In this document: in pieces, positions 1-64,000 of the stretch
How the letters are laid out: every line of letters starts with the position of its first letter
Numbering within the stretch: the stretch's first letter is position 1
Assembly: GCA_951406725.2 (NCBI GenBank)
Contig: OX597822.1
Coordinates: 75,950,001-76,014,000, forward strand
Direction of reading: 5' to 3'
DNA: 64,000 nucleotides
DNA from: Octopus vulgaris
Taxonomy: Eukaryota
Notes under the pieces: generated by a model
Database searches by the model: none
What the model was told of the DNA's origin: nothing
What the model saw: only the letters and a program-made list of their open reading frames with translations
Position numbers and translations under genes: made by a program

Positions 1-27039: not shown

Positions 27040-28461
27040 GAATGTATTTATTTATATACATAAATGTGTACGTACATATATTAATGGACAGGCTAATGTG
27101 TATGAGTGTGTGTTACGGCCTGCTACATTGAACAAATTCCAATGAAATCTTTCATAAAAGTCGCAATACGTTTATCAAATATTTACACAGCTTCGAAACG
27201 TATTTGCCAGTAACGCACCATATTCGAGAAATTTCTCTACACATTACGGTTCAAATAGCATTCTTAGATTTACATATTTTATGGATTAGTAAATATATAT
27301 AATATCAGTGATATAATTTAATTATCAGAGGTCCTCGAATTGTTGTTTTACAGTAATTTAACCAAAAAGCTTTGAGGCGAAGAATTCATTACGTAACTAG
27401 TTCGCTGTCTTTTTCGCATAGCTGATATTGTTGTTTGTTAACCATGTTAGTCTAGTTGATTTTGTTGTTGTTGTTGTTGATGTTAATGGTGATGATAACG
27501 ATAATTCTCATATTGTTGCTAATAATTTTATTATGTTTCTTCATCTTATTTCATTAACTTTCTATAAGCAGTGATTTGCTTATGTGTTTATTTTTTTATT
27601 TTATTTTATTTTTATTTTTTTGTTTGTTTTTTTTTTGTGTTTTCTTGATTTTATTGTATCCATGCATCGTTATATTTCAGAGATGATAAACCAGTAAATG
27701 TCAAAGCAATGTTCTACTTAAATTATTTTAATGACAATCATTAAATTTGTCGGTTCAGAATTAAACCCGTAATGACCAAATAAATAAACACACTTTCACA
27801 CACACACGCACACAAACACACACACATGTACAGACGTGCGTACATGTATGCATATATACACACAACACATACACATATATGTGTGTGTGTGTGAATGTGT
27901 GTTTGAGCATATAAATTCTCTTTTCTTCTCTCTATATATACGTACATATATATTGATATATATACATGTGTCTGTGTGTGTGTAGGCGTGTGTATGTATG
28001 CATGTAAGTCTGTATCGTAAATGGATCTCCGTCCGTTTTGATGGTGACTTTTCTCTGAATTCTACTGTAAATGGTGGATTTTACTACAGACTCTTACACC
28101 CAAACCCTAACTCGCCGAAGAAATCGGTGCGACTCAACATGTGGCAAAGGAAGCCGTTTGCTTTGCAAGTACAGATTGTGTGATAGGATTTTCCATTCTC
28201 ACATTATCCATCTTCGCTCTGAGTCTTTGAAGTAACCTGAGGATACAAGACACTGGCCGAACAATTCATATTGTCGGATCAATCTCGGATCTTTATGATT
28301 GTAAATCTAACTTTTTAGTCTGTCGTACATGAGTAATCAGCACGTACGCACAAAATCTCATACACACATACATGCATAACCTCTCTCTCAAACACATACG
28401 CACACACACACTTATACACATACACACGTACGCACGTATATGTATACATACCTTTATATAT

Positions 28462-28830
28462 AAATGGGCTGGTCCTGTTGTCAGGATGGACGGTGTTAGT
28501 TTATCCGTGAGATTCTGAAAGGAGAGTGTTCACATAAAACGGCACCAAGTAATAAGCCAAAGAAAAGATTCAACGATGTGATTAAGGATAATCTGTTGTT
28601 TCTGGATATGGATATTAGAAGTTGGGAATATTTAACAAATAGAAGGATAAGCAAGTGTAGTATAACTAGGGAAGATTGCGAGAAATTGTGGGCAAATTGT
28701 ACAGAACATGAAGAGCTAAAGGGTTCCTGCAAAAAGGGAGAAAACAGAATTTTGAGATTTGAATCCAGAATTTAGATGTTATGTGTGCAACAGAGTGCCG
28801 CTTTCTAGAGCTGGTCTCATTGATAACCAA
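28462..28830 (+). mobile_element. RTE (BovB-like) LINE C-terminal relic
   Basis: WAGPVVRMD...GE...KPKKRFNDVIKDNL...W...FRCYVCNRV..SRAGL. Confidence 0.75.
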
Positions 28831-29046
28831 ACCTCCTAAGTAATAAGGGTGACACAGGATGACGATGATGACCAGTGGCCGCAGAGGACTGATAACTATG
28901 TTTTCCATGTCTATGAAAAATTTGTCGTTCTCAACGTTGTCTGGCCAGAGTTTGTAACTTTCATGGACATATTCATAGCTGCAATATCCTCTTCTAACAT
29001 TCAGATTTATTTTCACGGTAAGGCTTACGTATCGTTCCTGAAAAAA

Positions 29047-29125
29047 TACCGTCTTTGATGGCATGTAAGACGCATGTTTTTACAAAAACGTCTCAAAACA
29101 TCACTCCGGGTCCTATATGCGAATT
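29047..29125 (+). mobile_element. Tc1/pogo-type terminal repeat remnant
   Basis: TACCGTCTTT...TAAGACGCA...GTCCTATATGCG resembles pogo/Tc2-type TIRs. Confidence 0.35.
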
Positions 29126-29249
29126 TGAACATTTCATAAACTGTACTGCTCTATAAACTTTTTATTGCCCCTAATATTCCCGTGCGTATTTTGAGCCATC
29201 AAATAGGATATAATACCAGTTTTAAGATTAATATAAAGGATTTGGTTAA

Positions 29250-29460
29250 AGTGGCGAGATGACAGAATCGTTTGCACAGCGAGCAAAATGCTTAGCAGTA
29301 TTTCGTCTGTCTTTACGTTCTGAGTTCAAATTCTGCCGAGGTCGACTTTGCCTTTCATTCTTTCGGAATCGATAAAATAAATTGTTGCCGAGGGCTGGGG
29401 TCGATGTAATCGACTTACCCTTCCCTGAAAGCGCTTCCTTTGTGCCAAAATTTGAAACAA
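29250..29460 (+). mobile_element. SINE family B
   Basis: Core GAGTTCAAATTCTGCCGAGGTCGACTTTGCCTTTCAT. Confidence 0.85.
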
Positions 29461-29689
29461 ATAATAATGATCTGATGAAAAGATATGTTATTGGTGATTT
29501 AAGCTAGAAAGTACAACTGCGACTCTTATAGAGGTTGGGTTTGTTCCCCTGTGTCACCAGTCTAGTGTCTTTTCTGTATATCATTGAAGATAAGCAACGG
29601 CTATGTAGATGTTGCTATCCGGATATATTTGAAAATCAGAAAAAGATAACAACAAAGGCTTGATTAAATCACAAAAACAAGATTATACC

Positions 29690-29925
29690 ACAGCAAGATC
29701 AAACTACAGCATCCGAAACAAGCTACCGCGCCAAGATGAAGCGATAACAGAACAAAGTTACTTCAAGATCAAGCCACAACAACATTAAGCCATAGCAGTA
29801 AGATCAAGCAATATCATGGTCAAGACCGATCAAGACCAAACCACAAGATCACCATTAGGACACAAGGTGAGTCCACAAGATCAAGCCACGACATTAAGAT
29901 CAAGCCGCAGCATCAAGACCACGGT
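29690..29925 (+). repeat. degenerate minisatellite (CAAGATCAAGCC-based)
   Basis: Recurrent AAGATCAAGC/CAAGACC units. Confidence 0.6.
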
Positions 29926-30779
29926 ACAACGACTTCAGTGGGAAGCCACAACAACAAACACAAATTGCTCTTCTCAAAGCAGCACCTGTCGATGTCCGGG
30001 AAATAGCGAGGCGGATCACCTTGCCTTTATTCCTAGGAACAGACAAAAAACTTTCTCCTTTCCTCGGCCACGTCAGAAGCGTAACATCATTTCCATTGTC
30101 TTTATAATGGTCAAGATATGAACAATAAAAAAGGGGTAACAGATTATCAGGCAATGAAAAGAAATGAAAACTACCTTCAAATAAAAAAGGGTAGGTGGGT
30201 CCGAAAAAAAGACGATTACAATGTACGCGGTGCACTTCACCCATAACAAAACAGCATGTGGTTCACGGTGGTATAAGTTAGGTCCTCGTAGAATTGAAGT
30301 TGTATTATGCGGTGCGCTAACTGTAGAGACAGAAAGAGTCATTGGTGACAGAATATTACTGAAAATCATGGTAACAGCCTATCACTTACTCGAGATAAAA
30401 ATCAAAAAAATAGGATATTTATCAGTGCAAAGGGCGCTTTGGGTTTAATAGGTCGCCAGTTGAGGATTAATGAACGAGCAGAATCGTGTTGTGTTCTAAA
30501 AATACCGCCGTGGTGTTTGAGTATTTTGTTTTCTATTGGTTTCTTGCATTTTATTGATTATAATGTGTTTAATTACGTCGTTTATATATTTTCTTTTAAT
30601 CATAATCTGTAATTAAAAATAAATTGAAATGCTTTAATATATAGTACGATGTCGTTGCCACTCCGTTTATTGTTATATAGGCTTGTCTGTATATGCATAT
30701 GTTTTTGCAACGACTCTCTAATACGTAGGTTGTACATCTGATCGAGTTCTAGTGACAGTAAAAGACATCATCAACAGCA

Positions 30780-30865
<86 letters not shown>

Positions 30866-31070
30866 GATGTTGTTTCTGCTATTCACGTAACCAGTTGAAT
30901 TATGCTTCGCACGGAACCTCAAGCTGTCTGTCCAAGATGAGAAACATATCTGCCCGCTCTCGTATTAACTTTAAATTTTCTAAATTCTTTAAATTGTTTC
31001 AGCTTTAAAGCTGCGGTCATACTGTAGCGTCTTTAATCGCCATCGATGACTTTCCTGATAAACCTTTAAA

Positions 31071-31301
31071 CCCATTAAGTACCACTGTCCTATAAATAGG
31101 ACACTAAATGCAAACATTAAATAAGCTATATCACATTGACTCATTGTCCTATTTATAGGACATCGAATATTTCCATTTCTACTTGAAGTAAGGGAGTTTA
31201 CATAATAATTAATAATTTTTTTTCATTTTAACCTATTTTCAATCATCTGTAAAAATATTAAAGTAATATTTAGCAATTTAAGTACTCTGGGACTTAATGG
31301 G
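31071..31301. mobile_element. piggyBac-like MITE
   Basis: TIRs CCCATTAAGTACCA / TGGGACTTAATGGG with TTAA flanks (left has one extra A); internal TGTCCTAT..ATAGGACA palindrome twice. Confidence 0.8.
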
Positions 31302-31651
31302 TTAAAATCAAAGTAAAGATTTGTGACACTACATCGACATCTAGATGAAAATTAAACTTTCTAAGTTTTACCCTCAATGCTAATAGGCAGGATCACGATT
31401 CTATTGACATCTTTATACCGATTCAAGTGTGAACTTCAGAAAATCACATTTCAAATCCGTAAAATAATCTTCCACTTCTACGATTTCATTTTTCTTCACT
31501 CTCTAGCTGGCTATACGGCACGATCTGTGTCCTTATATTTTCAAACAAGGGTATCAAGCGCCCCCACTCAGCTTAAAACAATAGCTATGTATCGCTATTT
31601 CTGGGTTATTTCCCTTCATCAGCACAGAATAATTGTTCGGCTAGAGATTAC

Positions 31652-31734
31652 CCTATTTTATTTTTAAGTAGCTAACGCTTGTCCTATTTTATTTTTAAGT
31701 AGCTAACACCTGTCCTATTTTATTTTTAAGTAGC
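31652..31734 (+). repeat. 31-bp tandem repeat, about 2.7 copies
   Basis: CCTATTTTATTTTTAAGTAGCT occurs three times. Confidence 0.9.
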
Positions 31735-32459
31735 TCTGAGATGGTATAACTGACCGGATTGTTTGTGAATTCGCCTCCAACTGAATGCAAAATGTTTCTC
31801 CAAGGAGCAAGACTCACAAAATCTTGTCAAAAACATATCGTAACGTTTTAGAGAAAAAAATATGCGGTAGATTAGTCCACTGTTCAAGGAACTAATTCAC
31901 ATCATTAAACTTAACACAAGATTGCACAACTCTTGTGAACTCTTGTAGTTTACAGAAAAAATGTATATTTTACATCACTGATAAAACAAATAACTTAAAA
32001 GGCACACGTCTTTGGAGTTGAATGAAAACTTGATCATGATAATTGCATTACGTTCGGTACTGATCTTTTCAGAAGTCTCTTTCAAGTCTACTAATTTGTC
32101 ATTACAACGACAGGAAGACTTTTTGATTTTCTTCTTGTTTTCATTAATAGGGAAATAAAAAGTTGTATGATTTTGGCAAAGTTTCTTGTTTGAGATTATG
32201 TTTTGGTGAAGGTGAAACTACTGCAGCGAGTTAGTATCGTGATGTTCATTAAAACAGACACGCATTATATACGATTAAGAATCAAAATATTTTGTTAATA
32301 TCTCTAAACTAGTGTTTCTCAACCGGAGTCCATATGGCTCTTAGGCGTCCATATAAGATTTAGTAGCTAACAATTATACGCATTGAATCTTTTATACTTC
32401 TACGATACACAAAGTTTTTTAACAATTTTTTTGTACAAATCCTAATAATATTAAAAACA

Positions 32460-32865
32460 GGTGCAGGAGTGGCTGTGTGGTAAGTAGCTTGCTTACGAAC
32501 CACATGGTTCCGGGTTCAGTCCCACTGCGTGGCACCTTGGGCAAATGTCTTTTACTATAGCCTCGGGCCGACCAAAGCCTTGTAAGTAGATTTGGTAAAC
32601 GGAAACCAAAAGAAACTCGTCGTATAAATATATATATATATATGTGTGTGTATGTGTGTGTGTTTATGTGTGTTTGTCCCCCCAACATCGCTTGACAACT
32701 GATGCTGGTGTGTTTACGTCCCCGTCACTTAGCGGTTCTACAAGAGAGACCGATAGAATAAGTACTAGGCTTACAAAGAATAAGTCCTGGGGGTCGATTT
32801 GCTCGACTAAAGGCGATGCTCCAGCATGGCTGCAGTCAAATGACTGAAATAAATAAAAGAATAAA
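32460..32865 (+). mobile_element. SINE family A, full length (possibly inside a hAT MITE starting at 32311)
   Basis: Complete head and tail; upstream TAGTGTTTCTCAACCGG resembles a hAT-Charlie TIR. Confidence 0.9.
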
Positions 32866-33034
32866 TGTACAGAATTCCTCATCTCAGAAGTATAGAACCA
32901 TTGTTTGTTTTATTGAAGAATGATCTCAAGCTTAGCGTTGAAAGTCTTCACGGAAGAAGAGCACTCGTGCGAACGGAACAGTTGAACTGCGAATCACATG
33001 ATAACGGAACACTTGTCAATTTACGAGATTACTA

Positions 33035-33445
33035 AGGCGGTCAAATGGTAGTATCGTTAGCACGCCGTACAATATTCTTAGCGGTATTTCGTCTGTCTTA
33101 ATGCGTTGAGTTCAAACTAGGCCGAGGCCGACTATGTATTTCACCTTTTCGGGATCGATAAAAGAATTACGATGTAATCGATTTAAGCCTTCGTTGAAAT
33201 TGCTGGCCTTGTGCCAAAATTTGAAACCAATTCTACTGGAATATTAAAGCTCTGACCTGCCAGTACCGTTAACACGTTCAACAAAATGCTTAGTAGCATT
33301 GCATCCGGTTTTACGTTCTGAGTTCAAATTCTTCCGAAGTTGACCCTGCATGCGATACCTTCAGGGCCGATAAAATAAATACTAATTACGTAATCGATTG
33401 GCTTCCTCCACCAATGTTTCGAGTCTGGTGCCTGAAGTAGAAAGA
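33035..33445 (+). mobile_element. two degenerate SINE B copies
   Basis: Two GAGTTCAAA...GATAAAA cores. Confidence 0.7.
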
Positions 33446-33765
33446 AAAAGAAAATTACCGCAATACTGATGTTTATGGCTTTAAAGTGTACTGCACTATG
33501 GTACCTATTTCCATTTTGATGGTTCAGATTGTTAATTCAGATATAGCTGTGCGGAAACTTTGAAAACGTGTTTTAGAATTTTCCCCAAAAAAAAGACAAT
33601 CTCCGTCCTGTTAATGACACATGCTTTTTCAGACGCAAATTTGTCCTCTACTGAAACTAAGTTGACAAAAGCGTCACATAACATTGAAAAAAAAAGAACC
33701 CCAAAAGGTCTCATATATGTGTGTGTATGTATGTGAGTGTATGTGCGTTTGTGTGTGTGTATAGG

Positions 33766-33882
<117 letters not shown>

Positions 33883-34112
33883 GTATATATATATATATAC
33901 GTGTATATATATATGCATTTATATTATATATATGTATATATATATATATATATATACGTATATATATATATATGTATATATATATACGTGTATATATATA
34001 TGCATTTATATTATATATATGTATATATATGTAAATATATCTATACGTGTATATACATATATATATATATATATGTATATACATGTTCATATATATGTAA
34101 ATATATATCTAT

Positions 34113-34164
<52 letters not shown>

Positions 34165-34669
34165 GATACTTGGAAAGCCAATTGGTACTTAAACGCATCT
34201 CGTGAGATATCTGAAGATACAAATCTAGAATTAATGACCCGAAGCAAAGAGGTAACAGTTAAAATATAGTTGTAATTTTGCTCCAGAGCATCATAGAATA
34301 GGTTTTAAAAATAATAAAAAAAAAACAAAGACAAAAAAAAACTAAGTAAGAAAAATAAAGATAGGAAACAAATATGCAAATGGAGTGATTGGGTTTAGCT
34401 TTGAGGGACACGGGGTTTGCAAGAGAGAATCGATTTGCTTAGTGAAAAGCTAGAAAGAAACCCCTCTCTGTTTTTATTACGTAAACACTAATGGGAAAAT
34501 TGAATTCAATACCACAAAATCGATTCAATCCTTTTGGAATTAAGAGAGTTTCTGGTTTTTATAGGCGGTGACGTCACACCCAACTTTTACAATCATCTGA
34601 TCGCTAGAACTGGGCAACCAACTGGAAGAGTGCTTGGATTAAATTATTTACAGCCGAAGGCAATGACCA

Positions 34670-35683
34670 TTTGATGATGGTGATGCTGATGATGGGGTGG
34701 TGGCGGTGGTGGTGGATGGGGAGGGGATATCGTGATCATCATCATCACCATCATCAAGGAAATCATGGTCGTCATCATTACCTCCCACCACCATCACCAC
34801 CACTATCATCATAATCATCATCGTTTTCATCTTCATCAAAAATATCATCATAATCATCATCATAACCATCATCATGATAATCATTATCATCATCATCACG
34901 ACTACGAGCACCACCAACACCAACACCATCATATCACCACCACCATCGCCACCATCAGCATTACCATCAGCATCACCATCATCATCATCATTAGAAGCAT
35001 TTTCATTAGTATAACTATTATTTTTATTACAATCATCATCATCCTCATCATTGGGAACAATAACTACTACTACTATTTTTGCTGTTGTCATCATCGCGGT
35101 CGTCATCATCATCATCATGATTATCATCATCTTAATCGTCGTCATCATCATCATCATAATCATCATTATCACAACCATCGTCATCGTCACTGTCATCATC
35201 ATCATCATCATCATCATCATCAACACAATCATCATCATCATCGTCATCGTCGTCATCGCCATCATCATCGTCGTCATCATTATCATCCTCATCAACACCA
35301 TCATCATCATCATTATCATCATCATCATCATCAATACAATCATCATCATCGTTGTCATCGTCATCATCAACGTCGTCATCATCATCATCTACATCAACAC
35401 CATCAACACCATCATCATCATCATCATCACCATCGTTGTCATCATCATCATCGTTATCATCAAGGCCACCACCATCATCATCATCATCATCATTATCATC
35501 ATCATCGCCATCGTCGTCATCATCATCATCAACACAATCATTATCATTATCATCATCGCCATTGTTGTCATCATCGTCGTCATCGACGTCATCTTCATAG
35601 TCATCATCATCAGCATCATCATCATCGCCATCGTCGTCGTCATTAATGTCATCGTAGTAATCACCACCATCATCATCATCATC

Positions 35684-35714
<31 letters not shown>

Positions 35715-35730
35715 TCATCATCATCATTAT
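34670..35730. repeat. ~1-kb degenerate (CAT)n microsatellite
   Basis: Seen directly; gives the poly-H/I/S/D/M ORFs. Confidence 0.95.
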
Positions 35731-36210
35731 GCATCGTTGGCTGTACATACACTAACTTTGGTTGTCTGAAATACATAGAAAATAGAAACAAATATGGGAA
35801 GCAACTGTCAACATCGAACTGTGTGTGTGATCGGAAACGGTTAATCAGGTTTTCTTTATTGGTTTTATTGTGTTTTGTGTTTTTGGTTTTTGTGGAATTG
35901 GCTGCAGCGGAGGTGTGGGTGTGTTTGGGGAAAGAGGCTGGCGGTGGCGACACAGGTTACGTTTGTGTTAGTTTTTCCGAGCGTTTCTTGTAGCGATGAC
36001 GATAATGATGATGATGATGATAATGATGGTGAAGCCGATGTCCATGATGACGGCAAAATTAGTAGTAATAGTAGTAGTAATAACAGCAGCAGCAGCAGCA
36101 GTAATAGTAGTAGTTTCATTAAGAGATGGAATTTGCAATACGTTTGCCTCAGTTAATTAGAGGCTCACTACTCCTGTCTTTCAAACGTTTTCCTTTTCAC
36201 TCATACACTC

Positions 36211-36312
<102 letters not shown>

Positions 36313-36339
36313 GTCGGCCTATTTGTCTTTCTGTCTGTA

Positions 36340-36380
<41 letters not shown>

Positions 36381-36482
36381 GTCTGTCTGTCTGTATGTAT
36401 GTATGTATGTATGTCTGTCTGTCTGTCACTCTCTCTCTCTCTCTGTCAATCCATCCATTCATCTATCTATCTATCTATGTAA

Positions 36483-36551
<69 letters not shown>

Positions 36552-36764
36552 AGTCTATCTAACAATCTGTCTGTTTGCCCGTTCATCATTCTGTCTTTCT
36601 GTTTATATTTCTGTCTATCGCTTTCTGTTTTTTTCATTTATTTATTTATCCAGTTATCTGTCCACCAGCCGTCTATCGAAACAGGTCTCTATATACCGGC
36701 TACTTTGTCCATCCATGAAACTGACAGAAGTCCGTCGTACACACACACACACACACACACACAT

Positions 36765-36807
<43 letters not shown>

Positions 36808-36809
<2 letters not shown>

Positions 36810-36946
36810 GACGGACTTCTGTCAGTTTCCGTCTAGCGAATCCACTCACTCATAAGGATTTGGTCGGCCCAAGGCTATCAGTGGGACAGAACCCGGAACC
36901 ATGTGGTTGAAAAGCAAGCTTCTTACTATATAACCACTCTTCACAA

Positions 36947-37025
<79 letters not shown>

Positions 37026-37073
37026 TATATATATGTGTGTATATATATATATATATGTATGTATATATATATA

Positions 37074-37105
<32 letters not shown>

Positions 37106-37285
37106 AATATATATATATTTATATATATGTATATATATATAGAAGTTTTCATCTTCCAAATCCACTCACAAGGCTTTGGTTGAGCCGAGGCTATACGAGA
37201 AGACACTTGTCCAAGGTGCCAAGCAGTGGATCTGAACCAAGAACAATGTGGTTGTGAAGCAAAATGTCTCGCTACACAGCCACGC
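36808..37285 (-). mobile_element. two SINE A 5' fragments separated by microsatellite
   Basis: Heads at 36808-36935 and 37143-37285. Confidence 0.75.
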
Positions 37286-37604
37286 CGAGGAAAGAGCAAT
37301 TATATGTAAAAGATGATGTCAGGCCCTCCTTGGAGGATGTCAGACAGCCACCATATATGAATACATATATATCCAGATTTATTCCATTCTCTGTCTTTCT
37401 GTTGCTACATATTTTCCCTCAATATGACCCGATCCATCGTTAATGATAGCTTAGTTAACCGCATAAGCATAAATCGAGCGATTTCCTGTCTTCGGCATTG
37501 TATTTCCTCCTCCTTCTCTCCCGCTTCCTCACTCTTTCGTACAAGTATGTGTATGTGTGTGCGTGTGCGTGTATCTGTGTGAGTGTGTGCGTGTGCGTAT
37601 ATCT

Positions 37605-37635
<31 letters not shown>

Positions 37636-37790
37636 CGTGTACGATTATATAATGTTTACTGACAGAAAGTTAGAACATAACTCTATTGAAGTTTCGTCGG
37701 CGAAAATTTCTGTCTATATTTAGTAGATCTATAGTCGTATTGAAACCTGTATTCACTCATTTGTTTAAAAACACATACATAAATACATAC

Positions 37791-37839
<49 letters not shown>

Positions 37840-37840
37840 C

Positions 37841-37899
<59 letters not shown>

Positions 37900-38094
37900 C
37901 TATACACACACACACACGCACATATATGCGTGTGTATATGTATGCATGCATGCATGTATACATATATGTATGTATGAATATATATGCATATATACTTACG
38001 TTTTATTATTTCTATATTTCATTTTCCATCTATCATAGCGTCTCACTACTTTACATATACATATACTGTCTTACATATACATACATGCGTACAT

Positions 38095-38127
<33 letters not shown>

Positions 38128-38168
38128 GTATATATATACACGTATGTATATGTTTCTCTATCTATCTG

Positions 38169-38202
<34 letters not shown>

Positions 38203-38208
38203 CCCGTA

Positions 38209-38285
<77 letters not shown>

Positions 38286-39613
38286 TCTTCTCCTCTTTAT
38301 AATTTCTATCTTCTGTTCACGAATGACCGACCTATTCACTCAATCAATACAAAATCTATTTCTTTCTCTCCATTTCTAATCTCTTTCAATTTTTCTTCCT
38401 CTGCCACACGTTCTCCTCTGCTCTTCCTTTCCTCTTTCAATCGTCCATTATCCCTCTCTCCTCCCCAACCACTTTGCCCCGATTTCTCTCTGTCCTCCTC
38501 TTCCTACCTCTCTCTCTCCCCCTTCTCTCTTTCACTGCCTTATAAACTCTTCGTTTCTCCCTCTATTATTGTTTGTCATTTAGTCTCTATTCTTTTTCCT
38601 CTCTTTTTGCAACAGTTACATCAGCGTCTCTCTTTCTTCTTTCATTTTATCTTTCTTTTTCGGCATTTCTCAATATGTCGTTCGTTAAACTTCACGTACA
38701 TCTACTCATTTGCTAGCAGTTTCTTCTTTCCTCCACCTCTCCCTCTTACTTTCCCCCCTCTCTCTCTCTTCCTTTCTTTCTTTTCTCTCTATCTCCCACT
38801 CTCTCTGTTATTCATCCATTCAAGTGTTATATAATCAAGCGCAACTTTTGTATTCGTTCTCTCTCAACCTCTCTTCTTGCTTTCCAACCCAAACAATTTT
38901 CATTTCTTCTACTTCTCACGCCCGCCCTTAATCTCATCACCACCTCCATTTCCTTGTAGAGCACTATCATTAGATCATTAATCTTCGTGTCAATTAGCTA
39001 TTTATTAATAACACATGTGAGTGCTTGTTAGGGACATTGTCCGTAAACCTACAATTATTAAACACCATGATTCTCCCGCCAGCAGCAATGGCGCAGCCAC
39101 AGCAATATGACAAAAACAGTCCGACCTGATAACCCTCAATTATATTTGTATGTATGTTCCCTCTTTCTATTAATTTTTAGTTTATATTTCATTGGCCACC
39201 TTCCTCGTGGCAAGGATGTAAAGGAAAGGAAATTGCCATCGTTTCTTATGTAACTATTCATCCTTTGAATCGTAAGAACGTTTTACAAACATTGTAAGTT
39301 CCAAATATGGCGGCCATTTCTAGTTTATGAATTTAGGAGTTCTATTTTCTTTCTCCAAAATTCTCTGTTCAATTACACCTTAGTTCAAGCGGGTTGATAT
39401 ATAACTTGTTGCTCTTATAATAACGTGTATGAAACTGAACGTGTATCTTCGATACTATGTCTGCAAATTTCTCTAATGAGAAGTTTGCAGACCATTGATA
39501 ATGTCTGTAGACATCCTCCTTCTCTTAATATTTCTTATCTCATTGATATCAAGTGGAGAGCTGATTTGTACGAAAGAGCATGCTTTTAATCCTTGGTCCA
39601 TGACAACAATATA

Positions 39614-40222
39614 AGGCGGCGAGCTGGCAGAAACGTTAGCACGCTGAGCGAAATGCGTAGCCGTATTTCGTCTGCCGTTACGTTCTGAGTTCAAATTCCG
39701 CCGAGGTCGACTTTGCCTTTCATCCTTTCGGGGTCGATAAATTAAGTACCAGTTACGCACTGGGGTCGATGTAATCGACTTAATCCATTTGTCTGTCCTT
39801 GTTTGTCCCTTTTGTGTAGTAAAGAAATGGGTATTCCGTCTGTCTTTATGTTCTGAGTTCAAACTCCGCCGAGGTCGACTTTGCCTTTCATCCTTTCGCG
39901 GTCGATAAATTAAGTACCAGTTGAGTACTGGGGTCGATCTCATCTACTGGCCCCCTCCCCAAAAATTTCGGGCCTTGTGTAGAAAAGAATATATATCTCT
40001 TTAAAATTCGGTGAACTAGCAGAATCGTTAGCACGCCGGGCGAAATGTTTAGCGGTATTTCGTCTGTCTTTATGCTTTGAGTTCAAATTCCGCCGAGGTC
40101 GACTTTGCCTTTCATCCTTTAGGGGTCGATAAATTAATTACCAGTTGTGTACTGGGGTTGATCTAATCGACTAGCCTCCCTCCCCCAAAATTTCGGTCTT
40201 TGTGCCTATCGTAGAAAAGAAT
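39614..40222 (+). mobile_element. SINE family B dimer plus an adjacent monomer
   Basis: Head GGCGGCGAGCTGGCAGAAACGTTAGC; core repeated at ~39685, ~39852 and ~40078. Confidence 0.9.
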
Positions 40223-41196
40223 ATAAAGCCGGTGTTGTTTTAATTTGGTGGTAGATTTATTGTTAGGTTTCAGTATTATTTTGAGCCACCTGTCTCAACA
40301 TATTCTTCCCAATTTGTATGTATGTATGTATGTATGTATGTGTTTGTGAGTATGTCTTTTTTTAATTCAAATTCTTCCTACGCAGGAATTTGGATATCAT
40401 CAACAGTAAGTATTAAATGTTGAACTTCAGAAATGTCTTGCACCTTTCAATGCTCCACTTATTGACTATATTTGTAAAGTAAATGTTAGCCGGTCTCTTT
40501 CTTTTATATGAAAATCCCTGATTGCTGATATCAACATCTAAACATTTGCTAATAATGTCAAGGGCACCAATAATGCGGAATTATATTCCGAGAAGAGAAT
40601 CTATAGGTTTCGAAGCAGTCGGCTATAAATATTCTGCTTCTCGCTGAATGTGAAAGAAATATATTCATATCTGTAGAGCAGCTGACCTCTGTATTCCTTC
40701 ATGATTTTTCTTGTCTGTCACAAACTGCAATATAAGTTTTTTTTATATTTCCGATAGGTGAGAATTTTGACGTGAATGTTCCACAAATATTTCTGTTGTT
40801 TATTAAAAAAAAAGGTATTATTAATATTTGCCTTCCGACTGATAAAACTGCATATTGTTTAAGAACAATGAGAGCGAGAATTTCAATGACATTTTCGAGT
40901 AACAGCTACTGTTACGTGAATATCTTCTGAAGTCATATAGCATAATAGACATTTTTCTGAAGCATCATTAGGGTTTAAGTTTTCACTGTTTTTCTTGCTT
41001 GTTAGATATTTCGAATTTACCTCCTGCTCTTGGATTGCAAAAGTGATGTAATGCAACGTTCACTAGCACGGGAGACTCCATACTTTAACTCAATGCAAAC
41101 AAGGAAAATATGCCAAACATTCATATCGATACACTGATAAATTTCATTCCTTGAAAAACGCTACTAATTCAAGTCTGGTAAACAAACTACCGTATT

Positions 41197-41372
41197 TATT
41201 CTTTTCTACTCAAGGTAAAAGGCCCGAAATTTTGGGGAAGGGGGCCAGTCGATTAGATCGACACCAATACGCAACTGGTACTTTATTTATCAACACTGAA
41301 AAGATGAAAGGCAAAGTCAACCTCAGCGGAATTTGAACTCAGAACGTAACGGCAGACGAAATACCGCTAAGC
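41197..41372 (-). mobile_element. SINE family B
   Basis: Reverse complement of 40050-40222. Confidence 0.85.
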
Positions 41373-41515
41373 CAACTGCCTTAAACTACTGTATTTATTC
41401 GTGTATAGTTCGTGCTTCTAATTTAACATTAAATCTTAGCAAATTTTTTCTATTCATAGCTTTATCATTGCCCCTTGGATAAGTCGCACCTACAATGTTT
41501 TTTTTAAATTTTAAA

Positions 41516-41904
41516 TCTCTCTATAGATAAAGCTGAAGTTGTCTGTGTATGGCAGGTTTGGTTGCCTTCAACTAACACTATCTCCTCCGAGACCCTGCGG
41601 CGCAAGTTGACCAAAATTGAGAGTATGATAGAAAAATGCTTGCTCTTCCTTAGAAGAAAAAATTCAAATCGGACCATGTTAACACCAAAAATTATTTACA
41701 TCACAAAGGTGATTTTTTTTCTATGAAAATCCATATTTTTTACGATTTTCTGACTGCTGTGTCGCCATTTTTCGGTATATTTCAACCAGAAAAATGTTCA
41801 CTTAAACAGAATAACAAGCTACATAATGCAAAATTTTTACTTTTCAAAAATTCCAATTCTAAAGGGTCGAAACAAACCCGAGCAACGCTGGGCGATACTG
41901 CTAG
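41516..41904 (+). mobile_element. non-autonomous Helitron
   Basis: A/TC 5' end (TCTCTCTATAGATAAAG), subterminal hairpin CCCGAGCAACGCTGGG, 3' CTAG/T, no TSD. Confidence 0.8.
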
Positions 41905-42538
41905 TTAAGTATAAAATACTACGGGGTATACACGAGTAAATAAGGTAGGTAGCTGGTTACCTCCATGAGATAAATTCGAAGTTGCAGCTCCTTTGGGAAG
42001 ATCGCGGTAATGTTCAAGCAAGACTTTGCTATTTACATCGACAAACAATCAAATGCAAGAGAAATTATGGAACGAGACGATAGGAATCAAACCTACTGAC
42101 TTGATGTAATTGTGATCAAGTTGCTAAGGAACACGGCATAAATTAAAACTCACAGCTTTTAGGCATTGAATATCATACAATGCTGTGCTGTAGTTTCTAT
42201 CGGCCATCTGATGGGGGGTAACAGAAATCGATTGATATGAGATCACACACAACCAAAATTGATCCGCTCTCTCTCTCTCTCTCTCAAAAAAAAAAAAATC
42301 AACGTAATCAGGGAAAATATTGGACAACTGGATATCAATATCAGATGCAAAGGGAAAAATCAATATATAGGGGCAATCATGGCTGTGTGGTTATGAAGTT
42401 CGTTTTGCTACCTCACGGTTGCGGTTTCAGTTCCACTGCGTTGCATCTAGGGTGAATATTCTACTATAGGCCTTGCTTAACTAATGCTTTGTGAGTGAAC
42501 TTCATTCAAGGAAACTGTGTGGAAGCCCGTTGCATATA

Positions 42539-43255
42539 CAGTAATCAGTCGACCATCGCGGATATTACGTTCCAAAATCCCCCGTGATAGGTGAAAATTC
42601 GCCAAGTAGAACAGAACTGTATATATTTTTTATTACTTTCATAATTTGTATATATTTATTTTATTATTTGTATATATTCAATCTTTTATAAACTCCCCAC
42701 CACCACACTCTTAGGATTACCCGTGTCTTCTCTGTTTTTCTTGCTGGTGAGGAACATAGTGATGGGTAGTTGCTTGCTCTGCCTTTTCTTCTGTGTAAGG
42801 AGGTTTTTATAAACTTCCATGTCTCCGTCGATTACATTTTTGAACTGCAACGCAGGTCCCGACTGGGGGTCCCAATCTCTCGCCATTCTCTGAAGTTCTT
42901 TTGGCGTCCTACATCCGCATGCCTTCAGCCTTTCTTAAGCATGTCGAGGAGTCTCACCTTTTCTGCTATAGCAAGCACCTTCCTCTGGCGCTTGGGTTCA
43001 CTGCCAAAAGCCTTGGAAGGTCCAGAACGTTTGGGCGACATTGTGGGGCTTGAAATAAATTCACAATTTGAGACACAAATGCAAAACGCCACCACACACA
43101 CGCCTTCTAAGTTTTGTTTTTCAACCATTATGAGATATTCTTTGCATATTCATCAACGGTATACTACATATTTTCTTTTAATATATTTTAATTAATGTGT
43201 CATTTAGTGCAGTACTGTACTGCATGTTTATTTATTAATTTATTAAGTTTTATTT
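42539..43255 (-). mobile_element. Tigger/pogo transposon, internally deleted
   Basis: TA then TIR CAGTAATC..CGACCATCGCGG; N-terminus MSPKRS..KRQRKVLAIAEKVRLLDML joined to C-terminus ..YKNLL.QKKRQSKQLPITMF. Confidence 0.85.
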
Positions 43256-43257
43256 TA

Positions 43258-43328
<71 letters not shown>

Positions 43329-43343
43329 GGGAGAGAGAGAGAG

Positions 43344-43565
43344 AGAGTAGTTGTGTACTGTCAACTTAATATGACAGTCCCATGAAGGGAATAACACTAC
43401 ATCTATTTAGCCCTAGGAAGCAGCAACGCTACCTGTCGGCCTTGACACATTTCCTGTGTCCTTATGTTTACAAGGGGGAGATAAGCACCTCCACCCAGCT
43501 AAGCCTGCATCCAGAGATTCCCTACATGGGACTGTCACATTAAGTTGACTGTATACAACTACTCT
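43344..43565. mobile_element. 222-bp element with ~47-bp terminal inverted repeats; relative of 56063-56361
   Basis: AGAGTAGTTGTGTACTGTCAACTTAATATGACAGTCCCATGAAGGGA ... TCCCTACATGGGACTGTCACATTAAGTTGACTGTATACAACTACTCT. Confidence 0.85.
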
Positions 43566-44237
43566 ATCGTACCACTACTGCTTATATATCTCTCAGATAT
43601 TTAGAAATGTAATATTTTCATTTATATATATATATATATATATAATTATTAATTATATATATATGTATATGTGTATATATGTATATGCATATGTATATGT
43701 TTATATGTGTATTCATATATGTATATGTCACTGAGTTTGTTTTTCCCCAACCCAACCCCATCCATCACCCCAACCGATGTTGGTTTGCTTACGTCCTCGT
43801 AACTTGAGAGTTAGGGAACAGTAAACTATAGAATAAGTACAAAACTAAAAGGAAAAAAATATAAGTACCGGAGTCGATTTGCGCGGCTAAAACCTTCAAG
43901 GCGGTACCCCAGCATGGTCGCAATCCAGTGACTGAAACGAGTAAAAGATAGAATATCAAAGATAACCAGTAGCTGTGACTTTACAATGGACTATCCAAAA
44001 GTATGTATAAAATACCGAAGGGAGACAACTGTAGGTAAACTATAGGCTCTTTATCACAAACTACGATCGTATGATCAACCATACTCGCTAACAACGATGC
44101 TCTTTATCACAAACTACGAGCAGGATGGCGAAAACCAAGACATCGTACTAAATTACAGGAGCGTCCGTGTATCAGTCTTAAGTTTACATTAAGCCCACAG
44201 GCGATATATTGCAGCATTAAAGGTCATTTATCAAGGG

Positions 44238-44955
44238 AACAGTTAATCAGATCGACCCCAGTACGCAACTGGTACTTAATTTATAAACCCCGAAAGGATG
44301 AAAGGCGAAGTCGACCTGGGTGGGATTTGAACTCAGAACGTAAACACAGACGAATTACTTCTAAGCATTTCGCCCGGTGTGCTAACGTTTCTTATTTCTT
44401 TACTGCCCACAAGGGGCTACACACAGAGGGGTCAAACAAGGACAGACAAACGGATTGAGTCAATTATATCGACCACAGTGCTTTACTAGTACTTATTTAA
44501 TCGACCCCGAAGGGATGAAAGGCAAAGTCGACCTCGGCGGAATTTGAACTCAGAACGTAGCGACAGACGAAATACCTATTTCTTTACTACCCACAAGGGG
44601 CTAAACACAGAAGGGACAAACAAGGACAGACAAACGGATTAAGTCGATTATAACGACCCCAGTGCGTAACTGGTACTTAATTTATCGACCCCGAAAGGAT
44701 GACAGGCAAAGTCGACCTCGGCGGAATTTGAACTCAGAACATAAAGACAGACGAAATACCGCTAAGCATTTCGTCCGGCCTGCTAACGTTTCTGCCTGCT
44801 CGCTACCTTTCCGAATGTATATACTCTTTTCTACTCAAAGCACAAGGTCCGAAATGTTTTAGTGGAAGGGCCAAGTCAATCAGGTTGACCTCAGCACGCA
44901 ACTGGTACTTAATTTATCGACTCCGAAAGGATTACTAACAATTCTGACAGCTCAC
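44238..44955 (-). mobile_element. SINE family B head-to-tail trimer plus an adjacent copy
   Basis: CCCCGAAAGGATGA core at ~44288, ~44506 and ~44688. Confidence 0.9.
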
Positions 44956-45824
44956 TGCGTAACATACCAGTGTTATTTTCATTGTTTCTGTCTTGAACAT
45001 GGGGTCATGTTCTTCCAGTTTTCTTAAGTATCTGCTTAATACTTTTCCAATAAACGTAGGTGGTTGGTTTCATTACAATAACCAGGGAGTAGTTAGGAAA
45101 TGATGTATTGCAGTGGCAATCCATCCCCTTCATGTAAAACGATCCAAGGAGTTTTCCTCATCTTGCCAAAATTAATATAATTGCTGAGATGTAATTCAAA
45201 AGCCCACTGGAATTTCGCTTGATTCTTCTACCATCTGTAATATGTTATTGCGGTTTCTCTTCTTGCTATAGGGTATATCGTTACGTGGTTTTAATTCATC
45301 AGTTATTTAACACTTTAATTTCACTGCTTTATTACTGCTACAATCTTCGCTAAAAGAAGCGCTTCTTTTCATTTATCCAAAGATGATAACCAGTGCTTTT
45401 AATAAGATTGTATTAAACAAAAATTTTTAGGAAGTAATTTTCGACACACAAAGGATTGAATAGTGTTCCTAAGCCTCTGTAATGAAATACGATGCCATGC
45501 TTATGCATTGATTACGTACCAATATATATGTACGTGTGTATGTGATTGAATGCACGTATTTGTGTCTGTGTGTGCATATATTTATATACGTGTCTGAGTA
45601 CATTACAAGTTTGTATATGTGTGTAGGTATACTATGGAATGACAGAACACACCTTTGTAATAACAACGTGATGTCCATGTACGGTGCTGTCATATATATA
45701 TGTGTGTGTGTGTGTATAATATCAAGCGTTTGTTGTTATATACGTGTATACATATACATGTATATGTATGTGTGTACATATATACATGTACATACACACA
45801 CACGTATATACATATATTCATATA

Positions 45825-45906
<82 letters not shown>

Positions 45907-46013
45907 TACATACACATATCTACATATGTATACACACACACGCACATATATATATGTATGTATGTATATATACATATATATATATTTATACATACACATA
46001 TCAACATATGTTT

Positions 46014-46052
<39 letters not shown>

Positions 46053-46919
46053 CATATATAAATATATATATACTTACATACATACATATATACATGTACA
46101 TATACACACGTATAATGATATATATATAAATATATATATATATACAATATGTAGATATTTTGTGTGTATATATATGTATGTATGTATGTATGTATATGTA
46201 CACAAAGGTGTGTGTGCATATGAGTTCGCATGCGCACGTATGTGTGTGTCTCCTTATAATATTCATATATGCTGGTTTTCTTGTTTACGCTAATATAATT
46301 TTCCCTTTATGACTGCACAATAAACGGACATGAAAATTAAATTGTGAAAAATTACGAATTGTCTAACAAACTACTTACACTTAAAATATTTGTGAATACT
46401 GCGAATTTCAACTTAAACTGAATCATTTAATTATATTGTTCAAGTTTGTTTACTTCTATTACTATATTAACTCCTTAATTATATCACTTAATTGGGCACG
46501 ATTATTCTGCTGTATATTATAACTACAACGCTGGAAGCGTTATATTTCCTACAAAATAAATTTAGCGCACACTAACGTATTGCATTCATCATACCACTTC
46601 ACCTTGATATAAATATTTAATATAGTATTGTGGTAAGTGTTTCAAATTAATAAACATTCTGTAGTTGTTTGTTTATCGAATATTAGGCGAAGGTATGGCT
46701 GTATGGTTAAGAAACTAAGCATAACAACTACGAGCTCTCGGTTTCAGTCCCACTGTGCAGCACCTTGGAGAAGGGGAAGTATGTGCTTTGAATTTTGTCG
46801 AGGGATACAGCATGGAATGTTGCCGATTCACACATATACACGTTTGCGCGCGCAAACATTTAGGCAGTGATGAAAAGCTCTAGGCTTTAAGGGTGCGGAA
46901 AGCCTGGTTAGGGGCCCAG

Positions 46920-47075
46920 CATTCCAAGTTCTTTGAGAGGTCTTAGAAAGACTAAAGGACCGCTGCAATAAGTGTGTGAATCTGAGAGGGGAATATATTT
47001 AATAAAATCCTTATTAACTGATCCTCTTGTATTTTCGTTTACCTAAAGCCAGGAACTTCTCTGCACGTCTCGTGC
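46920..47075 (+). mobile_element. mariner 3' end relic inside a split SINE A (46690-47530)
   Basis: KDRCNKCVNLRGEYI C-terminal motif, then a TIR-like end. Confidence 0.6.
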
Positions 47076-47712
47076 GCTCGAGATCTGATAATAGAAAAGT
47101 ATCGGTACTGTTGCTATGGTGATGGATCTAAAGGACGCAGGTTGAAGCCGCTTGGTACAAATTGACTTTGAAATCCGAAGCCTTGTGAGTGTTTTTGGTA
47201 GGCGAAAACTGAAAAAGCCCGTCGTATATATATATGTGTGATGTGTATAAGTATGTGTATATCTGTGTTTGTGTGTGAGTGTGTGTGTGTGTGCATCTTT
47301 GTATCAGTGTTTTTCTCCCCATCACCGCTTGACAACCGGTGTTTGTGTGTTTACGTCCCTGTATTTTAGCTGTTCGGCAAAGAGAAAGATAGAATAAGTA
47401 TTAAGCTTTGAAAAAAAGATTTTTTAAAAAATGTCCTGGGGTCAATTTGTTCGACTAATAAAACTTTCAAGGCGGTGGTCCAGCATGGCCGCAGTGAAGT
47501 GACTAAAACAAGTGACTGAATTGAAGAATAAATGAATATACAAGTGTAAATTGTATTACTTTGGACACTTTCTCAGATAGATGTGCATATTCTAATATGT
47601 TGTAGTAATTCGATTACGCATTGCGAGTCCAATACCCCGATGTAGAATTCAGTATACATATGTTTCAGAACGAAGAGTTGGCTGAGTATCGAGCGGTAAT
47701 AAGAAAGAGAGG

Positions 47713-47981
47713 TAACAAAAGAATAGATAATTATCTTTTGAACTTCATACTCTTACCGCTGTTTCTGCTCTAAGATGAGTGCCTGGGTAACATCTTACAG
47801 CTTCATCGGAATATCGAATATGAAGTGAAATTTATTTGGGGAAAAGAATTACATTGTATTTTGCACTTCACATTCGAAGCGTTGATGTTACTCAAGTGCT
47901 CAACTATGAATCCACTGCATGGAGAGAAGAAACAGCAGTAACCTAATGAAGTTCAAAAGATAATCGTTCATTCATTTGTTA
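47713..47981. repeat. imperfect fold-back of two hammerhead-bearing units
   Basis: TAACAAAAGAAT..ATTATCTTTTGAACTTCAT..GCTGTTTCT has its reverse complement at 47925-47981; minus-strand CCGATGA..GAAACAGCGGTA. Confidence 0.7.
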
Positions 47982-48022
47982 TTTGTCATTTGTAATATTT
48001 TGTCATATTGCAAAATAATTTA

Positions 48023-48235
48023 AGGCGGCGTGTTGGCAAAATCATTAGCACGCCGGACAAAATGCTTAGCGGCATTTCGCTTGTCAATAAGTTCTGAGTT
48101 CAAATTCCGCCGAGGTAAACTGCCTGTCACCATTTAATGGTCGATAAAATAGGCACCGTTAAGTATTAGGGTATAAGTATTCGATTTAACCCCACCCTCA
48201 ACATTGCTGGCTTTGTGGCAAAACTTGAAATCAAT
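48023..48235 (+). mobile_element. SINE family B
   Basis: Head and B-box core present. Confidence 0.8.
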
Positions 48236-48635
48236 ATTACAATGTCGTTTATATTAATGTTCGTATCAAGATTTATGGTCTTGGAAATATTTATTCCATA
48301 TAGAGTCGAAACGCTCGTAACTAAAGAATTGAATGTAAGACCATGAATTCCAGTTGTCGATTTGATGCATTATTGTGTGTGTGTGTGTGTGTGTGTAGTC
48401 ACACAGGTATTTATATATATGTATATGTGTATCGAGAGAGAGAGAGGGGGGGGAGAAGGAATGAAGAAGGAAGAGGAAAAGGAATAAATGGATAGACATA
48501 CAGACAGACAGAGAGAGACATACGTGCATGCGTACATAAGATGTACATTACAATTACAATCTCCGAGCGGAACCGTTAAAAAAGAAATGCAAAGAGTTTC
48601 TCAAATTCAAAATGTGACATTTTATAAATTTATAC

Positions 48636-48675
<40 letters not shown>

Positions 48676-48683
48676 GTATAAAT

Positions 48684-48744
<61 letters not shown>

Positions 48745-48850
48745 TTGCTGGTTACATTCCAGTGATGGCGTGTTGAGTCTTTGTTAGAAACCAGCTCCTT
48801 CCTTACAGGAAAACTTCAAATAATTAAAAATAGAAGAGAACAAAAACGTG

Positions 48851-48888
<38 letters not shown>

Positions 48889-48937
48889 CATACACATTGT
48901 AGACAAATATAATACAGAATAATATAACGTTAATTTT

Positions 48938-48983
<46 letters not shown>

Positions 48984-49238
48984 GTGTGTTACACGTAGAG
49001 AAAGTCCTCTTTCTACATCTAACTATATTTATGAGTAAAATACATATCTATTTAATCTATACACAAACAATAAACATTATTTTAATGTTTATTGCATTAC
49101 ATTCATTTATTTTGCAAATATTAACTATTTCGGCATCAGAACACCTACTATCAATATTTACATCCACATTTACATTGGATATCCAGTTACGCATTTAACG
49201 ATGACAAAAGCCTCGCACACATATATATGTATAAATAA

Positions 49239-49345
<107 letters not shown>

Positions 49346-49622
49346 CACCCACACATATATTTATATGTGTGTGTGTGTGTGTGTGTGTATTCGTACGTAT
49401 GTGTATAACGTCAGTTTCATTGCCTTTTTAATTACACAAGTAAAATATGTATTCTAACGTTTTATATGTTCATCAAAAACTTGTCATTATTTGCCAAACT
49501 ACTCTTTCATCAGAACTTTTTCTTGCTGTTGTTTTACACCCAGTATATAGTTATAAACATCTCTTACATGTACATATACTTACATATATAGAGGTACACA
49601 GATACACTCACACAAGCCCCCA

Positions 49623-49700
<78 letters not shown>

Positions 49701-49701
49701 G

Positions 49702-49770
<69 letters not shown>

Positions 49771-49839
49771 CATCACAAGTATATTGATATGCATATATGT
49801 GTGTGTATCTGTCCATGTATATATACGTACATACACACA

Positions 49840-49883
<44 letters not shown>

Positions 49884-49926
49884 TACTTATACGTAGATGT
49901 GTGTGTGTGTTTGTATATATATATAT

Positions 49927-49992
49927 GGCGGTGCTCCAGCATGGTCACAGCTCGTAAGCTGAAACTGGATAAAATTTAAAAAATAAAATAAA
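49927..49992 (+). mobile_element. isolated LINE-type 3' tail
   Basis: GGCGGTGCTCCAGCATGGTCACAGCTCGTAAGCTGAAAC plus A-rich tail. Confidence 0.75.
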
Positions 49993-50871
49993 TAGATATT
50001 TTTATATATGATGAAGAAGAAAAAGAAGTGGAAAATGATGAAGAAGAAGAAGAGGAGGAGGAGAGGGGGAGGAGCAGTAGCTAACGAGCAAGTGGAGGAG
50101 AACGCGGAGGAGTAGGAGGATTAATCTCAGAGTATTGACTGTTTGGTAGAGGCCTAGCACCATTATGGCAGTGGATGAAGTATTTGCAGCCTGGAAGTCG
50201 AATCTCTGGTGGTAGCCGAAGAAATCCTAATATAACAGGCACACGTCATAAAAATATACCTTCAAACCTCTATAAACAGAGGGGGGAGAGGGAGGGAGAG
50301 AGAGATAGAGAGATAGAGAAAGAGAAAGAGATAGAGAGAGAGAGAGAGAAAGAGGTAGAGATAGAGAGAAAGAGATAGAGACGGAGAGAGTGAAAGCGAG
50401 TGAGAGATAAAGAGAGAGACAGAGAGAGACAAAGGTATTAAAGGATTAGAGGATTTATTGGAAACAGGATGAAATGCTCAGGAATTTTGGATTATCTGTC
50501 AGCAAGAGAAAACAAGATATCAGAAAATTATAAGCAGCAGCAGCAAGTGAGGAGACAAACCGTTATATCCGGCTCAAGAGAGAGTGGTAGGTAGATTTGC
50601 AAGAACGACCACTGGGGATGGTAGAAATATCCGGCCCAGAGTCACAAAACTTGAATCAGCAAAGCACTTCTTGCTTTCTGGAAGTTTTGTCGCCTACATT
50701 AGTGGATGGAACCGGGCAGTGCTGGGATGGCAGGAAAAGAAAACTGCAGGTATCAAGAGAGAGAAATTTCATCTATACACGCAGGGCTATGAACAAGCAC
50801 TACCATATGCAATGAGTTCCATCTTATCTTTGTATAAAAAATCCCGAAACTCCTGCATGTATATAAATATA

Positions 50872-50923
<52 letters not shown>

Positions 50924-50970
50924 CATACATACATACATAGATGCATACATACATATAGATATTTATCATC

Positions 50971-51301
50971 GTGGCACTCCGTCGGTTATGACGACGAGAG
51001 TTCCAATTGATCCAATCATTGGAATATCCTGCTCGTGAAATCAACGTGCAAGTGGCTGAGCACTCCACAGGCACGTTTACCCTTGACGTAGTTCTCGGGG
51101 AGATTCTGCGGGATACGGACTGTAACAAGGCTGGCTCTTTGAAGTACAGGTACAACAGAAGCAGGAAGAAAGAGTAAGAGGAAGTTCTAGTGAAAGAGTA
51201 CAGCCGGGTTCCCCACCACCCCCTCAATAAACACTCACAACGTCCGGTCTGGGAATTGAAACCGCGAGTCTGCTGCCCTAACCATTGGGCCATTGTGCCT
51301 C
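50971..51301 (-). mobile_element. SINE family C
   Basis: Head GAGGCACAATGGCCCAATGGTTAGGG; tail ...CGTCGTCATAACCGACGGAGTGCCAC. Confidence 0.88.
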
Positions 51302-51329
51302 AGCATACATACACACACACACACACACA

Positions 51330-51373
<44 letters not shown>

Positions 51374-51389
51374 TAAACATACACACACT

Positions 51390-51453
<64 letters not shown>

Positions 51454-51551
51454 CATGTATATATATAGATATATTTATATATACAAAGATATATATATAT
51501 ATATACACACATAGATATATACATATATATACATATATAGACATATATATT

Positions 51552-51583
<32 letters not shown>

Positions 51584-51709
51584 TATACATAGATATGCAT
51601 ATATATACATACATGCATACATAAGTAAATATAAATATACGTCTATATGTGTGCGCATGTATATAGGTATGTATGTATGCGTGTGATCGTGTGCGCATGT
51701 ACACAGACA

Positions 51710-51756
<47 letters not shown>

Positions 51757-51931
51757 AGGTTCATATTACTAACTCTAATGCATCAAACTTTGTCCATCAA
51801 TGAATATTGACTGCAACAATAAATATTAAGCTCTGTTAGAAGTTTGTGATGGTAAATAACGATAAGTTTTTGATGAGCGGATAAAATATTTGAATTCATG
51901 AATGCTTACATAAGCAAATGAACATATATGC

Positions 51932-52008
<77 letters not shown>

Positions 52009-52009
52009 T

Positions 52010-52080
<71 letters not shown>

Positions 52081-52101
52081 TAAAGAGAGAGAGAGTGTGT
52101 G

Positions 52102-52151
<50 letters not shown>

Positions 52152-52327
52152 AGAGAGAGAGAAAGAGAGAGAAAGAGAGCGGTAAGTATGTCTATATTTA
52201 TGTATGAACGCATGCATTTTCTGTCTTCTTGAAATAACTAATTGGAAATTGAAAGTCTATTAATTGATGAAAATGTGGAAATGTAGATAGTATGCATTCC
52301 TGTACCTACATAAGCAATGATTACACA

Positions 52328-52420
<93 letters not shown>

Positions 52421-52575
52421 TTAGGCGTTTTTATGTGTAGGACTGGTGTATGTATGAAAGAAATGCAATAACATTTAAATAATGAATACTGCTTGTGTGT
52501 AGATGATTTATGGATAAATCCAGTATTTTTTAACATTTTATGTACATTTATAGACGTGGTAGAATGAATGGCATA

Positions 52576-52631
<56 letters not shown>

Positions 52632-52779
52632 GAGAGGGAGAGAGATACATACATACATAAATGAACTGATAGACAGATTCTATATATACAGCATAGCATA
52701 TATATATATATTATGTATAAATATAAAAATATAATTGTAGTATAATATAAGATTTTCTCAAAAATGCTAAGATTAAAAC

Positions 52780-53141
52780 ATGTTTTATATGACACATTCT
52801 ACCAGTGTCGCAAGTTAGAAAGTGTTTAGTTACAAAAAATTAGGGTTAGGGTTGTAACTAAATTAGTTACAAAAAAATAATTTTTTTAAATCTGAAGGTC
52901 AAATGGTAAAGATCCAAGATGTTTTCTATGACACATTCTAGCAGCGCCCGGTTTGAAAGTGTTACAAAAGAGTTGAATCTTTACCTTTTGACCTATAGAT
53001 TATAAAAAAAAAATTTTAACACAAAAAAAAGCAATTTTTTTTTTTTTTTAATCTGTAGGTCAAAAGGCAAAGATCCCATAAATATATCTTGGTATTAAAT
53101 GGTTTTGATTTTCTGTCAGGAGACTTTTGGTCAACCCTGTA
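52780..53141. mobile_element. Tc1/mariner-type MITE remnant with internal direct and inverted repeats
   Basis: Ends ACTTTTGGTCAACCCTG/TA; repeated TGACACATTCTA..GAAAGTGTT and AATCTG.AGGTCAAA.GG.AAAGATCC. Confidence 0.55.
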
Positions 53142-53329
53142 CATTGCAAAACAACACTTTCTTGGTTGTCCAAAAAATTTGCTTCGTGTTGTTATTTTTC
53201 TTTAGCAAAATGCAAAACAAGCATATTTAAAGCATAATGTTCTAATTTATAAAACAATTCGCCATAAATACCGGAGTCGGCGTTTCTTCTTTGAAGTAGC
53301 AACTTTTGACAACATTTTATCTTTAATTA

Positions 53330-53547
53330 TTCACTTTTCTCTATCATTAGACTGCGGCCATGCTAGGGCACCACGTTGAAGAGTTTTAGTGAAACACAGC
53401 GACACTTGTATTCATTTCACTTCTTTAGTTTGGTACTTATTCTACTGTCTCTTTTACAGAACCACCAAGTTGCGGTGACGTAAACAAACATATGCCGGTT
53501 GTCAAGCGGCGGTGTGGAGACAAACTCAGGCATATACACATACATGC

Positions 53548-53629
<82 letters not shown>

Positions 53630-53885
53630 CACACAACTGAGTGAGTGGCCAAACTTTAAGTTGCACGGAACCGAATCAGACTGTTTTAAATAGTAATAAT
53701 AATCATGATAATAATAATAATATGCATGTTTGTATGTATGTACATATGTATATACGATGTACTTCCACAAACTTCCGTCTTTCAAATACACACACAACTC
53801 ATTGGTCGACTCTGCCCAGAGTTATAAAATAAACCCTTATTGAAGGTGACTTGTAATGGGACTGAAGCCGAAACCACATGGAAAA
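53330..53885 (-). mobile_element. degenerate SINE A
   Basis: Tail at 53330-53530; head remnant at 53760-53885. Confidence 0.6.
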
Positions 53886-54519
53886 AATCAGAAGATACAC
53901 TTCCACCATGCTCCCGAATACTATTACAAAAGATCGTGTGGAGTGAGAGGAGAAATCAAATCCCTATGTTTAGAATGAATATGCGCTGTGTATGGAGAAA
54001 TTCAAGATGAAACACCAAGAAAAATTTATATCTGTTCATTTCAGTGCCAGGCAGTTATCAAATATTGATTACAACAATATTATGACAAACATCAATGAGA
54101 AAGTCCTTGCTATACTAATAGGGTCAGAAGTAATTTGGGTTCATAAAAATCTATTGTTCATTAGCTTTTGAAGAAATTGGGGTAAATAAAAGCGGTTACA
54201 ATGCTTGAATTCATTATAATTTGATAAAGATGGACTGAATTGATTGCTTATATATAGGTGACTCACCATGATAGGACTGTGAAATCACATCATTTGTGAG
54301 GTGTCGAAAAATGGAATGTGTCTGGCAGCAGAGTATGACAAAAAGATCACAGAGTAAAAAATACAAAAAAAGAGCAAAGATAAATTAAATGAAGGAAGCG
54401 ACTCTTAATACTGCTGCAGCTGGTCTTGTTCAAACACATGTGCTGCTGTGTGTCTGATAGATTCCGAAATGTGAACTTTATTATGACCTCTTACCACGAC
54501 GTCAAACTAAAAATATGTT

Positions 54520-54726
54520 AGTTTCAAAATTTGCCTCAAAGCCAGCAATTTCTGAGCAGTAGGTAAATCGATTAAATCGACCCCCAGTGATAAACTGGTA
54601 TCTATTTTATCGATCCTGAAAGGATGAAAGGCAAAGTCGACACCGGCAGCATTTGAGCTCAGAACAAAAAGTCGGAAGAAATGTTGCTAAGTATTTTGTG
54701 CGGCGCGGTAACGATTCTGCCAGTTG
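54520..54726 (-). mobile_element. SINE family B
   Basis: GAAAGGATGAAAGGCAAAGTCGAC core. Confidence 0.8.
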
Positions 54727-54957
54727 CCCAACGTATAAGTATATTCTTAGAAGATCTAAAATGACACCTAAATGAACCCTTTGGTGCACCAGCGTGTCAG
54801 GTCAAGCCAAATGTGGACCGCTGCCTTGTGTGTGACCAAATGACTTAATTATTATTATAGGATGTCCTTGCGGGTGTCAAGTTCATATGAACGGTCAGGT
54901 CTCTTATAATAAAGAACTCAGAAGTCTGAGTATTAACACTTTTAATCCGAAACTTGT

Positions 54958-55250
54958 GTAAGTGTGTGGCTTCTTGGTTAAGGTGCTGTAGTCACGATAG
55001 CAAGGTCGTAGTTTTGATTCTCGGACCGGGCGACGCTTTGTGTTCTTGAGAATAAACTTCATTTCACCATTGCTCTGCGAGCGTTTTGATATCTGACATG
55101 TGGCACACTATGCATCCGTGCAGAGAGCATCGGTTTGATAGAGGAAATGAGATTTTGTACACAGCACAAACATTTGATTACTATAAGCATATCGTCTGAG
55201 TAGGTTGTTCAACAAGAAATTGCGATACCATTGTCAGTGTTCTAACAAAG
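54958..55250 (+). mobile_element. degenerate tRNA-derived SINE (D-like head)
   Basis: GTGGCTT..TGGTTAAGGTG..GTTTTGATTCTCGGACCGGG..TGTGTTCTTGAG. Confidence 0.6.
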
Positions 55251-55319
55251 AGTCTCCCACACCTTAAGTCCACCAATCCATAGTTCAATGGAGCTTTGAC
55301 GTATTTCGTTAATCGTGTA

Positions 55320-64000: not shown

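What the first reader, a model, noticed from the sequence alone, without database searches (positions are those of the whole stretch)
43344..43565. Diverged sister element preserves hairpins by compensatory change
Seen: the same layout as 56063-56361 (long IRs; shared TTTAGCCC.AGGA, CCTTATG, CAA.GGG, TAAGCCT) with divergent sequence. The IR hairpin GCCA-tctcaata-TGGC becomes GTCA-acttaata-TGAC. The internal GGCACA-ctatc-TGTGCC (56161-56177) becomes GACACA-tttcc-TGTGTC (43444-43460). GGAGA/TCTCC is replaced by an AGG.AGC/GCTACCT stem at the same position. The hammerhead segment is absent from this copy. Inference: selection on single-stranded structure across subfamilies, pointing to a structured RNA (or ssDNA) family with ribozyme-plus and ribozyme-deleted members.
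Basis: partly seen in the sequence, partly recalled or inferred. Interest (0 to 1): 0.7.

Follow-up and report, generated by a model that had tools for sequence, protein, structure and literature searches.

The report
Cut-short Penelope-like retroelement end, ribozyme-flush
This 260-base repeat is likely a cut-short, back-folded end of a Penelope-like jumping gene whose relatives carry a hammerhead ribozyme motif; this copy stops within two bases of the predicted self-cutting site, which would be a footprint of the ribozyme acting during transposition if a genome-wide count shows it recurs.

Summary
43344-43565 (A) and 56063-56361 (B) are homologous (local score 51; best of 2000 shuffles 37), and 6 of 20 hairpin pairs change on both sides with pairing kept. 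The 'ribozyme-deleted subfamily' reading does not hold. In four sequencing runs, 95, 102, 67 and 7 contigs leave A at 43517 and run on into a canonical type I hammerhead on the minus strand. Other copies join their two arms at many different places, so the inverted repeats are not fixed ends. [quoted passage not shown] No RT/GIY-YIG gene could be linked, so membership rests on anatomy. Of interest: motifs sit in the same register from the cut site in A and B (+49/+50, +102/+102, +144/+144, end +172/+171), and A's long arm ends at the predicted cut (2-base ambiguity; one copy only).

The parts
43344..43515 (-). A, long arm: 172 bases from the predicted hammerhead cut to the short 3' end (sense = minus strand, inferred from hammerhead orientation)
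   Evidence: high-copy in all 4 runs laid (2205, 2372, 2186, 303 contigs)
43516..43565 (+). A, inverted short arm: second, more truncated copy of the same 3' end, head to head with the long arm
   Evidence: 90% identity to left arm; other copies have arms of 33-123 bases
43566..43603 (+). A, tail: extension present on one arm only
   Evidence: 26 of 38 identical to B 56363-56400 in the arm's own register, 0 of 20000 shuffles reach it; multi-copy depth, and found on the other end in 3 contigs of X15
43515..43517 (-). Junction of the two arms, coinciding with the predicted hammerhead cut (43516|43515); GA at 43516-43517 fits either arm
   Evidence: loose ends behind 43517; register with B's cut; 43393 reads C in 70% of X1 depth
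43357..43378 (.). End hairpin H0 (7-pair palindrome, 8-base loop), repeated in the right arm
   Evidence: 3 of 6 inner pairs changed on both sides against B, 0 broken
43415..43434 (.). Hairpin H1
   Evidence: 2 two-sided changes against B; all 6 loop positions vary, stem does not; a further variant swaps G-C for A-T (20 contigs, X6)
43444..43460 (.). Hairpin H2
   Evidence: 1 two-sided change against B, 5 pairs same
56063..56314 (-). B, long arm: sister family copy that runs past the hammerhead
56228..56272 (-). B, type I hammerhead motif with U3-A8 core, 5-pair helix II, palindromic helix III loop; predicted cut 56234|56233
   Evidence: pattern scans; no Rfam hammerhead hit
56315..56404 (+). 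B, inverted short arm (56315-56361) and tail (56362-56404)
56049..56061 (+). B, left copy of a candidate 13-base target-site duplication (right copy 56405-56417, 12 of 13 identical)
   Evidence: 17 of 1025 random sites give as good a match
31498..31627 (-). C, decayed third family member: core plus CUGAUGA-type hammerhead, no end hairpin, no inverted arm
   Evidence: found by a profile built from A and B only, E 2.3e-6; hammerhead scan

Best explanation
The element is likely a 5'-truncated insertion of the hammerhead-bearing terminal repeat (pLTR) of a Penelope-like retrotransposon, made of two copies of the same 3' end joined head to head, and it lacks the hammerhead because it stops where longer copies of its family run on into one. 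Shown: the hammerhead motif in longer copies, copy-specific junctions, the one-sided tail, the shared hairpins and their constant spacing. Inferred from published work on a lizard PLE: the element's RT/endonuclease protein binds the folded RNA downstream of the hammerhead, nicks both strands of AT-rich DNA and starts cDNA on both strands at two fixed sites near the end hairpin (short end, tail end); the two cDNAs stop at different lengths and are joined, giving the inverted repeat. The hairpins would be kept by selection on the active master elements, not on these dead copies. That A's long cDNA ran off the 5' end of a ribozyme-cut RNA is possible (about 0.4) but rests on one junction.
For: Hammerhead continuation behind 43517 in 95, 102, 67 and 7 contigs of 4 of 4 runs, the largest loose-end row shown in each run. 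Same motif at the same distance from the core in B and C (+49, +50, about +52 to CATAAGG), all with short palindromic helix III, one with the U3-A8 core, both described for PLE hammerheads (PMC4209133). 10 of 20 listed joints are inversion junctions, with long-arm ends from 43453 to 43507 and short arms of 33-123 bases. Tail 38-43 bases on one arm, homologous between families, on the other end in some copies; 30-40-base one-sided tail and inverted 5'-truncated copy are PLE hallmarks (PMC8557442; PMC3846280). Candidate 13-base TSD at B. Both-strand priming from one stem-loop, and tail equal to the stretch between two start sites, shown in vitro (PMC11167929).
Against: No RT or GIY-YIG sequence could be tied to the family: 0 such hits among 145 of 380 window frames scanned, and the region upstream of C gave nothing. 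No TSD at A. B's TSD has a 1.7% background. 0 of the 10 other visible junctions end at the cut site. No tandem (pLTR-forming) arrangement was seen. G-U evidence for which strand folds is mixed. Rfam does not call any of these hammerheads.
Confidence: 0.82

Rival explanations
1. A miniature inverted-repeat DNA transposon (MITE) with fixed terminal inverted repeats that has captured structured sequence; the palindromes in the arms would be transposase binding sites.
For: About 50-base inverted repeats, short length, high copy number; 7 of 10 other short arms are 33-49 bases, close to A (50) and B (47).
Against: Junctions differ from copy to copy and arms reach 123 bases; one arm carries a 38-base tail; many copies continue into a hammerhead instead of a right arm.
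Confidence: 0.04
2. A dedicated non-autonomous short retroelement (SINE-like or retrozyme-like, pLTR-derived) that is transcribed as a small RNA starting at the hammerhead cut and is mobilised in trans by a PLE protein, not a fragment of an autonomous element. Same mechanism of insertion, different template.
For: Very high summed depth over the 170-base core and fall-off towards the hammerhead; A starts flush with the cut; no ORF found upstream of C; pLTR-derived non-autonomous elements are described (10.64898/2026.07.22.740005; PMC8557442).
Against: Most visible junctions lie well short of the cut (0 of 10 at it); some contigs run 116-481 bases beyond 43517 (records 9, 24, 31); no tandem units seen; minimal hammerheads are reported for PLEs rather than retrozymes (PMC7229834).
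Confidence: 0.1
3. A host structured RNA family with ribozyme-plus and ribozyme-deleted members, each copy under selection.
For: Two-sided changes in three hairpins; stems less variable than loops.
Against: The window copies carry private pair-breaking changes (43431, 43550), C is decayed, arms and junctions vary, and the family is a high-copy interspersed repeat.
Confidence: 0.03
4. A non-autonomous DIRS-like (tyrosine recombinase) retroelement with inverted terminal repeats; the palindromes with an 8-base spacer would be recombinase sites.
For: Palindrome with asymmetric 8-base spacer in each arm; one arm longer than the other.
Against: No internal complementary region seen; variable junctions; candidate TSD at B, whereas DIRS lack TSDs (PMC8969392); hammerhead type matches PLEs.
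Confidence: 0.01

Closest known systems
Endonuclease-bearing Penelope-like elements with hammerhead pLTRs (Penelope/Poseidon, Neptune, Nematis, Hydra clades)
   Same: Minimal type I hammerhead with palindromic helix III (one with U3-A8), 5' truncation, inverted truncated second copy with both 3' ends outward, 30-40-base tail on one end, long TSD, AT-rich or microsatellite targets.
   Different: No ORF linked here, clade not assigned; the three-hairpin domain between cut and end, with spacing kept to within 1-3 bases across families about 35-40% diverged, was not found described in the passages read.
Poseidon element of Anolis carolinensis (PAc), in vitro system of PMC11167929
   Same: Hammerhead upstream of an end stem-loop; two 3' ends separated by a tail; both-strand priming predicts the inverted arms seen.
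   Different: In PAc the ORF starts inside the hammerhead and RT starts about 85-90 bases after the cut; here the short end is 171-172 bases after the cut and no ORF opens in that stretch. PAc work found no reads ending at the cut, whereas A ends there.
Animal non-LTR retrozymes
   Same: Short, non-coding, type I hammerhead, likely moved by PLE proteins.
   Different: Retrozymes are head-to-tail tandem units of 150-450 bases; A and B are head-to-head single insertions with a tail.
MITEs
   Same: Short, inverted repeats at the ends, many copies.
   Different: Arms and junctions vary between copies; tail; hammerhead.

Membership tests
Penelope-like elements (EN+) | RT of the PLE clade plus GIY-YIG endonuclease in the autonomous element | tested here: inconclusive
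   No hit in window frames or upstream of C; longer copies exist in the runs but their letters beyond 30 bases are not given; no genome held.
Penelope-like elements (EN+) | Minimal type I hammerhead with palindromic helix III in the terminal repeat | tested here: met
   A family by loose ends, B and C in the window; by pattern and by eye, not by Rfam; activity untested.
Penelope-like elements (EN+) | Variable 5' truncation with an inverted truncated copy, 3' ends outward | tested here: met
   10 distinct inversion junctions among 20 listed joints; A and B themselves.
Penelope-like elements (EN+) | 30-40-base tail on one end only | tested here: met
   38-43 bases, 26 of 38 identical between A and B; on the opposite end in 3 contigs.
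Penelope-like elements (EN+) | Variable-length TSD or microsatellite target | tested here: inconclusive
   13-base candidate at B (1.7% background), none at A, which lies between TA/GA microsatellites.
Penelope-like elements (EN+) | Partial tandem forming direct pLTRs | not testable with these tools
   Not seen in the three window copies; needs long copies from an assembly.
MITE / DNA transposon | Fixed terminal inverted repeats and fixed internal structure | tested here: not met
   Arms 33-123 bases, staggered junctions, one-sided tail.
Non-LTR retrozyme | Head-to-tail tandem units each with a hammerhead | tested here: not met
   0 of 3 window copies are tandem; not excluded elsewhere in the genome.
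Non-LTR retrozyme | Abundant circular RNA | not testable with these tools
   Only contigs were served; no run on record as RNA.

The most novel reading that the evidence does not exclude
Hammerhead-cut RNA is a real template for PLE insertion in vivo: the ribozyme releases a 170-215-base RNA whose three hairpins form a fixed-length docking domain (a ruler from cut to the two RT start sites) for the telomerase-like RT, and copies like A, flush with the cut, pile up genome-wide. That would give the PLE hammerhead a demonstrated role and define a telomerase-RNA-like structured domain conserved across PLE families.
Probability: 0.25. Interest if true: 0.68.

Novelty: new member of a known kind. 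Interest (0 to 1): 0.4.

Why it matters
As a repeat it is ordinary: a PLE end that automatic annotation could mistake for a MITE. Two details bear on an open question. The role of the PLE hammerhead is stated to be unclear (PMC8557442, passage), and in the one in vitro system cleavage was not needed and no reads ended at the cut (PMC11167929). A high-copy family whose junctions can be counted makes the question testable from an assembly alone. The constant register and two-sided hairpin changes also mark out a candidate protein-binding RNA domain for mutational tests.

Tried and rejected
No whole genome is held. Rfam: only U6 at gathering level in the window; two chance hits around B. Core pattern in viral and metagenome contigs: 1 and 27 loci, none with hairpins, arms or a profile match better than E 0.39, so all 28 were dropped as chance. 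A 23-base core stretch: 0 hits in viral and prokaryote genome contigs. An impression that 31700-32450 is a decayed PLE ORF: not supported (Pfam on 3 frames; phmmer on 1 frame, 0 hits; word search on another frame, 0 of 203 candidates; the third frame was not searched beyond Pfam). Pfam on the 145 longest of 380 frames: no RT or GIY-YIG. Expression: no RNA holder listed; X15 is only guessed to be RNA and contigs give no strand, so it is not used as evidence. One search compared tails, arms and H0 one base out of register (9 of 38); one search corrected this from alignment A3 and shows the signal only at offset 0. The automatic alignment misplaced H1, so H1 pairs were counted by coordinates. Whole-element folding z-scores only reflect the inverted arms and were not used. 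Joints at 43394/43517 and 43403/43516 look like junctions at the cut but are explained by left-arm reads laid on the right arm; rejected as support. Lunse et al. on PLE hammerhead dimers was not held.

Full report
Setting. The window is AT-rich (GC 0.34), full of microsatellites and interspersed repeats, with a U6 snRNA match at 1239-1344: an animal genome. Its look recalls octopus DNA; that is recall, not a tool result, and nothing below depends on it. No assembly is held, so family evidence comes from three window copies and one lay of public contigs.

Observation. A (43344-43515) and B (56063-56232) align with local score 51; 0 of 2000 dinucleotide shuffles (max 37) and 0 of 3102 other window stretches (max 36) reach it. 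A third copy, C, at about 31498-31627 is found by a profile built from A and B only (E 2.3e-6). Counting the 20 pairs of the three hairpins by coordinates: 6 change on both sides and stay paired (3 in the end hairpin H0, 2 in H1, 1 in H2), 10 are the same, 1 changes on one side to T-G, 2 outermost pairs are open in B, and 1 is open in A only (43431, where over 99% of depth in all four runs has the pairing base). RNAalifold on the two sense strands recovers H0 and H2 with these changes but misaligns H1. Within the A family, positions that vary in at least 4% of depth fall on 1 of 40 stem and 8 of 19 loop positions (Fisher p 2.5e-4). Rows dropped before that count: four near-fixed differences private to the window copy (43401, 43402, 43431, 43550) and the rows at 43560-43569; two rows were not shown by the tool. 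Positions are not independent and the hairpins were chosen because they look like hairpins, so this is support, not a formal covariation test. One more two-sided change (G-C to A-T in H1) appears in a variant seen in 20 contigs of run X6.

The missing hammerhead. Contigs of four runs (three coded organisms, four studies) were laid on 43340-43600 at 80% likeness: 2205, 2372, 2186 and 303 contigs, so A is a high-copy repeat (summed depth is no copy number). In each run the largest loose-end row shown lies behind 43517 (95, 102, 67, 7 contigs; 24 rows shown, 510 not). Read on the minus strand, its consensus has a CUGAUGA box, a 4-pair helix II, GAAA and a palindromic CUAG before UC, followed by the window's own 43515 downward: a minimal type I hammerhead whose predicted cut falls at 43516|43515. 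B has the same motif with a U3-A8 core (cut 56234|56233) and C a decayed CUGAUGA one. Counted from the cut, A and B are in register: CATAAGG +49/+50, GGGCTAAA +102/+102, end-hairpin loop +144/+144, short end +172/+171; C gives about +52 for the first motif (read by eye). So B places A's cut at the same spot independently of the reads. A is not a ribozyme-deleted subfamily but a copy that stops there.

The inverted repeats are not fixed ends. One search lists 20 distinct joints (15 in table 5, 5 more in 5c; 3 not shown). I class 10 as inversion junctions, 5 as left-arm reads laid on the right arm, 2 as internal deletions or replacements and 3 as ambiguous (left out). In the 10, the long arm ends at 43453, 43456, 43461, 43462, 43468, 43473 (twice), 43481, 43482 and 43507, and the inverted arm is 33 to 123 bases long (7 of 10 are 33-49).

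Tail and target duplication. Beyond the right arm, A 43566-43603 and B 56363-56400 are 26 of 38 identical without gaps, in the arm's own register; 0 of 20000 shuffles reach that, neighbouring offsets give 5-14, and the next 38 bases give 14. Depth stays far above single-copy level to 43600, and 3 contigs of X15 carry the same tail (21 of 22 bases) on the other end. B is flanked by a 13-base repeat with one mismatch (56049-56061, 56405-56417) right after a 43-base tail; 17 of 1025 random sites do as well; A has none and lies among TA/GA microsatellites.

Comparison with what is known. Cervera and de la Pena 2014 (PMC4209133; parts 1-2 of 4 read) describe minimal type I hammerheads with palindromic helix III, a U3-A8 variant, and many single motifs from truncated PLEs. 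Craig et al. 2021 (PMC8557442; passages), Arkhipova et al. 2013 (PMC3846280; passages), Schostak et al. 2008 (PMC2377424; passages) and Goubert et al. 2022 (PMC8969392; passages) describe heavy 5' truncation, an inverted truncated copy giving inverted repeats of variable size, a 30-40-base tail at one end, and TSDs of 8-10 bases. Frangieh et al. 2024 (PMC11167929; parts 1-2 of 4) show that a PLE protein nicks and extends both strands from the same RNA stem-loop downstream of the hammerhead, that the tail is the stretch between two start sites, that hammerhead cleavage was not needed in vitro, and that no RNA-seq reads ended at the cut. Retrozymes are tandem (PMC7229834, passages) and likely PLE-derived (bioRxiv 10.64898/2026.07.22.740005, part 1 of 5 and passages). 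A review (PMC6765202, passages) gives the dimer model. Octopus vulgaris has annotated Penelope families (PMC13282606, passages; 'hammerhead' 0 occurrences), relevant only if the recalled host is right. A and B match this anatomy on hammerhead, truncation, inversion and tail. The defining RT plus GIY-YIG gene could not be linked, so 'works like a PLE end' is well supported and membership is by anatomy; the clade is not assigned. The family may already stand in Repbase or in supplementary libraries, which I did not see.

Mechanism, step by step. Shown: sequence anatomy, spacing, paired changes, variable junctions. Inferred from the Anolis system: protein binding to the hairpin domain, two-strand nicking, cDNA starts at the short end and the tail end, head-to-head joining of two truncated cDNAs. 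Selection on structure would act on active masters; individual copies decay (private changes at 43431 and 43550; C lost its 3' end). Which strand folds is open: the hammerhead fixes minus as sense, G-U evidence is mixed, and H0 could also act as a DNA palindrome.

The junction at the cut. A's junction can lie after 43515, 43516 or 43517, because GA fits both arms (43393 reads C in 70% of X1 depth). A uniform stop along 170 bases would hit these three places about 2% of the time (my estimate, after the fact). The tool is partly blind to this class: the shortest skip listed is 54 bases, and copies built like A make no joint. I put it at about 0.4 for this copy. Eight paper searches showed no title or abstract reporting PLE insertions flush with the cut or this three-hairpin domain; the library lacks most subscription journals.

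Verdict. Real, homologous, structure-conserving; best read as truncated inverted ends of a hammerhead-bearing PLE family (0.82). New member of a known kind; interest 0.4, mostly for the testable cut-flush junction and the fixed-register hairpin domain.

Noticed in passing
window 15785-16200: Two hammerhead motifs of another family in opposite orientation about 280 bases apart (+ strand at 16132, decayed partner on - strand at 15853) inside a nest of inverted and direct repeats (15655-16327): likely a second PLE-type insertion.
   Followed up: partly
window 5800-5875: A further type I hammerhead-like motif on the + strand (core at 5813, 5-pair helix II with long loop, near-palindromic helix III), downstream of a mariner remnant.
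   Followed up: no
window 43577-43596 and 56374-56393: The conserved part of both tails is a pyrimidine-rich run ending in CAG, preceded by a branch-point-like word: it looks like a 3' splice site, which would fit the 5' intron known in some PLEs. Inferred from sequence only.
   Followed up: no
window 1239-1344: U6 snRNA match, 107.9 bits, full length.
   Followed up: no
window 4966-5385: Mos1-type transposase HTH remnant (PF17906, E 2e-6).
   Followed up: no
window 31655-31745: Three tandem 30-base units directly upstream (sense) of C's hammerhead.
   Followed up: no
window 39613-40225, 44240-44932, 59913-60604: SINE-like repeat present as partial tandem arrays of 170-220-base units, with many single copies elsewhere in the window; no hammerhead in them.
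   Followed up: partly
joint 43387-43448: The same internally deleted copy with a 28-base replacement appears in runs of two coded organisms (X1, X6), as does the 43422/43481 inversion junction: likely orthologous insertions older than their split.
   Followed up: no
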